Origin: a virus
Lineage: Duplodnaviria; Heunggongvirae; Uroviricota; Caudoviricetes
Virus record (IMG/VR): IMGVR_UViG_2671180770_000010
Location: 1 to 8,162 of that record
Length of the DNA stretch: 8,162 bases
Reading direction: 5' to 3' (one strand)
Under the pieces are notes generated by a model. That model worked only from the letters and a program-made list of their open reading frames with translations, had not been told where the DNA came from and did not search any database. The position numbers and the translations under genes are program-made. Shown here one piece after another: positions 1-8,162 of this stretch. How positions within the stretch are numbered: position 1 is the stretch's first letter; the number at the start of each line of letters is the position of its first letter.

Positions 1-40
1 GTTGACGAAGACGATTCAGATTTTCTTCTTTTGTTGCCAT
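1..40 (-). CDS. 5' end of a lambda gpFI-like DNA-packaging protein gene (partial, runs off the window)
   Basis: Minus-strand ATG at 38-40 with GGAGG at 46-50 upstream. The 13 translated residues MATKEENLNRLRQ resemble the lambda FI N-terminus as I recall it. It lies directly downstream of a capsid gene and terminator, as in lambda E-FI. Only 13 codons are visible. Confidence 0.4.
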   Translation of the reverse strand, partial: MATKEENLNRLRQ

Positions 41-54
41 CTCAGCCTCCTGTG

Positions 55-83
55 AAAAAAGACACGGGGGCATTTCGCCCCCG
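55..83 (-). terminator. Rho-independent terminator after the truncated capsid gene
   Basis: On the minus strand, stem CGGGGGC, loop GAAAT, stem GCCCCCG, then TGTC and a T6 run. It begins 8 nt after the stop at 92-94. Confidence 0.6.
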
Positions 84-91
84 CTCACGGA

Positions 92-883
92 TTATTTCAC
101 CTGCACCACCACAAACTCATCCGGATCCGGCAGCACCATCAGCGGTGCGGACTGCGTCATGGTGAATTCACGGGCCGGATCGCCCACAGTCAGCCAGTGT
201 TTCGGATAACGGGAAGAGGCCACCACACCTTCGGACAACGCCTGCGCATCCTGAATGGCACCATAGCAACGAATGCCCTCTGCTGCCGTATTCCCCAGGA
301 CCAGTGTGCCCACCGGCAGATAACGTTTTTCGGTACCGTCGTCTGCCACATAAGACGTTTTCGCCACCACAATGGCCAGATCACCGTAATACCCTTTGAA
401 AGACACCACCGCTCCCAGGTCTTTCACTGCCGTTTCGAGTTGTGAATTTGAGCCGCGACGGGTATCCAGTTTTTCGCGGAACAGCTTAAAGCCATTCAGC
501 AGACGCCAGACCGTACCGTCCATAATGGCAATATTTACAAGACCGCTGGCCTGATCGCAGTAAAGGTCAATATCATGCGTCGGATCAAACGTATCACGGT
601 CCTGCTCAGACCATTTTTTACCGTCGGCCTGCTCAATGTTATTTCCTTCAGAGCGTCCGAAATCCACCTCGACCGTGTCAAACTGTTCCCCTTCCATGGT
701 GTATTTGCCATACAGCACGGCATTCACCGCCTGCATTTCTTCCACCTGGACAATGGCGTGCTCTTCCTGTTTGAGGTTATCGGTAATGATACGCAGACGA
801 CGGTAGGCCGGGTCGTTCAGCTGAGCCGGATCTTCACCAGGAAGGCGCTCAACCGCCTGCTGGTAATTAAATTCGTGTTTGGG
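92..883 (-). pseudogene. N-terminally truncated lambda gpE-family major capsid protein (roughly residues 80-341 retained)
   Basis: The translation carries gpE-like blocks (VEEMQAV, KLDTRRGSNS.LETAVKDLG, GDPAREFTM.QSAPLM, PDEFV.VQ). Hand translation upstream of the listed start shows the homology continuing to 883 (PKHEFNYQQAVERLPGEDPAQLNDPAYRRLRII). It then ends at an in-frame TAA at 884-886 with no start codon. Candidate internal starts are GTG 743-745 and ATG 734-736. Confidence 0.8.
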
Positions 884-1019
884 TTACATGAGTCAAATAT
901 GAAAGGATGTGAATGATTTGATTACGTTTTAGCTATAGAATTGAAATGGAAAATCCTTGAATGCAATACAACGTGCAATACATGGATGAAAACCATCACT
1001 CATTTAACAAGAGGAATCT

Positions 1020-1925
1020 ATGCGCTCACCCAACAGAATGCATGAACGCTCAACATTTTATAAGTATATGTCGTTGAATACCGCGAAGATTGTTCTTGAT
1101 TCATGCAGCCTTAGATGGAGTTCTCCGGTCCTATTTAATGACCCTTTTGATGTTCCAAGAGAAGTTATGCCTGGTATTAACGAAATTAATATTGGCAAAG
1201 CTTTAGCCCGCAAGTTAATAGCGGAGTTGATTACCCCCAGAGAAGACATACAAAATTTAAATCCTAGAATTAGAACAATGCTAAGTGATTTCCAAAAGTC
1301 ATTTCCTTTAGGCATACCCGCAGGATTAATTGAAAGATTTCAAGAAATGGTAAACATTCCACCAGTTGGGATTGGCGCTCCTGCGGCAATACAAGAAATG
1401 AAAGATGTCTGGCGAGGAATGCTTAATAACAGAAGGATTTTGTGTTTATCTGAGAGCCCTATAATCACTCCTATGTGGAATCACTATGCCGATAAATATA
1501 AAGGTATAGTTATCGAATTTGATTGTGTAGACTTTCTGGATAGCGCTTGGTTAATAGCCAAACCTATGAAATACACAGATGAAATGCCTCTAACTCACAC
1601 TGCTGAAGGGATGGCCGAGTTGCTTTTCATGCCAGACAATAAGTCAATTGAATATATCAATAATGAGATAATATTCATAAAAACAGAAGAATGGGCATAT
1701 GAAAGAGAGTGGAGAATTTCAACCTACGCTAGGCCAAATAGCACTGGTCAATATAGCGACTTAAAATTTCACCCTTTTGAGTTAAAATCTGTAATACTTG
1801 GTCCTCTTTTTGATGCCAGCGAGTTCGATGAAGTCGCATCACTAGTTAAGATGTATCCAAGAGCGAAATTATTTAAAAGTTCATTTGGGAACGACAGAAA
1901 AATATCCATAGTACCACTACCTTAA
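1020..1925 (+). CDS. Hypothetical 301-aa protein, DUF2971-like (tentative family assignment); candidate accessory or anti-phage cargo gene
   Basis: Long ORF with AGAGGA 5 nt before the ATG. It is strongly AT-rich compared with its flanks and is convergent with the neighbouring phage genes. Motifs YKY..L......L......SP.LFNDPFD, LCLSE and W.HYAD.YKG..IEFD match my recollection of DUF2971. Confidence 0.7.
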   Translation: MRSPNRMHERSTFYKYMSLNTAKIVLDSCSLRWSSPVLFNDPFDVPREVMPGINEINIGKALARKLIAELITPREDIQNLNPRIRTMLSDFQKSFPLGIPAGLIERFQEMVNIPPVGIGAPAAIQEMKDVWRGMLNNRRILCLSESPIITPMWNHYADKYKGIVIEFDCVDFLDSAWLIAKPMKYTDEMPLTHTAEGMAELLFMPDNKSIEYINNEIIFIKTEEWAYEREWRISTYARPNSTGQYSDLKFHPFELKSVILGPLFDASEFDEVASLVKMYPRAKLFKSSFGNDRKISIVPLP

Positions 1926-1956
1926 AAGGTCAAATGCTTTTGACAAATAAAATCTA

Positions 1957-1980
1957 TCGCCAGTTTTACTGGCGACTTTT
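1957..1980 (+). terminator. Rho-independent terminator downstream of the 301-aa gene
   Basis: Stem TCGCCAGT (1957-1964), loop TTT, stem ACTGGCGA (1968-1975), then CTTTT. It sits between the two convergent genes. Confidence 0.5.
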
Positions 1981-2031
1981 AAGCAACAAAGAACCACCTA
2001 AGCACTCTTCCTACCTATGGTTTCATTTGTT

Positions 2032-2583
2032 TTAACTTCGCTGATTATCCTTGATATACCTTTCAGCCATATCTGGAATGTTATCTGAGATCTGGTAAGC
2101 TCGAATAAATGCTTTACTGACCTCCATCTTAATGAAGTCCTGATACCGTTTTTCCATGCCAGGAAACTGTCGACAGATCGCAAGTGGAAGACTATCAATG
2201 ATTGCTCCAACTTCCCCAGTTAATTTCGACAAGGCATAAGTCGCAAATGCAGTGTCAATTACCTCACCTGTTTCGCTGGCATTCTTCAGTTCCTGTGCGT
2301 CGGCCTGCGCACGCGTAAGTCGATGGCGTTCATACTCAATAGTCCCTGGCAGGAGATCTGCCTCGCTGGCCTGCCGCAGTTCTTCAACCTCCCGGCGCAG
2401 CTTTTCGTTCTCAATTTCAGCATCCCTTTCGGCATACCATTTTATGACGGCGGCAGAGTCATAAAGCACCTCATTACCCTTGCCACCGCCTCGCAGAACG
2501 GGCATTCCCTGCTCCTGCCAGTTCTGAATGGTACGGATACTCGCACCGAAAATGTCAGCCAGCTGCTTTTTGTTGGCTTCCAT
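2032..2583 (-). CDS. Terminase small subunit, lambda Nu1 family (mosaic, divergent C-terminal part)
   Basis: The first ~103 residues are almost identical to lambda Nu1 as recalled (MEANKKQLADIFGASIRTIQNWQEQGMPVLRGGGKGNEVLYDSAAVIKWYAERDAEIENEKLRREVEELRQASEADL...). The remainder is recognisably related but divergent and AT-rich. A lambda-like cos lies immediately upstream and the length (183 aa) matches Nu1 (181 aa). Confidence 0.9.
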   Translation of the reverse strand: MEANKKQLADIFGASIRTIQNWQEQGMPVLRGGGKGNEVLYDSAAVIKWYAERDAEIENEKLRREVEELRQASEADLLPGTIEYERHRLTRAQADAQELKNASETGEVIDTAFATYALSKLTGEVGAIIDSLPLAICRQFPGMEKRYQDFIKMEVSKAFIRAYQISDNIPDMAERYIKDNQRS

Positions 2584-2610
2584 TGTTCATTCCACGGACA
2601 AAACCAGAGA

Positions 2611-2800
2611 AAGGAAACGACAGAGGCCAAAAAGCCTGTTTTTAGCACCTGTCGTTTCCTTTCTTTTTAGGGGGTGTTTTTAATAAAAACATTAAGTTAC
2701 GGCGAAGAAGAACGGAAACGCCTTAAACAGGAAAATTTTCACAAATAGCGAAAAACTGCGCGCCTGACGCCCCGTAACGTTCTGGATCACCGGAAAGGAC
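2611..2800 (-). other. Lambda-type cos site: conserved cosB (about 2611-2758), variant cosN (2761-2772), cosQ-like flank (about 2779-2800)
   Basis: The minus-strand sequence GTTACG-GGGCGTCAGGCG-CGCAGTTTTTCGCTATTTGTGAAAATTTTCCTGTTTAAGGCGTTTCCGTTCTTCTTCG...GAAAGGAAACGACAGGTGCT...CTGTCGTTTCCTTTC...GTGGAATGAACAATG parallels the lambda cos/Nu1 leader as I recall it. The 12-nt cosN equivalent is GGGCGTCAGGCG against lambda GGGCGGCGACCT. Confidence 0.7.
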
Positions 2801-2828
2801 CCGCCAGCCAGAGCGGGCCCTAATTTCA

Positions 2829-3212
2829 TCAACCAATCAGCTTATAGCGACCATCCCGTGCATTGCGGCGTACACGCTCAATCTTGAGGCATAGCGCCGC
2901 ATCTGGCTTTTTTGGGACAGGTACGCGGCAATATTCAGAAGCGCGAGGAATATTATTTATCCAGTCGATCACTTCACTTAAATACCAGGCCTTACGCCCT
3001 TCCGTAACCTGCACACGCTCCGGGAACTCTCCACTAGCCTCAAGGTTTAGCAGTGTACGACGACTCAGGGTTGTAATTTCCATCACCTGATTCATATCAA
3101 CAAGGCGCTCGCTTAAACACATTTTGTCAGCGATAGCTTTTAATTCCTCTACAGCTGGATTCGGGTACATCATTTCGGCAATTGGCTTAAGGTCATTGTA
3201 ATCATTCTGCAT
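2829..3212 (-). CDS. AlpA/Xis-like HTH DNA-binding protein (127 aa), last gene of the capsid operon and adjacent to cos
   Basis: The C-terminal segment EITTLSRRTLLNLEASGEFPERVQVTEGRKAWYLSEVIDWI fits the AlpA-family MerR-like HTH pattern. The start ATG at 3210-3212 follows AGGGGGA, just after the upstream gene's TAA. Confidence 0.6.
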   Translation of the reverse strand: MQNDYNDLKPIAEMMYPNPAVEELKAIADKMCLSERLVDMNQVMEITTLSRRTLLNLEASGEFPERVQVTEGRKAWYLSEVIDWINNIPRASEYCRVPVPKKPDAALCLKIERVRRNARDGRYKLIG

Positions 3213-3223
3213 TGTATCCCCCT

Positions 3224-3565
3224 TTACACACGAGCCAGCGGCTGAACAGAAATACCTGAGCCAACAAACGCTGCAACCTTTACTGACAGTTCTTTAACAG
3301 ACTCAGGCCAGTTCAGAGCATCAACATTTAAGACACCTGTCTTATAGACCTGAGCCTGTGTTTTTTTCGCGGTGTCGATTTGTACAGCGGAAACATAAAC
3401 CGCTTTACCTACGCTCGAACCATCCCATACTACCAGTGCACCTGTTGCATCTTCCTGCATCAGTGGCGTAAATGCAGGAATTACCCCTTTATTAGCTGAA
3501 AATATCCCCAGCGTAGTCACCAGTGCTTCAGTGCCAGCCATGAGTTCAGTGTAATGAGTAGCCAT
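3224..3565 (-). CDS. Head decoration protein, lambda gpD family
   Basis: 113 aa against lambda D at 110 aa. Shared blocks include TPLMQEDATGALVVWDG (lambda TPLMLDTSSRKLVAWDG), YKTGVLNVDALNWPES (lambda YKSGTFRYEDVLWPEA) and AFVGSGISVQ (lambda AFAGTAISIV). A GGGGGAG ribosome-binding site sits between the upstream stop and the ATG. Confidence 0.8.
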   Translation of the reverse strand: MATHYTELMAGTEALVTTLGIFSANKGVIPAFTPLMQEDATGALVVWDGSSVGKAVYVSAVQIDTAKKTQAQVYKTGVLNVDALNWPESVKELSVKVAAFVGSGISVQPLARV

Positions 3566-3574
3566 TGCTCCCCC

Positions 3575-4615
3575 TTAGCCAATGCGAACGGTAACAAAAC
3601 GATTGATGCGGGCCGGTATTGGCTGTGGTGCTGAATGTGTCTGCACATATTCAATAGCCGGATCACCAGGCACAATATAGTTTTTCGGTGCAAGTTCGGC
3701 TTTAGTCAGCCCCATTCGGATTAGCTCCGGATCCTGAATACCGCCATAGGCGACAATCCCCTGAAGAGCCGTATTGCCAAGCACCATCAAATCAGGATCA
3801 AGGAAATGTTTTTCTGTTCCGTCCTCGTCGGTATAACGCCCGCTGTAAACAACAATCGCAACATCGCCCATATACCCTTTAAAACTCACCGAATCACCAA
3901 GGTCTTTAAGGGCCGTTTCCAGTTCGGAATTAGAACCACGACGGGTATCCAGAGCCTCTTTTATAGCTCTGAATGAACGGTATTTCTTCCATACATTACC
4001 GCCCATAATGATAATATTAGTGACGCCCTCACTAAATTCTGTGTAGCTCTCAATATCATCATTTGGATCAAAAGTTTCTTTATCCTTACCTGACCACTCA
4101 GCACCGCCAGACTGAGTGATGATATTTTGTGGTTTAATATTCCAGTCCAGCTCATAACGTTCAATACCATCGCCCTCAATGATATTTTTCCCCGTTGTGA
4201 TTGCCTGAACAGCAAGCCATTCAATACGTGCACGAATAGCTTTAGCTTGATTTACAATCGCCTGTTTAACTTTAATATTACGCGCCCCAAAAGCATTGTA
4301 TTGCTCAGGTGATACACCAGCAGGGCGCACAGCTAACTTATTTGGATCAATGCTGCTTTTCGGCTTCATATAGCCTGGACGAATTGTTTTTGATTCGTAC
4401 CCTTCGTCACGTGAAACTTTACTACCCACCATAGGAGAACAAAACGCTGCAATTGGGATATTTGGATCGTCGATTGTATCAAGAATAATATCGCGCGATT
4501 CAAACATTACCGAGCGAGTAAAAAACAAACTGGTAAACAACGCATTTAGTTGTTTTTGTACATCTACAGCATTAACCACCTGTACAAGCTGAGTAGGCGA
4601 ATATAAATCAACCAT
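3575..4615 (-). CDS. Major capsid protein, lambda gpE family (complete, 346 aa)
   Basis: gpE-like blocks run the full length (LYSPTQL..., RPGYMKPK, ITQSGGAEWS, DTRRGSNSELETALKDLG, GDPA.E). I moved the start to the ATG at 4613-4615, which has AAGAGG 6 nt upstream. The 404-aa ORF in the track is an upstream over-extension. Confidence 0.85.
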   Translation of the reverse strand: MVDLYSPTQLVQVVNAVDVQKQLNALFTSLFFTRSVMFESRDIILDTIDDPNIPIAAFCSPMVGSKVSRDEGYESKTIRPGYMKPKSSIDPNKLAVRPAGVSPEQYNAFGARNIKVKQAIVNQAKAIRARIEWLAVQAITTGKNIIEGDGIERYELDWNIKPQNIITQSGGAEWSGKDKETFDPNDDIESYTEFSEGVTNIIIMGGNVWKKYRSFRAIKEALDTRRGSNSELETALKDLGDSVSFKGYMGDVAIVVYSGRYTDEDGTEKHFLDPDLMVLGNTALQGIVAYGGIQDPELIRMGLTKAELAPKNYIVPGDPAIEYVQTHSAPQPIPARINRFVTVRIG

Positions 4616-4789
4616 ACGCATCCTCTTTGCATTCATTAAAAATAATTGTGGATATATGCTATCACCGATATTTGTCATGCGAACACATGCAACCGAGTGC
4701 AATGTTGTATAAAGTTTTGGGGTGACAACTTCAGTGCGGACAATTAGTGTTAATATCTTCACTCCCTTTGGTCGGGATTTATGTAGCAT

Positions 4790-4821
4790 GCCGGAAAATT
4801 TATTTTTTCCGGCCTTTTTTT
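4790..4821 (+). terminator. Plus-strand intrinsic-terminator-like hairpin between the SSB and capsid genes
   Basis: Stem GCCGGAAAA (4790-4798), loop TTTATT, stem TTTTCCGGC (4805-4813), then C and a T7 run. The T-run follows the hairpin only on the plus strand, which is antisense to the surrounding genes. Confidence 0.4.
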
Positions 4822-4832
4822 ATTGGCAATAT

Positions 4833-5282
4833 TTAAAACGGGATATCATCTCCCCATTGCTCATTATCTCCCACTGGTGGCTGGCTTCCTTGCTGATCTG
4901 CCTGTTGTTTTGCTCTGTTCAGTGCGTCAGTAGCCTGCCCCTGTTGGCCTTTTTTGCCGCCCGGTCGCACCGATCGCGCACTGATTACGCTGTCTGCGAT
5001 AACCTGCCAGCCCTGCCGCGTTTCGCCGTTCTGTCCAGTCCACTGGCTCATCTGCATGTTACCCGCCACGCTTAGGAGTTCGCCTTTGTGATGCTTTGCC
5101 AGCGCGTCGGCTTGTCTGCCAAACGCCAGGACAGATAACCACATCGTCGCCTGACCGTCATCCGACTGACTGCAGGGCAGTGATACCGCCATACGCGCCA
5201 GCGTCATGGGGGTGCCCTTGCTGGTCTGTTTTGTCTGCGGGTCGTCCACCAACCGCCCGTAAACTGATATTTGCGCCGTCAT
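4833..5282 (-). CDS. Single-stranded DNA-binding protein (SSB family), 149 aa
   Basis: OB-fold-like N-terminal region (ISVYGRLVDDPQ...TKQTSKGTPMT..., WLSVLAFGRQAD), a Gly/Gln-rich linker and the canonical acidic tail DDIPF. Its ATG overlaps the upstream gene's TGA as ATGA at 5279-5282. Confidence 0.8.
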   Translation of the reverse strand: MTAQISVYGRLVDDPQTKQTSKGTPMTLARMAVSLPCSQSDDGQATMWLSVLAFGRQADALAKHHKGELLSVAGNMQMSQWTGQNGETRQGWQVIADSVISARSVRPGGKKGQQGQATDALNRAKQQADQQGSQPPVGDNEQWGDDIPF

Positions 5283-5524
5283 GCTGCCTGCTCTCCGGAC
5301 TTAATATTGATTGTTGTCACTTCCTCCGCTTCAGCAATCTCCCGTTCGGTCAGAGTGGCAAAATTTGCAGCCGCCGTTGTCATGAATGCGCTAATCAGTT
5401 CGGGATGTGCTTTCGCGTATCCTTCCCCGGCGTTGCGGTCGATGATTTTTATCGACACCCTTAACCAGTGTTCCGTCAAATCAAGGGCGTGCGATTGTGA
5501 TTTTTTTGTGTGCTTCGCTGTCAT
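5279..5524 (-). CDS. Hypothetical 81-aa protein, translationally coupled to the SSB gene
   Basis: ORF sits directly downstream of the iteron region and overlaps the SSB start by ATGA. I do not recognise a family. Confidence 0.5.
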   Translation of the reverse strand: MTAKHTKKSQSHALDLTEHWLRVSIKIIDRNAGEGYAKAHPELISAFMTTAAANFATLTEREIAEAEEVTTINIKSGEQAA

Positions 5525-5570
5525 AGGCTTTATCTCACAGCAGTAAATTAAAATTTTTGCGTTTTAACCC

Positions 5571-5798
5571 TTCACCTGTTCACCTTTTGATATTTTCTCT
5601 TTTAATTCATAATGTTAATGGGTGAACAGTTTCACAAAAACTATTCACCAACTGTTCACCACTGTTCACCCTTGAAGCTCAATAAACAATCAAAAAGGTG
5701 AACAGTGAATAGTTTGGTGAACAGTTCATAAATAACTGTTCACCCTATAATATACTGATATAAAAGATATTTATGACAGGGTGAACAGTGGTGAACAG
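5571..5798. repeat. Iteron array (P4 ori/crr-type TGTTCACC repeats); putative replication origin
   Basis: About ten copies of CTGTTCACC or its complement GGTGAACAG in both orientations (5576-5584, 5621-5629, 5652-5660, 5662-5670, 5697-5705, 5716-5724, 5736-5744, 5780-5788, 5790-5798, plus degenerate copies). An AT-rich stretch lies at 5745-5779. The array is adjacent to the primase gene. Confidence 0.75.
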
Positions 5799-5811
5799 TT
5801 ATTCCATAAGT

Positions 5812-7632
5812 TTAATTTTTGCTATCGTCATTAGTGACCGATACACATGATGGCATCCAGTCTTCTGATTCCTCCGTCAGTGTCACGTTTGAACGCAAAC
5901 CGTGCTTCGTTTTCCGTTTCATATACTCCCTGCCATATTCCGCCATTGCCCCCGGCATATCTTTACCGAAGCGCGTCAGTGTTACAGGTTTACCAAACCC
6001 ATGTGCCCTCATATAAGCCAGATAGGCATGATAGAGATACCTGCGTGGGCTGAATGGCACAATTTCAGCATTACCCACTAACAGGCCATCACACATTACC
6101 GATGCCATGAGATAGCCGCAGAAGTCCACCAGCGAATCCCCCTCTCGCTTTATCGCCAGTGCTTCTTCAGATTTCTGCTGCTCATATAACAGGCGTCTGG
6201 CTTCGTCCTGATCAGCAAACCGTGTAAGCAGATGACGAATCACTACCGCCAGCTCACCTTCTATTTTTTCCGCCAGCATCGAATCGCGTTCGTTCTCCGG
6301 TACAACTTCCGAAAAATTGAATATCACCCGACGACGTGAGATCCCCCCGCTGCGGTCACTGAATGACATGGCGTTATTGTTAACCACCAGCACTACTGCC
6401 GGAATACGCGTTGAATAGGGGGCTTTGTGTTTCGGGTCAATTGCCACCTTGTCACCGCCTGTAATGGCCTTAATCCCTGCCCCATCACCAGCGTAGCGGG
6501 TCATATCTGGCATGATAATCAGCGAAAAGCCAACCACTAACGCACGTTCCCTTGCATCTTCCAGCGCCTTCATGCTTGCTGATACTGTATTAGCCTTACC
6601 CGCCAGCATGGTGCAAATCTCCGCCATCACGCTTTTACCACTTCCCCCCGGCCCTGTTACCTCAATGAATAACTGCCAGTCGTACCGGTTCGCCAGCACC
6701 ATGAATAATGCCGCCAGTACGCGATCTGCCTTGCGGTCATTCTCAGCCACCGAACGGCGCAACCACTTCCAGAAATTCGGCGCATGTGTTGCCAGCGTTT
6801 CCCCCTCTGCTGGTGGGCTGAAAGGTAATTCACTGGCAATTAACAACCAGTCGTTTTTGTTATGCTCCCGAAAATTACCTGTTCTGGTATCAAATACCCC
6901 GTTACTGAATCCAATCAGGTTACGGGCTGTATTCCCCATTACAGGCAAACTTAACTTCATGGTATCTACCGCCGATTTAATGGCGTTCTGCGAATAGCTG
7001 ATCTCCGCATCAATGAAAATCTGCGCCATAGCACGCTGTAACTCTTTATCCTGAACCGGCTCCCATACAACGCCGTTGTAATGATGAACGGTGTCAGAGT
7101 CGGCATTGATTGCCAGTTCGCCGCCGTAATGTGCCAGGAGAACTTCACCGCGCTGGCTGGCCCCCATCTGATTCAACGCCAAAGATGAAGCACGCTCGTC
7201 ATTTTTGCGCTCTGCCTTCTTCACTGGCAGTTCAATCACCAGACTTTCCCCATGCTCCGCTTCAGCTTTTAGGCCGACAAGGCGCGGAGTCCAGTCTTCA
7301 GGCTCTCGATCAACAAAGCTACGGTAACAACGTGCTTCCTTTACGCCTGCAATAGCAAGTAATGTCGCAACCTTCGTCAGACTTTTCTCTGCAATCTTTC
7401 CGGCACGATAAACACGCACATAATGACGGCCTTCATCGATAATTTGCATATCATCCAGGTTTTCCAGTTGTTCCGTACCCAGAATTACTGGTGGTGTATC
7501 ATCTGCTGCAATATGCTTACCTGCCCATTCATTCCATTCTTTTGCATGGCTCCAGGCATCACTGCCAGCAAAAATGATGACTTCCGTCATTTTGTCGCGC
7601 GGTTGGTATTTTAAGTTCGGAGCACGTTTCAT
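5812..7632 (-). CDS. P4 alpha-like replication protein (phage/plasmid primase-helicase family; pri-rep)
   Basis: 606-aa ORF with the Walker A motif GPGGSGKS (EVTGPGGSGKSV) in its central region. Its size, architecture and the adjacent TGTTCACC iterons are typical of P4-family and PICI primase/helicases. The ATG overlaps the upstream ORF stop as ATGA at 7629-7632. Confidence 0.85.
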   Translation of the reverse strand: MKRAPNLKYQPRDKMTEVIIFAGSDAWSHAKEWNEWAGKHIAADDTPPVILGTEQLENLDDMQIIDEGRHYVRVYRAGKIAEKSLTKVATLLAIAGVKEARCYRSFVDREPEDWTPRLVGLKAEAEHGESLVIELPVKKAERKNDERASSLALNQMGASQRGEVLLAHYGGELAINADSDTVHHYNGVVWEPVQDKELQRAMAQIFIDAEISYSQNAIKSAVDTMKLSLPVMGNTARNLIGFSNGVFDTRTGNFREHNKNDWLLIASELPFSPPAEGETLATHAPNFWKWLRRSVAENDRKADRVLAALFMVLANRYDWQLFIEVTGPGGSGKSVMAEICTMLAGKANTVSASMKALEDARERALVVGFSLIIMPDMTRYAGDGAGIKAITGGDKVAIDPKHKAPYSTRIPAVVLVVNNNAMSFSDRSGGISRRRVIFNFSEVVPENERDSMLAEKIEGELAVVIRHLLTRFADQDEARRLLYEQQKSEEALAIKREGDSLVDFCGYLMASVMCDGLLVGNAEIVPFSPRRYLYHAYLAYMRAHGFGKPVTLTRFGKDMPGAMAEYGREYMKRKTKHGLRSNVTLTEESEDWMPSCVSVTNDDSKN

Positions 7633-7916
7633 TTGTTACCTCCGGCAACTAACATTGCCCGAATTTTGCGGATATAGCCTGCGGCACGCCTCTGATTATC
7701 TGTCTTGCAATTTTTTACCAGAATGAAATCTCTTTCGAACTGCTGACGCGGCATAACACATTCAAAATCATAACCATCACGCAAATAAGAGACACGACGA
7801 TCATCAACCGAAATAATCTTTACCCGATAGCCATAGCTGTCTTTGAAAATATCCCCAAGGCTGATTTTTGAATGAGTTTGACCGCTGGCAATAAAGCCAG
7901 AAAATTTATTTTTCAT
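7629..7916 (-). CDS. Hypothetical 95-aa protein, translationally coupled to the primase gene
   Basis: ORF has GGAG 8 nt upstream of the ATG at 7914-7916 and an ATGA stop/start overlap with the primase gene. No family recognised. Confidence 0.5.
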   Translation of the reverse strand: MKNKFSGFIASGQTHSKISLGDIFKDSYGYRVKIISVDDRRVSYLRDGYDFECVMPRQQFERDFILVKNCKTDNQRRAAGYIRKIRAMLVAGGNK

Positions 7917-8162
7917 TTTTTATTCTCCGGTATAGCTCTGATCGTGTATTTTTATAGCTTCATCCAGCTCTTTGATGACAGGATCAAGTAACGTAATTAA
8001 CGCTCCAGCTAAATTAGCATCCCGTTCATCGTGTTCCGCATTTGTTGTCCCATCAAGCCAGGTTGGGCTTTGTTGAATAAATAAGATTTCGTGCGAACGA
8101 CCCTGTAGCTGGCTGGATTTTCAGGCAATACGCACGCTTTCTGGCATCCCAGCCTTTGTCAT

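Follow-up and report, generated by a model that had tools for sequence, protein, structure and literature searches.

Introduction

Helper-embedded PICIs (HE-PICIs) were described in 2023 by Tommasini, Mageeney and Williams in NAR Genom Bioinform, with 201 examples at the capsid site, defined as codon 80 of the Pfam Phage_cap_E profile (E:Phage_cap_E:80; PMC10111431). The type element, Eco567.11capE of E. coli NRG857c (11capE below), occupies this site, and the general HE-PICI layout consists of four zones, Integration, Bro, Replication and Late, with two copies of a doubled motif, tgTGTATTGCantgTGTATTGCa, flanking the attP centre, one 81 ± 2 bp on its upstream side and the other 132 ± 2 bp downstream (PMC10111431). 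Upon induction of the 11capE lysogen, the composite prophage excises and replicates first, and the satellite excises later and precisely, restoring the helper capsid gene; infectious particles could not be recovered (PMC10111431). The same authors propose that the satellites capture late genes from their helpers, via integrase activity rather than homology (PMC10111431). The window analysed here, the whole of an 8162-bp draft contig, very probably represents most of a ~10.5 kb HE-PICI satellite and its right attachment site, located within a lambdoid prophage with a phage-21-type head whose major capsid gene it interrupts, an arrangement that is already known from the 2023 publication (PMC10111431).

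Several other systems share components with this locus. EcCICFT073 (Fillol-Salom et al. 2018, PMC6092414; 2019, PMC6739421), the model Gram-negative PICI, is similar to the satellite of the window in size and layout, including a gpE-family capsid gene (c1499), a decoration gene (c1500), an origin downstream of the primase gene and cos packaging by lambdoid helpers. It differs in being chromosomal and separate from its helper, on which it acts only in trans, and in lacking a phage-type cosB, with Rpp retargeting the helper TerS, whereas the window encodes a complete Nu1 and its cosB resembles that of lambda. SaPIbov5, through Ccm, and the cf-PICIs also encode homologs of the helper major capsid protein, though Ccm redirects capsid size, for which no counterpart is known in the HE-PICI family of the window, and cf-PICIs carry full sets of head and packaging genes where the window has only a capsid, a decoration protein and a small terminase. 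In active lysogeny (e.g., Listeria comK), a prophage splits a host gene, precise excision restores it and its expression hinges on that excision; the gene split there is bacterial, while here the split gene is part of a second mobile element, the helper prophage.

The capsid-gene fragment and the attachment junction

The helper-derived end of the window and the adjoining junction comprise the following features:

1..40 (-), start of an FI-type DNA-packaging gene, the next late gene of the helper prophage (ATG at 40-38, GGAGG at 50-46)
64..84 (-), terminator-like hairpin separating the helper capsid gene from FI (pattern match only)
92..883 (-), 3' part of the helper prophage major capsid gene (gpE family, phage-21 type; 263 codons and stop)
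875..894 (-), attR junction, GACTCATGTAACCCAAACAC, where satellite-type sequence (5') meets the capsid gene (3')
963..982 (-), doubled motif, TGTATTGCACGTTGTATTGC, an att-arm motif specific to helper-embedded PICIs

The 263-aa translation of 92-883 aligns to positions 77-329 of the 329 positions of Pfam Phage_cap_E (PF03864, the lambda gpE family) with E=6.6e-47 and 160.6 bits, above the curated cut-off of 22.9 bits that is also exceeded by the second capsid gene of the window. The 5' truncation reported in the preliminary description is real, as homology to E extends from residue 2 of the translation and a TAA stop stands in frame at 884-886. E. coli strain Ecol_AZ146 has an uninterrupted gene of 342 aa whose corresponding segment shows 100% identity to positions 60-883, and the fragment protein shares 98.9% amino acid identity with capsid proteins of isolated lambdoid phages (PhiR12) and 92.6% with that of phage 21. 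Based on these comparisons, the fragment is identified as the final 263 codons of a capsid gene of phage-21 type, cut from the first ~80 codons by insertion of the satellite. Downstream, a consensus scan places a 9-pair stem with 7 G-C pairs and a following T run at 64-84, and the FI-type gene extends past the contig end; in an independent contig that is 99.96% identical to the window (L003), the genes after the fragment are Packaging_FI, Phage_attach (FII), Minor_tail_Z and Phage_tail_U, an order shared by two complete E. coli genomes (L001 and L002).

Identity between the window and the uninterrupted capsid gene ends at 884, within codons K78-P-K-H, and the crossover would fall within CCCAA (883-879), in these same codons. 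The start of the fragment alignment at profile position 77 places the insertion at approximately codon 80 of Phage_cap_E, the published HE-PICI site. On the satellite side, the sequence GACTCATGTA is common to L001, L002 and L003. The attachment core has one mismatch, at position 878, where the window has A and the satellite side of attL in relatives has G; tyrosine integrases usually favour identity in the overlap, a point against the favoured interpretation. The doubled family motif, TGTATTGC, matches the window exactly once and is absent from 200 shuffled versions. Between the end of this match (963-982) and the centre of CCCAA there are 82 bp, a spacing shared by L001, L002 and L003, so that the upstream copy is present at the distance expected for an HE-PICI; the downstream copy starts 134 bp from the centre in L001, L002 and a third complete genome (L007), a figure to be read knowing that the measuring points behind the published distances are not exactly stated. 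The motif probably binds the arm domain of the integrase or AlpA.

The fragment contains a GTG (745-743) and an ATG (736-734) at the positions previously given for possible internal starts. Expression from these codons is considered unlikely, as a pattern scan of window positions 1-1100 returned no promoter-like site and the sequence is identical to an intact gene elsewhere, so that nothing appears to have evolved for internal initiation.

Occurrence in other E. coli genomes

Seventeen complete E. coli genomes match the window over 80% or more of its length and share its 'major capsid protein (x2)' layout. In complete genomes the element lies between a 246-bp 5' piece of the capsid gene, adjoining the integrase, and a 789-792-bp 3' piece, flanked on one side by a full complement of lambdoid head genes (terminase, portal, protease and decoration) and on the other by FI, FII and tail genes. 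The integrase and att arm occur together in 176 of 5426 complete E. coli genomes, and a capsid-gene piece lies under the junction in all 44 full-length matches sampled (45 listed). Genome L001 is 96% identical to the window over 110-8065 and its integrase matches that of 11capE at 409 of 411 positions. The Integration and Bro zones are present in L001, L002 and L007, while the window holds the Replication and Late zones in the correct order, with the Integration zone and most of the Bro zone beyond it; by comparison with these relatives, the integrase, attL and 5' capsid piece of the source strain would lie past the contig end. An assembly chimera is ruled out by contig L003 and by the complete genomes.

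The capsid genes that host the element are not all of one type, with lambda-type genes in L001 and L007 and phage-21-type genes in L002 and the window (68% nucleotide identity between types). Because the target genes differ between hosts, the distribution points to repeated site-specific insertion.

The main alternative is that the fragment is a dead remnant, its 5' end lost through a deletion or an unrelated insertion, decaying beside an unrelated island. This would agree with the 3' part being all that the window shows, with no start codon or promoter-like site upstream, and RefSeq labels such capsid pieces as pseudogenes. However, the 100% identity to an intact gene indicates no decay, and the break falls exactly at a published att site with the family motif at its expected spacing. 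Further, the missing 5' piece lies beyond the satellite integrase and in register in every complete genome examined (including L001, L002 and L007), and in-silico removal of the satellite from these three restores open reading frames of 341-342 aa, that of L001 agreeing with lambda E at 339 of 341 positions. A dead remnant is therefore regarded as very unlikely, and the term 'remnant' used for 92-883 in the preliminary description is better replaced: the fragment appears to be one undecayed half of a gene split by a site-specific insertion that is reversible in silico in relatives.

Two capsid genes of different ancestry

The second capsid gene and its neighbour lie on the satellite side of the junction:

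3575..4615 (-), intact major capsid gene of the satellite (gpE family, 346 aa, called start at 4615)
3224..3565 (-), head-decoration protein gene of the satellite (gpD family, 113 aa; Pfam HDPD, E=4.5e-15)

The intact copy aligns to positions 4-327 of Phage_cap_E (E=6.1e-41, 141 bits), which upholds the claim of two diverged gpE-family genes on the minus strand. Its protein is identical at 345 of 346 positions (99.7%) to the capsid protein of 11capE and has no relative above 42% identity among 50,697 phage records. The best solved structure is 3BQW, the CFT073 protein (E=1e-120), ahead of lambda gpE (8.5e-76). On this basis the intact copy is assigned to the satellite as its own capsid gene, of a PICI-specific lineage. 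The decoration protein shares 38% identity with lambda D over 78 aa, and together the two satellite proteins may be stand-ins for, or competitors of, the helper protein.

When the comparison is confined to the ~262 C-terminal aa common to all, the fragment has 64% identity with lambda E and 41% with the intact copy, and the intact copy has 45-46% with lambda E (42% over its full length). The fragment is thus the closer of the two to lambda E, as had been noted, and the copies are not each other's closest relatives, in agreement with the earlier proposal of different ancestry, one helper-type and one element-specific, without recent tandem duplication. The two genes also flank an attachment site on opposite sides and therefore belong to two different elements.

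The copies are direct repeats, 2.7 kb apart, and recombination between them would for that reason delete the terminase, cos and cargo region. It had been suggested that conserved blocks of the DTRRGSNS.LET type serve as recombination substrates, by which helper and satellite would form chimeric capsid genes or deletions. Such blocks exist (e.g., LDTRRGSNS), and the capture of late genes from helpers has been proposed for HE-PICIs, though via the integrase (PMC10111431). The longest exact nucleotide match between the copies is 14 bp, with ~61% nucleotide identity over the local alignment, and no chimeric capsid gene occupies the site in L001, L002 or L007. A match of this length and identity falls below the need of RecA-dependent recombination in E. 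coli. Owing to the short shared word, homologous recombination is rejected as a likely mechanism and is scarcely credible here; the event that fits the locus is a tyrosine-integrase crossover at K-P-K-H. Divergence after a tandem or dispersed duplication within one element, to which a shared Pfam family, strand and neighbourhood might point, has practically no likelihood, as duplication, tandem or ancient, is ruled out by the identity matrix, with 41% between the copies against 99-100% between the fragment and phage and prophage genes, and by the near identity of the intact copy to the 11capE gene, its proximity to the PICI-type structure 3BQW and the position of the copies across the attachment site.

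Packaging genes and proposed mechanism

The Late zone contains three further features:

2032..2583 (-), Nu1-type small terminase subunit of the satellite, full length, 183 aa (Pfam Phage_Nu1, 1-162 of 164, E=8e-82)
2584..2828 (-), cos-like region (lambda-like cosB and Nu1 leader)
2829..3212 (-), AlpA-family helix-turn-helix (HTH) protein gene, 127 aa (Pfam Phage_AlpA, E=7.6e-9)

The satellite Nu1 protein has 72% amino acid identity to lambda Nu1, and window positions 2246-2803 share 93% nucleotide identity with the cos-nohD region of the NRG857c helper prophage. Aligned with the left end of lambda, the helper cos of NRG857c and 11capE, the cos-like region shows a variant 12-mer, GGGCGTCAGGCG (2772-2761), in place of GGGCGGCGACCT of lambda; for the full 93-nt stretch of this region, no phage record matched above 88%. 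A search for Rpp, in which the 127-aa HTH protein was compared by sequence with solved structures, gave only an AlpA-family match (PDB 8C3T, E=2e-9). Packaging of the Rpp type is not indicated, since the lambda-like cosB and leader are kept and a full Nu1 homolog is encoded. The satellite genes of the window include no portal, protease or large terminase.

In the favoured interpretation, the satellite's tyrosine integrase would have recombined its attP with a short stretch of the helper capsid gene at the conserved K-P-K-H codons (~codon 80). The gene would thereby have been split, leaving ~80 codons of its 5' end beside the integrase, past the end of the contig, and the other 263 codons at 92-883 as the 3' piece. 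The satellite brings with it the diverged capsid, the decoration protein, the Nu1-type small terminase with its cos-like site, a primase, SSB and origin module, and cargo. Helper capsid protein would go unmade until the satellite leaves; the satellite would meanwhile be replicated passively, is probably transcribed within the helper late operon, and would then be packaged by helper proteins via its own cos site. A satellite placed inside the helper capsid gene would be inherited, induced and replicated together with its helper, with capsid production blocked until its exit, a cis relation that differs from that of the usual trans-acting satellites. In annotation work, where a "partial major capsid protein" pseudogene adjoins a PICI-like island, it should be interpreted as one half of a split gene that can be restored and not as prophage decay, and tools for prophage completeness will wrongly rate such helper prophages as defective.

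An extension of this interpretation, which we consider unlikely, combines two parts: that Nu1 and the variant cosN (GGGCGTCAGGCG) give the satellite its own packaging specificity, in place of Rpp, and that its own capsid and decoration proteins form the first procapsids. These procapsids would use the helper portal and protease while the helper capsid gene is still split, and insertion into the capsid gene would then amount to a timed capsid swap, beyond mere delay. As the HE-PICI authors already raise the idea of a backup copy, only the cos/Nu1 specificity would be new.

Replication zone, cargo and comparison with the type element

The remaining satellite genes and sites are:

1020..1925 (+), cargo gene, DUF2971 protein, 301 aa (Pfam DUF2971; PADLOC PDC-S31, E=2.5e-32)
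4833..5282 (-), SSB gene, replication zone (Pfam SSB, E=1.7e-16), also in 11capE
5279..5524 (-), gene for an 81-aa protein, function unassigned, replication zone, also in 11capE
5565..5810 (no strand), putative replication origin of the satellite, at least 10 iterons, GGTGAACAGT, in both orientations
5812..7632 (-), D5-type primase/helicase of the satellite, 606 aa (Pfam D5_N, DUF5906, Pox_D5), also in 11capE
7629..7916 (-), DUF4222 protein gene (Pfam DUF4222), also in 11capE

The primase, SSB, capsid, decoration, HTH and Nu1 genes are co-oriented on the minus strand with the capsid fragment and FI, and only the cargo gene is opposite. The iteron region, just downstream of the primase gene, is a probable replication origin by analogy with PICI origins, which sit 3' of the replication initiator gene (PMC6092414, PMC10111431). 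No Rfam match to the P4-type immunity RNAs (C4, isrK) was found in the window, outside which most of their usual Bro zone falls. The cargo gene lies in a low-GC stretch (GC 0.36-0.39), and in relatives the same slot is filled by an Abi protein, DUF262 with HEPN, or a restriction endonuclease; the DUF2971 gene is a candidate anti-phage defence gene in this variable slot.

Window positions 2546-8065 share 98.6% nucleotide identity with 11capE over 5.5 kb, and the two elements have the same helper capsid insertion site, orientation, variant cosN 12-mer and gene order (DUF4222, primase, 81-aa ORF, SSB, capsid, decoration, AlpA-like HTH). The copy in the window extends the family by a variant in cargo and terminase and by a target allele of phage-21 type, without introducing a new principle. 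At the end of the Late zone, it carries the full-length Nu1 and DUF2971/PDC-S31, whereas 11capE has a 195-bp ORF at the Nu1 position and DUF262 with HEPN. The doubled att-arm motif is found at attR in the window, while a regex scan of NRG857c matched on the attL side only. The interrupted host gene is a phage-21-type capsid allele here and a lambda-type allele for 11capE, and the attachment cores differ at one base.

Gene content of the window

The window, which corresponds to the whole of the 8162-bp draft contig CYAV01000104.1 (assembly GCA_001277695.1) in reversed orientation, holds every substantial gene but one on the minus strand.

Features of the window
7916-7629, minus: DUF4222 protein
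7632-5812, minus: D5-type primase/helicase
5810-5565: iteron-rich gap
5524-4833, minus: 81-aa ORF and SSB
4615-3575, minus: gpE-family capsid gene of 346 aa (the intact copy)
3565-3224, minus: gpD-family decoration gene
3212-2829, minus: AlpA-family HTH protein
2584-2828, minus: cos-like region, preceding the Nu1-type gene in the direction of transcription
2583-2032, minus: full Nu1-type small terminase
1020-1925, plus: DUF2971 gene in low-GC DNA
883-92, minus: another gpE-family frame, lacking a start codon (the fragment)
40-1, minus: beginning of an FI-type gene

Ahead of its called start, the frame of the intact capsid gene stays open for another 58 codons, as far as an ATG at 4789 (window 4616-4789, minus strand). 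Gene callers and RefSeq prefer the start at 4615, which agrees with the family N-terminus. At the right end of the window (8062-8162), similarity to Escherichia coli strains 980-2 and K56-43-un and to the published element Eco567.11capE (11capE) ends at 8065 and an independent draft contig ends at ~8061. That the two draft contigs stop at, or close to, the border of the variable (Bro) zone suggests that a repeat, or sequence that varies between strains, lies there.

Two capsid genes of differing ancestry

Both capsid stretches pass the Pfam Phage_cap_E threshold by a wide margin, the fragment with 160.6 bits (profile positions 77-329) and the intact copy with 141 bits (positions 4-327). The coordinates, truncation, and internal GTG and ATG codons reported in the preliminary description were all correct, as were its relative distances: over the common C-terminal ~262 aa, the fragment shares 64% identity with lambda E versus 41% with the intact copy, which itself shares 45–46% with lambda E. 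The two copies are clearly not each other's closest relatives, and the proposal that they differ in ancestry therefore stands. The accompanying idea that their conserved blocks could act as recombination substrates fares poorly, with a longest exact match of 14 bp and ~61% nucleotide identity between the copies.

The fragment is 98.9% identical to the capsid proteins of the PhiR12 phages and 92.6% identical to that of phage 21, and by sequence it is assigned to the capsid lineage of functional lambdoid phages. For the intact copy, comparison with 50,697 phage records returned no relative above 42%, and among solved structures it is closest to 3BQW (“putative capsid protein of prophage”; E = 1e-120), the CFT073 PICI protein, which scores better than lambda gpE (8.5e-76). 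On these two grounds, the intact copy is classed as a satellite-lineage paralog.

The fragment is half of a split helper gene

All 17 complete E. coli genomes that matched at least 80% of the window length carry two “major capsid protein” features. By the annotation of 980-2 and K56-43-un, the element sits between the two halves of a single capsid gene, with a 246-bp piece “missing C-terminus” adjoining the tyrosine integrase and a 789–792-bp piece “missing N-terminus” as the counterpart of window 92-883. One outer flank in these strains holds complete lambdoid head genes (large terminase, W, portal, S49 protease, and decoration protein) and the opposite flank holds homologs of FI, FII, Z, U, V, G, T, H, M, L, K, and I. 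In silico excision at the common CCNAA core yielded ORFs of 341 aa (980-2), 342 aa (K56-43-un), and 341 aa (NRG857c), and the restored ORF of 980-2 matches lambda E at 339 of 341 positions. The fragment is thus an undecayed half of a gene that is split but otherwise intact, and the earlier term “remnant” is the wrong label, as the uninterrupted 342-aa capsid gene of strain Ecol_AZ146 has the same sequence (100% identity) over the part that corresponds to window 60-883; identity ends at window 884, within the Y-V-K-P-K-H codons. Nothing in the sequence suggests separate expression of the fragment, because no promoter-like sites were found in window 1-1100 and the fragment is identical to intact alleles.

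A near-identical copy of a published type element

The phenomenon is already published, as “helper-embedded PICIs” (HE-PICIs) were described by Tommasini, Mageeney and Williams in 2023, with 201 instances reported at the capsid-gene site, named E:Phage_cap_E:80 (PMC10111431). The window carries the type element in nearly identical form: the 11capE locus of NRG857c is 98.6% identical to window 2546-8065, its capsid protein is identical to the intact copy at 345 of 346 positions, and its integrase matches that of 980-2, a close relative of the window, at 409 of 411. The window differs from 11capE in its cargo and terminase end and in the host capsid allele. The doubled motif specific to the HE-PICI family, TGTATTGCACGTTGTATTGC, occurs once in the window (963-982, minus strand; 0 of 200 shuffles). 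Its end is separated from the crossover centre by 82 bp, and the second copy, seen in relatives, starts 134 bp downstream of that centre; the published distances are 81 ± 2 and 132 ± 2 bp (PMC10111431). Independently of that study, this integrase and att arm were found in 176 of 5426 complete E. coli genomes, with a capsid-gene piece under the junction in all 44 full-length rows sampled (45 listed).

The target capsid alleles are lambda-type in 980-2 and NRG857c and phage-21-type in K56-43-un and the window, the two types sharing 68% nucleotide identity. Since the alleles differ between hosts, they point to repeated insertion at the capsid-gene site. The att core in the window (878, minus strand) reads CCCAAACAC, a single A/G difference from the satellite-derived attL side of relatives, CC(C/G)AAGCAC, and K56-43-un has the host-type GCCGAA in both attL and attR. 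Based on this mismatch and the K56-43-un sites, the integrase seems to tolerate mismatches in or beside the overlap region. The integrase side of the window's element lies outside the window and, with the first ~80 codons of the helper capsid gene, is predicted on another contig of the source strain, at a contig end that reads ...GGCTACGTCAAGCC(C/G)AAGCAC, then TTAGCATGGCTTTCTGAGG and the integrase gene.

Predicted life cycle

After mitomycin C treatment, the composite prophage carrying 11capE excises and replicates, and from 2 h on the satellite excises precisely from 42–98% of composites, regenerating the helper capsid gene; infectious particles were not recovered (PMC10111431). By extension to the window copy, the helper capsid protein would not be expressed until the satellite departs. 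The satellite would be co-replicated with the helper and, because its core genes share the orientation of the helper late operon, is probably co-transcribed with it. It would then use its own origin (iterons 5575-5804), and helper proteins would package it via its cos-like site with Nu1. The iteron GGTGAACAGT is present in at least 10 copies, in both orientations, in the AT-rich DNA that separates the primase gene from the ORF after it (window 5565-5810); this interval is probably the satellite replication origin.

Packaging region and cargo

At window 2761-2772 (minus strand), the satellite and 11capE have GGGCGTCAGGCG; the cohesive-end 12-mer of lambda and the NRG857c helper is GGGCGGCGACCT. 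The cosQ-like and cosB-like flanks of the satellite 12-mer are close to lambda, and the full 93-nt stretch had no match above 88% among the 50,697 phage records. The variant 12-mer may represent a satellite-specific cosN. The satellite Nu1 homolog, which together with its leader spans window 2032-2803 (minus strand), is full-length (183 aa, 72% to lambda), whereas 11capE has only a 195-bp ORF at this position. Its 5′ part and leader share 93% nucleotide identity with the cos-nohD region of the NRG857c helper prophage, and it seems to be a helper late gene that was captured recently.

The cargo gene (1020-1925, plus strand; GC 0.36–0.39) encodes a DUF2971 protein with a match to the PADLOC candidate defence family PDC-S31 (E = 2.5e-32). 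In relatives, the corresponding slot, flanked by the terminase gene and attR, holds other genes, for an Abi protein, for DUF262+HEPN, or for a restriction endonuclease, and from its gene content appears to be a hotspot for defence cargo.

Follow-up and report, generated by a model that had tools for sequence, protein, structure and literature searches.

A low-GC segment in a lambdoid prophage capsid gene is the accessory end of a helper-embedded satellite with a DUF2971 cargo gene

Introduction

The window analyzed here, a stretch of 8,162 nucleotides (positions 1 to 8,162 of the IMG/VR record IMGVR_UViG_2671180770_000010), very probably shows where a helper-embedded PICI, one of the published E:Phage_cap_E:80 type, ends downstream (attR). 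Positions ~884–8061 are part of an integrative satellite of ~10.6 kb that is inserted at codon 80 of the capsid gene of a lambdoid prophage. Rather than a deletion scar, the low-GC stretch that adjoins the capsid gene is the 3′-terminal accessory region of the satellite together with its attachment arm. The satellite is a known element with a different cargo, a DUF2971 gene in the accessory slot.

The satellite and its helper prophage

Upstream of the low-GC stretch, the window is occupied by satellite genes, most of which were assigned with Pfam. In the direction of transcription, they are as follows.

cut at ~8062, minus strand: small ORF
7629–7916, minus strand: DUF4222 gene (Pfam)
5812–7632, minus strand: D5-type primase gene (Pfam)
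5575–5804: ori iterons (iteron analysis)
5279–5524, minus strand: ORF of 81 amino acids
4833–5282, minus strand: SSB gene (Pfam)
3575–4618, minus strand: E-like capsid gene, the capE of the satellite (Pfam)
3224–3565, minus strand: D-like decoration gene, HDPD (Pfam)
2829–3212, minus strand: AlpA-family HTH gene (Pfam)

This arrangement follows the expected zone order, with Replication (DUF4222, D5 primase, iterons, and SSB) leading into Late (capE, HDPD, AlpA-like gene, and cos-nu1), and the first two zones of the Integration-Bro-Replication-Late order were seen in relatives only. The int and alpA genes and attL lie beyond the window and are presumed for the present copy from near-identical islands. 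An IS5-family element breaks into the island at ~8062, and this insertion may have damaged the present copy upstream.

Several comparisons identify the element. First, positions 2546–8065 are 98.6% identical in nucleotide sequence to the HE-PICI 11capE (Eco567.11.E_Phage_cap_E_80, from E. coli NRG857c). Second, positions 876–8065 are 99–100% identical to the island in CP127324, which also carries AlpA and an integrase 99.5% identical to that of 11capE, whereas identity between the flanking E fragments is 68%; one island is therefore found in E alleles that are just 68% identical to each other. Third, the island is 99–100% identical to those of the loci L001–L004.

The gene order around the island was compared in five loci (CP127324, CP053079, CP054371, CM132922, and NRG857c). 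In all of them, terL-W-portal-S49 peptidase-D-E(5′, 246 bp) precedes the island, the island itself reads int-alpA-...-primase-SSB-capE-D-HTH-(nu1)-cargo, and E(3′, 789 bp)-FI-FII-tail follows. A first reading of the window from its letters (the sequence-only reading) had concluded that the head block A-W-B-C-Nu3-D-E(5′) is missing and replaced by the low-GC stretch. That conclusion does not hold, as the helper E 5′ part (246 bp), D, C (S49 peptidase), B (portal), W, and A are intact past the island integrase in four complete genomes and in the 11capE locus. The helper's own cos-nohD-A also lies beyond the island in relatives.

The backbone is present in 365 of 5426 complete E. coli genomes (~7%), and 31 of these 365 carry the cargo segment at an identity of at least 99.8%. 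Excision of 11capE on induction, with restoration of the helper gene, has been published on the basis of qPCR and deep sequencing, but its authors were unable to obtain particles of either the satellite or the helper (PMC10111431). By analogy with 11capE, induction of the helper would bring late transcription into the satellite, leading to its excision and to the restoration of E.

Attachment site in the helper capsid gene

The left part of the window contains the helper genes and the attachment site.

1..40, minus strand: FI-like DNA-packaging gene of the helper prophage, start only, running off the window (reverse complement ATGGCAACAAAAGAA...)
92..883, minus strand: 3′ fragment of the helper major capsid gene E, 263 codons plus stop, cut at ~codon 80 (Pfam Phage_cap_E)
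876..885, minus strand: att core identity block AACCCAAACA (attL/attR/attB comparison)
884..985, minus strand: attR arm of the satellite, with the doubled arm-type motif TGTATTGCACGTTGTATTGC at 963–982

At positions 1–94, the window and the L002 gpFI region share 92% identity. The Phage_cap_E match of positions 95–883 covers profile positions 77–329 of 329 (E = 6.6e-47). An empty site was found with an intact E gene of 1029 bp or 342 codons (E. coli 700462; CM128581), whose 3′ 789 nt are 100% identical to 95–883 and which extends 80 codons upstream of the point where 95–883 ends. These results bear out the abrupt end of the capsid gene near codon 80 that had been noticed from the letters, and, as the uninterrupted allele has 342 codons, they speak against 883 as the natural start of the capsid gene. 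The E fragment, the island genes, and the FI gene are all on one strand, so that the insertion is co-oriented with the helper gene.

As judged from sequence comparison, the crossover falls within CCCAA (879–883). The published identity blocks at E:Phage_cap_E:80 are aacccaagca, agcccaagca, and agccgaagca (PMC10111431). The core of the window, AACCCAAACA, is of the aacccaagca type, and its single difference stems from the attB of the helper allele, AGCCCAAACA. On excision, the attB of the restored E gene would read ...GTCAAGCCCAAACACGAA....

The arm motif is the doubled TGTATTGC that is typical of the family. It has one exact match, at 963–982 on the minus strand, where 0.01 would be expected, and it lies 82 bp from the core center. 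The published position of the doubled tgTGTATTGCantgTGTATTGCa is 81 ± 2 bp from the attP center on the late-zone side, with a second copy 132 ± 2 bp away on the int side (PMC10111431). Each relative has both expected copies, and the int-side copy is ~130 bp from the core in L001–L004. Furthermore, the attR arm is 95–99% identical among E. coli and Enterobacter islands. The exact core variant of the window and Phage_Nu1 were not found in a portion of the supplement of the HE-PICI paper, which does not imply their absence.

The variable slot and its cargo

The slot at the attR end of the satellite is a variable cargo hotspot. Between the AlpA-like gene or nu1 and the attR arm, with flanks that are 99% identical, six different occupants were found: AbiJ/Abi_C, Mrr_cat, an NsnA/PD-T4-2-like GmrSD_N plus HEPN, FRG/PDC-S15 plus DUF3892, an unknown protein of 398 amino acids, and DUF2971. 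In all of these islands, the slot gene and the late genes are convergent. Known or candidate defense families are represented by PDC-S31, AbiJ, NsnA/PD-T4-2, PDC-S15, and Mrr_cat; the 398-amino-acid occupant had no match. Immune systems located at the 5′ or 3′ ends of PICIs have been described (PMC11364771).

Identity to an island of Enterobacter is 95% for the attR arm, 89% for the cargo, and 85% for the 3′ part of nu1, but only 77% for the backbone. The right-hand joints differ among cargos: nu1 is cut at ~codon 64 in 11capE and L004 and is full length in the window. This pattern fits recombination rather than transposition. Homologous recombination, acting in the conserved attR arm on one side and in nu1 on the other, would swap the cargo and would explain why the right-hand breakpoint lies inside nu1.

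In the window, the slot contains two features.

1020..1925, plus strand: cargo gene encoding a 301-amino-acid DUF2971 / PADLOC PDC-S31 protein, convergent with the island late genes
1956..1976, no strand: bidirectional intrinsic terminator separating the convergent cargo gene from nu1 (terminator scan)

The terminator hairpin (1957–1975) is followed by a T-run and has a folding energy of −17.6 kcal/mol (z = −3.27); none of 200 shuffled sequences was as stable.

The cargo protein matches PF11185 with 40 bits against a cutoff of 22, the PADLOC family PDC-S31 (PDLC04990) with 2.5e-32 over residues 9–289, and phrog_1762 with 1e-68. It has an ADP-ribosyltransferase (ART)-like fold with a conserved motif-II Tyr and an invariant motif-III ExE, and its nearest folds are nucleic-acid-directed ARTs. 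Large helical inserts are found between the core strands; such inserts in DUF2971 proteins have been noted (PMC12522546). In a large protein collection with contig look-ups, orthologues with 88% (Enterobacter) and 71% (Klebsiella aerogenes) identity occupy the same slot of HE-PICIs, and a relative with 56% identity adjoins HEPN_AbiV. A search for close DUF2971 relatives in one genome per species gave just matches of at most 34% from unrelated phyla. Upstream of the cargo gene, a scan for promoters detected nothing that matches sigma-70. Aristaios, a DUF2971 protein encoded by a Lactococcus plasmid, is an Abi-type antiphage system (PMC11381338).

Collectively, family membership, fold, and neighborhood make the cargo a candidate anti-phage gene, in a family, PDC-S31, that PADLOC lists as a candidate system only. 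The gene may be expressed on its own during lysogeny, and its product might act in abortive infection through NAD+-dependent ADP-ribosylation of nucleic acid, by analogy with DarT and Tpt1.

It is also conceivable, albeit unlikely, that the cargo is not a defense gene and serves instead as a factor in the life cycle of the satellite or helper or as a host-directed effector, as Legionella DUF2971 proteins have been proposed to be ART effectors. The candidate status of PDC-S31 would favor such a role, as would the ~18% of DUF2971 proteins that are predicted effectors (PMC12522546) and the fact that neither a promoter nor a regulator was identified for the cargo gene. However, the other occupants of the slot belong to Abi, restriction-like, and HEPN families, HEPN_AbiV stands beside the 56% relative, the Lactococcus protein has been shown to be antiphage, and the closest folds are those of nucleic-acid-directed ARTs. 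Furthermore, the DUF2971 gene is dispensable for the satellite, because the founding island 11capE does not have it.

Composition and edges of the low-GC segment

In the direction of the satellite genes, the order is the C-terminal 82 codons of Nu1, the terminator, the convergent DUF2971 gene, the attR arm, the 10-bp core, and the 3′ fragment of the helper E gene. The foreign composition proposed for this region by the sequence-only reading was confirmed by the composition check, with a GC content of 0.376 at 884–2246 compared to 0.533 (1–883) and 0.507 (2247–2828) in the flanks. Of all 1363-nt intervals in the 8,162 nucleotides, the one beginning at 864 has the lowest GC content (0.373), and outside the segment every interval of this length has a GC content of at least 0.426. 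GC3 is 0.33 in the 301-amino-acid gene and 0.39 in nu1 codons 113–183, compared to 0.55–0.59 in nu1 codons 1–112 and the E fragment. The divergent 3′ part of nu1, the terminator, and the convergent gene described in that reading are all real, as seen in the identity profile, the hairpin, and the ORF.

At the left edge, homology to capsid E ends at 883/884, with an in-frame TAA at 886–884 on the minus strand. At the right edge, lambda-level identity of nu1 ends at ~2277–2280 in a 60-nt identity profile; a joint at 2246/2247, suggested by BLAST against lambda nu1, was set aside in favor of this position. A breakpoint at ~2270 had been proposed earlier, and its position was near the joint, but nu1 is not truncated there. 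Similarly, both joints in phage genes exist as had been claimed, but nu1 and the E fragment come from two different elements.

BLASTN of 884–2270 gave no match in 50,697 phage records, and the search for a donor thus identified none among phages. Nothing was found in the window with Rfam (at gathering thresholds) or ARAGORN, and NCBIfam had no match for any of five proteins.

The sharp change in composition at both ends might point to the insertion of an independent mobile cassette (an IS, a transposon, or an integron-like element) between nu1 and E, as might its near-invariance across genomes (99.8–100%), which exceeds that of its surroundings. We regard this as highly improbable. First, the segment has no transposase, and a repeat search at its ends found no terminal inverted repeats or flanking direct repeats. 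Second, the entire island has its tyrosine-integrase att core and arm at the left end of the segment, and the right end lies inside a continuous and intact nu1 frame. Third, other cargos in the slot have different right-hand joints, and the 986–2279 unit was found in the capE:80 slot only.

Even less credible is a defective lambda-like prophage that lost everything from mid-nu1 to codon 80 of E and received a foreign AT-rich fragment in place of A-W-B-C-Nu3-D-E(5′): the order cos-nu1(5′)-[low GC]-E(3′)-FI, taken alone, resembles a lambda map with a hole, but the genes that lie ahead of cos are those of the satellite (AlpA-like HTH, D-like, E-like, SSB, and primase) rather than lysis genes, the nu1 ORF is full length, and the head block is intact beyond the island in genomes with the same sequence. 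The Logan contig L033, which joins phage lysis-side DNA, a lambda-type cosN, a chimeric nu1, DUF2971, attR, and the E 3′ part, has the order expected from a recombinational deletion between helper nu1 and island nu1, but this 3.2-kb contig, built from short reads (ERR2538163), may have been wrongly joined during assembly at the repeated nu1.

Chimeric Nu1 and satellite cos

Between the terminator and the AlpA-like gene, the satellite carries its own nu1 and cos.

2032..2279, minus strand: C-terminal module of Nu1, satellite-type, codons 102–183 plus stop, low GC (identity comparison)
2280..2583, minus strand: lambda-type N-terminal part of nu1, winged-helix DNA-binding domain and linker, codons 1–101
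2584..2805, minus strand: satellite cos, lambda-like cosB and cosN (alignment with lambda and helper cos; pattern search)

The nu1 gene is a complete ORF of 183 codons that matches positions 1–162 of 164 of Pfam Phage_Nu1 (273 bits). Its nucleotides 1–300 are 97–100% identical to lambda nu1, falling to ~40–60% beyond, and the N-terminal part is also 97–100% identical in nucleotide sequence to nohD of the helper. Residues 102–183 are 38% identical in amino acid sequence to the C-termini of lambda and helper Nu1, and no closer match to this module was found in 50,697 phage records. A lambda-type C-terminal half (at least 60% identity) is present in 100 of 120 Nu1 homologues, with 84–100% identity among those at the top of the list. 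The module of the window recurs in the capE-HDPD-AlpA-Nu1 late zones of other satellites. The low-GC 3′ half of nu1 was considered as the foreign piece of the gene and rejected: by the contexts of related Nu1 proteins, this half is the satellite-lineage part, while the lambda-like 5′ half and cosB match the helper.

Past the nu1 stop (2032) come the terminator and the convergent gene, with no overlapping large terminase gene A, and no TerL gene was found in the island. The cosB region has R sites, with an R2/R1 inverted repeat at 2608–2664. At the position of the 12-nt cosN overhang (2761–2772), the satellite reads GGGCGTCAGGCG, replacing GGGCGGCGACCT; the overhang is altered in this E. coli lineage.

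Tentatively, and with considerable doubt, these features could be read to mean that capE:80 satellites carry a private small-terminase lineage, in which a helper-matched DNA-binding domain is fused to a satellite-specific half, with additional roles for the cohesive end and the terminase. Under such a scheme, recombination would keep the DNA-binding domain matched to the cosB of the helper (lambda-type here; phage-21-type in P0002 and P0109), and the C-terminal half, 38% identical to a strongly conserved phage version, would provide satellite-specific oligomerization or TerL binding. The E. coli backbone would add a private 12-nt cohesive end (GGGCGTCAGGCG and not GGGCGGCGACCT). A private TerS and cohesive end could divert the large terminase of the helper to satellite DNA independently of Rpp, or could poison helper packaging, and cargo turnover next door would repeatedly remodel or delete the device.

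Implications

An apparent deletion of head genes becomes a textbook satellite lodged inside its helper's capsid gene, and prophages like that of the window would otherwise be scored as defective by annotators and prophage-completeness tools. The analysis adds one cargo variant (DUF2971/PDC-S31, ART-like) to the accessory slot of an E. coli backbone, and the exchange joints of this slot run through the satellite's own small-terminase gene. For specialists, the interest lies in the Nu1 chimera and in the changed cosN overhang, both of which are open to lambda packaging assays.

Comparison with known systems

The closest known element is 11capE of NRG857c (Tommasini, Mageeney & Williams 2023, PMC10111431), which shares the backbone, the codon-80 site in E, the core type, the doubled TGTATTGC arm motif at the same distance, the gene order, and the co-orientation with the helper late operon. 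It differs in several respects. First, its nu1 is a 64-codon remnant and its slot holds DUF262 (GmrSD_N) plus HEPN, compared to the full-length chimeric nu1 and DUF2971 here. Second, the helper E allele here is just 68% identical in nucleotide sequence to that of the 11capE helper. Third, the present copy has the IS5-family insertion at ~8062.

At the level of the slot, the immunity regions at the 3′ ends of Gram-negative PICIs and the cos-proximal defense hotspot of P4-like satellites (Fillol-Salom 2022; Rousset 2022; both through PMC11364771) are the same kind of low-GC variable slot by a packaging signal at the end of a satellite, holding, as here, single- or two-gene candidate defense systems. 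The slot here differs in lying in a helper-embedded satellite, between the attR arm and nu1. With exchange joints within nu1, cargo turnover also remodels or destroys the satellite small terminase.

With Aristaios, DarT, and Tpt1 as a group, the cargo shares the traits of Pfam DUF2971, a single gene of ~300 amino acids, and an ART-like core with the conserved Tyr and ExE. The likeness to Aristaios (PMC11381338) is at the family level, and the cargo gene here has no DarG-like antitoxin partner beside it.

Compared to the E. coli PICIs of the Rpp type (EcCICFT073; Fillol-Salom 2019), the island is likewise a satellite of lambda-like helpers with int-alpA-pri and its own capsid-gene homologue, and in both cases cos is followed by a small packaging-specificity gene (PMC9026076). 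In the Rpp islands, cosN and cosQ are those of the helper, cosB is unrelated, and Rpp is encoded instead of TerS (PMC9026076). The island described here reverses this pattern, with a lambda-like cosB, a Nu1 that joins the DNA-binding domain of the helper to a C-terminal half private to the satellite, and a cosN overhang that is altered in this E. coli lineage.

The capsid gene site and the island end

The low-GC segment belongs to a known helper-embedded satellite, of which it forms the attR end and accessory slot; the satellite is inserted in the capsid gene E of a lambdoid prophage, the helper. Helper-embedded PICIs (HE-PICIs) were described by Tommasini, Mageeney and Williams in 2023, with 11capE of E. 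coli NRG857c, inserted at codon 80 of the Phage_cap_E profile, as founding member (PMC10111431). That study reported 201 further elements at the 11capE site, precise excision of 11capE after mitomycin C, a 10-bp attL/attR identity block, and a doubled motif, tgTGTATTGCantgTGTATTGCa, with one copy 81 ± 2 bp from the attP centre and another, on the opposite side, at 132 ± 2 bp; identity blocks listed for this site in its supplement are aacccaagca, agcccaagca, and agccgaagca (PMC10111431).

The window carries this architecture. Comparison of attL, attR, and attB placed the att core at 876–885, reading AACCCAAACA on the minus strand, with the crossover within CCCAA. The doubled motif tgTGTATTGCantgTGTATTGCa has one exact match in the window (963–982, minus; 0.01 expected by chance), 82 bp from the core centre, and in each related island it is present twice, as expected, at about 82 and about 130 bp. 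The 11capE locus is 98.6% identical to positions 2546–8065, and the island of carrier genome CP127324, whose integrase is 99.5% identical to that of 11capE, is 99–100% identical to positions 876–8065.

Features of the low-GC segment
876–885, minus: crossover core, from the attL/attR/attB comparison
884–985: attR arm with doubled motif, 95–99% conserved in E. coli and Enterobacter islands
1020–1925, plus: 301-aa ORF with a good ribosome-binding site
1956–1976: hairpin with T-runs on both strands (terminator scan and RNA fold)
2032–2279, minus: last 82 codons of nu1

Composition sets the segment apart. The G+C content is 46.2% over the whole window, 37.6% at 884–2246, and 53.3% (1–883) and 50.7% (2247–2828) in the flanks. 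In a sliding scan of the whole sequence, the lowest-GC 1363-nt stretch starts at 864, and every such stretch outside the segment is at least 42.6%. GC3 is 0.33 in the 301-aa gene and 0.39 in nu1 codons 113–183, compared with 0.55–0.59 in nu1 codons 1–112 and the E fragment. These values confirm the low-GC segment described in the sequence-only reading, and its abrupt left junction also holds, as the minus-strand frame 95–883 matches positions 77–329 of the 329 in the Pfam Phage_cap_E profile and is preceded by an in-frame TAA (886–884). On the right, lambda nu1 and island nu1 (2032–2583, minus) are 97–100% identical over the first 300 nt and about 40–60% identical thereafter, which places the joint at about 2277–2280; the breakpoint proposed near 2270 was therefore accurate. 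The 3′ part of nu1 is divergent, as had been noted, but the gene is not truncated: it is an intact ORF of 183 codons that matches the whole Phage_Nu1 profile (273 bits).

Insertion rather than loss of the head genes

All genes of the window except the 301-aa ORF lie on the minus strand. Those upstream of cos-nu1 are a satellite set and not the lambda map, and phage lysis genes are absent there from the window.

Elements upstream of cos-nu1
minus: AlpA-family HTH gene
minus: D-like decoration gene
minus: second E-like capsid gene, complete, 41% identical to helper E
minus: SSB gene
AT-rich, iteron-rich stretch
minus: D5-type primase gene
minus: DUF4222 gene

In the iteron stretch (5575–5804, 33–37% GC), just downstream of the primase gene, the 10-mer GGTGAACAGT recurs about eleven times, in direct and inverted orientation. 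The stretch is likely the satellite replication origin; in HE-PICIs, ori lies downstream of pri (PMC10111431). The AlpA-family gene (2829–3212; 127 aa; PHROG 2790, "excisionase and transcriptional regulator") is the second of its kind and lies in the late zone directly upstream of cos. It is 99.7–100% conserved in the four E. coli islands compared (L001–L004), occurs in islands of other genera, and is a candidate late activator or packaging-linked regulator. Positions 8062–8162 are the end of an IS5-family insertion sequence, 99–100% identical to "IS5 family transposase" copies in many E. coli chromosomes and plasmids, which disrupts a small conserved ORF upstream of DUF4222; homology to all related islands stops at 8065. 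Because the window ends in this element (about 8062), integrase, AlpA, and attL are inferred from near-identical islands.

The segment had been read as a replacement, in which a lambda-like prophage lacks its head block A-W-B-C-Nu3-D-E(5′) and holds a foreign AT-rich piece instead. One Logan contig, L033 (ERR2538163, 3229 nt), speaks for such an event, as it joins phage lysis-side DNA, lambda-type cosN, nu1, DUF2971, attR, and the start of the E 3′ part. Its Nu1 has a phage-21-type N-terminus and a satellite C-terminus, and through the cargo and the nu1 3′ part it agrees with the window at 100% identity; it represents either a recombinational deletion between helper nu1 and island nu1 or a short-read assembly chimera. 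For the window, however, deletion is contradicted by the satellite genes at 2829–8061 and by related genomes. All four carrier neighbourhoods inspected have identical annotated gene order: on the helper side, terminase large subunit, W, portal, S49 peptidase, D, and a 246-bp E 5′ fragment; then the island, with integrase, AlpA, variable genes, Icd-like, DUF4222, primase, SSB, capsid, decoration, HTH, (nu1), and cargo; and beyond it a 789-bp E 3′ fragment, FI, FII, and tail genes. Thus, the comparison that had been proposed to define deletion endpoints finds the "missing" head block intact beyond an insert of about 10.6 kb. Nor does the capsid gene naturally start at 883: at the empty site of strain 700462, an uninterrupted 1029-bp E is 100% identical to 95–883 and extends 80 codons further upstream. 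The observation is confirmed, and its interpretation as a deletion is unsupported. A transposon-like cassette was rejected, since a repeat search of the window found no terminal repeats around the segment and no transposase flanks it.

Of 5426 complete E. coli genomes, 365 have the island backbone and 31 of those the DUF2971 segment (at least 99.8% identity). By megablast, 17 show the whole arrangement, and none has precisely this E allele together with this cargo and the IS. Helper E alleles hosting the same island are only 68% identical in nucleotides, a hallmark of site-specific integration and not of shared descent of one locus.

The slot and its DUF2971 cargo

In islands otherwise 99% identical, the interval between nu1 (or a nu1 remnant) and the attR arm holds different genes, every one convergent with the late genes in all islands compared.

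Slot occupants
AbiJ/Abi_C protein
Mrr_cat nuclease
GmrSD_N and HEPN pair with an NsnA/PD-T4-2 match, carried by 11capE too
FRG/PDC-S15 protein with DUF3892
398-aa protein with no family match
DUF2971 protein

Immune systems at PICI 5′ or 3′ ends have been reported previously (PMC11364771). Relative to the Enterobacter island, identity is 95% in the attR arm, 89% in the cargo, and 85% in the nu1 3′ part versus 77% in the backbone, which suggests that islands have exchanged this end module. A second variable slot lies at the other island end, between alpA and the Icd-like gene (L001 17771–18688; L002 18270–18953; L023 17648–18823; L030 1021–1902; all outside the window). It holds, among others, a "putative phage abortive infection protein," proteins with DUF5677 or CAP12-PCTIR_TIR matches, and unknowns, and is probably the 5′-end immunity region reported for PICIs (PMC11364771).

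DUF2971 is a cargo variant that the founding paper does not describe. The 301-aa protein matches Pfam DUF2971, PHROG 1762, and the PADLOC candidate system PDC-S31 (2.5e-32, residues 9–289). These matches agree with the classing of DUF2971 proteins as DarT-like ARTs in which Tyr and ExE motifs are conserved (PMC12522546) and with Aristaios, a Lactococcus DUF2971 protein that is an abortive-infection antiphage system (PMC11381338). A non-defence role is possible, because PDC-S31 is a candidate system only. The same slot holds orthologues in homologous helper-embedded islands of Enterobacter sichuanensis (88% identity) and Klebsiella aerogenes (71%), and a chromosomal island of Enterobacter hormaechei has a 56% relative next to a HEPN_AbiV gene. 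RefSeq/PGAP starts the gene at Met50 (252 aa), after 49 codons (window 1020–1166; L001 9908–10054) in which H8, K15, Y16, W33–P36, N40–P42, and R47 are invariant over 58 homologues. Given these residues and an AGAGGA ribosome-binding site before the 301-aa start, the longer form is likely the true product.

A chimeric Nu1

The C-terminal 75 residues of island Nu1 are 39% identical to lambda, and none of 50,697 phage records held a closer phage match than lambda. In genome 980-2, the helper's own copy, nohD, is lambda-like throughout and equals island nu1 only up to codon 101. The C-terminal half is lambda-type in 100 of 120 Nu1 homologues (at least 60% identity in this count; 84–100% among those top-listed) and satellite-type in seven; for five of the seven, the setting is a capE-HDPD-AlpA-Nu1 late zone in which no large-terminase gene follows. 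In another Nu1 protein, P0002, a phage-21-type N-terminus is joined to the identical C-terminal module and cargo. These contexts and the nohD comparison show that the low-GC 3′ half of nu1 is the satellite-lineage part, and that the lambda-like 5′ half with cosB is the helper-matching part. In lambda Nu1, an N-terminal winged-helix domain binds DNA, and the C-terminal region serves self-association and large-subunit binding (see also PMC9026076). The joint, at residue ~101, divides the one from the other. In many database "proteins" (P0008–P0072), the N-terminal part of a lambda-type Nu1 is fused to unrelated domains of phage or host origin (Ail/Lom, tail U, Caudo_TAP, capsid E, FI, portal). 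They resemble what nohA/nohD-type remnants of deleted prophages would give if the reading frame continued into the following gene.

Proposed mechanism and comparison with other satellites

Site-specific insertion at E codon 80, co-oriented with the helper late operon, rests on results obtained here or published, and induction of 11capE leads to excision that restores E (PMC10111431). In lysogeny, the cargo would be transcribed on its own and terminate at the shared hairpin. Its protein may abort infection by other phages through NAD+-dependent ADP-ribosylation of nucleic acid. Cargo turnover could proceed by homologous recombination between the attR arm and nu1, sometimes leaving a truncated nu1, as in 11capE.

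The 12-nt cosN overhang position of the satellite (2761–2772, minus), as of the islands in L001–L004, reads GGGCGTCAGGCG; in lambda and helper prophages it is GGGCGGCGACCT, so that 5 of the 12 bases differ. Enterobacter and Klebsiella HE-PICIs retain the overhang of lambda; in two other islands the position reads GGGCGTCGACCT. The chimeric Nu1 and the altered overhang at cosN are the leads that merit experiment. Despite the altered overhang, satellite cosB stays lambda-like, the opposite of published Rpp-type PICIs, in which a helper-like cosN is paired with a foreign cosB.

Follow-up and report, generated by a model that had tools for sequence, protein, structure and literature searches.

A DUF2971 gene in an exchangeable cargo slot of a helper-embedded phage satellite is a candidate abortive-infection factor

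The closest described system is Aristaios, a DUF2971 protein of 316 amino acids that is encoded on the Lactococcus plasmid pUCCL641 and has been validated as a single-gene abortive-infection (Abi) system (Grafakou et al., NAR 2024, PMC11381338). Aristaios blocks phage transcription and the production of phage proteins, and its sequence data are under BioProject PRJNA1086404 (PMC11381338). DUF2971 has been assigned to the ADP-ribosyltransferases (ARTs) independently, by structure comparison and by profile and structure comparison (PMC11381338, PMC12522546). Candidate defense genes are also collected in the PDC families, whose nomination rested on finding members inside loci for BREX, DISARM, or type I RM (Payne et al., bioRxiv 10.1101/2024.01.29.577857). 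Phage satellites have defense hotspots as well, such as the one that lies near cos in P4 (Rousset et al. 2022) and the accessory regions of PICIs (as cited in PMC11364771). Finally, among 491 helper-embedded PICIs (HE-PICIs), some form the capE site group (Tommasini, Mageeney and Williams); 11capE has a 10-bp identity block, and a cos-like segment is shared in it (PMC10111431). The zones that were described for HE-PICIs are Integration, Bro, Replication, and Late, and that description has no slot for defense cargo at the attR end (PMC10111431).

We analyzed 8,162 nucleotides of viral DNA (positions 1 to 8,162 of IMG/VR record IMGVR_UViG_2671180770_000010; "the window"). An earlier note, made from the letters alone, had singled out a DUF2971-like gene as a candidate anti-phage or Abi factor. 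Our results support that candidacy: the protein matches the defense-candidate family PDC-S31, the gene sits in a defense hotspot, and its family includes Aristaios. A role for this protein in anti-phage defense is probable. The overall proposal, in which the gene is accessory defense cargo of a capE HE-PICI and encodes an ART-like Abi factor, asks for more, and we hold it with somewhat less confidence but still favor it. The features of the window are listed in Table 1.

Table 1. Features of the window, by position
Feature	Position	Strand	Basis
Start of the prophage FI gene	1 to ~50		Similarity to the lambdoid E/FI region
Helper prophage major capsid gene E, 3' fragment, without the first ~80 codons	92..885	-	Pfam Phage_cap_E, profile positions 119-329
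Satellite attR core, TGTTTGGGTT	876..885		One-mismatch version of the L001 core; satellite sequence from 886
AT-rich satellite end and region upstream of the cargo gene (GC 0.32)	886..1019	+	Weak candidate promoter, ribosome-binding site
DUF2971 / PDC-S31 gene, 301 aa	1020..1925	+	ORF list, Pfam and PADLOC matches, homologs, model
GC-rich hairpin between the convergent DUF2971 gene and terS	1957..1975		Pattern scan and folding energy
Satellite terS (lambda Nu1 family)	2032..2583	-	Pfam Phage_Nu1, E = 8e-82
5' part of terS and upstream region, probable satellite cos region	2246..2804		~92% identity to helper nohD/cos
Satellite late zone	2829..4789	-	HTH, decoration D, capsid E
AlpA-like HTH, 127 aa, late zone	2829..3212	-	Profile matches
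Head decoration protein D homolog	3224..3565	-	Profile matches
Satellite's own major capsid protein E homolog	3575..~4615	-	Profile matches; mechanical ORF to 4789
Satellite replication zone	4833..7916	-	SSB, phrog_1231, ori, primase, DUF4222
SSB	4833..5282	-	Profile matches
phrog_1231 protein	5279..5524	-	Profile matches
Putative ori, iteron-rich	5575-5804		Repeats
D5-type primase/helicase	5812..7632	-	Profile matches
DUF4222 protein	7629..7916	-	Profile matches

The DUF2971 gene is, as the earlier note had described it, a single well-formed gene with a ribosome-binding site. The ORF is intact, encodes 301 amino acids, and begins with an ATG at a spacing of 4 nt from the sequence AAGAGGA (1009-1015). 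The RefSeq/PGAP product has just 252 amino acids and begins at M50, so that 49 N-terminal residues are omitted (window 1020-1166; L001 14908-15054). In the genomes that carry this shorter annotation, the 301-codon ORF and the ribosome-binding site are both intact. Homologs from three other genera keep the N-terminal pattern MRSPNR..H.R..F(Y/F)KY, which favors the start at 1020, and the invariant or nearly invariant residues K15, Y16, S34, and D41 all lie upstream of M50. Because the omitted N-terminus carries several invariant residues and two strands of the predicted core, we consider the longer start to be correct. For the same reason, cloning the gene from its RefSeq annotation would probably yield an inactive protein.

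The gene stands apart from its neighbors in composition and orientation, which agrees with what had been noted from the sequence. Its GC content is 0.377 (GC3 0.33) and that of the spacer upstream is 0.32, versus 0.467 for the rest of the island, 0.489 for terS, and 0.532 for the prophage capsid fragment. It is also the sole substantial gene on the + strand. The other nine (for DUF4222, primase, the phrog_1231 protein, SSB, capsid, decoration protein, AlpA-like HTH, and terS, and the capsid fragment at the left) are all on the - strand. Upstream of the gene, a default promoter scan found no consensus sigma-70 promoter; the best candidate from a relaxed scan is weak (-35 ATGATT at 913-918, a 17-nt spacer, and -10 TAGAAT at 936-941). 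Downstream, the gene had been credited with a terminator of its own. The strong hairpin is real (-17.6 kcal/mol, z = -3.4, and none of 200 shuffled sequences was as stable), but it lies between two convergent genes, the pattern scan assigns it to the - strand, and just four U residues follow when it is read on the + strand. We therefore view it as a likely bidirectional terminator that is shared with terS. No Rfam family matched within the window. From attR, 134 bp upstream of the DUF2971 gene, to the convergent terS, 106 bp downstream of it, there is no further ORF.

The surroundings had been described as a phage-packaging context. They do not form a phage packaging module, however. The neighbors belong to a phage satellite that is embedded in an E. 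coli prophage, namely a capE-type HE-PICI inserted in the prophage's capsid gene. Copies that are ~96% identical, in complete genomes of E. coli, make up an island of ~10.5 kb with the order int, AlpA, a variable gene, an Icd-like gene, DUF4222, primase, SSB, capsid, decoration, HTH, terS, and a variable slot. The int/AlpA end is outside the window but is present in all of the near-identical islands. This is the gene order of a PICI, with int-AlpA, a Bro zone, a primase/SSB zone, and a late zone with capsid. The island interrupts the major capsid gene of a lambdoid prophage that is complete apart from this. Beside the island lie nohD, terL, portal, the S49 protease, and D in one direction, and FI and the tail genes in the other. 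Within the window, positions 1-883 are 88-98% identical to lambdoid phages across the 3' two-thirds of E and the start of FI, and RefSeq names the equivalent capsid fragment "major capsid protein, missing N-terminus."

The ends of the island show how it integrated in this late gene of the prophage. At locus L001, a 10-bp core (TGCTTGGGTT) is found at both ends (14764 and 25334), and joining the E fragments at the core, in silico, restores a gpE ORF of 341 amino acids. The window has a version of this core with one mismatch (TGTTTGGGTT), followed by the same island-end sequence as in L001. Since the satellite begins at 886, the start codon of the DUF2971 gene is 134 bp inside the right end, and the gene reads inward. 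The earlier note had also suggested a moron or defense cargo gene. Cargo of a satellite fits, but a moron of a complete phage is ruled out by the PICI organization of the island and by its att sites. We also rejected a cf-PICI or a P4-like satellite: portal, protease, sid, and psu are absent, and the layout is that of a capE HE-PICI.

Next to the cargo gene, the 5' part of terS and ~220 bp upstream of it are ~92% identical to the helper's nohD/cos region (L001 31185-31743, L003 29619-30176), and so, to judge from sequence similarity, the satellite appears to have captured a cos and small-terminase module from its helper. In some islands with an identical DUF2971 gene, terS has an internal stop codon and is a pseudogene (L004 10013-10564, L005 10013-10564), so the satellite's terS seems to be dispensable. 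The late zone has an AlpA-family HTH of its own, flanked by the decoration gene and terS, in addition to the AlpA beside int; it may activate the late genes. For the satellite's capsid gene, the mechanical ORF (3575-4789) would encode 404 amino acids. Because the RefSeq homologs have 346 and the Pfam match begins at residue 70, translation probably starts near 4615. The gap downstream of the primase gene (5575-5804) has a GC content of ~0.33 and contains at least 10 copies of a 10-mer, GGTGAACAGT/ACTGTTCACC, in both orientations. These repeats resemble iterons, and the satellite's origin of replication is probably here.

Comparing the window to sister islands with other cargo identified the slot that the DUF2971 gene occupies. 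On the left, similarity ends at ~896-919; on the right, it returns at 2546-2732. These limits define a variable block of ~1.65 kb (~900-2545) that includes terS. We looked at this slot in five other E. coli capE islands. It contains an AbiJ-like/Abi_C protein in L002, an Mrr_cat restriction endonuclease in L003, an NsnA/PD-T4-2-like pair (GmrSD_N and HEPN) in L018, a DUF3892 protein with proteins of no recognized family in L019, and a 311-aa protein of no recognized family in L020. Because the sister islands carry different defense genes or AT-rich genes at this position, the attR-proximal slot is a defense hotspot. As in the P4 and PICI hotspots, a variable AT-rich slot at the end of the element, beside the packaging signal, holds alternative defense systems while the core is conserved; unlike those elements, this satellite is an HE-PICI inside a prophage capsid gene.

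Near int, the islands also vary between AlpA and the Icd-like gene, and so each island has two cargo positions. This second slot contains PD-T7-1 (E = 1e-124), putAbiC, or a 305-aa protein of no recognized family (L003 21012-22094; L002 21270-21953; L018 11321-12004; L001 22771-23688). The occupants of both slots are all AT-rich, with GC contents of 0.31-0.42.

The DUF2971 gene is rare: we found it in 33 of the 5,426 complete genomes of E. coli, each time on the chromosome. The copies are always at least 99.7% identical, while the flanking island is ~96% identical and has at least two different replication modules. A near-identical gene between diverged flanks, with differing modules, is the signature of a recently exchanged cassette. 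Orthologs occupy the same slot of capE islands in Enterobacter sichuanensis (88% identity) and Klebsiella aerogenes (71% identity), with dN/dS of 0.14 and 0.07, respectively. Such low ratios across three genera, in the same slot, imply that the gene is maintained by purifying selection, and the 301-codon ORF is unbroken in every copy that we examined.

The earlier note had suggested DUF2971 from a motif match, and the family assignment turned out to be right. Pfam DUF2971 (PF11185) matches residues 152-233 across the entire profile (positions 1-89 of 89), with a score of 40 bits (E = 1e-9), where the gathering threshold is 22. All 59 homologs that we aligned match this family as well. The protein also matches PADLOC's PDC-S31 directly and near full length (PDLC04990, E = 2.5e-32, residues 9-289), as do four other PDC-S31 models. 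PDC-S31 is a single-gene family whose defense function is that of a candidate, and all 117 of 117 divergent relatives (22-59% identical to the query) match it too. The hotspot of a satellite, where this copy lies, is a different setting from the BREX, DISARM, or type I RM loci that led to the nomination of the PDC families. No NCBIfam model matched the protein, and a literature search for "PDC-S31" found no paper. The family is large: a profile search of 1.84 billion representatives found 20,529 clusters at E ≤ 1e-3, of which 656 remain at a cutoff of E ≤ 1e-30, and there are 479 full-length homologs of ~300 amino acids. Across the 117 representatives, K15, D41, W153, Y156, K221, E230, R232, and G261 are invariant, and Y16, S34, P36, N40, P42, D44, E228, and W231 are at least 90% conserved.

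How similar is the protein to Aristaios? Both are stand-alone DUF2971 proteins of ~300 amino acids with an ART-like predicted fold, a comparison that extends to domain, length, and fold only. Aristaios comes from another phylum, is plasmid-borne, and has an Abi phenotype that was determined experimentally, while the protein in the window comes from a phage satellite and its function is predicted from the sequence and a model. The 89-column Pfam domain that they share is weak evidence that they might have the same function across phyla. No Lactococcus record was among the matches listed from a tblastn search of plasmids.

To see if homologs elsewhere are associated with defense, as the earlier note had suggested checking, we sampled nine neighborhoods. 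Two were in the HE-PICI slot. One was in a lambdoid prophage, in the variable region from P to Q, with genes for an HD protein and a SIR2 protein of 951 amino acids beside it; two were in a small islet beside proA, one of these adjoining HEPN_AbiV and a YjhX toxin; and one was beside HipA_C. The remaining three were among apparent housekeeping genes, in neither a mobile-element nor a defense context. Thus the association with defense beyond the satellite locus is real but not universal. No partner gene was conserved across the sampled neighborhoods, which supports a single-gene system. In Enterobacter and a relative (L006-L009 and L022), homologs with 56-62% identity lie in an islet at proA/proB-phoE-crl-frsA, once with HEPN_AbiV and the YjhX toxin and once with an integrase fragment. 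This islet may be a chromosomal hotspot for defense islets.

We predicted the structure with AlphaFold2, using the alignment of 59 sequences, and obtained a confident model (pLDDT 95.3, pTM 0.87). It is a compact, fully ordered, and cytoplasmic-looking globule with no signal-like segment at the N-terminus, and it has a beta core that a four-helix insert of 85 residues (55-137) interrupts, followed by a small C-terminal beta domain (240-301). Comparing the model to known structures was less informative. Foldseek found nothing significant in the PDB (the best match was DarT, with E = 0.14 and TM 0.30-0.40) and nothing informative among the viral structures in BFVD, and phmmer and profile hmmsearch against PDB sequences gave spurious helical matches only. 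HMMs for DarT, AbiG, and Tpt1 had no match either, whether from Pfam at E ≤ 10 (59 members) or from PADLOC at E ≤ 1 (117 members). Because of these results, we consider the support for an ART-like fold to be moderate, not strong.

The conserved residues can be placed on the model. In ARTs, the active site has a His or Arg on strand 1, a Tyr or Ser-x-Ser on strand 2, and a catalytic Glu or ExE on strand 5, which line the NAD+ cleft. In the model, K15 is on strand 12-17, S34 is on strand 30-34, and E228-x-E230 opens strand 230-236; Y156 is invariant. K15, S34, Y156, and E228-x-E230 would fit a three-motif ART site, with a putative NAD+ pocket whose placement we infer from the positions of the strands. 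A Lys on strand 1 (K15) is atypical for ARTs, which usually have His or Arg there.

DarT, the best Foldseek match, is the toxin of DarTG and is a thymidine ADP-ribosyltransferase that acts on single-stranded DNA. The two proteins differ: the protein in the window has no HMM match to DarT, and it has the 85-residue helical insert and the C-terminal domain in addition. No gene for a DarG macrodomain antitoxin adjoins the DUF2971 gene, and the window contains no macrodomain. A toxin-antitoxin system of the DarTG type is thereby ruled out.

Most likely, then, the protein is a single-gene Abi factor with an ART-like fold. How it might act can be sketched, with each step a proposal. In the lysogen, small amounts of the protein would be produced and held in an inactive state. 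An ART-like toxin without an antitoxin would have to be autoinhibited, by a mechanism that is purely hypothetical; the helical insert or the C-terminal beta domain might be responsible. Infection by a phage other than the helper would activate the protein, and the ART-like core (K15, S34, Y156, and E228-x-E230) would then modify, by means of NAD+, either a nucleic acid or some part of the machinery for gene expression. With the phage's transcription and protein synthesis shut off, the infection would abort, which would protect the host, the helper prophage, and the satellite together. The parts of this scheme are not equally credible. NAD+-dependent chemistry of the ART type is nearly an even call, falling a little short of one, and a target that is nucleic acid rather than protein is doubtful. 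More speculatively still, the enterobacterial DUF2971 proteins of ~300 amino acids could be a separate class of antitoxin-free, self-guarded ARTs that act on nucleic acids and use Lys/Ser/ExE instead of His-Tyr-Glu; the insert or the C-terminal domain would sense a phage cue, and the copy at the attR/cos end of the satellite would protect host, helper, and satellite without being triggered by its own lambdoid helper. As a whole, this conjecture is unlikely to be right.

We considered other explanations for the gene. An ART-like fold might support a different chemistry from DarT's, such as that of an NADase or of an RNA 2'-phosphotransferase or end-modifying enzyme like Tpt1/KptA, with defense by NAD+ depletion or RNA modification. 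We think this is rather unlikely. None of the 59 family members that we scanned has a match to the Pfam domain PTS_2-RNA. Tpt1 has a catalytic tetrad of Arg-His-Arg-Arg, which the invariant set of K15, D41, Y156, K221, E230, and R232 does not resemble; the invariant set contains instead an ExE-type glutamate, which is typical of transferases. Another alternative is that the gene benefits the satellite instead of the host, either as an addiction or stabilization toxin or by interfering with the helper, for instance by slowing the helper's expression until the satellite has excised and replicated. The satellite does lie inside its helper, with its timing tied to the helper's late expression (PMC10111431), the gene adjoins terS/cos in the late zone, and toxins are common among proteins with the ART fold. 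But the slot is exchangeable with classical host-defense genes (AbiJ-like, Mrr, and PD-T4-2), and because unrelated genes fill it in sister islands with the same core, DUF2971 is not a core life-cycle function. The gene is also transcribed against all of the satellite's operons and has a foreign composition, its homologs occur outside satellites too (in prophage moron regions and in chromosomal islets), and no ORF for a cognate antitoxin lies beside it. We consider a role in the satellite's own life cycle to be improbable.

It is more improbable that the gene has no current function, as a neutral hitchhiker or a decaying remnant. Its rarity among E. coli genomes, the lack of a clear promoter, and the truncated 252-aa product in RefSeq might suggest decay, but the intact ORF in all examined copies and the low dN/dS over three genera in the same slot argue otherwise, and the N-terminus that the shorter annotation leaves out is strongly conserved. 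Least probable of all is a secreted or injected effector or a virulence factor, as was proposed for part of DUF2971 in Legionella; of the DUF2971 proteins, ~18% are predicted effectors, lpg1268 among them (PMC12522546). The compact, ordered model, without a signal-like N-terminus, looks cytoplasmic; commensal, environmental, and clinical E. coli alike carry the satellite; and the neighbors and the replacements in the slot are genes for defense, not secretion. Overall, these explanations are less likely than the one that we favor, mainly because the slot is exchangeable with classical defense genes and because the ORF is conserved.

The gene family, its status as a defense candidate, its ART prediction, HE-PICIs as elements, and the notion that satellites have defense hotspots had all been published. 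What we add is that the DUF2971 family occupies, at the attR/cos end of HE-PICIs, a defined cargo slot whose contents are exchangeable. We also correct the start codon of the gene and define the set of constrained residues in the subfamily of ~300 amino acids, with a Lys instead of a His on strand 1. The DUF2971 family has about 20,000 representative clusters, and Aristaios is the sole member that has been tested experimentally. Because the E. coli copy is short and stand-alone, has a confident model, and comes from a tractable host, it would be a convenient system for studying how an ART-like protein without an antitoxin is restrained and what it targets. The locus raises the question of how a defense cargo spares the helper, and it extends the picture of satellites as carriers of defense to satellites that live inside their helper.

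Follow-up and report, generated by a model that had tools for sequence, protein, structure and literature searches.

Probable Eco567.11capE-type helper-embedded satellite interrupting major capsid gene E of a lambda-like prophage

Here we describe an 8,162-nucleotide stretch of viral DNA (the whole of which is called the window) that carries two major capsid genes, one of them interrupted. Its low-numbered end holds what remains of a helper prophage, an attachment site and a cargo gene.

1-39, minus strand: start of the helper FI (DNA-packaging) gene, from the match of the translation MATKEENLNRLRQ to MATKEQNLKRL of gpFI in locus L003, and from the annotation of homologous loci
92-883, minus strand: 3' part of gene E, the helper's major capsid gene, encoding residues 80-342 and truncated by the satellite insertion; covers Pfam Phage_cap_E profile positions 119-329
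876-885, minus strand: attR crossover core AACCCAAACA, from comparison of attL, attR and intact attB and from published att alignments
963-982, minus strand: doubled arm motif TGTATTGCnnnnTGTATTGC, upstream of the attR core and about 82 bp from its centre
1020-1925, plus strand: accessory cargo gene for a DUF2971 protein, candidate anti-phage system PDC-S31 (Pfam DUF2971; PADLOC PDC-S31, E 2.5e-32)

Against the intact E of the CFT073 icd prophage, the product of 92-883 shows 92.8% identity over residues 80-342, and in four E. coli genomes its counterparts carry the annotation of a capsid pseudogene, "missing N-terminus". The fragment begins at E residue 80, with a satellite-derived TAA directly upstream, which is the placement of the helper-embedded PICI (HE-PICI) group E:Phage_cap_E:80. 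The FI start, downstream of the interrupted capsid gene, is the helper's and not the satellite's. The identity block shared by published attL and attR sequences is AACCCAAGCA, from which the window's core differs once, on the helper side; on the satellite side the attR arm has the same sequence as the published attR of Eco11272.11, and the window's attR arm is itself included in the att alignments of Tommasini et al. 2023 (PMC10111431). The octamer TGTATTGC gave 4 matches against 0.34 expected, and a second copy of the arm motif adjoins int in loci L001, L003 and L004 (31186-31205 in L001, where the attL core is about 134 bp away). A doubled TGTATTGC has been reported as specific to HE-PICI attP sites, where one copy precedes the attP centre by about 81 bp and another follows it by about 132 bp (PMC10111431). 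The E fragment (E'), FI start, att core, arm motif and DUF2971 gene, all below position 2032, went unreported in the initial annotation, and the decisive clue that it overlooked is this second, interrupted capsid gene.

Next to the cargo gene lies a late block with its own packaging and head genes.

2032-2583, minus strand: full-length, chimeric Nu1-type small terminase subunit, 183 aa (Pfam Phage_Nu1, E 8e-82; PDB 6hn7_B and 1j9i)
2584-2828, minus strand: lambda-type cos, from alignment with the helper prophage's lambda-type cos
2829-3212, minus strand: 127-aa HTH protein of the AlpA family, in the late block (Pfam, E 7.6e-9; PDB 8c3t, E 2e-9)
3224-3565, minus strand: D*, head-decoration protein of the gpD family (HDPD, E 4.5e-15)
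3575-4615, minus strand: E*, satellite major capsid protein of the gpE family, 346 aa (Phage_cap_E, E 6e-41)

The start of E* is set at 4615 as annotated in relatives, the mechanical reading frame being longer (3575-4789). Among all phage records its closest protein is lambda E, at 41.7% identity, and it shares 54.7% with c1499 of the model satellite EcCICFT073; D* is 38-45% identical to helper D proteins. The dN/dS ratios of E* (0.092) and D* (0.084) show that the pair is under purifying selection. The cos site comprises a cosQ-like GGGTCCT (2790-2802), cosN (2761-2772) and cosB R3/R2/R1 (2608-2720), near-identical to the helper's. Its cosN is a variant, GGGCGTCAGGCG against GGGCGGCGACCT in lambda, and because 5 of the 12 cohesive-end bases differ, cutting of the satellite cos by the helper terminase is putative. 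Three cos sites of ordinary prophages have the same variant; at the single one of these with a visible TerL (L009), that TerL is 99% identical to that of this helper type. The chimerism of Nu1 divides it in two: residues 1-100, the DNA-binding half, are 98% identical to lambda or helper Nu1, and residues 101-183, the self-assembly and gpA-binding half, 41%. No protein in the phage records is at least 80% identical to it, and most members of the HE-PICI family have no terS. Searches for an Rpp homologue found only similarity limited to the HTH that Nu1 shares (RppA, E 6e-4; PDB RppC, E 0.053).

The remainder of the window is taken up by a replication module and the margin of a variable zone.

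4833-5282, minus strand: SSB (profile match)
5279-5524, minus strand: conserved 81-aa protein (phrog_1231), sharing 83% identity with the corresponding EcCICFT073 protein
5576-5798, no strand: replication origin of 10 CTGTTCACC iterons in both orientations, flanking AT-rich spacers
5812-7632, minus strand: Pri-Rep, an SF3 helicase with a C-terminal origin-binding domain (D5_N, DUF5906, Pox_D5)
7629-7916, minus strand: DUF4222 protein, its gene overlapping the start of the primase gene (Pfam)
7917-8162, minus strand: end of the variable "Bro" zone, with the 3' part of a 74-aa reading frame

The 10 iteron copies (9 of them exact) in 5576-5798 compare with 1.5 expected across the window, and none of 200 shuffles reached 12; the layout agrees with that described for GN-PICI origins. 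At about position 8065 similarity to most relatives is lost. Every gene that the initial annotation had listed was recovered at its stated coordinates, with the gpE start corrected, and its statement that TerL, portal, protease and tail genes are all missing from the window was borne out. Its label of a P4-alpha replication protein held for the helicase and for the C-terminus, which matches the origin-binding domain of P4 alpha (1KA8, E 1.9e-24); it did not hold for the N-terminus, as domain searches of residues 1-160 detected no TOPRIM or zinc-ribbon primase domain, nor for the other P4 hallmark genes, which are absent. The score against TIGR01613 was 96.3 bits, the cut-off being 108.7.

The wider setting of these genes can be read in relatives. 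In four complete E. coli genomes the same island interrupts a lambdoid prophage within its gene E, with Nu1-A-W-B-C-D upstream and FI and the tail genes downstream, and its order over about 10.6-11 kb is int-alpA-...-primase-ori-SSB-E*-D*-HTH-cos-[terS]-defence gene. The succession of int and alpA, then pri-rep with an iteron origin immediately 3', then a late zone with cos, is that of Gram-negative PICIs, and all core satellite genes share the strand of E and FI. Beyond the window, the complete-genome copies run on into Icd-like, AlpA and integrase genes, and the 5' fragment of E lies past int in loci L001-L005 (the four E. coli genomes and the prototype locus). Because the window stops short of attL and int, its own left boundary is drawn from these relatives, whose islands measure 10,571-11,078 bp. 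The integrase, outside the window, is 99.5% identical to the prototype's in loci carrying the window's element and 99-100% identical in most IMG/VR loci that extend to int (53% in one locus). Across about 48 IMG/VR loci the E*-D*-HTH-cos block is invariant while other modules swap; attP junctions and circular contigs were absent from the IMG/VR loci searched. The element is present in 365 of 5,426 complete E. coli genomes (about 7%).

Based on these observations, we are confident that the window represents roughly the right three quarters of an Eco567.11capE-type HE-PICI inserted in a lambda-like prophage, within its major capsid gene. The prototype, Eco567.11capE of E. coli NRG857c, was described with the site E:Phage_cap_E:80 and 201 instances by Tommasini, Mageeney & Williams 2023 (PMC10111431). 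It has in common with the window the gene-E integration site, att core family, doubled arm motif, gene order, variant cosN and lambda-type cosB, and its core proteins are 97-100% identical to those encoded here (E* 99.7%, D* 99.1%, Pri-Rep 99.7%, 127-aa HTH protein 100%, 81-aa protein 100%, SSB 97%). The two differ in that the prototype has a 64-aa remnant reading frame, Nu1-like over its first 13 or so residues, where the window has the 183-aa chimeric Nu1, and DUF262+HEPN cargo where the window has DUF2971; the window's helper E is also another allele, CFT073-icd-like, with core AACCCAAACA. The full-length chimeric Nu1 and the DUF2971/PDC-S31 gene are the features specific to this variant. 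The cargo slot is a variable hot spot adjoining attR, occupied in other copies by an AbiJ-like gene, a restriction endonuclease or DUF262+HEPN.

The initial annotation was right in seeing a phage satellite with cos packaging and its own capsid and decoration paralogues. Its further proposal of a novel hybrid fails: the satellite is a member of an already known family and not a new kind of element, since HE-PICIs of the 11capE type were described in 2023 (PMC10111431). It had also stated that an otherwise ordinary lambdoid prophage with a contiguous head module around the segment would refute its reading. Just that setting is seen in the four complete genomes, and the window itself contains part of the helper, namely its interrupted E and the beginning of FI; satellite status nevertheless stands, as what splits gene E is a discrete island bounded by int and att.

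The same setting invites the explanation that there is no satellite at all, only a lambdoid prophage head region, either ordinary or rearranged and in decay, in which head genes are duplicated. The element does sit within a lambdoid prophage, and helper prophages are sometimes damaged, as by a portal frameshift in L002, but the insertion is precise and att-bounded and falls on one codon whichever the prophage or chromosomal site, the island has its own integrase, AlpA, Pri-Rep and origin, and precise excision of the prototype has been seen experimentally. We consider this explanation highly improbable. Scarcely any probability attaches either to a P4-like satellite of P2-type helpers or to a full cfPICI. 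With P4 the element shares the 1KA8-homologous origin-binding domain, TGTTCACC iterons, an integrase of a related super-clade, Icd-like and AlpA-type genes and a size of about 11 kb, but protein family searches assigned no reading frame to P4 morphogenesis or regulation, P4-specific capsid-size genes included; the cos is lambda-type and not P2-type, real capsid and decoration genes are present, and the P4-type N-terminal primase domain was undetected. With cfPICIs (Alqurainy et al. 2023) it shares a satellite-encoded HK97-fold capsid protein and, in the window variant, a TerS, but neither the window nor the complete islands of L001-L005 have the TerL, portal, protease and head-tail connector genes by which cfPICIs are defined.

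Within the HE-PICI reading, the role of E* and D* is the point on which explanations diverge, and EcCICFT073 (Fillol-Salom et al. 2018, 2019) is the closest tested relative. This model PICI was already known to have capsid (c1499) and decoration (c1500) genes (PMC6092414). It presents the syntenic order DUF4222, Pri-Rep, ori, small reading frame, SSB, capsid, decoration and cos, at 43-83% identity, with lambda-like cosQ and cosN and lambdoid helpers. Unlike the window's element, EcCICFT073 is chromosomal, outside its helper, and has no lambda-type cosB, its RppA retargeting the helper TerS; the window's element has a helper-type cosB and no Rpp, and its Nu1 gene occupies the position of rppA.

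A tentative explanation, suggested in PMC10111431, is that E* and D* are back-ups that stand in for the helper's disrupted E, and for the D that goes with it, until the satellite excises or if it never does. It would fit with inactivation of helper E by the insertion, for which attP supplies no replacement sequence, and with capsid genes being the commonest GN-PICI late genes. However, at an identity of only about 42%, interchangeability of E* with helper E is doubtful; a D back-up is not needed, since the helper's own D is intact; and non-embedded PICIs such as EcCICFT073 carry the pair despite an intact helper E.

We regard it as unlikely, and less probable than a back-up role, that the satellite is partly capsid-forming, a stage between classical PICIs and cfPICIs. 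The E*-D*-HTH-cos block would then provide its own decorated shell, possibly smaller or otherwise altered in size, on the helper portal, protease and TerL, with helper E kept off by the insertion; the chimeric Nu1, helper-identical in its DNA-binding half and satellite-specific in its TerL-facing half, would confer packaging specificity or serve in interference; this incorporates the capsid-size redirection proposed in the initial annotation. E* and D* do travel as a pair under purifying selection, with no close phage counterpart, in a block that stays invariant as its neighbours change. There is also a precedent in SaPIbov5: it is likewise a cos-packaged satellite encoding a paralogue of the helper major capsid protein, Ccm, which leads to small capsids. 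The window's element differs in that its closest tested relative uses capsids of full size and in that a decoration gene accompanies its capsid gene. Size redirection is unsupported: EcCICFT073, whose syntenic E/D pair is 55% identical, is packaged in phage-sized capsids, and deletion of c1499 or c1500 left interference intact. Against an own shell speak also the want of terS in most of the family and the capacity of a lambda head for four genome copies.

For the HE-PICI reading, experiments on the prototype outline a life cycle. After SOS induction the composite of prophage and satellite excises and replicates, as followed by qPCR and deep sequencing, and the satellite then excises late and precisely, restoring helper gene E; infectious particles of the prototype were not obtained (PMC10111431). 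We suggest that the satellite is read into by helper late transcription, that Pri-Rep fires the TGTTCACC iteron origin, and that the helper terminase would cut concatemers at the satellite's lambda-type cos, where an Rpp adaptor would be unnecessary because the cosB is helper-type. At 10.6-11.1 kb each, about four copies of the genome, 42-44 kb in all, would then fill a phage-sized head.

Helper-embedded satellites show that a phage parasite can disable its helper's capsid gene by inserting there, and can exploit helper induction, replication and late transcription in cis, as was established in 2023 for the prototype with its closely matching core proteins. The island also offers a swappable slot for anti-phage cargo, filled here by a candidate defence gene. 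The TerS-bearing variant could serve as a probe of the role of E* and D*, of the cutting of the variant cosN by helper terminase, and of whether a chimeric Nu1 aids or poisons packaging.

The decisive evidence on the nature of this element lies below position 2032, outside the range covered by the initial annotation (2032-7916). A second capsid gene is represented by its 3' part at window positions 92-883 (minus strand), which aligns at 92.8% identity to residues 80-342 of an intact E, the major capsid gene, and the first FI codons follow the fragment at 1-39. Directly upstream of the E fragment in gene direction, a TAA within '...ttgactcatgtAACCCAAACAcgaa...' closes the E frame, and an arm motif, TGTATTGCacgtTGTATTGC, is found ~82 bp further into the element from the E junction; at other loci a second arm motif, outside the window, adjoins int at the expected distance.

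The long ORFs of the window are all on the minus strand, with one exception, and Pfam and PHROG scans recovered every gene named in the initial annotation:

Features of the window
1020-1925, plus strand: DUF2971 gene, between the attR end and the Nu1 gene
2032-2583, minus strand: Nu1-type small terminase (E 8e-82)
2829-3212, minus strand: AlpA-family protein (127-aa HTH)
3224-3565, minus strand: gpD-family decoration protein, D*
True start 4615, minus strand: gpE-family capsid protein, E*, 346 aa
4833-5282, minus strand: SSB
5576-5798, intergenic: iteron region, 10 x CTGTTCACC in both orientations
5812-7632, minus strand: D5_N/DUF5906/Pox_D5 helicase protein (Pri-Rep)
7629-7916, minus strand: DUF4222 protein

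About 1.5 copies of the CTGTTCACC iteron are expected in the whole window, and the observed count was unmatched in any shuffle. The claimed lambda-type cos is also there: 2584-2828 aligns with the cos of a lambdoid prophage and contains a cosQ-like GGGTCCT, a cosN, and R3, R2 and R1 boxes of cosB near-identical to the prophage's. With named genes, iterons and cos all found, the observation behind the initial annotation is therefore confirmed. The mechanical ORF of the satellite capsid gene (3575-4789) runs 58 codons further upstream than the annotated, homology-supported start at 4615, and this extension is probably not translated. A terminator-like hairpin (1956-1976) sits between the convergent Nu1 and DUF2971 genes and may be a bidirectional terminator ending the satellite late transcript; promoter and terminator consensus scans were not enriched relative to shuffles. 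Similarity to most relatives ends at ~8065, within a 74-aa ORF upstream of DUF4222 (window 8065-8162); in the window, the N-terminal part of this ORF is replaced and has a stop codon inside, a pattern suggestive of a recombination breakpoint bordering the variable 'Bro' zone.

Eco567.11capE, the prototype helper-embedded PICI (HE-PICI) of this type, comes from E. coli NRG857c, where a lambdoid prophage integrated at icd has this 11-kb PICI inserted in its capsid gene; the PICI 'bears its own capsid gene' (PMC10111431). The same study counted 201 elements at site E:Phage_cap_E:80 and described a 10-bp identity block in HE-PICI att sites and a doubled TGTATTGC motif ~81 bp upstream and ~132 bp downstream of the attP centre (PMC10111431). 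Compared protein by protein with this prototype locus, the window shows 100% identity for the 127-aa HTH protein and an 81-aa ORF, 99.7% for E* and Pri-Rep, 99.1% for D*, 98.9% for DUF4222 and 97.3% for SSB; the integrase of a window-like complete island in E. coli (L001) is 99.5% identical to the prototype's. All testable defining features of HE-PICIs are present, int and attL falling outside the window, and the element belongs to an already described family and is not a new kind.

The satellite-side attR arm of the window occurs verbatim in the published att alignment (e.g., Eco11272.11.E_Phage_cap_E_80). Between the window att core, AACCCAAACA, and the published block, AACCCAAGCA, one helper-side base is different; comparison with the attL of the complete island L003 and with the uninterrupted E of the CFT073 icd prophage shows that this base reflects a different helper E allele. 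That allele is CFT073-icd-like, and its attB, AAGCCGAAACAC (window 876-885; comparison locus L006 at 36330), has 3 mismatches to the satellite attP core over 12 positions. The published att files do not contain the core string AACCCAAACA; the integrase therefore tolerates a divergent target.

By megablast of complete genomes, window coverage reaches 80% or more in 17 E. coli genomes; the core is covered in many others. In the four examined, the element occupies different chromosomal positions, and beyond the window's right end come a small ORF, an Icd-like gene, variable genes, AlpA and a tyrosine integrase. All four have a 10.6-11 kb island flanked by halves of the prophage major capsid gene, annotated as 'missing C-terminus' (246 nt) and 'missing N-terminus' (789-792 nt), with the prophage Nu1-TerL-W-portal-S49 protease-D on one side and FI-FII-tail on the other. 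As the island lies between the two halves of E in all four genomes, it is a discrete, integrase-bearing island splitting lambdoid prophage E. In the source genome, we would predict an Icd-like gene, AlpA, int, attL (…AAGCCGAAGCACTTAGC…), the first ~79 E codons and D-C-B-W-A-Nu1-cos on the high-coordinate side, and on the low-coordinate side FI, FII and the tail genes. Of 5,426 complete E. coli genomes, 365 contain the late block at a coverage of at least 80%, which agrees with the published prevalence estimate of ~5.4% (PMC10111431).

The satellite reading of the initial annotation was thus correct, the element being an att-bounded island with its own integrase in gene E. That annotation had held a position inside a lambdoid prophage near A-W-B-C to speak against a satellite; literally, this is where the element lies, but the finding is no refutation, as location in a lambdoid prophage next to A-W-B-C is the element's defining feature. 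A plain prophage was rejected on defining features. The island as a whole is without TerL, portal, protease and connector genes, which rules out a cfPICI.

P4-alpha replication, also proposed, holds in part. The C-terminus of Pri-Rep shows homology to the P4 alpha origin-binding domain (1KA8, E 1.9e-24), which fits the presence of TGTTCACC iterons, but a primase domain is not detectable in residues 1-160 and other P4 hallmarks are absent. NCBIfam returned only SSB and a sub-threshold P4-family primase domain, and P4-type CI/seqA immunity RNAs gave no Rfam match at the gathering threshold in the window or the complete L001 island. A P4-like element was rejected on defining features, other P4 hallmarks being absent.

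The closest tested relative is EcCICFT073, the model Gram-negative PICI, which has the same order of DUF4222, Pri-Rep, ori, small ORF, SSB, capsid, decoration and cos, with protein identities of 43-83%. The satellite-borne capsid and decoration pair, seen initially as an added twist, is not new, because EcCICFT073 was already reported to encode capsid protein c1499 and head-decoration protein c1500 (PMC6092414). Deletion of c1499 or c1500 did not relieve lambda interference, and EcCICFT073 is packaged in phage-sized capsids, leaving the suggested capsid-size redirection unsupported by this relative. Four island copies amount to 42-44 kb and would fit a lambda-sized head, which agrees with the proposal that EcCICFT073 is packaged as a multimer. 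The window element differs from EcCICFT073 in retaining a helper-type cosB and in being without Rpp, its Nu1 gene occupying the position of rppA. An Rpp-type packaging adaptor was considered, and no Rpp homologue was found among the 127-aa HTH, 81-aa and DUF4222 proteins (PDB, BLAST).

The family cosN cohesive end, GGGCGTCAGGCG (window 2761-2772), differs from that of lambda, GGGCGGCGACCT, at 5 of 12 positions. An IMG/VR scan for GGGCGTCAGGCG gave 52 loci, ~48 of them satellites in which E*-D*-HTH-cos stand at fixed distances while terS and cargo vary. None of the 52 had an attP junction or terminal repeats that would mark an excised or circular form; the ~11 kb IMG/VR contigs terminate in helper E sequence. 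The primase module varies across the ~48 satellites (100/87/47% identity), and the replication module is swapped independently of the late block. Several loci (L010, L034, L037, L044, L047, L054 and others) have a 99-100% E*-D*-HTH-cos block with Pri-Rep at 43-49% (or 84-87%) to the window's. A satellite-only cosN was ruled out by three IMG/VR loci (L009, L043, L059) carrying GGGCGTCAGGCG at ordinary prophage cos sites with a lambda-like Nu1 next; in L009, Nu1 is followed by a TerL 99% identical to the window's helper type, then portal, D and E. The variant cosN is therefore probably usable by a lambda-like terminase, and its distribution suggests that cos regions may be exchanged between satellites and helpers.

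The window Nu1 has its full length of 183 aa and is a chimera: identity to lambda/helper Nu1 is 98% over residues 1-100, which correspond to the structurally solved DNA-binding domain, and ~41% over residues 101-183. The prototype, reported to be without terS (PMC10111431), has at this position no more than a 64-aa remnant ORF, with Nu1 similarity over its first ~13 residues. The C-half was not found at 80% or more in any phage record; at the DNA level, 32 of the 5,426 complete E. coli genomes contain it, every time at 99% or more, and E. coli 980-2 and 95-3322 are examples of strains with the TerS-bearing variant. A match of the C-half to the Nu1 of the alternative, CFT073-icd-type helper was ruled out (26.8% identity, versus 40.7% to lambda-type). 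The closest protein relatives of the C-half are short island-borne Nu1-like ORFs in Klebsiella; in two comparison loci (L060 and L061, 9001-9399) these are 132-aa proteins without a DNA-binding domain, on AlpA-bearing islands beside defence-like genes (FRG, DEAD/ResIII). A third variant suggests exchange of cosB and terS as a cassette, because the L003 type differs in both together. Cargo genes vary in a hot spot between terS/cos and attR: the window has DUF2971 there, which matches PADLOC candidate system PDC-S31, and other copies have AbiJ-like, restriction endonuclease or NsnA/PD-T4-2-like DUF262+HEPN genes (L002, 10064-11780; L003, 9038-9799; L004, 8955-9827). A second variable slot adjoins alpA.

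The dN/dS values of E* and D* (0.092 and 0.084, window versus comparison locus L040) are low, so selection maintains both genes. In 50,697 phage records, nothing matches E* better than lambda E (41.7%), which marks E* as an old satellite lineage and not as a recent helper capture. Candidate roles for the pair are back-up of the interrupted E, a satellite shell, or helper interference. These roles, the variant cosN and the chimeric Nu1 are where the interest of this element now lies.

Follow-up and report, generated by a model that had tools for sequence, protein, structure and literature searches.

A chimeric small-terminase gene in a helper-embedded satellite of Escherichia coli joins a lambda-type DNA-binding half to a satellite-lineage C-terminal half

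What does a small-terminase gene do when its first half is nearly that of lambda nu1, its second half is of another kind, and no large-terminase gene adjoins it? We analyzed such a gene, here called TerS′, in a window of 8,162 nucleotides (the whole stretch of DNA analyzed, positions 1 to 8,162 of the IMG/VR virus record IMGVR_UViG_2671180770_000010); the features of the window are collected in Table 1. The original prediction was supported in so far as it took the gene for an orphan TerS of Nu1 type in which the DNA-binding half, like the cosB, is helper-type and the C-half is distinct and AT-rich. Its proposals on partner choice and packaging fared differently and are taken up below with the evidence that bears on them.

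By its sequence, TerS′ belongs to the Nu1 family; its cognate cosB lies upstream, and no TerL gene adjoins it. Pfam PF07471 (Phage_Nu1) was matched from position 1 to 162 of 164 (E = 8e-82) and phrog_57 by residues 1-181, a full-length match (E = 2e-64), and in E. coli 980-2 (locus L001) RefSeq labels it "terminase small subunit." Codons 1-102 were identical to lambda nu1 at 301 of 306 nt (98.4%) and 100 of 102 amino acids, the only amino acid changes being V3A and Q78L, so that the predicted lambda-identical front of about 310 nt was borne out. Over codons 103-183, identity to lambda nu1 fell to 122 of 237 aligned nt (51.5%) and about 40% of amino acids (N-half versus C-half, Fisher p = 1.5e-43), in an alignment that was gapless except for a two-residue C-terminal extension. 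The GC content dropped from 54.9% in the N-half to 41.5% in the C-half, and the block 872-2277 had 37.8%. The last upstream mismatch to lambda was found at nt 252 of the gene and the first downstream mismatch in codon 103; judged by these mismatches, the crossover is within the nearly invariant AQADAQELKNA-coding tract. The breakpoint had been placed at about position 2270, which is correct because the crossover maps to this tract, and the sequence beyond it is AT-rich and divergent yet of Nu1 type, as had been described. Residues 1-98 aligned with PDB 6HN7_B (E = 4.6e-58) and residues 1-68 with 1J9I. Structure prediction (pLDDT 79, pTM 0.38) gave a winged helix-turn-helix (wHTH) with helices 5-12 and 16-24, the wing and helix 43-74, followed by two long helices (82-139 and 145-181) in the C-half; a PDB search with TerS′ returned no solved structure that spans a Nu1 C-half, and the model does not bear on TerL binding.

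Table 1. Features of the 8,162-nt window around TerS′.
Feature	Positions	Strand	Basis or remark
Helper major capsid gene E, 3′ fragment	92-880	-	ORF; L001 annotation "major capsid protein, missing N-terminus"
Right-arm module, from the TerS′ C-half through terminator and DUF2971 to the satellite end	872-2295	.	Klebsiella variicola collinearity
attR core AACCCAAACA, satellite right end in helper gene E	876-885	-	
DUF2971 cargo gene, candidate anti-phage system PDC-S31	1020-1925	+	PF11185; PADLOC PDC-S31, E = 2.5e-32
Hairpin and T-run terminator between convergent TerS′ and cargo gene	1956-1976	-	Hairpin kept in Klebsiella L002
TerS′ (chimeric satellite small-terminase-like gene)	2032-2583	-	ORF; 183 aa plus stop
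Satellite-lineage C-half, codons 103-183 (oligomerization and presumed TerL-binding regions)	2035-2277	-	Sequence comparison
Crossover interval, tract encoding conserved RLTRAQADAQELKNA motif	2276-2331	-	56 nt; mismatch positions
Lambda/helper-type N-half, codons 1-102 (wHTH DNA-binding and dimerization domain, linker)	2278-2583	-	Lambda/helper Nu1 alignment
Lambda-type cosB	2604-2723	-	R3 2708-2723, I1 region, R2 ~2649-2664, R1 ~2604-2619
cosN cohesive end, variant GGGCGTCAGGCG	2761-2772	-	Alignment; lambda/helper = GGGCGGCGACCT
cosQ (GGGTCCT)	2796-2802	-	Lambda right-end alignment; pattern unique in window
Second AlpA-family HTH gene (AlpA2), just upstream of cos	2829-3212	-	PF05930; phrog_2790; PDB 8C3T AlpA
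Satellite decoration protein D′	3224-3565	-	PF02924; L001 annotation
Satellite major capsid protein E′	3575-4789 (ORF)	-	346 aa from the annotated start; PF03864; L001 annotation

The gene lies in a PICI-type helper-embedded satellite that is integrated into gene E of a lambdoid prophage; of this satellite, the window covers the right arm. In 17 complete E. coli genomes, at least 80% of the window was matched, with an identity of about 96%. In E. coli 980-2, the 11-kb element carries genes for integrase, AlpA, primase, SSB, E′, D′ and AlpA2, followed by cos, TerS′ and DUF2971, and it is inserted in the capsid gene E of a lambda-like prophage in the same orientation, with the two E fragments on its flanks; the annotation continues after the 3′ fragment with lambda-like FI, Z, U, and V genes. 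Its attL and attR have a common 10-bp core, AACCCAAGCA, in agreement with Tommasini et al. The primase domains and SSB were recognized by Pfam, and iterons were located at positions 5575-5804. The assignment as a helper-embedded satellite follows from this set of features, namely a co-oriented element of ~11 kb with integrase, AlpA, primase-helicase and origin, the insertion in gene E, and a short att block. An AlpA2 gene was present at the same position in five further loci (L008, L009, L049, L054, and L056). This AlpA-like gene of 127 aa upstream of cos was also considered as a hidden Rpp and set aside, as it belongs to the AlpA family by its PDB and phrog matches (Table 1).

No TerL, portal, protease, or tail gene is annotated in the satellite. 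The predicted absence of a TerL in cis thus holds for the satellite itself, but the surrounding helper of E. coli 980-2 has nu1 and A on the same strand, about 14.5 kb upstream of TerS′. This helper's Nu1 is identical to that of lambda and its gpA 99.7% identical; in the two genomes checked, helper gpA was 99.7% and 88% identical to lambda gpA, that is, lambda-type. TerS′ is an orphan because it sits in a helper-embedded satellite, a context that the original prediction had overlooked. Directly downstream of the gene, a terminator and the convergent DUF2971 gene, both anticipated in the original prediction, stand in place of an adjoining or overlapping large-terminase gene. Helper-embedded satellites in gene E form the 11capE class of Tommasini, Mageeney and Williams (bioRxiv 10.1101/2022.07.18.500453), for which excision, not transfer, after helper induction has been published (bioRxiv 10.1101/2022.07.18.500453). 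The present satellite resembles 11capE in its gene E site, type of 10-bp att core, gene order, and size. 11capE is stated to be without terS and to have only a 258-bp cos-like segment in common with the helper, whereas the present satellite has a full-length TerS-like ORF.

We then compared the cos region with that of lambda, placing the R sites with R3 at lambda bp 50-65 according to PMC9026076. R3 was identical to lambda at 18 of 18 positions, the remaining cosB was 92% identical with R2 and R1 conserved, and the segment from cosQ to the nick was 87% identical. The cohesive end GGGCGTCAGGCG differs from the lambda end GGGCGGCGACCT at 5 of 12 positions. The cos leader is therefore lambda-like, and not near-identical to lambda as had been described. 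The same cosN variant, GGGCGTCAGGCG, was found in three sister satellites (L007, L051, and L052). A second cos site as in EcCICFT073 is absent from the window, where the cosQ pattern is unique. In the DNA-binding domain (DBD) of TerS′, the recognition helix, the wing, and the dimer-interface residues I11, F12, G13, S43, A44, I47, and A51, which were named in PMC6739421, are all unchanged. Because the DBD residues are unchanged and cosB is helper-type, helper Nu1 itself should recognize the satellite DNA, and with both of these elements shared with the helper, satellite and helper DNA are indistinguishable at cosB. With no discrimination at this site, the proposal that TerS′ redirects helper packaging is not supported.

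The C-half has a separate history. A tblastn search of 50,697 phage records found no closer C-half than that of lambda itself (40%). Among 1.84 billion protein representatives searched exhaustively with HMMER, only two closer clusters were recovered, both short (98 and 132 aa), consisting of an E. coli protein and a Klebsiella protein; no full-length representative exceeded 46%, and the one at 46% (P0010) lies in a satellite module. A scan of GTDB species genomes did not find the C-half beside a TerL. A phage source of the C-half was thus rejected, as the searches (tblastn of 50,697 phages, a word index of 5.8 billion proteins, HMMER, and GTDB) recovered satellites and satellite remnants only. 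In all contexts examined, which include E. coli 980-2, the Kosakonia gene E satellite, L054/55, L056, the Klebsiella remnants, and P0083, the C-half lies in a satellite or satellite remnant without TerL. Given this, together with the lambda-type helpers in the two genomes checked, the changed TerL partner that the C-terminal swap had been taken to imply is not supported.

Positions 2295-872 are collinear with K. variicola L002 (10127-11549) at 85.6% nucleotide identity over 1,426 bp; the homology begins at 2295, and the shared block extends from the conserved nu1 motif to the satellite attR. Next to the C-half copy, K. variicola too has the DUF2971 gene of 301 aa. The amino acid identity of the C-half was ~70% to the Klebsiella remnants and 69% to the copy in the Kosakonia gene E satellite, a 171-aa full-length TerS-like gene of the same C-half lineage with a different N-terminal wHTH and cosB. 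Klebsiella ORFs of 113-132 aa were considered as a decoy family of "DBD-less TerS" and rejected as 5′-truncated remnants: the frame in L002 runs on upstream into Nu1-like sequence, and some Klebsiella copies are frameshifted. In another locus (P0083), a phage-21-type cos and DBD lead into the identical C-half, again with DUF2971, and the junction lies at the same motif; the upstream neighbor is a helper-prophage gene, and we read this locus as a helper-nu1::satellite-nu1′ deletion recombinant. The 183-aa E. coli alleles vary in the N-half only, which fits continuing exchange with helper nu1 genes. The C-half had a dN/dS of 0.32 in the comparison with Klebsiella and of 0.12 in that with Kosakonia, and it retains every residue that is invariant in the family. 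These results indicate that the C-half is a genuine branch of the Nu1 C-domain, under constraint and confined to satellites, and that it moves with the cargo arm.

When the wider family was examined, full-length TerS′ genes were found across genera in a slot with the order E′, D′, AlpA2, cos, TerS′. The carrier of the 46% C-half (P0010) and two further loci (P0127 and P0174) have the same E′-D′-AlpA-cos-TerS′ module, and in the latter two an older, diverged lambda-like DBD (~80% amino acid identity) goes with a cosB that has diverged except for its lambda-type R boxes. In a sister satellite sharing 97.6% of the backbone (L051), cosN is the satellite variant, and both cosB and the DBD of TerS′ are of an alternative type; other sisters have a lambda-type cosB with a 13-codon nu1 stub or without nu1. 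The cargo at the same spot in the sisters included DUF262 with HEPN, an Abi family protein, and a restriction endonuclease. The DBD/cosB types seen across the family were lambda-type, 21-type, and two alternative types. The backbone is thus tied to cosQ-cosN, the DBD to cosB, and the cargo to the C-half, and the family is assembled from these three exchangeable pieces. The class of cosB co-varies with the class of DBD, which argues that TerS′ proteins read their own cosB. In EcCICFT073 (L050, 7660-8094), the same slot after the capsid gene, decoration gene, small gene, and cos1 holds RppA (144 aa), and in the O157:H7 PICI beside phoQ it holds a 180-aa TerS-like gene, a type that was matched in 692 of 5,426 complete E. 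coli genomes.

That PICIs can carry terS homologs is recognized (PMC6092414, PMC10085698), which makes this a known kind of gene, and TerS′ can be set against four known systems. With RppA/RppC (EcCICFT073 c1503; PMC6739421) it shares the PICI-type satellite, the slot directly downstream of cos, and a TerS-type wHTH, and the RppA element is likewise without TerL and dependent on the helper terminase. Rpp proteins differ in being 144-153 aa long, in having only the DBD fold in common with TerS (~21-25% identity), and in an unrelated coiled-coil C-terminus; they are paired with a PICI-specific cosB, whereas TerS′ has a helper-type cosB and a Nu1-type C-half. TerS′ was 21% identical to RppA, which matches phrog_57 at residues 7-47 only, and PDB searches returned no RppC chain for TerS′ (E up to 0.01) or for the alternative-DBD homolog of Kosakonia (E up to 10). 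A classic Rpp identity was therefore ruled out by length, C-terminal sequence, and cosB type. Lambda gpNu1 has 100 of its first 102 residues and the invariant residues in common with TerS′, and its gene too lies directly downstream of cosQ-cosN-cosB; unlike TerS′, it is followed by the overlapping A (TerL) gene, and TerS′ is satellite-borne, with ~40% identity in the C-half and 30% in the tail. The pac-type TerS of SaPIs and the PICI "terS homolog" (PMC6092414, PMC10085698) also belong to satellites without TerL and lie after the capsid gene and before accessory genes, but SaPI TerS reads a satellite-specific pac site and redirects packaging, whereas the recognition module of TerS′ is the helper's own in a cos-type system. 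In the chimeric TerS of lambda/21 hybrid phages, a phage-21 DNA-binding N-half is joined to a C-half with lambda TerL-binding specificity (PMC9026076), and that C-half has its cognate TerL; in TerS′, a satellite C-half faces a lambda-type helper TerL.

Taking these lines together, we hold it somewhat better than an even chance that TerS′ is a redundant satellite small-terminase subunit created by recombination between helper and satellite. One module of the recombinant would be the helper (lambda)-type specificity module, comprising cosB and codons 1-102, and the other, running from codon 103 to attR, would come from a related satellite lineage, whose right arm carries the C-half, terminator, and DUF2971. 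After induction, helper Nu1 and gpA would recognize the satellite's R3-I1-R2-R1 and cut the satellite cosN. TerS′ would be expected, from the conservation of its DBD, to bind the same cosB sites and to mix with helper Nu1 as dimers through the shared DNA-binding and dimerization domain, and it probably still enters terminase assembly via its conserved but diverged C-half. It would add no satellite-specific targeting, and its loss would not stop the element.

The contact with gpA can be argued in both directions. In lambda-type small terminases, TerL is bound by the C-terminal ~40 residues. The last 43 residues of TerS′ are only 30% identical to lambda Nu1; a phage-21-type tail is equally far from lambda, and its cognate TerL has an N-terminus of 38% identity, whereas the helper TerL N-terminus here is that of lambda. 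The combination of a 30% tail with a lambda-identical TerL N-terminus makes direct binding to helper gpA doubtful. The retained IP....YI motif, the invariant residues, the predicted pair of long helices, and, by analogy, the separable halves of TerS would favor gpA binding by the C-half. Purifying selection on the C-half without a cognate TerL suggests a function beyond redundancy. One such function, which we regard as possible but unlikely, is that the satellite-only C-half is a dedicated hijacking domain that engages helper gpA or Nu1 non-canonically, with the N-terminal DBD and cosB swapped at will. If so, this domain could favor satellite concatemers with the variant cosN, or E′/D′ capsids, or poison helper packaging. 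TerS′ would then represent a third strategy of terminase hijacking beside Rpp and SaPI TerS, and its family would bridge phage TerS and Rpp as living intermediates.

The alleles in circulation bear on these readings. Of the 32 complete E. coli genomes with the TerS′ C-half, 17 carry an amber codon at W22 (TGG to TAG, codon 22), from which it follows that full-length TerS′ is dispensable; at least one of these elements is otherwise intact. The sister satellites with a 13-codon nu1 stub or without nu1 likewise point to dispensability. The Met27 ATG of the amber allele is preceded by an AGGAG that was created by a satellite-specific synonymous change, and the allele may, on this sequence evidence, yield a 157-aa product from Met27. 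Because of this possible product, "dispensable" may cover the DNA-binding part only, and if the C-half is a hijacking domain, the 157-aa form would be a DBD-less version of the same effector.

Against the redundant subunit that we prefer stands an Rpp-like interference without redirection, to which we assign a low probability. TerS′ would form mixed dimers or occupy cosB, and its misfit C-half would poison the helper terminase and lower the helper yield. The DBD and dimer interface identical to the helper's, the location in the RppA slot, and the satellite-only C-half lineage under purifying selection would all suit such a role, as would the tail, which is as far from lambda as a phage-21-type tail whose TerL N-terminus also differs; Rpp proteins themselves work by mimicry of the TerS DBD (PMC6739421), bind helper TerS, and block the packaging of the phage. 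However, the satellite's own cosB is helper-type, so that a poisoned terminase would harm the satellite equally, and a helper-embedded satellite relies on its own helper. In addition, the W22 amber removes the start that encodes the DBD in 17 of 32 carrier genomes, which weakens the suggestion in the original prediction that TerS′ could block helper packaging, and the retention of every family-invariant residue in the C-half argues for a working rather than a dead Nu1 C-domain.

That the chimera is an inert scar, a by-product of cargo-arm exchange at the nu1 motif whose protein is without a role and decaying, we likewise consider improbable. Decay is visible in the amber allele (17 of 32 genomes), in a frameshifted TerS′ allele (P0085), and in the 5′-truncated or frameshifted Klebsiella copies, and sister satellites with variable cargo at this spot get by with a nu1 stub or none. 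Intact 183-aa alleles were nevertheless found on several hundred contigs, the C-half dN/dS is well under 1, different genera have kept a full-length TerS′ in this slot, and a related TerS′ gene type was matched in the 692 of 5,426 E. coli genomes mentioned above. Ordinary lambdoid mosaicism, by which TerS′ would be one of the normal variants of phage Nu1, with its cognate TerL lost from view, is very improbable: lambdoid phages are mosaic and the N- and C-modules of Nu1 separable (PMC9026076), but with a C-half closer than lambda's in 0 of 50,697 phage records, the best full-length match in 1.84 billion proteins satellite-borne, and no adjacent TerL in any context examined, including the GTDB scan, it is effectively refuted, in line with the original prediction.

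Gram-negative cos-type satellites have been thought to hijack the lambda terminase via Rpp or by merely carrying cos. In the elements examined here, the Rpp slot also holds full-length Nu1-type TerS genes, and the cosB/DBD module and the C-half/cargo arm have been exchanged independently, with the helper included as a partner. In the literature searched, we found no description of a helper-identical cosB and DBD fused to a satellite-only C-half, or of the modular series around it. The present gene is a product of recombination that adds nothing new to packaging specificity, and roughly half of the copies found in nature are already broken. The natural TerS′ chimeras can be used to map the part of TerS that contacts TerL, and the series provides concrete material for the question of the origin of Rpp raised in PMC6739421. 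The wider series of TerS′ genes in the Rpp slot is of more interest than the present half-decayed allele.

In the TerS' gene, which joins a lambda-type DNA-binding half to a C-terminal half of satellite lineage at a conserved motif, an amber mutation at codon 22 (W22) is common to 17 of the 32 carrier genomes. Every satellite allele also has the synonymous change A72G, which turns the AGGAA of lambda into AGGAG, a motif spaced 6 nt 5' of the ATG of Met27. ORFs of 157 aa starting at Met27 were called by several annotation pipelines. Judging from the sequence, re-initiation at this codon could possibly give a TerS' product without the DNA-binding domain. Coordinates are compiled in the table.

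Features of the window and of related loci
Feature	Location	Details
DUF2971 cargo gene	window 1020-1925	
Met27 ATG of TerS'	window 2503-2505	
AGGAG motif	window 2512-2516	
Codon 22 of TerS' (site of the W22 amber)	window 2518-2520	
Cohesive end	window 2761-2772	GGGCGTCAGGCG; 12 nt
Second AlpA-family gene	window 2829-3212	127 aa; phrog_2790
Satellite capsid ORF	window 3575-4789	
Iteron array	window 5575-5804	GGTGAACAGT; ~10 copies, both orientations
TerS-like gene, alternative wHTH	L053 (E. coli O157:H7, beside phoQ) 6001-6543	full-length, 180 aa
TerS-like gene, alternative wHTH	L051 (sister satellite) 2989-3531	full-length, 180 aa
Chimeric gene with lambda-like C-half	L009 (Superficieibacter) 5728-6291	
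OLD-family and UvrD-type genes beside TerS' remnant/DUF2971	L002 (Klebsiella variicola) 5999-9318	
Phage-21-type cos and nu1 fusion	L057 (Logan contig ERR2538163_422) 1240-3060	

The cohesive end of the satellite differs at 5 positions from GGGCGGCGACCT, the form found in lambda and the resident helper, and these changes break part of the cosN dyad symmetry. The same end is common to the sister satellites L007, L051, and L052, irrespective of cosB type, and the additional variants GGGCGGCAGACT and GGGCGTCGACCT were detected in other satellites. Directly upstream of cos, the second AlpA-family gene was present in all examined satellites of the family. The satellite interrupts the E gene of the helper and retains E and D homologues of its own; the capsid ORF reaches 404 aa if the upstream ATG is used, compared with 346 aa in the RefSeq annotation. 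An AT-rich region that directly follows the primase gene holds the iteron array, which probably serves as the replication origin of the satellite.

In PADLOC, the DUF2971 gene hits PDC-S31, a candidate defence family (E 2.5e-32), and at the same spot sister satellites hold other defence-like cargo (DUF262+HEPN, an abortive-infection protein, or a restriction endonuclease), so the interval from TerS' to attR looks like a cargo hotspot. The K. variicola locus has a truncated TerS' remnant, and the adjoining genes for an OLD-family ATPase/TOPRIM protein and a UvrD-type helicase form a pair resembling Gabija. Satellite right arms that have decayed seem to survive within defence islands.

The alternative wHTH of the 180-aa TerS-like genes is accompanied and matched by an alternative cosB, and their slot is that of RppA, the packaging-redirecting protein, in EcCICFT073. 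Sequences of this type occur in 692 of 5426 complete E. coli genomes. The Superficieibacter gene is the reverse chimera of TerS': its lambda-like C-half (79% identity to lambda in the central region, 60% in the tail) is joined to an alternative DNA-binding domain with an alternative cosB, in a satellite-like element without TerL. In the Logan contig, cos and the 5' half of nu1 are of phage-21 type, lie beside the helper-prophage gene DUF1398, and are fused at the conserved motif to a C-half identical to that of the satellite, together with DUF2971. This arrangement looks like a deletion in which helper nu1 recombined with satellite nu1'; such an event would have taken out the head genes of the helper together with most of the satellite.

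Follow-up and report, generated by a model that had tools for sequence, protein, structure and literature searches.

We have identified a lambda-type cos site with a variant cohesive end in a helper-embedded satellite. The site lies on the minus strand at positions 2608-2802 of an 8,162-nucleotide stretch of viral DNA (IMG/VR record IMGVR_UViG_2671180770_000010, positions 1 to 8,162), the whole of which is referred to here as the window. Its sequence makes it likely, in our judgement, that this is a functional cos of the satellite, that its variant end is tolerated, and that it is cut by the gpA of the helper. The variant is a new cosN allele and not a broken site, since four of the five changed positions are known to be tolerated by the cutting enzyme. 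It is explained most simply by descent together with tolerated variation. The ends that it would yield are probably incompatible with those of the helper, so that a common Escherichia coli satellite would carry ends probably unable to pair with its helper's.

The cos site of the window

The reverse complement of window positions 2560-2860 was aligned with reference cos sites, and a complete lambda-type anatomy was found (Table 1). The original prediction that the cosB side and the Nu1 leader are lambda-like with scattered substitutions was borne out: the match to lambda/DE3 runs without gaps from cosQ to the Nu1 start over 244 bp at 89.8% identity, and the R boxes are identical. The same stretch matches the cos regions of about 100 lambda-like phage records, the best of them at 92.7%. 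A four-way alignment of the window, lambda/DE3, prophage YDC107_1 and a Stx1a phage is also gap-free from cosQ to the Nu1 start, and the Nu1-like ATG at 2583 stands at bp 190 from the nick, the same distance as in the phages. All of the sequence features of a lambda-type complex cos are present at the site. R1, R2 and R3 are 16-bp boxes, all identical to those of lambda and at lambda spacing, with R2 inverted, which is the arrangement of a complex cosB; R3 and R1 form a direct repeat, and the stretch between cosN and R3 has no indel relative to lambda. The lambda IHF site sits in the I1 interval, between R3 and R2. The heptamer GGGTCCT is taken by us to be the lambda cosQ. An element of this kind is 7 bp long and highly conserved (PMC4669245), and the extent of R3 given here follows PMC9026076.

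Table 1. Features of the window, with the cos sub-sites listed among the genes in order of position
Feature	Position	Strand	Basis and remarks
3' fragment of helper major capsid gene E (interrupted; integration target)	92..745	-	Pfam Phage_cap_E, profile positions 119-329 only
DUF2971 gene, satellite right end	1020..1925	+	Pfam DUF2971; relatives annotated likewise
Nu1-like small terminase gene, 183 aa	2032..2583	-	Pfam Phage_Nu1, E=8e-82
cosB R1 (CTGTCGTTTCCTTTCT)	2608..2623	-	Identical to lambda
cosB R2 (AGAAAGGAAACGACAG)	2649..2664	-	Identical to lambda; inverted relative to R3 and R1; inverted repeat with R1
I1 interval, R3 to R2	2665..2707	-	By position only; A+T-rich, near lambda, few substitutions
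cosB R3 (AGGCGTTTCCGTTCTT)	2708..2723	-	Identical to lambda; bp 50-65 from the nick, as in lambda
cosN cohesive-end equivalent GGGCGTCAGGCG (type III)	2761..2772	-	Coincides with the annotated 'cos site' of phage DE3
cosQ (GGGTCCT), packaging-termination element	2796..2802	-	Same heptamer as lambda in the corresponding place, 24-30 bp upstream of the nick
AlpA-like HTH gene, immediately upstream of cos	2829..3212	-	Pfam Phage_AlpA
D-like head-decoration gene	3224..3565	-	Pfam HDPD
E-like major capsid gene	3575..4789	-	Pfam Phage_cap_E; relatives annotated with a shorter, 346-aa start
SSB	4833..5282	-	Name from annotated 96.5%-identical E. coli loci
Small ORF, replication block	5279..5524	-	From annotated 96.5%-identical E. 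coli loci
Primase	5812..7632	-	From annotated 96.5%-identical E. coli loci
DUF4222	7629..7916	-	From annotated 96.5%-identical E. coli loci

The divergence from lambda is greatest at the cohesive end itself. The cosN equivalent is bordered by TACG at 2773-2776 and by CG at 2759-2760, and reads ACG/GGGCGTCAGGCG/CGC. The lambda cohesive end, GGGCGGCGACCT, had been given correctly in the original prediction, as the annotated 'cos site' of DE3 shows, and exact alignment of the two 12-mers gives the anticipated 7/12 identical positions. The differences fall at bp 6, 8, 9, 10 and 12; bp 1-5 and both flanks are those of lambda, bp 6 differs, and the right half differs at four of its six positions. 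The GTTACG flank had been called conserved, and it is (CGTTACG in the window, GGTTACG in lambda). Mismatches to lambda number 26 in 245 aligned bp, and they are concentrated at the nicking site as had been proposed, with five inside the 12-bp cosN (hypergeometric P=0.004) and 11 within -11 to +18 around the nick (P=3e-5). The nicks at the window cosN are placed by homology and would fall at the positions used in lambda. Shifted positions were considered, and nothing spoke in their favour: both the CG flanks and the distance to R3 are conserved exactly.

A satellite-specific stretch that overlaps cosQ, at 2793-2807 (minus strand CTGGCGGGTCCTTTC), matches the R-box CTGTCGTTTCCTTTC at 12/15 positions. 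The resemblance may be due to chance, or may mark an extra contact for small terminase on the cosQ side.

A helper-embedded satellite carries the site

The cos of the window belongs to an HE-PICI satellite of the 11capE family, which lies within capsid gene E of a lambda-like prophage. Loci in 17 complete E. coli genomes match the window at 96-96.5% identity, and the window spans the 3' E fragment plus the satellite genes from DUF2971 to DUF4222. The E. coli relatives contain an integrase, alpA, an icd-like gene, a primase, SSB, E-like and D-like genes, an AlpA-like HTH gene, cos, a Nu1-like gene and DUF2971. The integrase seen in these relatives lies outside the window, and the primase and AlpA-like genes lie inside it. 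The 3' E fragment of the window is co-oriented with the satellite genes, as in a capE insertion; in the relatives it is annotated as 'major capsid protein, missing N-terminus', with the other half beyond the satellite integrase. In eight 96%-identical complete-genome loci the element is flanked by the other E fragment, helper head genes and tail genes.

The element, read from the window together with its relatives, shares several features with the type member of the family, 11capE, which was described by the Williams laboratory, is about 11 kb long, lies in and is co-oriented with capsid gene E of a lambdoid prophage, and has its own E homologue, primase, AlpA-like gene and integrase (PMC10111431). 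The cos-like stretch of 11capE, about 258 bp and about 90% identical to its helper (PMC10111431), is comparable to the 244-bp match of the window to lambda/DE3. In contrast, 11capE was described without a terS and with its cosN unanalysed (PMC10111431), and the window copy has a Nu1-like gene and a cosN unlike that of the helper.

The Nu1-like protein is composed of two parts. Its residues 1-108 are 94% identical to lambda Nu1 (102/108). For the C-terminal 84 aa, identity to any phage Nu1 in GenBank is only 42%, and a tblastn search among GenBank phages for a donor of this half found nothing closer than lambda Nu1 (42%). Residues 1-108 of Nu1 comprise the DNA-binding domain and part of the core helix, and the lambda C-terminus serves self-assembly and gpA binding. 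No gpA gene follows the satellite Nu1. Three genomes have an internal stop in the satellite Nu1, and strain CT265 has substitutions in R3 and R2 together with a truncated Nu1. On the other side of cos, the 3' flank of the AlpA-like gene forms a satellite-specific left border, TTAGGGCCCG.TCTGGCTGG, which is common to all satellite copies and missing from phages. The satellite junction (cosN plus the HTH gene) is present in 379/5426 complete E. coli genomes, or about 7%.

The satellite codes for its own D-like and E-like proteins while it interrupts the E gene of the helper, and these proteins are about 40-45% identical to helper D and E. The DUF2971 gene lies between Nu1 and the attachment site on the strand opposite to all other satellite genes, and it appears to be an accessory or cargo gene; module-B satellites have other content in its slot.

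Alleles of cosN and their distribution

IMG/VR was scanned using a pattern in which the cosQ-side and cosB-side flanks were fixed and cosN was free. The resulting tally covers 125 cos sites among the matches listed, made up of 120 IMG/VR stretches and a few cos loci fetched earlier, and it contains three discrete alleles and one singleton. Type I, the lambda 12-mer, accounts for 116 of these 125 sites; type II is GGGCGGAAGGCG, type III is the allele of the window, and the singleton is GGGCGACGACCT. Two further alleles, GGGCGGCAGACG and GGGCGGCTGACG, were found in satellites. Exhaustive IMG/VR scans recovered type III in 21 contigs and type II in 48, the contexts of which were classified by tblastn and flank sequence. 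Seventeen of the type III contigs are satellites and four have phage-type left flanks. Nu1 and a full or partial gpA stand immediately downstream in three of the four phage-context sites, and in one type III prophage, L008, a complete row of head genes follows cos. The exact type III 12-mer was also found in 11 complete E. coli genomes, which come from several countries and represent several prophage contexts. The 12-mer of the window is therefore identical to the cosN of apparently complete lambdoid prophages, in which it would presumably be cut. This goes part of the way towards the identity with a known functional lambdoid cosN that would have refuted the original prediction; the lambda sequence from which that prediction started was not in error.

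Type II differs from type III by 2 nt. Most of its carriers are full phages; the deposited phage PhiR46_1 and prophage YDC107_1 have it. A search for a paper on the PhiR phages that might confirm plaque formation found none, and their activity is read only from the propagation hosts given in the records. No type III cos was matched in a scan of one genome per bacterial species, and a relaxed form of that scan returned only nine lambda-type cos sites, one of type II and one of N15 type, with several in assemblies of non-enteric bacteria, a sample poorly suited to allele frequencies. Exact type I lambda-type cos sites were found in reference assemblies of unrelated organisms (L203, L204, L205, L207 and L208), namely a Nanosynbacter MAG, an Alicyclobacillus 'plasmid', a Collinsella MAG, Aeromicrobium and Raphidiopsis; these are most likely lambda DNA contamination or spike-in. 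Searches of the searchable literature with the variant 12-mers and their complements returned unrelated matches only.

With positions -11 to +18 left unconstrained, 73 distinct cos haplotypes were obtained. Positions -6, -4 to -1 (TACG), +1 to +5 (GGGCG), +11, +15 and +16 are invariant among them, and positions 6-10, 12-14, 17 and 18 vary. The alleles are discrete, and types I and II have no intermediates among the 73 haplotypes. At least five or six cosN alleles circulate in the lambdoid phages and satellites of E. coli, in which bp 1-5, bp 11 and the nick flanks are fixed. A lambda-like cos with a 12-mer other than that of the textbook should not be annotated as defective.

Cohesive ends and compatibility with the helper

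The perfect end duplex, calculated with DNA parameters, is -18.7 kcal/mol for type III and -19.0 for lambda, and all of the alleles keep 10/12 G+C in the cohesive end. For hybrid ends, the predicted values are about -9 kcal/mol for lambda with type III and -15 for lambda with N15; the lambda/N15 pairing, which has a 2-nt mismatch, is viable and about fourfold less productive (PMC4669245). Based on these self and hybrid duplex energies, the satellite ends should close normally and pair poorly with type I. Circularisation of the satellite would not be blocked, because its ends need match only each other and not those of the helper. In all eight complete genomes where both sites could be read, the satellite has a type III cos and the enclosing prophage a type I cos. 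The original prediction had offered a changed cohesive-end specificity, with ends that could not anneal to the helper's, and this part of it stands insofar as the end sequence is altered, differs from the helper cos in each of these genomes (8/8) and is predicted to pair weakly in hybrids.

It is possible, though in our view unlikely, that the variant end has been selected and not merely inherited. Under this explanation, satellites that have the cosB of the helper would keep 'private' ends, with the cosN alleles acting as compatibility groups, and chromosomes with one end at a satellite cos and the other at a helper cos, in either order, would be unable to circularise. One example would be the head-sized stretch from cosS to cosH of an unexcised composite, which may be about 46 kb by analogy with a 61-kb composite (PMC10111431). 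Satellites were collected using a scan keyed on the satellite-specific left flank, with cosN free. Every satellite with a lambda-type cosB is type III (10/10 IMG/VR and 10/10 genomic copies), and those with an N15-like cosB are mixed, with 33 of type I, 4 of type II, 6 of type III and 2 with other alleles; the association of type III with cosB type has a Fisher P of 2.7e-7, not corrected for relatedness. Selection would fit this distribution. It would also fit the type I helper cos in all of the composites, the discreteness of the alleles, and the persistence of the type III core in four combinations of flank haplotypes, of which some resemble phages as far as bp +13. A cost is also conceivable, given that a 2-nt mismatch lowers yield about fourfold (PMC4669245) and that the 5-nt mismatch considered here halves the predicted duplex energy. 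However, the satellites with a lambda-type cosB share at least 96% identity among themselves, so that shared ancestry alone explains the fixation of type III, and about 94% of phage cos sites are type I, so that any type III lineage would be expected to differ from its helper by chance.

Satellite and helper are both type I in L106 and in strain SCEC020022, which also speaks against selected ends. A rule that the satellite cosN always differs from that of its helper was considered and rejected on the basis of these two, in which it is cosB, and not cosN, that differs between the partners. Near two further type I satellites no helper cos was found; these elements are integrated in the chromosome and not in a prophage.

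The more general proposal that the cohesive end is a compatibility label seems to us improbable. In that proposal, selection would keep the cosN GGGCGTCAGGCG distinct, and the few discrete alleles would represent mutually incompatible end-joining groups maintained by selection and not by drift; satellite genomes, helper genomes and defective hybrids would thereby be kept genetically separate. If the mismatch has been selected, it would give satellites a new and simple means of remaining distinct from their helpers; otherwise it serves as a neutral marker with which recombination at cos can be traced.

The cutting enzyme and variation in cosN

Full-length gpA sequences were aligned from 54 loci (32 of type I, 21 of type II and 1 of type III). 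Overall identity is about 99%. There are 53 variable columns, not one of which separates the cosN alleles, and a co-evolved nuclease was rejected on this basis. The gpA of the type III prophage L008 and that of the type II phage PhiR46_1 are identical when rounded (100%).

These observations agree with published work on cosN genetics. Differences at bp 7-12 are common among lambda-like phages, occurring at 9 and 12 in N15 and phiD326 and at 8, 9 and 11 in Gifsy-1, and right-half changes have no measurable effect on cos cleavage (Feiss 2015, PMC4669245). Such changes are tolerated because TerS on R3 anchors TerL, and lambda terminase uses cosN-N15 as well as its own cosN (PMC4669245). The CG flanks of cosN and cosQ are conserved, and the left half of cosN is regarded as under selection (PMC4669245). 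The TerL nuclease is not highly sequence-specific, and the spacing between cosN and R3 is critical (Murialdo and Feiss 2022, PMC9026076); in the window this spacing is exactly that of lambda. The N15 record annotates its single-stranded sticky end as GGGCGGCGTCCG.

A changed cleavage specificity, in which the site would be cut only by an adapted terminase, steered for instance by the Nu1-like protein of the satellite, and not by an ordinary lambda-type enzyme, is very unlikely. The concentration of divergence at the nick site would be consistent with it, as would the position of one change, bp 6, in the left half, which is functionally sensitive (PMC4669245), and the finding that satellites having a Nu1 with the lambda DNA-binding domain and a diverged C-terminal half are all type III in the sample examined. 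However, gpA has no allele-specific residue, type III also occurs in satellites that have no Nu1 gene or an N15-like TerS, and TerL is positioned by TerS on R3 (PMC9026076, PMC4669245). Cleavage specificity appears to be unchanged: gpA does not co-vary with cosN, and four of the five changes lie in the tolerated bp 7-12 (PMC4669245).

Decay of the cos into a remnant that is no longer cut or packaged, the other outcome originally proposed, is hardly tenable: the element does lie in a prophage region, the type member of its family has no detected virions (PMC10111431) and some copies have a Nu1 pseudogene or point changes in the R boxes, but the window shows no damage to any sub-site or spacing and has open reading frames for Nu1 and for the D-like and E-like proteins. 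More than 30 copies, among them many independent contigs and intact prophages, have an identical 12-mer between immediate flanks that vary; its G+C content and the strength of its self-pairing are kept, the same allele precedes intact Nu1-gpA operons, and the frequency of the junction in complete E. coli genomes (379/5426) argues for ongoing spread of the satellite.

In the IMG/VR loci the N-terminus of gpA, which is the Nu1-binding end, occurs as two linked haplotypes at residues 8-14 and 21 (V8/N9/R10/H13/F14 and I8/D9/I10/R13/D14). The second is present in 4/32 type I phages and is unrelated to the cosN allele. The two haplotypes may mark a second Nu1-gpA pairing specificity.

Proposed working of the site

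Taking descent with tolerated variation as the preferred explanation, the site may work as follows. Small terminase, being that of the helper, the Nu1-like protein of the satellite with its lambda DNA-binding domain, or both, would bind R3, R2 and R1 across the bend at I1 and would position the helper gpA, which would nick at sites 12 bp apart. The distance to R3, together with the conserved CG flanks and left half (GGGCG), would fix the nick sites. gpA would not read the right half of cosN, so that a different 12-mer should be cut just as well. The product would be satellite DNA with 5'-GGGCGTCAGGCG ends, which should pair perfectly with each other because both derive from identical cos copies in the satellite concatemer, and which should pair poorly with the GGGCGGCGACCT ends of the helper. 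The allele would then be a natural cohesive-end variant found mainly in this satellite lineage and occasionally in phages. We infer that the window cos undergoes cleavage at the homologous nick positions and packaging, with hybrid ends incompatible. The change at bp 6 (G to T) falls in the left half and counts against the account of tolerated variation. The copies with decay around the site, and the strong divergence of the C-terminal, TerL-binding half of the satellite Nu1, likewise count against a working site. For the type member 11capE, excision has been seen and virions were not detectable (PMC10111431).

Comparison with known cos systems

The window shares with lambda its cos architecture and spacing, the cosQ heptamer, the three R boxes, the CG nick flanks, bp 1-5 of the cohesive end and the position of the Nu1 start. 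Unlike lambda, it has a cohesive end that differs at bp 6, 8, 9, 10 and 12, its owner is an 11-kb satellite, and gpA does not follow Nu1. N15, phiD326 and Gifsy-1 also represent natural variation in cosN, and the G at bp 12 of the window is that of N15. In contrast to the two or three differences published for these phages, the window has five, including one at bp 6 in the left half. N15 has a simple and different cosB, whereas the window combines a variant cosN with a cosB whose boxes are those of lambda. The rule from the Feiss laboratory that the right half of cosN is free to vary is thereby extended to five differences, including bp 6, in an otherwise lambda-like cos with identical cosQ and R boxes. 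The type III cosN provides a natural substrate for testing what TerL reads.

EcCICFT073, an Rpp-type PICI, is likewise a satellite with a lambda-like cos and a conserved cosQ that depends on the TerL of its helper (PMC6092414, PMC6739421, PMC9026076). Its layout is the inverse of that described here. EcCICFT073 keeps the cosN of the helper and has a replaced cosB that is read by Rpp-TerS, whereas the window keeps cosB and has a changed cosN, and the protein adjoining its cos is a full-length Nu1 homologue rather than Rpp, so that the site is not an Rpp-type cos. The packaging layout of the satellite is thus opposite to the EcCICFT073/Rpp paradigm.

Other features of the satellite family

Three right-hand packaging modules were observed behind the same left border and cosQ (loci L133, L137, L148, L038, L075, L152 and L210-L214, compared from cos +30 to +700). 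Module 1, that of the window, has a lambda-type cosB and a lambda-like Nu1; module 2 has a lambda-type cosB without Nu1 (L130, L146); and module 3 has an N15-like cosB (GGTGGTGGTTTTGTT...) with a 175-aa N15-like TerS homologue, which shares 46% identity with the helper's TerS in L106. The break point of the modules lies about 20-30 bp to the right of cosN.

Two loci of the same family, L217 (NZ_CP061101.1) and L218 (NZ_CP023349.1), have an N15-like cos module and a type I cosN. The 16 kb in which prophage late genes of a helper would lie contain chromosomal genes and none of these late genes, so that the family seems to include conventional chromosomal PICIs besides helper-embedded ones. The integrase of L217 adjoins nfeF.

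Follow-up and report, generated by a model that had tools for sequence, protein, structure and literature searches.

An E-before-D capsid and decoration gene pair in the late zone of a PICI embedded in a lambda-like prophage

What is the task of a capsid gene and a head decoration gene which stand side by side, in reverse order compared with lambda, with no other head genes in the immediate neighborhood? This question was raised by a stretch of 8,162 nucleotides of viral DNA (the window). A first-pass annotation had recognized a lambda gpE-like gene followed by a gpD-like gene and a gene for a small AlpA-like helix-turn-helix (HTH) protein, and had suggested that the pair remodels or poisons capsids. 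Here we call the capsid and decoration genes of the element E* and D*. The window is the right-hand part (about 7.3 kb) of a phage-inducible chromosomal island (PICI) which is embedded in a helper prophage and belongs to the published '11capE' type, and E*-D*-HTH is the capsid unit of its 'late zone'. Many PICIs of enterobacteria possess such a pair, and it has been described before. The identity of the locus and of its three genes we hold to be very nearly certain. The features are collected in Table 1.

Table 1. Features of the window. Order of numbers is as read; the point denotes a feature without strand.
Feature	Position	Strand	Basis	Details
Helper E gene, 3' part (from about codon 80), then FI start	92..885	-	translation, Pfam	PF03864 profile positions 119-329 (Pfam)
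attR core AACCCAAACA, island/helper E junction	876..885	-	L001 att block maps here	within KPKH codons
DUF2971 accessory gene, PADLOC candidate defence PDC-S31	1020..1925	+	low G+C, opposite strand	
Chimeric small terminase	2032..2583	-	PDB 6HN7/1J9I; helper NohD; TerS of L013, L014	
Lambda-type cos region (cosQ-like, cosN-equivalent, cosB)	2584..2800	-	aligned with L001 helper cos	cosN-equivalent 12-mer at 2761-2772
AlpA-family winged-HTH protein (predicted), N- and C-terminal extensions	2829..3212	-	Pfam PF05930, PDB 8C3T, phrog_2790	ATG 3212, stop at 2829, 127 aa; SD GGGGGA 3217-3222
D*, gpD/SHP-type head decoration protein homologue	3224..3565	-	Pfam PF02924, PDB, phrog_49	ATG 3565, stop 3226-3224, 113 aa; SD GGGGGA 3569-3574, abuts E* stop codon
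E*, lambda-gpE-type major capsid protein homologue	3575..4615	-	Pfam PF03864, PDB, lambda E identity	ATG 4615, TAA 3577-3575, 346 aa (minus-strand reading); RBS AAGAGGA 4627-4621
Candidate promoter/operator of E*-D*-HTH unit	4656..4702	-	repeats and extended -10-like element; putative function	
GC-rich hairpin between SSB gene and E* unit	4790..4813	.	hairpins kept here in relatives	T-run on + strand only
Replication zone of island	4833..7916	-	Pfam; same order in L001, L012, L013	
SSB gene	5282-4833	-	Pfam	
81-aa ORF of replication zone	5524-5279	-		
D5_N/DUF5906/Pox_D5 primase-helicase	7632-5812	-	Pfam	
DUF4222 gene	7916-7629	-	Pfam	

E* is predicted to encode a complete HK97-fold shell protein of the lambda E type which belongs to a PICI lineage. 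The Phage_cap_E profile (PF03864) matched the protein at positions 4-327 of 329 (Pfam, 6e-41). This confirmed the proposed homology to lambda E along the whole length. In the PDB the matches were 3BQW (1e-120), the crystal structure of the CFT073 island capsid protein with about 56% identity, and lambda gpE (8.5e-76). Identity to lambda E was 40% overall. By blocks it was 12% in residues 1-25 and in residues 101-125 and rose to 72% in residues 226-250; the assignment of the divergence to the N-terminal third was roughly right. Between PICI and phage E proteins 73 columns were invariant. A longer open reading frame with 4789 as the E* start was rejected, PGAP and the protein clusters all giving 346 aa.

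D* is the predicted gpD/SHP-type decoration partner of E*. It matched the HDPD profile (PF02924; Pfam, 4.5e-15) and solved structures at full length (SHP 1TD0, 5e-16; lambda gpD, 1e-11) as well as phrog_49 (1e-25). The third gene product is a predicted DNA-binding protein of the AlpA family with matches to Phage_AlpA (PF05930; Pfam, 7.6e-9), AlpA 8C3T (PDB, 2e-9) and phrog_2790 (1e-49). This 127-aa family is kept across Enterobacteriaceae. Judged by these scores, the homologies of all three predicted proteins are far beyond chance. NCBIfam returned no match for the five proteins tested. An AlphaFold2 model of the HTH protein from a 17-sequence alignment was poor (mean pLDDT 50, pTM 0.22). The possibility that the AlpA-like protein is an Rpp was rejected by sequence as RppC (6HLK) was not matched at E<=1 in the PDB; RppC was seen weakly by the TerS DNA-binding domain alone (E=0.053).

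The E-then-D order on the minus strand is real (4615-3575, then 3565-3224), and E*, D* and the HTH gene form one translationally coupled unit. The spacers are, as had been claimed, exactly 9 nt between E* and D* (GGGGGAGCA) and exactly 11 nt between D* and the HTH gene (AGGGGGATACA). A GGGGGA ribosome-binding site had been assigned to each gene; it precedes D* and the HTH gene, whereas E* has AAGAGGA. The interval 3224-4615 to which the three genes had been ascribed contains the E-like and the D-like gene, and the HTH gene (3212-2829) lies outside. Purifying selection acts on each of the three genes, with dN/dS ratios of 0.07-0.19 (E*, 0.07-0.09; D*, 0.09-0.135; HTH gene, 0.17-0.19); between genera the synonymous sites are saturated. 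D* follows E* in frame in this island, with a stop-to-ATG distance of 12 nt, and the database contains one 463-aa E-D fusion protein (P0005), a single sequence. Programmed read-through from E* into D* was considered and rejected because the frame offset varies among relatives (0, 1 or 2) and the fusion is a singleton.

A candidate promoter/operator upstream of E* consists of three direct repeats with a period of about 10 nt, TTGCAC (4702-4697), TTGCAT (4692-4687) and TTCGCAT (4683-4677), and, downstream of these, of an extended -10-like element (TGATAGCAT, 4664-4656). The repeat pattern had four matches in the window, two of them at the candidate promoter, compared with 0.36 expected by chance. 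Ahead of E* the repeats occupied the corresponding position in L001, L012, L013, L015, L016 and L018. In the more remote islands (L002-L011) the region before E* contained no TTGCAY motif; therefore, the repeats are a feature of a sub-clade. In a generic sigma-70 scan the candidate did not pass. Because the T-run after the hairpin next to the SSB gene is on the plus strand only, this hairpin is at most a putative terminator for the minus strand. A generic promoter/terminator scan gave no clear intrinsic terminators bounding the unit on the coding strand. The boundaries of the operon are thus putative.

Where does the island reside? It interrupts the E gene of a lambda-like prophage near codon 80 and is co-oriented with the late operon. 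The 3' fragment of helper E at the edge of the window shared 64% identity with its counterpart in L001, a lambda-type E fragment, and 42% with E*; this 3' fragment and the FI start share the strand with the island genes. L001 is a 96.5% identical relative. There, the left side of the helper reads Nu1-A-W-B-C-D-E5', followed by the island in the order int-alpA-...-pri-ssb-E*-D*-HTH-cos-terS-DUF2971, and then by E3'-FI-tail of the helper. An identity block of 10 bp (AACCCAAGCA) is present at both ends, attL and attR, and it agrees with the 10-bp att block reported for 11capE (PMC10111431). The att-bounded element of L001 has 10,570 bp and runs from int to the DUF2971 gene; int and alpA are at its far end, a zone before which the window ends. 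All island genes but two are on one strand. The same layout, int and alpA included, recurs in L012-L014. Both halves of E flank the island in L001, L013, L014, L017 and L018.

Between the att sites of L001 no genes for portal, protease, scaffold, terL, tail, lysis, head-tail connector or HNH proteins were present. The lack of such genes, the length, int and alpA at one end, the mostly shared strand and a primase/SSB module of its own agree with the description of Gram-negative PICIs (about 10-20 kb; Fillol-Salom et al., 2018). The first-pass annotation was right to assign the pair to an element of the satellite type and not to an autonomous head module. Its remark that head genes do not adjoin the pair holds inside the element; just beyond the island we encountered portal, protease, D, terL and Nu1. 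Head genes in standard order outside the window, which the annotation had named as evidence against its own view, thus exist in L001. However, they belong to the helper prophage, the E gene of which is split by the island, so that the satellite interpretation stands.

Next to the capsid unit the island carries its own packaging determinants. The cos region was compared with the region upstream of Nu1 (nohD) in the helper prophage of L001. The cosN-equivalent 12-mer of the island is GGGCGTCAGGCG, that of the L001 helper GGGCGGCGACCT; cosB of the island is nearly identical to that of lambda. The small terminase is a chimera. Residues 1-98 are identical to lambda Nu1 in 96 of 98 positions, and residues 101-183 constitute a C-terminal half of PICI lineage. 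In relatives the slot which is occupied here by the DUF2971 gene carries either Abi_C or a restriction endonuclease.

Is the reversed order a local inversion? The neighborhood survey comprised 18 related loci from 9 genera, and E* preceded D* in all of them; the survey was limited to 18 loci because the peptide patterns used for a search of genome contigs with the PICI-clade E* alignment were narrow and returned four loci. The islands with this order carry three different replication modules, and the adjoining helper prophages always have D before E. Thus, E* before D* is the fixed order of a PICI capsid lineage, a lineage hallmark and not a local inversion. The inverted order noted initially is real, but this locus shares it with the whole lineage. 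A small DNA-binding gene invariably accompanies the pair as a coupled gene, and the candidate promoter with its repeats is conserved within this sub-clade. Some of the islands occupy chromosomal sites (L002, L004, L010, L011 and L012; a place next to fis is one example) and some lie inside prophages; that of L006 is embedded in a portal gene, not in E. In the distant relative L010 a gene for an S49 protease follows D*. One related island was noticed in a myovirus-like prophage, beside a truncated tail-sheath-like ORF which lies among tail genes of the P2 type. The module was present in 365 of 5,426 complete E. coli genomes (about 7%).

E* is set apart from phage proteins. Among 50,697 phage records there was no E homologue with more than 42% and no D homologue with more than 40% identity, and in the protein universe there is an identity gap around E* between 51% and 43%. 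Compared with the E of its own helper, E* is only 42-50% identical. E* proteins that are 99% identical occur in helpers with E proteins only 64% identical; conversely, helper E proteins 98% identical host E* proteins only 85% identical. On these comparisons E* does not track or co-vary with the helper E sequence.

How does the island compare with known systems? It was likened to Eco567.11capE, the NRG857c element, by the published description (Tommasini, Mageeney & Williams, 2023; PMC10111431). According to that paper, islands of the 11capE / E:Phage_cap_E group have about 10.6-11 kb, a 10-bp core near codon 80 of E, co-orientation with the late operon, a divergent capsid gene of their own and four zones, integration, Bro, replication and late. 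Compared with that description, the late zone of our island adds the chimeric lambda-type cos/TerS and the DUF2971 cargo. The passages of the paper considered here do not mention a decoration gene (no occurrence of 'decoration'), the E*-before-D* order or an AlpA-like third gene. EcCICFT073 has c1499 (capsid, PDB 3BQW) followed by c1500 (head decoration) (Fillol-Salom et al., 2018; PMC6092414). It shares the E* lineage (about 56% identity, E=1e-120), with D* next, downstream of the replication module. It differs by its chromosomal site and by packaging via Rpp (c1503) instead of an own TerS. Going by the P0030-type loci L002/L003, its third gene would encode a 141-aa protein which, at 22% identity, cannot be aligned with the HTH protein, and E* would have a small RHH-like ORF in front of it.

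Further relationships are more distant. Ccm of SaPIbov5 is, like E*, an HK97-fold capsid homologue in a cos-type satellite; a sequence relationship is not expected, and Ccm lacks a decoration partner. Capsid-forming PICIs of the EcCIEDL933 type are satellites with an own capsid protein and small terminase; however, their gene set extends to portal, protease, head-tail connectors, HNH and TerL, which are all missing from this island as judged from L001. By analogy the sid-delta-psu operon of satellite P4 similarly joins head-morphogenesis and decoration genes to a transcription factor. Homology is absent: Sid acts as an external scaffold, Psu has no relationship to gpD, and the activator Delta is a zinc-finger protein, not one of the AlpA type.

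Experiments are at hand for EcCICFT073 only, with an E* about 56% identical to the one studied here. Deletion of c1499 or c1500 altered neither island transfer nor lambda interference, an island with c1499::cat still moved at high frequency, and the packaged DNA was without exception of phage size; the authors state that they found no c1499 phenotype (PMC6092414). When EcCICFT073 genes were cloned singly only c1503 inhibited lambda, and interference maps to Rpp (PMC6739421). The role in capsid remodelling or poisoning advanced initially was not borne out by these data.

Taken as a whole, the explanation we favor is a late-zone capsid unit of a PICI with working E* and D*, and we do so tentatively, at somewhat less than an even chance. 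Even a little more guarded is our view of the mechanism. E* and D* would be working structural proteins that jointly provide the whole outer shell of a head; the helper would supply portal, protease/scaffold, TerL and tail. Island concatemers would be packaged via the island's own lambda-type cos site and the chimeric TerS. When embedded, the unit may also be read through from the late promoter of the helper. The contribution of E*/D* would be conditional or redundant with helper E and D, which would explain the null deletions with lambda, phi80 and the resident helper. Lambda gpD binds only to the expanded E lattice. The faithful co-inheritance of a cognate D* therefore suggests that E* ends up in expanded shells.

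Possibly E*, with D*, replaces the split helper E in cis until excision, so that heads are assembled from composite genomes. Such a back-up was proposed by Tommasini et al. (PMC10111431), and the embedded, co-oriented configuration speaks for it. However, the same pair is found in the islands at chromosomal sites named above, where no phage gene is split, and once in a portal gene; D* would be superfluous as helper D is intact, and E* is only 42-50% identical to the helper's own E. We consider this explanation unlikely. A redirection of capsid size, in which E* (with D*) forces small shells that exclude the helper genome in the manner of SaPIbov5 Ccm, was the reading of the first-pass annotation, and Ccm is a precedent for a capsid-protein homologue in a satellite. 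Yet four island units of 10.57 kb would make 42 kb, which in view of the packaging limits of lambda fits a normal head. PmCI172, in which a capsid homologue is present, does make small heads (PMC6092414). Size redirection is demonstrated for Ccm; for the EcCICFT073 homologue it is contradicted by the phage-sized DNA and by the failure of c1499 or c1500 deletions to relieve interference (PMC6092414). We hold it to be still less probable than a back-up in cis.

Just as improbable as size redirection is poisoning, i.e. co-assembly of E* with the capsid protein of the helper or of a non-helper lambdoid phage which spoils the heads. PICIs interfere with their helpers and carry defence cargo, here the PDC-S31 candidate. 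However, poisoning would not require a matching decoration protein, whereas D* is retained throughout and is under purifying selection; E* does not track helper E, and lambda interference was intact after deletion of c1499 or c1500 and maps to Rpp (PMC6739421). Could the pair then be a functionless remnant of a captured late-gene cluster? Capture of helper late genes by PICI late zones has been described (PMC10111431), and the EcCICFT073 homologues are without phenotype so far. Against this are dN/dS ratios which are low between genera although synonymous sites are saturated, ORFs which are intact and in constant order in 18/18 loci, and the lack of a close phage donor among the 50,697 records; frequent frameshifts or stops, or dN/dS near 1, were not seen. 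A remnant is highly improbable. Finally, the pair might be regarded as part of a regular prophage head module in which two genes were inverted locally, since portal, protease, D, terL and Nu1 are a few kb away in relatives. Yet an att site, integrase, alpA and the replication module separate those genes from E*-D*, and the prophage has its own split E and its own D. The att junctions already refute this last explanation, to which we give practically no credence.

The element type, a helper-embedded PICI in gene E, and the enterobacterial PICI capsid/decoration pair are both published; therefore, we do not claim a new type of system. The pair nevertheless poses a small puzzle: it is strongly conserved in at least nine genera, is under purifying selection and is without close phage counterpart, yet the knock-outs in EcCICFT073 gave no phenotype. 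Experiments could be guided by the E*-before-D* hallmark, by the coupling to a DNA-binding gene and a candidate promoter, and by the independence of E* from helper E. A more far-reaching idea, which we rate as rather doubtful, is that E* and D* constitute a 'shell-only' capsid kit, with portal, scaffold/protease, TerL and tail borrowed from the helper. In the embedded state its expression would come from the helper late operon, E* taking over from the split E, and heads with island DNA would be built of satellite protein. Hints are that E* does not track helper E and that one island lies among myovirus-like P2-type tail genes. If true, such a shell-only kit would be a grade between classical PICIs, which use helper protein throughout, and capsid-forming PICIs.

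The E. coli 980-2 region (L001, 96.5% identical to the window) displays the complete composite. Nu1, A, W, B, C and D of a lambdoid prophage lie in their standard arrangement; an element of 10,570 bp then interrupts gene E, and the remainder of E, FI and the tail genes come after it. The element contains int, alpA, small genes, DUF4222, primase, SSB, E* (the lambda-gpE-type capsid homologue), D* (the gpD/SHP-type decoration homologue), an AlpA-like HTH gene, cos-terS and DUF2971, in this order. A 10-bp block, AACCCAAGCA, is common to both junctions. The 11-kb element 11capE of Tommasini, Mageeney and Williams occupies a 10-bp core within gene E of a lambda-like prophage and itself encodes a capsid protein of this family, from a gene in which the att position is too diverged for the island to target (PMC10111431). 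The window element is a 'helper-embedded PICI' as described by these authors. Of the features that define Gram-negative and helper-embedded PICIs, those tested were found in the element (the window is without the integrase end); the defining features of capsid-forming PICIs were not. The first-pass annotation, made from sequence alone, was correct in proposing a satellite-borne capsid pair, and the L001 composite and its junctions place the pair in a PICI. Such a pair is already published. The helper E allele in the window (92-885) shares just 64% identity with its lambda-type counterpart in the L001 helper (L001 13983-14771). The two islands, in contrast, share 96.5% identity; one island type is thus resident in lambdoid prophages that differ considerably.

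Features of the window and RHH-like ORFs of related loci
Feature	Position	Strand	Remarks
DUF4222, D5-type primase-helicase, 81-aa ORF, SSB		minus	upstream of E*
TTGCAY repeats	4702-4677		upstream of E*
Extended -10-like TGATAGCAT	4664-4656		41-49 nt before E* ATG
E* (lambda-E-like, 346 aa)	ATG 4615, TAA 3577-3575	minus	RBS AAGAGGA 4627-4621
D* (gpD-like, 113 aa)	start 3565, stop 3226-3224	minus	9 nt (GGGGGAGCA) after E*
AlpA-like HTH gene (127 aa)	start 3212, end 2829	minus	11 nt (AGGGGGATACA) after D*
Lambda-type cos region			downstream of HTH gene
Nu1-type small terminase (TerS)	2032-2800 (with cos)	minus	downstream of HTH gene; 273 bits to Phage_Nu1
DUF2971 gene	1020-1925	plus	opposite to unit; low GC
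Second lambda-E-type gene, 3' two-thirds	885-92		begins abruptly at '..KPKH'; then FI start
10-bp block, window allele AACCCAAACA	876-885		
RHH-like ORF	L002 6729-7001; L003 6795-7001; L006 6789-7001; L010 6774-7001; L011 6795-7001		ends at E* start

By profile and structure-database matches, the family assignments of the three proteins are secure. In Pfam, E* matched Phage_cap_E (6e-41), D* HDPD (4.5e-15) and the HTH protein Phage_AlpA (7.6e-9). The PDB matches were 3BQW (1e-120) and lambda gpE (8.5e-76) for E*, SHP (5e-16) and gpD (1e-11) for D*, and AlpA 8C3T (2e-9) for the HTH protein. E* is 40% identical to lambda E overall, with a minimum of 12% (residues 1-25 and 101-125) and a maximum of 72% (residues 226-250). 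The closely spaced succession of E-like, gpD-like and AlpA-like genes was confirmed on the minus strand; of the GGGGGA ribosome-binding sites proposed for each gene, that of E* is a different one, while the rest of the description stood. The E* stop and the D* start share one frame (window 3563-3577), and a single database protein, P0005 (463 aa), is an E*-D* fusion. Both look incidental because the frame relation is not kept in relatives. E* and D* are expressed as a coupled unit, and the satellite lies inside the helper late operon, in the same orientation. It holds a complete shell protein and the cognate decoration protein, without portal, protease/scaffold, TerL or tail.

The E-then-D order had been noted as the inverse of that in lambda. 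We compiled 18 related loci by exact look-ups of proteins from nine E* clusters (51-87% identity to the window E*), a genome scan and an E. coli collection; they cover Escherichia, Serratia, Edwardsiella, Salmonella, Lelliottia, Kluyvera, Superficieibacter, Cedecea and Kosakonia. E* preceded D* in 18/18, at a spacing of -1 to 14 nt. The order also holds for the model island EcCICFT073, in which c1499 (capsid; crystal structure 3BQW) precedes c1500 (decoration) (PMC6092414). Thus, the order is not peculiar to the locus. Adjoining helper head modules, where visible, always had D before E, as in lambda (L001, L006/7, L013, L014, L017, L018). The surveyed islands use three replication modules (D5-type primase, DUF927, AAA_25), and their sites vary, some being chromosomal (e.g. 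next to fis), others inside a prophage, in its E or its portal gene. In E. coli the E*-D*-HTH module is common: at a coverage of at least 80% it is present in 365 of 5,426 complete genomes, where it is annotated routinely. A Salmonella island with an E*-D*-AlpA-like unit (L008, 1-15032, and L009) lies amid P2-type tail genes of a myovirus-like prophage, with Pfam matches to Phage_tail_fib, Phage_tube and P2_GpU around it and to GPO_N in L009. An adjoining ORF (L008 11260-12165) resembles by eye the 3' part of a tail-sheath gene. If this prophage is the helper, its capsid protein may belong to another family than E*.

Loci of the window's sub-clade, of Serratia and of Salmonella have the AlpA-like gene next after D*; its 127-aa form is conserved in many Enterobacteriaceae. 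In EcCICFT073-like islands the third gene encodes a 141-aa protein which cannot be aligned with the HTH protein (22% identity). There, the E* start coincides exactly with the end of a conserved ORF of 68-90 aa, whose N-terminal sequence (GGVSVYISPDIVAAL...) by eye resembles a ribbon-helix-helix (RHH). No such ORF occurs in the window's sub-clade, where the AlpA-like gene is present downstream of D* instead. Either way, a small gene of DNA-binding appearance (for the RHH-like ORF, by eye) is coupled to the capsid pair and accompanies it. The predicted structure model of the HTH protein was of low confidence. An identity of this protein with Rpp, the redirecting phage packaging protein, was rejected by sequence comparison. 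Upstream of E* in the window's sub-clade lie a hairpin and, after it, two or three TTGCAY repeats with 10-nt spacing. The two-repeat pattern matched four times in the window, twice upstream of E* (chance expectation 0.36), and recurred at the same position in six relatives. Together with the -10-like element, the repeats constitute a candidate regulated promoter of the unit; a generic promoter scan made no call at this position.

Residues 1-98 of the island TerS match lambda Nu1 at 96/98, and the cosB DNA upstream is near-identical to lambda. Over residues 101-183 the match is instead to TerS of the sister islands L013 and L014, in its C-terminal half; the N-terminal DNA-binding domains of these two proteins have no relation to Nu1. 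Island TerS is, judged by these alignments, a chimera. The 12-nt cosN-equivalent is GGGCGTCAGGCG in the window vs GGGCGGCGACCT in the L001 helper prophage; the cohesive ends of the island would thus differ from those of the helper. In PADLOC, the DUF2971 protein matches PDC-S31, a candidate defence family (2.5e-32), and its region has a G+C content of about 37-39%; at this position, sister islands encode either Abi_C or a restriction endonuclease. The right end of the island is a variable cargo/defence slot. L012, at a chromosomal site outside a prophage, encodes a primase 100% identical to that of the window and has the same E*-D*-HTH-TerS order; it shares one E* protein with L013. Identities between window and L013 are unequal (primase 100%, E* 84%, D* 95%, HTH 79%, TerS 40%), which indicates that the late zone is strongly mosaic.

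Close phage homologues of the pair were not found in 50,697 phage records (best E match 41.7%, best D match 40.2%). Full-length E* relatives in the protein universe form a clade at 51-99% identity, the next being at most 43%. The PICI E*/D* lineage is, on these comparisons, distinct from the phage genes. In an alignment of PICI and phage E, 73 columns were invariant throughout and 22 further columns were fixed differently by group, e.g. C-terminal GDPAIEYVQTHSAPQP vs GDPAREFTMxQSAPLM. dN/dS, computed for unsaturated synonymous change only, amounted to 0.07-0.09 (E*), 0.09-0.135 (D*) and 0.17-0.19 (HTH gene). Comparisons between genera gave saturated synonymous sites (pS ~0.75) at a pN of 0.17-0.38. 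By evolutionary criteria all three genes are functional, and the view of E*-D* as a relic is weakened. A capsid-remodelling or capsid-poisoning role had been suggested at first pass. In EcCICFT073, which has the nearest homologue studied by experiment, deletion of c1499 or c1500 left transfer and lambda interference unaltered, c1499 was replaceable by a marker and the DNA in particles was phage-sized (PMC6092414); interference maps to Rpp (PMC6739421). Thus, such a role was tested in the model island and is unsupported. This weakens poisoning; redirection of capsid size, as by the SaPIbov5 capsid homologue Ccm, is likewise weakened. 99%-identical E* proteins occur in helpers with 64%-identical E, and 98%-identical helper E proteins host E* just 85% identical. 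E* does not track helper E; this speaks against a requirement that E* and helper E be finely compatible within mixed lattices. A function of the pair as back-up for the split helper E gene is also weakened.

Lambda gpD binds the expanded E lattice only. D* always adjoins E* and is under selection; by extension from lambda biology, E* would therefore reach expanded shells. Our best reading, at less than even confidence, is that E* and D* may be genuine structural proteins making a self-contained shell kit, the use of which would be conditional or redundant. Besides the argument from gpD, the shell-kit reading is supported by the independence of E* from helper E and by one relative, a Lelliottia island next to fis, that appends an S49 (lambda gpC-like) protease gene directly to E*-D* (L010 8409-9752). 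This protease is a step towards a fuller head module.

Follow-up and report, generated by a model that had tools for sequence, protein, structure and literature searches.

A single-stranded DNA-binding protein gene beside the predicted replication origin of a Gram-negative PICI: family, conservation and a probable accessory role in replication

The window, i.e. the whole stretch of DNA that was analysed (8,162 nucleotides, positions 1 to 8,162 of the IMG/VR virus record IMGVR_UViG_2671180770_000010), runs from a partial hypothetical gene and a DUF4222 gene through attR to a fragment of a prophage capsid gene E. The gene considered here, ssb (4833..5282, minus strand), has an ATG start and a stop codon at 4833-4835 and codes for a protein of 149 aa, which in the ORF list and its translation begins with MTAQISVYGRL and ends with NEQWGDDIPF. 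Upstream of ssb, with all genes on the minus strand, lie the DUF4222 gene (7629..7916; Pfam E=3.4e-22), which overlaps the start of pri, then pri itself (5812..7632), a 287-bp AT-rich gap (5525..5811) and a gene for a conserved hypothetical protein of 81 aa, orf81 (5279..5524). With the gap taken as the origin, the order is DUF4222, pri, iteron origin, orf81 and ssb, and ssb is the second gene past the origin. The DUF4222 gene occupies the same position upstream of pri in loci L002, L009, L010 and L014 and is situated farther upstream in L013.

On its other side ssb is separated from the island's own capsid gene (3575-4615) by a 217-bp spacer with a G+C-rich hairpin (4790..4813); the T-run of this hairpin is on the plus strand, antisense to the genes of the element. 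A scan for promoters and terminators around ssb gave sites no more numerous than in shuffled sequence, and an Rfam scan of the window gave no RNA family at E <=0.1.

The product of pri is a 606-aa initiator/helicase matching the Pfam families D5_N, DUF5906 (the SF3 helicase core) and Pox_D5; TIGR01613 stayed below its cut-off. Residues 498-594 of Pri match the origin-binding domain of the phage P4 alpha protein (PDB 1ka8) with an E-value of 1.9e-24. For residues 1-160 no Pfam family was matched and no primase domain could be recognised; the corresponding region of Pri from a Pluralibacter island contains a Zn-ribbon and a Toprim primase domain.

In the gap between pri and orf81 (33% GC) we observed 10 copies of an iteron, GGTGAACAGT, located at 5575-5799 in both orientations with at most one mismatch. 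The whole window contains 11 matches to GGTGAACAGT, 10 of them in the gap, and the chance expectation for the window is 0.39. The origin of the GN-PICI EcCICFT073 was mapped downstream of pri by Fillol-Salom et al. 2018 (PMC6092414), and the gap has the position and organisation of GN-PICI origins as established there. By position and organisation we predict that 5525..5811 is the replication origin of the element.

The element is a Gram-negative PICI whose type, helper-embedded 11capE, is known from the work of Nielsen et al. 2023 (PMC10111431); as in the configuration reported there, it sits within capsid gene E of a lambdoid prophage. The island measures ∼10.5 kb in two near-identical loci (L001 and L002), where it interrupts the major capsid gene of a lambda-like prophage; the resulting two pseudogene halves lie inside a lambda-like late operon. 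In the window, the prophage capsid gene E is represented by its C-terminal fragment (92 to ∼880, minus strand). The gene order in the two loci is int, AlpA/HTH, further genes, Icd-like, hypothetical, DUF4222, pri, orf81, ssb, capsid, decoration, HTH, (Nu1-type terS) and cargo, a layout that follows the GN-PICI scheme of a unidirectional island of ∼10-11 kb with int, alpA, (Bro zone), pri, ori and late genes. The cargo slot is variable: a PDC-S31-like DUF2971 gene is found in the window and a TIR-domain gene in L001.

Among the genes of the island is a Nu1-type terS of its own; a lambda-like cos region is also present, and there is no recombinase gene. A search for lambda cosN (GGGCGGCGACCT) gave no meaningful match. 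A cosB-like region upstream of terS was obvious by eye. Helper-dependent induction, replication and packaging were demonstrated for EcCICFT073 and in part for 11capE (PMC6092414, PMC10111431).

The product of ssb matched Pfam PF00436 (SSB) at residues 4-99 (E=1.7e-16; 60.6 bits with a cut-off of 26), the NCBIfam family TIGR00621 ‘ssb’ (70 bits vs a cut-off of 53.95), in an alignment reaching the final residue of the protein, and PHROG 44 ‘single strand DNA binding protein’ (E=1.1e-37). The solved structures nearest to it by sequence were all SSBs, e.g. Thermotoga 1z9f with E=3.7e-12; the E. coli SSB structure 1eqq was matched by phmmer with E=2.9e-4 only. In an AlphaFold2 monomer model, built on an alignment of 28 relatives, residues 1-103 form an OB fold (pLDDT 77-92 per 10-residue block) and residues 104-149 are disordered, with pLDDT <50 from residue 104. 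The top 50 Foldseek matches of this model in the PDB were all bacterial SSBs (E ∼1e-9; TM 0.75-0.83 by target length). The earlier note had read the ORF at 4833-5282 as an SSB with a canonical DDIPF tail; the ORF with its GDDIPF end is indeed there, and Pfam, TIGR00621, PHROG 44, AlphaFold2 and Foldseek agree, well beyond what chance would give, that its product is an SSB. We assign the product to the bacterial SSB family on the basis of profile matches, predicted fold, aromatic residues and tip. The annotation as such is already known, as RefSeq gives the name ‘single-stranded DNA-binding protein’ to proteins 99.3% identical to the satellite SSB, and the PICI literature files SSB, grouped with Primase and DUF5906, under the ‘Replication’ zone (PMC10111431).

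The satellite SSB has the general architecture of E. coli SSB (P0AGE0; 1eqq/1eyg): an OB fold is followed by a disordered linker and an acidic amphipathic tip ending with DDIPF. The predicted OB-fold ssDNA-binding domain (4974..5282, minus strand; residues 1-103) was delimited by AlphaFold2, Foldseek and alignments; its identity to E. coli SSB is 23% over 98 aligned residues, with an E. coli sequence that we take to be UniProt P0AGE0. The initial description of a short, divergent core was right as to divergence but not as to length, since the match covers positions 3-101 of the 104 in the Pfam profile. What makes the satellite SSB as a whole short (149 aa vs 178 aa in E. coli) is a reduced L23 loop together with a reduced linker.

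Three of the four ssDNA-stacking aromatics of E. coli SSB (W40, W54, F60 and W88) are kept: the positions of W54, F60 and W88 are taken in the satellite protein by W48, F54 and W81, none of which varies among 28 relatives. In the same alignment W40 corresponds to C37, while H55, a residue important for tetramer stability in E. coli SSB, corresponds to L49.

The linker (4863..4973, minus strand; residues 104-140) is ∼37 aa long, vs roughly 55-60 aa in E. coli SSB as read off the alignment, and is predicted to be disordered except for one helix. This low-confidence helix at residues 117-129 (nt 4896-4934; AlphaFold2/DSSP) coincides with a conserved motif, GQQGQATDALNRAKQQ, that we observed in 79 of the 112 full-length close relatives, including proteins from Salmonella, Pluralibacter, Citrobacter and Leclercia. 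The motif is missing from the EcCICFT073-type SSB. A conserved motif with a predicted helix is unusual for an SSB linker; the linker of E. coli SSB, in contrast, is a Gly/Gln/Pro-rich region of low complexity.

The C-terminal tip, EQWGDDIPF (4836..4862, minus strand), is the counterpart of the E. coli SSB-Ct (DFDDDIPF), the docking site for partner proteins. The statement that a mobile element encodes an SSB keeping this docking tip is upheld by the island context together with the sequence of the tip. Among 28 relatives D145 and F149 are invariant and P148 is conserved in at least 90%; three residues before D145 there is usually an aromatic residue (W, Y or F), as is the F in E. coli DFDDDIPF. 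The proteins end with IPF in 100 of the 112 full-length relatives and with [DE]x[ILV][PSG]F in 107 of them. The commonest endings among 120 close relatives were GDNIPF (43), GDDIPF (15), GDGIPF (15), SDDIPF (8) and EDEIPF (8). Thus, the DDIPF tail is present in this protein but is not the consensus of the family, in which the conserved part is [aromatic]-x-D-x-I-P-F. In most of the family the tip is less acidic (GDNIPF, GDGIPF), and such proteins may thus bind host partners more or less tightly than host SSB does. Partners binding to the SSB C-terminus include DnaG and the Pol III chi subunit (PMC6783573), and RecG is named among the recombination and repair proteins docking at the tip (PMC10164576).

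The upstream neighbour, orf81, belongs to PHROG 1231 (function unknown). That ssb is joined to an uncharacterised 81-aa ORF, as the earlier note pointed out, can be read in the sequence as a 4-nt ATGA overlap, in which the ATG of ssb (5282-5280) overlaps the TGA of orf81 (5281-5279); a GGAG is located ∼10 nt upstream. We considered using the ATGA at the ssb start as a statistic for coupling and discarded it: it is trivially present in 75 of 75 loci, with the protein beginning with Met-Thr (ATG ACN). Among the IMG/VR loci with sufficient upstream DNA (75 from the best 80 of 483), orf81 adjoins ssb in 73.

We found 159 homologues of the orf81 protein, all unnamed and mostly from Escherichia, Shigella or Citrobacter. 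Pfam, NCBIfam and PADLOC searches with it gave no match; its AlphaFold2 model consists of two long helices forming a hairpin (pLDDT 66), for which Foldseek found nothing in the PDB below E=6. Searched with an HMM, orf81 was present only in E. coli-type islands and absent from Salmonella, Pluralibacter, Leclercia and Citrobacter islands. Given that these islands do carry ssb, orf81 is not an obligate partner of the SSB and is not integral to its function.

We then consider how widely the gene occurs and how it is conserved. A megablast search with the 901-bp orf81-ssb region gave matches in 1,544 of 5,426 complete E. coli genomes, with identity up to 99.6%; in 365 of the 1,544 genomes the match spanned at least 80% of the length. 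The matched genomes already annotate the gene as ‘single-stranded DNA-binding protein’. In IMG/VR, where an alignment was used as the query, 483 loci with a relative of the SSB were found, while a scan of genome contigs with the single protein gave 4 loci. Synteny was counted for the best 80 of the 483 loci, of which 75 had at least 2.5 kb of upstream DNA; in 74 of these 75 a Pri homologue ends within 2.5 kb upstream of ssb on the same strand.

The order of pri, iteron gap, (small ORF) and ssb recurs in EcCICFT073, where the SSB (136 aa) is 68% identical to the one in the window and the upstream ORF, 83% identical to orf81, has the same 4-nt overlap with ssb. The same order was observed in a capsid-forming PICI with an HK97-type capsid, protease, portal, HNH and TerS/TerL, in Salmonella islands with a DUF927-type Pri and in the Pluralibacter island with its Toprim-D5 Pri; in a Citrobacter island a non-homologous small ORF replaces orf81 before ssb. 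Leclercia islands also bear ssb and were compared for ssb and orf81. The Salmonella PICIs have, in addition, a tail-less SSB paralogue of 114 aa (L010:10117-10461).

Across the compared islands the SSBs are 54-77% identical, while the Pri proteins are 39-48% identical or have another architecture, and the iterons, located in the same gap downstream of pri, differ by island type. The SSB thus occurs independently of the type of Pri and origin. In locus L044 the SSB is 98% identical to that of the window, yet the Pri is only 48% identical and the iterons are of the AGGTAGACA type. A near-identical SSB beside a different Pri and different iterons shows that the orf81-ssb cassette is exchanged independently of the initiator/origin pair. 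This independence argues for a generic role of the SSB at the replisome rather than an initiator-specific one.

For the whole ssb gene, dN/dS against six relatives was 0.13-0.18, with dS up to saturating values; the C-terminal part gave 0.13-0.39 in those comparisons in which dS was unsaturated. Such values indicate that the OB domain and the C-terminal part are both under purifying selection, and hundreds of clusters have an intact reading frame.

As to ancestry, recent capture of a host ssb is ruled out by the 23% identity of the OB domain to E. coli SSB. A phage origin is unsupported by GenBank phages: none of 50,697 phage records contains a relative with more than 34% identity. Plasmids seldom carry members of the SSB family (61 of 72,556 records, some being apparently chromosomes), and the niche of the family is chromosomal satellites. 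At the level of 50% clusters the family grades into a wide set of SSBs of 130-150 aa, many of which end with F-D-D-x-[IL]-P-F.

Among described elements, the nearest likenesses are with other PICIs, from which the window differs in nothing fundamental. The EcCICFT073 SSB (WP_000126698.1) belongs to the same family and has the same place after pri, ori and a small ORF; it is, however, the 136-aa form without GQQGQATDALNRAKQQ, whereas the window encodes the 149-aa form with GQQGQATDALNRAKQQ. The 11capE islands, in which the SSB is 99.3% identical, share the insertion in the prophage capsid gene E; 11capE is described as having no terS (PMC10111431), whereas the island in the window has the Nu1-type terS and the DUF2971 cargo gene.

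More distant likenesses extend to other mobile elements and to bacterial paralogues. Conjugative plasmids (F ssb, in the leading region) and temperate phages (PHROG 44) likewise encode SSBs of their own. The F-plasmid SSB keeps a host-type tip and adds to the supply of host SSB when the plasmid's own DNA is processed; SSBs of F-type plasmids are closely related to host SSB, and their expression follows ssDNA entry in conjugation. SsbB proteins of B. subtilis and S. aureus are among the best structural matches (5yyu, 3vdy) and have a similarly small size. SsbB paralogues, which act in competence, have no acidic tip; the satellite SSB, unlike SsbB, keeps it.

We consider it probable that the satellite SSB is an accessory of the PICI replication module, coating ssDNA at the origin and at the forks and recruiting host partners via its tip. 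Of the suggestions in the earlier note, the one that the protein may help the element to replicate is best backed by the context, i.e. by the location of ssb near the iteron origin and Pri and by the synteny, which recurs in all PICI types that we compared. When the helper is induced, the unidirectional operon would be transcribed through pri, the origin, orf81 and ssb, presumably in this phase of the cycle. The P4-alpha-like C-terminal domain of Pri would bind the GGTGAACAGT iterons, and the SF3 helicase would unwind the AT-rich origin. The satellite SSB, by analogy with other bacterial SSBs probably a homotetramer, would coat the exposed strands via its OB fold (W48, F54 and W81). Its tip may dock host SSB-interacting proteins, as is to be expected because the SSB C-terminus has established roles in binding such partners as DnaG and chi, and the foreign SF3 helicase would then become coupled to the host replisome. 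Extra SSB capacity while helper and satellite replicate together could be a further benefit.

We found no functional study of any PICI SSB in the literature. In a published assay, nothing more than the pri-ori fragment of EcCICFT073 was needed to maintain a ts plasmid in DH5alpha (PMC6092414). Since pri and ori are sufficient there, the satellite SSB is not strictly required, and at the copy number of a plasmid, at least, host SSB is enough; this is why we describe the protein as an accessory and not as an essential component of the initiator. Synthetic derivatives of EcCICFT073 in which c1498-c1501 are replaced (PMC10530653, PMC10460865) were considered as evidence on dispensability and set aside: by position, the deletion does not reach ssb, which precedes the capsid gene c1499 by three genes.

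Several other explanations of the conserved ssb deserve attention. The plasmid experiment with pri-ori alone could also be taken to mean that ssb is a decaying or non-functional passenger, an idea that has next to no chance of being correct in view of the low dN/dS, the frame kept intact in hundreds of clusters and the invariance of key tip residues and aromatics. The competition with host SSB for its partners that the earlier note had offered as a second option received no positive evidence. In this scenario the satellite SSB would titrate the partners of host SSB, or displace it or mix with it, starving the helper in favour of the satellite. The tip does mimic the host docking motif, one cannot assume that so divergent an OB core could stand in for that of host SSB, and PICIs are known to interfere with their helpers (PMC6092414). 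Yet when EcCICFT073 genes located after the ori were expressed singly, only c1503 (rppA) reduced lambda plaque formation (PMC6739421); the ssb homologue is the second gene past the ori and so was presumably one of the clones with no effect, and the experiment argues against strong interference. Furthermore, lambda relies on host SSB, global competition would harm replication of the satellite too, and ssb belongs to the replication zone, not to the interference or late zone. We regard interference as unlikely.

As the main function of the protein, a role in recombination is, in our estimate, just as improbable. Here the SSB would mainly act in a late stage, recombination-dependent or rolling-circle, by protecting ssDNA tails and loading recombinases of the host or the helper, helping to form the concatemers that cos-type GN-PICIs package. 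Packaging of GN-PICIs as phage-length concatemers of ∼45 kb (PMC10111431), the lambda-like cos region and Nu1-type terS of the island, and the docking of proteins such as RecG at SSB tips (PMC10164576) are in line with it; the island, however, brings no recombinase gene, ssb is tightly linked to pri and ori rather than to packaging genes, and the same SSB is found in capsid-forming PICIs with a different packaging type (HNH/TerS/TerL). A contribution to concatemers overlaps with the replication-accessory reading, is compatible with it and is inseparable from it here. By analogy with phage SSBs, which are sensed by Retron-Eco8, AbpAB and Hna (PMC13402713, PMC10732053 and PMC13381803), one could also imagine the satellite SSB as a decoy or shield against host sensors of SSB or ssDNA, or as a trigger aborting infection by a non-helper phage, and these satellites do have a variable slot for defence cargo. 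But ssb is located in the conserved replication zone and not in this slot, its conservation pattern is of the housekeeping type, and no PADLOC model matches the SSB or orf81; an interplay with defence is therefore very unlikely.

The replication-accessory reading could have a more specific form, which we put forward tentatively as doubtful, if somewhat less so than interference or recombination. The SSB might be a dedicated adaptor, with its tip recruiting host DnaG and chi and offsetting the fact that Pri has no recognisable primase domain, and with the linker helix serving as a second docking site; priming and the loading of Pol III at the fork of the satellite would in that case rely on the tip. 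It is possible, with the same reservation, that this helix (GQQGQATDALxRAxQQ, in the 79 of 112 relatives) docks Pri, orf81 or a protein of the helper phage and so marks the ssDNA of the satellite off from that of host or helper. If the adaptor role were true, the less acidic tips (DNIPF, DGIPF) would tune the choice of host partners, and the finding would be of moderate interest to specialists in replication and in satellites.

In itself, ssb is a routine component of a described satellite family, and its wider significance is small. The question it raises is why a satellite of ∼10 kb that can replicate from pri-ori alone keeps a highly conserved SSB interchangeable between initiators, and whether such a protein, through its tip or its conserved linker helix, favours the satellite at the host replisome. 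An answer would help in the engineering of PICI-based delivery vehicles, in which genes of the ssb region are now kept or removed largely empirically.

The island is bounded on the attR side of the insertion by a C-terminal fragment of the helper prophage major capsid gene E (window 92 to about 880, minus strand), the product of which shares no more than 44-45% identity with the capsid protein encoded by the island itself. At this end of the island lies a DUF2971 gene (1020-1925, plus strand), for which PADLOC gave a match to PDC-S31, a candidate defence family, with an E-value of 2.5e-32. In L001, an E. coli island otherwise near-identical to that of the window, the DUF2971 gene is replaced in the same slot by a TIR-domain gene (L001:8389-9531). 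Judging from the gene content of these two islands, this position looks like a variable slot for defence cargo.

The next gene, a Nu1-type terS (2032-2583, minus strand), encodes a Nu1 homologue (Pfam E-value 8e-82), and upstream of it we recognized by eye a lambda-like cos region (about 2590-2800, minus strand). Again by eye, the sequence upstream of terS (TTTTCGCTATTTGTGAAAATTTTCC...GAAAGGAAACGACAGGTGCT) is closely similar to lambda cosB, while the cosN-like bases of the window are unlike those of lambda, GGGCGGCGACCT. The island Nu1 homologue is only 57% identical to Nu1/NohA of the helper prophage, as calculated over the part of the gene retrieved in L001. In the published description of 11capE (PMC10111431) terS is reported missing from that element; the island of the window differs from it in having a Nu1 homologue of its own.

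The capsid gene of the island appears as a mechanical ORF of 404 aa (3575-4789, minus strand), whereas the RefSeq start, an ATG at 4615, gives a protein of 346 aa. In the longer ORF, similarity to the Pfam capsid E family starts only at residue 70, which is consistent with the shorter version. Between the capsid gene and ssb there is an AT-rich spacer of 217 bp (4616-4832), in place of which the studied CFT073 island EcCICFT073 carries perC and a small ORF. Inside the spacer we observed a G+C-rich hairpin (4790-4813) with a T-run on the plus strand, antisense to every gene of the island.

The linker of the SSB contains a conserved motif, GQQGQATDALxRAxQQ (residues 117-129; 4896-4934, minus strand), predicted with low confidence to form a helix. 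The motif is present in 79 of 112 close relatives from several genera; in SSBs of the EcCICFT073 type, by contrast, it is deleted. In three Salmonella enterica PICIs the SSB with the tip is followed, 3 kb further downstream, by another SSB paralogue, 114 aa long (L010:10117-10461; also in L011 and L012). This paralogue shares 48% identity with the OB domain of the window SSB, has lost the equivalent of W81 and is missing both the linker and the acidic tip.

The pri gene (5812-7632, minus strand), annotated as 'primase', encodes an SF3 helicase core followed by a C-terminal domain homologous to the origin-binding domain of P4 alpha (PDB 1ka8, E-value 1.9e-24). No Pfam family was matched by the first 160 residues and, unlike Pri of the Pluralibacter PICI, the protein is without the Zn-ribbon and Toprim primase domains. 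Among the IMG/VR loci (L016-L095) we found one, L044, with an orf81-ssb cassette nearly identical to that of the window (98% for SSB); despite this, the Pri proteins of the two are only 48% identical and the iterons differ (AGGTAGACA in L044 versus GGTGAACAG in the window). As judged by this sequence comparison, the replication module has a mosaic structure, and a recombination boundary lies close to the origin.

Follow-up and report, generated by a model that had tools for sequence, protein, structure and literature searches.

The array of short repeats at positions 5568-5798 of the 8162-bp window (the whole stretch of DNA analysed here) is very probably the vegetative replication origin of a phage satellite, bound by the satellite's own initiator. 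This assignment is based on features that can be observed directly: the repeat sites and their layout, their homology to ori and crr of phage P4, the homology of the initiator and of its DNA-binding domain to P4 alpha, the conservation of the layout among relatives, and the co-variation of the repeat with one element of the initiator, the wing. The kind of element is already known from the P4 origin and from the origin of Gram-negative PICIs, and a close structural counterpart, that of EcCICFT073, has been functionally tested.

Genetic context of the array

The array is located in the gap between an initiator gene and the orf81-SSB gene pair, on a stretch where the genes are encoded on the minus strand. 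The genes that are needed to follow the argument are:

7629-7916, minus strand, DUF4222 gene
5812-7632, minus strand, initiator gene ('primase family', 606 aa)
5279-5524, minus strand, orf81 (phrog_1231, no assigned function), with its ATG at 5524
4833-5282, minus strand, SSB gene, overlapping orf81 by 4 nt
92-745, minus strand, 3' half of the major-capsid gene of a lambdoid prophage

Past the SSB gene, the minus strand continues with genes for a lambda-E-type major capsid protein, a head-decoration protein, an AlpA-like protein and a Nu1-type small terminase. The same 8 kb are found with 96.5% identity in E. coli strain 980-2, where they are part of an island of about 10.5 kb that carries int, AlpA, Icd-like, DUF4222, initiator, orf81, SSB, capsid, decoration, HTH, TerS and DUF2971 genes. 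This island interrupts the major-capsid gene of a lambdoid prophage, and the N- and C-terminal halves of that gene are annotated as pseudogenes on both sides (8983-9771 and 20333-20578 in the coordinates of the 26-kb locus L004). With a satellite inside its major-capsid gene, the helper would be without capsid protein until the island is excised. The concept of helper-embedded PICIs and the capsid-E site have been described before (PMC10111431). [quoted passage not shown] The replication module is, by its homologies, P4-related, but the element is not a P4-like satellite, and the annotation of the island contains none of the P4-like core genes psu, sid, delta and epsilon.

Architecture of the iteron array

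When at most one mismatch is allowed, CTGTTCACC has 12 matches on the two strands of the 8162-bp window, against 1.53 expected (sd 1.19), and not one of 200 shuffles of the window reached this number. Ten of these 12 matches are clustered in 5576-5798. The array at 5568-5798 is made up of nine exact CTGTTCACC/GGTGAACAG sites, one site with one mismatch and two sites with two mismatches:

5576, 5652, 5662 and 5736, exact forward CTGTTCACC sites
5621, 5697, 5716, 5780 and 5790, exact reverse sites of CTGTTCACC
5641, site with one mismatch, CTATTCACC
5568, site with two mismatches, CCCTTCACC
5704, reverse site with two mismatches, CTATTCACT

Adding the two sites with two mismatches (5568 and 5704) brings the array to 12 sites, six per orientation, and to its true extent of 5568-5798. 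The original prediction had described about ten repeats with one embedded AT-rich stretch. The repeats are real; there are, however, 12 sites, and the AT-rich spacers are two and not one. Within the array we distinguish the following parts:

5568-5798, no strand, complete iteron array and putative origin core, 12 CTGTTCACC-consensus sites in two inverted six-site modules
5697-5798, minus strand, module A, adjoining the initiator gene, minus-strand order FF, AT spacer, R, F f F
5568-5670, plus strand, module B, adjoining orf81 and an inverted copy of module A, plus-strand order f F, AT spacer, R, f F F
5745-5779, no strand, AT-rich spacer of module A, 80% A+T, candidate DNA-unwinding element
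5585-5620, no strand, AT-rich spacer of module B, 83% A+T, candidate DNA-unwinding element
5671-5696, no strand, dyad centre between the modules, 73% A+T
5545-5567, no strand, A-tract/T-tract beyond the last iteron pair, kept in nine aligned relatives, in P4 crr and in Serratia loci

The gap between initiator and orf81 measures 287 bp; the array begins 14 nt past the initiator stop codon, and its last site lies 43 bp from the orf81 ATG. Counted in gene direction from the stop codon, the sites are found at 14, 24, 67, 88, 100 and 107 nt in the first module and at 141, 151, 162, 183, 227 and 235 nt in the second, with the orientations ++-+++ / ---+--. The second half repeats the first as its reverse complement, and modules A and B align locally with a score of 64. 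The whole array is an imperfect palindrome centred near 5683, and as single-stranded DNA it gives one long imperfect hairpin of -47.5 kcal/mol (z = -7.6 against shuffles). The usual distance between neighbouring sites is 10-12 bp, or about one helical turn. Two pairs are only 7-8 bp apart, of which 5568/5576 share one base and 5697/5704 overlap.

The spacers of the two modules are 35-36 bp long and belong to the least stable DNA of the window. The least stable 30-mer overall is 5745-5774 (dG -27.0, against a window mean of -39.9 with sd 3.6), and the third-least stable one, 5590-5619, lies within the spacer of module B. The array is non-coding, with no ORF of more than 29 aa inside it. The possibility that the repeats lie in a conserved coding sequence in homologs, raised with the original prediction, was not borne out, as the array comes after the stop codon in the aligned homologues. 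No Rfam family matched anywhere in the window, and neither DnaA boxes nor GATC sites occur in the array. IHF-like sequences were seen in the array as matches with one mismatch only, and we give them no weight. In locus L004 nine of the 11 exact TGTTCACC copies fall into the array, which is the single cluster in the island and its surroundings; the two copies outside are isolated, with about one expected by chance.

Relation to ori and crr of phage P4

A blastn search against phage records matched window positions 5603-5675 to the feature of P4 annotated as 'origin of DNA replication / ori type 1 repeat' (X51522, 9304-9378). The annotated type-1 repeats of P4 are TGTTCACC, and this 8-bp iteron is identical in the window array. 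Ziegelin et al. reportedly found in 1993 that alpha binds these type-1 iterons. The likeness extends to the arrangement of the sites. The type-1 block of P4 ori (X51522, 9310-9413) has six sites in the order FF, AT-rich spacer, R, FFF, as does each of the two window modules. They are placed at 17, 27, 70, 92, 103 and 113 with the orientations ++-+++, and the spacings after the first site are 10, 43, 22, 11 and 10 nt in P4 ori compared to 10, 43, 21, 12 and 7 nt in module A. Aligned locally to P4 ori, module A scored 64 (shuffle maximum 27) and module B 69 (shuffle maximum 22). The earlier suggestion that the iterons are of the P4 ori/crr type is therefore well founded, given the blastn match to P4 ori, the identical TGTTCACC and the alignment of both halves. 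It is further backed by the homologue of the alpha origin-binding domain in the window initiator and by the crr-like position behind the initiator stop codon.

P4 crr (X51522, 4291-4590) is situated directly downstream of the alpha gene and carries type-1 iterons in both orientations, and the window array likewise follows its initiator gene. In crr an AT-rich spacer is followed by a terminal iteron pair and then by an A/T tract, which is similar to module B, and the spacer plus terminal pair of module B align with the two crr units with scores of 58 and 47 (shuffle maxima 27 and 32). However, crr consists of two direct 120-bp repeats with a differing internal order (R, FFF, AT, RR), and P4 has an annotated terminator, t-alpha, between the alpha gene and crr, where none is detectable in the window. 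P4 ori, in turn, is a single module about 4.5 kb away from crr, positioned between ORF88 and sid and not behind the initiator gene. Three type-2 repeats (GRCTTTAART) are also part of P4 ori but not of the window array: none is found near the array, and the three matches in the window are at chance level. Thus, where P4 has a separate ori and crr, the window has two modules fused as an inverted repeat. Since the island contains a single iteron cluster, the fused, inverted P4-ori-like modules would replace the separated ori and crr.

The initiator protein

The 606-aa initiator has Pfam matches to D5_N, DUF5906 and Pox_D5. Its residues 149-596 are 50% identical to residues 323-771 of P4 alpha, a region that covers the D5_N, SF3 helicase and C-terminal domains. 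The C-terminal domain is about 50% identical to that of alpha, and its phmmer match, PDB 1KA8, is the P4 alpha origin-binding domain. Three parts of the protein matter here:

7189-7632, minus strand, N-terminal domain, aa 1-148, common to EcCICFT073 Pri-Rep and not found in P4 alpha
5851-6141, minus strand, winged-helix origin-binding domain, aa 498-594, phmmer match to PDB 1KA8 (E = 1.9e-24)
5878-5925, minus strand, 'wing', aa 570-585, YMKRKTKHGLRSNVTL, putative determinant of iteron specificity, co-varying with the iteron

P4 alpha is organised as primase, SF3 helicase and winged helix (PMC2777425). The window initiator shares the homologous SF3 helicase and winged-helix domains, but the DnaG-type primase domain of alpha (Zn ribbon and Toprim) is absent, and no primase motifs are recognisable in its N-terminal domain. 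Without the Zn-ribbon and Toprim domains the label 'primase' is unproven. It may be that the PICI 'Pri-Rep' has no primase function and relies on host DnaG; primers would presumably be made either by the N-terminal domain of the initiator or by host DnaG. Compared to EcCICFT073 Pri-Rep, the initiator is 43% identical over 598 aligned positions, that is over the full length including the N-terminal domain. Helicase and winged helix are 51% and 50% identical to P4 alpha, as against 46% and 36% to EcCICFT073 Pri-Rep. The helicase and winged helix are thus slightly nearer to P4 alpha while the N-terminal domain is of the PICI type, so that the initiators of the two satellite families make up a single family whose N-terminal modules can be exchanged.

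Some E. coli genomes encode 233-aa proteins (P0018 and P0019) in which the N-terminal domain of the initiator is fused to an SSB domain. These look like products of deletions that removed the helicase and origin-binding domains along with the origin.

Conservation of the layout and co-variation of wing and iteron

We collected 152 related loci. The array hardly varies among the E. coli copies, apart from an occasional gain or loss of one 10-bp unit. Such changes were seen downstream of the initiator in L086, L090, L143 and L152, one of which carries an additional unit of 10 bp in its central triplet, while the other three lack one unit; this variation in iteron number is as expected from slippage between tandem sites. 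Nine relatives were aligned (from Klebsiella, Raoultella, Kluyvera, Pluralibacter, Citrobacter and Serratia, and the induced prophage vB_KppS-Ant), eight of which have 76-83% identity in the C-terminal 166 aa. Their identity to the window is 0.78 in iteron columns and 0.585 in spacer columns (Mann-Whitney p = 2e-5). The position of the array relative to the initiator stop codon is constant in dozens of diverged loci, and the layout of the window recurs in more distant relatives with at least six other iteron sequences. Other iterons are distributed as follows:

TGTCTACC, E. ruysiae, Kluyvera georgiana and Enterobacter
CTGTCCGCC and CTGTCCACC, Serratia
CTCTCTACC, Symbiopectobacterium
CTGTGCACC, Proteus, in a single module
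CTATACA(C/T)C and CTCTACAT, Xenorhabdus and Photorhabdus

Across the relatives the wing, which follows helix 3, co-varies with the iteron, and the rest of the domain is 77-99% identical. One such pair comes from two Serratia loci, L016 and L017, in which 70 of 71 residues of helices 1-3 are identical compared to nine of 21 in the wing, and the iterons, CTGTCCGCC and CTGTCCACC, differ in one base. Between the window and L008, identity is 85% outside the wing but falls to 29% within it, and the iterons are TGTTCACC and TGTCTACC. In contrast, identity to P4 is 45% outside the wing and 56% within it, and P4 and the window have the same iteron and a common wing signature. One exception was found: EcCICFT073 and L012 have a TCTACC core in common, and their wings are unrelated. 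We infer from these comparisons that the wing of the winged helix reads the variable middle of the iteron. Because the iteron tracks the initiator wing, the pattern is one of cognate initiator/iteron pairs and argues against sites of another regulator. The end of the initiator gene together with the following 270 nt of L016 and L017 represents a natural wing swap that could be used for specificity tests.

Comparison with EcCICFT073 and other origins

EcCICFT073, an E. coli island, is the prototype Gram-negative PICI, and its gene order (DUF4222, pri-rep, gap, small ORF, SSB, capsid, decoration) is that of the window. Its intergenic gap has 288 bp compared to 287 bp in the window, and the 12-site layout ++-+++---+-- is the same. 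The two differ in the iteron, which is CTGTCTACC in EcCICFT073 and CTGTTCACC in the window, and also in the wing (YITRKVKGVTQTNAIT in EcCICFT073), and one EcCICFT073 spacer is GC-richer than those of the window. A segment with pri-rep and ori of EcCICFT073 drives plasmid replication, which is reduced by deletion of either part (Fillol-Salom et al. 2018, PMC6092414). According to the same work, a PICI ori directly follows the 3' end of the initiator gene and has an AT-rich region with a set of iterons on each side (PMC6092414). The window array lies directly 3' of pri-rep and has two modules with AT-rich spacers. For a studied helper-embedded PICI, little or no replication of the satellite was seen after excision in two of three repeats (PMC10111431), and the origin may contribute little in the helper-embedded setting.

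The ori of SaPIs and other Gram-positive PICIs is also described as lying immediately 3' of rep, with two iteron sets around an AT-rich region, the iterons being specific for the cognate Rep (PMC6092414). The window is likened to these elements by the description of the layout; their initiators belong to another lineage, and pri and rep are often separate genes. SV40 large T and papillomavirus E1 are SF3 helicases with an origin-binding domain of their own, which recognize palindromic sites beside easily melted AT-rich DNA, and these palindromic sites direct two opposed hexamers. This likeness is mechanistic only: the DNA sites have no homology to the window, and the origin-binding domain is a C-terminal winged helix in the window initiator and N-terminal in T antigen and E1.

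Alternative roles of the array

The original prediction held that the promoter of the orf81-SSB operon must lie in the array and that binding of the replication protein may be coupled to transcription of the downstream genes. In its strongest form this idea makes the array mainly a transcriptional control region, with operators at an orf81-SSB (and capsid) promoter that are bound by the initiator or by an AlpA-type regulator. We regard this as improbable. It does account for the array occupying nearly the whole gap upstream of orf81, up to 43 bp from the ATG, and for the short AT-rich stretch past the last site that is kept in relatives, and autoregulation is well known for the iteron-binding initiators of plasmid replicons. 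However, a consensus scan of 5350-5950 gave neither a sigma-70-like site nor a terminator. In a PWM scan of the gene strand the best score was 8.2, which is below the mean of the best scores of shuffles (10.0; 95th percentile 13.1), and on either strand neither scan returned a promoter above the shuffles. The promoter that the original prediction required in the array is thus not supported, with no sigma-70-like site above chance. As no terminator separates the initiator gene from orf81, in contrast to P4 with its t-alpha, read-through is sufficient and is the simplest source of the orf81-SSB mRNA. A weak or activator-dependent promoter may be present in the gap. Gram-negative PICIs are reported to be transcribed in one direction from an AlpA-activated promoter (PMC6092414, PMC10111431).

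The proposed coupling to downstream transcription also fits poorly with the relatives, where the array stays with the initiator gene whatever gene is next. It is followed by orf81-SSB, by SSB alone, by a capsid gene or by other ORFs, and in P4 only by attP and int. The A/T tract is likewise not tied to a downstream operon, as it is present in P4 crr, which has none. The tract also follows the terminal pair of each P4 crr unit and is found in the Serratia loci, as would be expected of an origin element more than of a promoter serving one gene. At 5545-5567 it probably belongs to the origin and is less likely to be a promoter for the downstream gene. Finally, the iteron co-varies with the wing of the initiator and not with an AlpA-like protein.

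It seems less probable still that the array is only a crr-like enhancer in cis or a copy-number (handcuffing) element, with initiation elsewhere in the island. The array does occupy the place that crr has in P4, and module B has a spacer and an end pair similar to the crr units; in P4 itself, crr is required in cis and yet is not known to serve as the replication start site. Against this, there is no second iteron cluster in the island or in the 26-kb locus, and both modules have the full layout of P4 ori and not that of crr. In EcCICFT073 the rep gene and the same region sufficed for plasmid replication (PMC6092414). There is next to no likelihood that the repeats are the remnant of a small mobile element with inverted ends, or chance low-complexity DNA. 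A 9-bp direct repeat, AATTTTTGC, does occur on both sides of the palindromic array, at 5552-5560 and 5814-5822, but by our estimate a 9-bp repeat is expected about 0.4 times by chance in 451 AT-rich bases. One of the two copies is within the initiator coding sequence, and no such repeat is evident in the general alignment of the downstream flanks of relatives that retain the array. The constant place of the array relative to the initiator stop in dozens of loci and the homology of the sites to functional P4 sites also speak against such an element, and we rejected the flanking repeat as chance.

Proposed mechanism of initiation

For the array as the satellite's origin, we propose the following sequence of events. 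After induction, the 606-aa initiator would bind the 12 CTGTTCACC iterons via its C-terminal winged helix, with the beta-hairpin wing reading the variable middle. The bound protomers would nucleate SF3 helicase rings on or beside the two spacers of low stability, where the DNA would melt, and replication would then proceed bidirectionally from the array. The SSB of the satellite, encoded two genes downstream, would probably coat the unwound strands. Fused as a 230-bp palindrome, the two modules would take the place of the ori and crr that P4 keeps apart. Binding by the 606-aa protein, melting of the spacers and firing of the origin are predictions, and two opposed helicase rings would be expected from the dyad symmetry and from the analogy with other SF3 initiators.

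The window PICI has the same iteron as P4, TGTTCACC, and the P4 wing signature (Y-x-K-R-x-T-K-x-G...N-x-T-L), so the origins may be cross-recognised. That the PICI and P4 satellites indeed recognise each other's origins in one cell is conceivable and, in our estimate, rather unlikely. If it were the case, the PICI origin could be fired or titrated by P4 alpha, and P4 ori/crr likewise by the PICI initiator. A P2-dependent and a lambda-dependent satellite would then be incompatible as replicons, or one would pirate the replication of the other.

Significance and annotation

The general picture of how such origins work is unchanged by our analysis, and the points added here are refinements rather than surprises. 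Three of them go beyond the statements that we found in the literature. The origin of Gram-negative PICIs would be a P4 ori module that is present twice, in opposite orientations, the natural variants single out the wing as the reader of the variable middle of the iteron, and the 'primase' protein is without the primase domains of P4. Full-text searches of the literature for the bare motif TGTTCACC returned unrelated primer lists only. The wing and iteron variants could serve as ready-made orthogonal initiator/origin pairs. The 287-bp gap is present in 594 of 5426 complete E. coli genomes, with no annotated feature among the 40 matches listed, and it can now be labelled as a putative satellite replication origin.

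Other genes of the island

The DUF4222 gene was considered as a counterpart of P4 cnr, the copy-number regulator of alpha, and was dismissed: there is no similarity, and cnr is a DUF5375 protein. At the end of the island, the DUF2971 gene (1020-1925, plus strand) is on the opposite strand and has a low G+C content of 36-39%. In other strains its position is taken by genes annotated as 'abortive infection family protein' or 'restriction endonuclease' (hits H22 and H23), and the place looks like a variable slot for cargo or defence genes. Between the head-decoration and small-terminase genes lies a second AlpA-like helix-turn-helix gene (2829-3212, minus strand, 127 aa), another AlpA gene adjoining int outside the window; the second AlpA-like protein may control the packaging genes. 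The longest ORF of the satellite capsid gene (3575-4789, minus strand) has 404 aa, compared to 1041 nt (346 aa) in the RefSeq homologue, which suggests that the first 58 or so codons of the ORF are probably untranslated.
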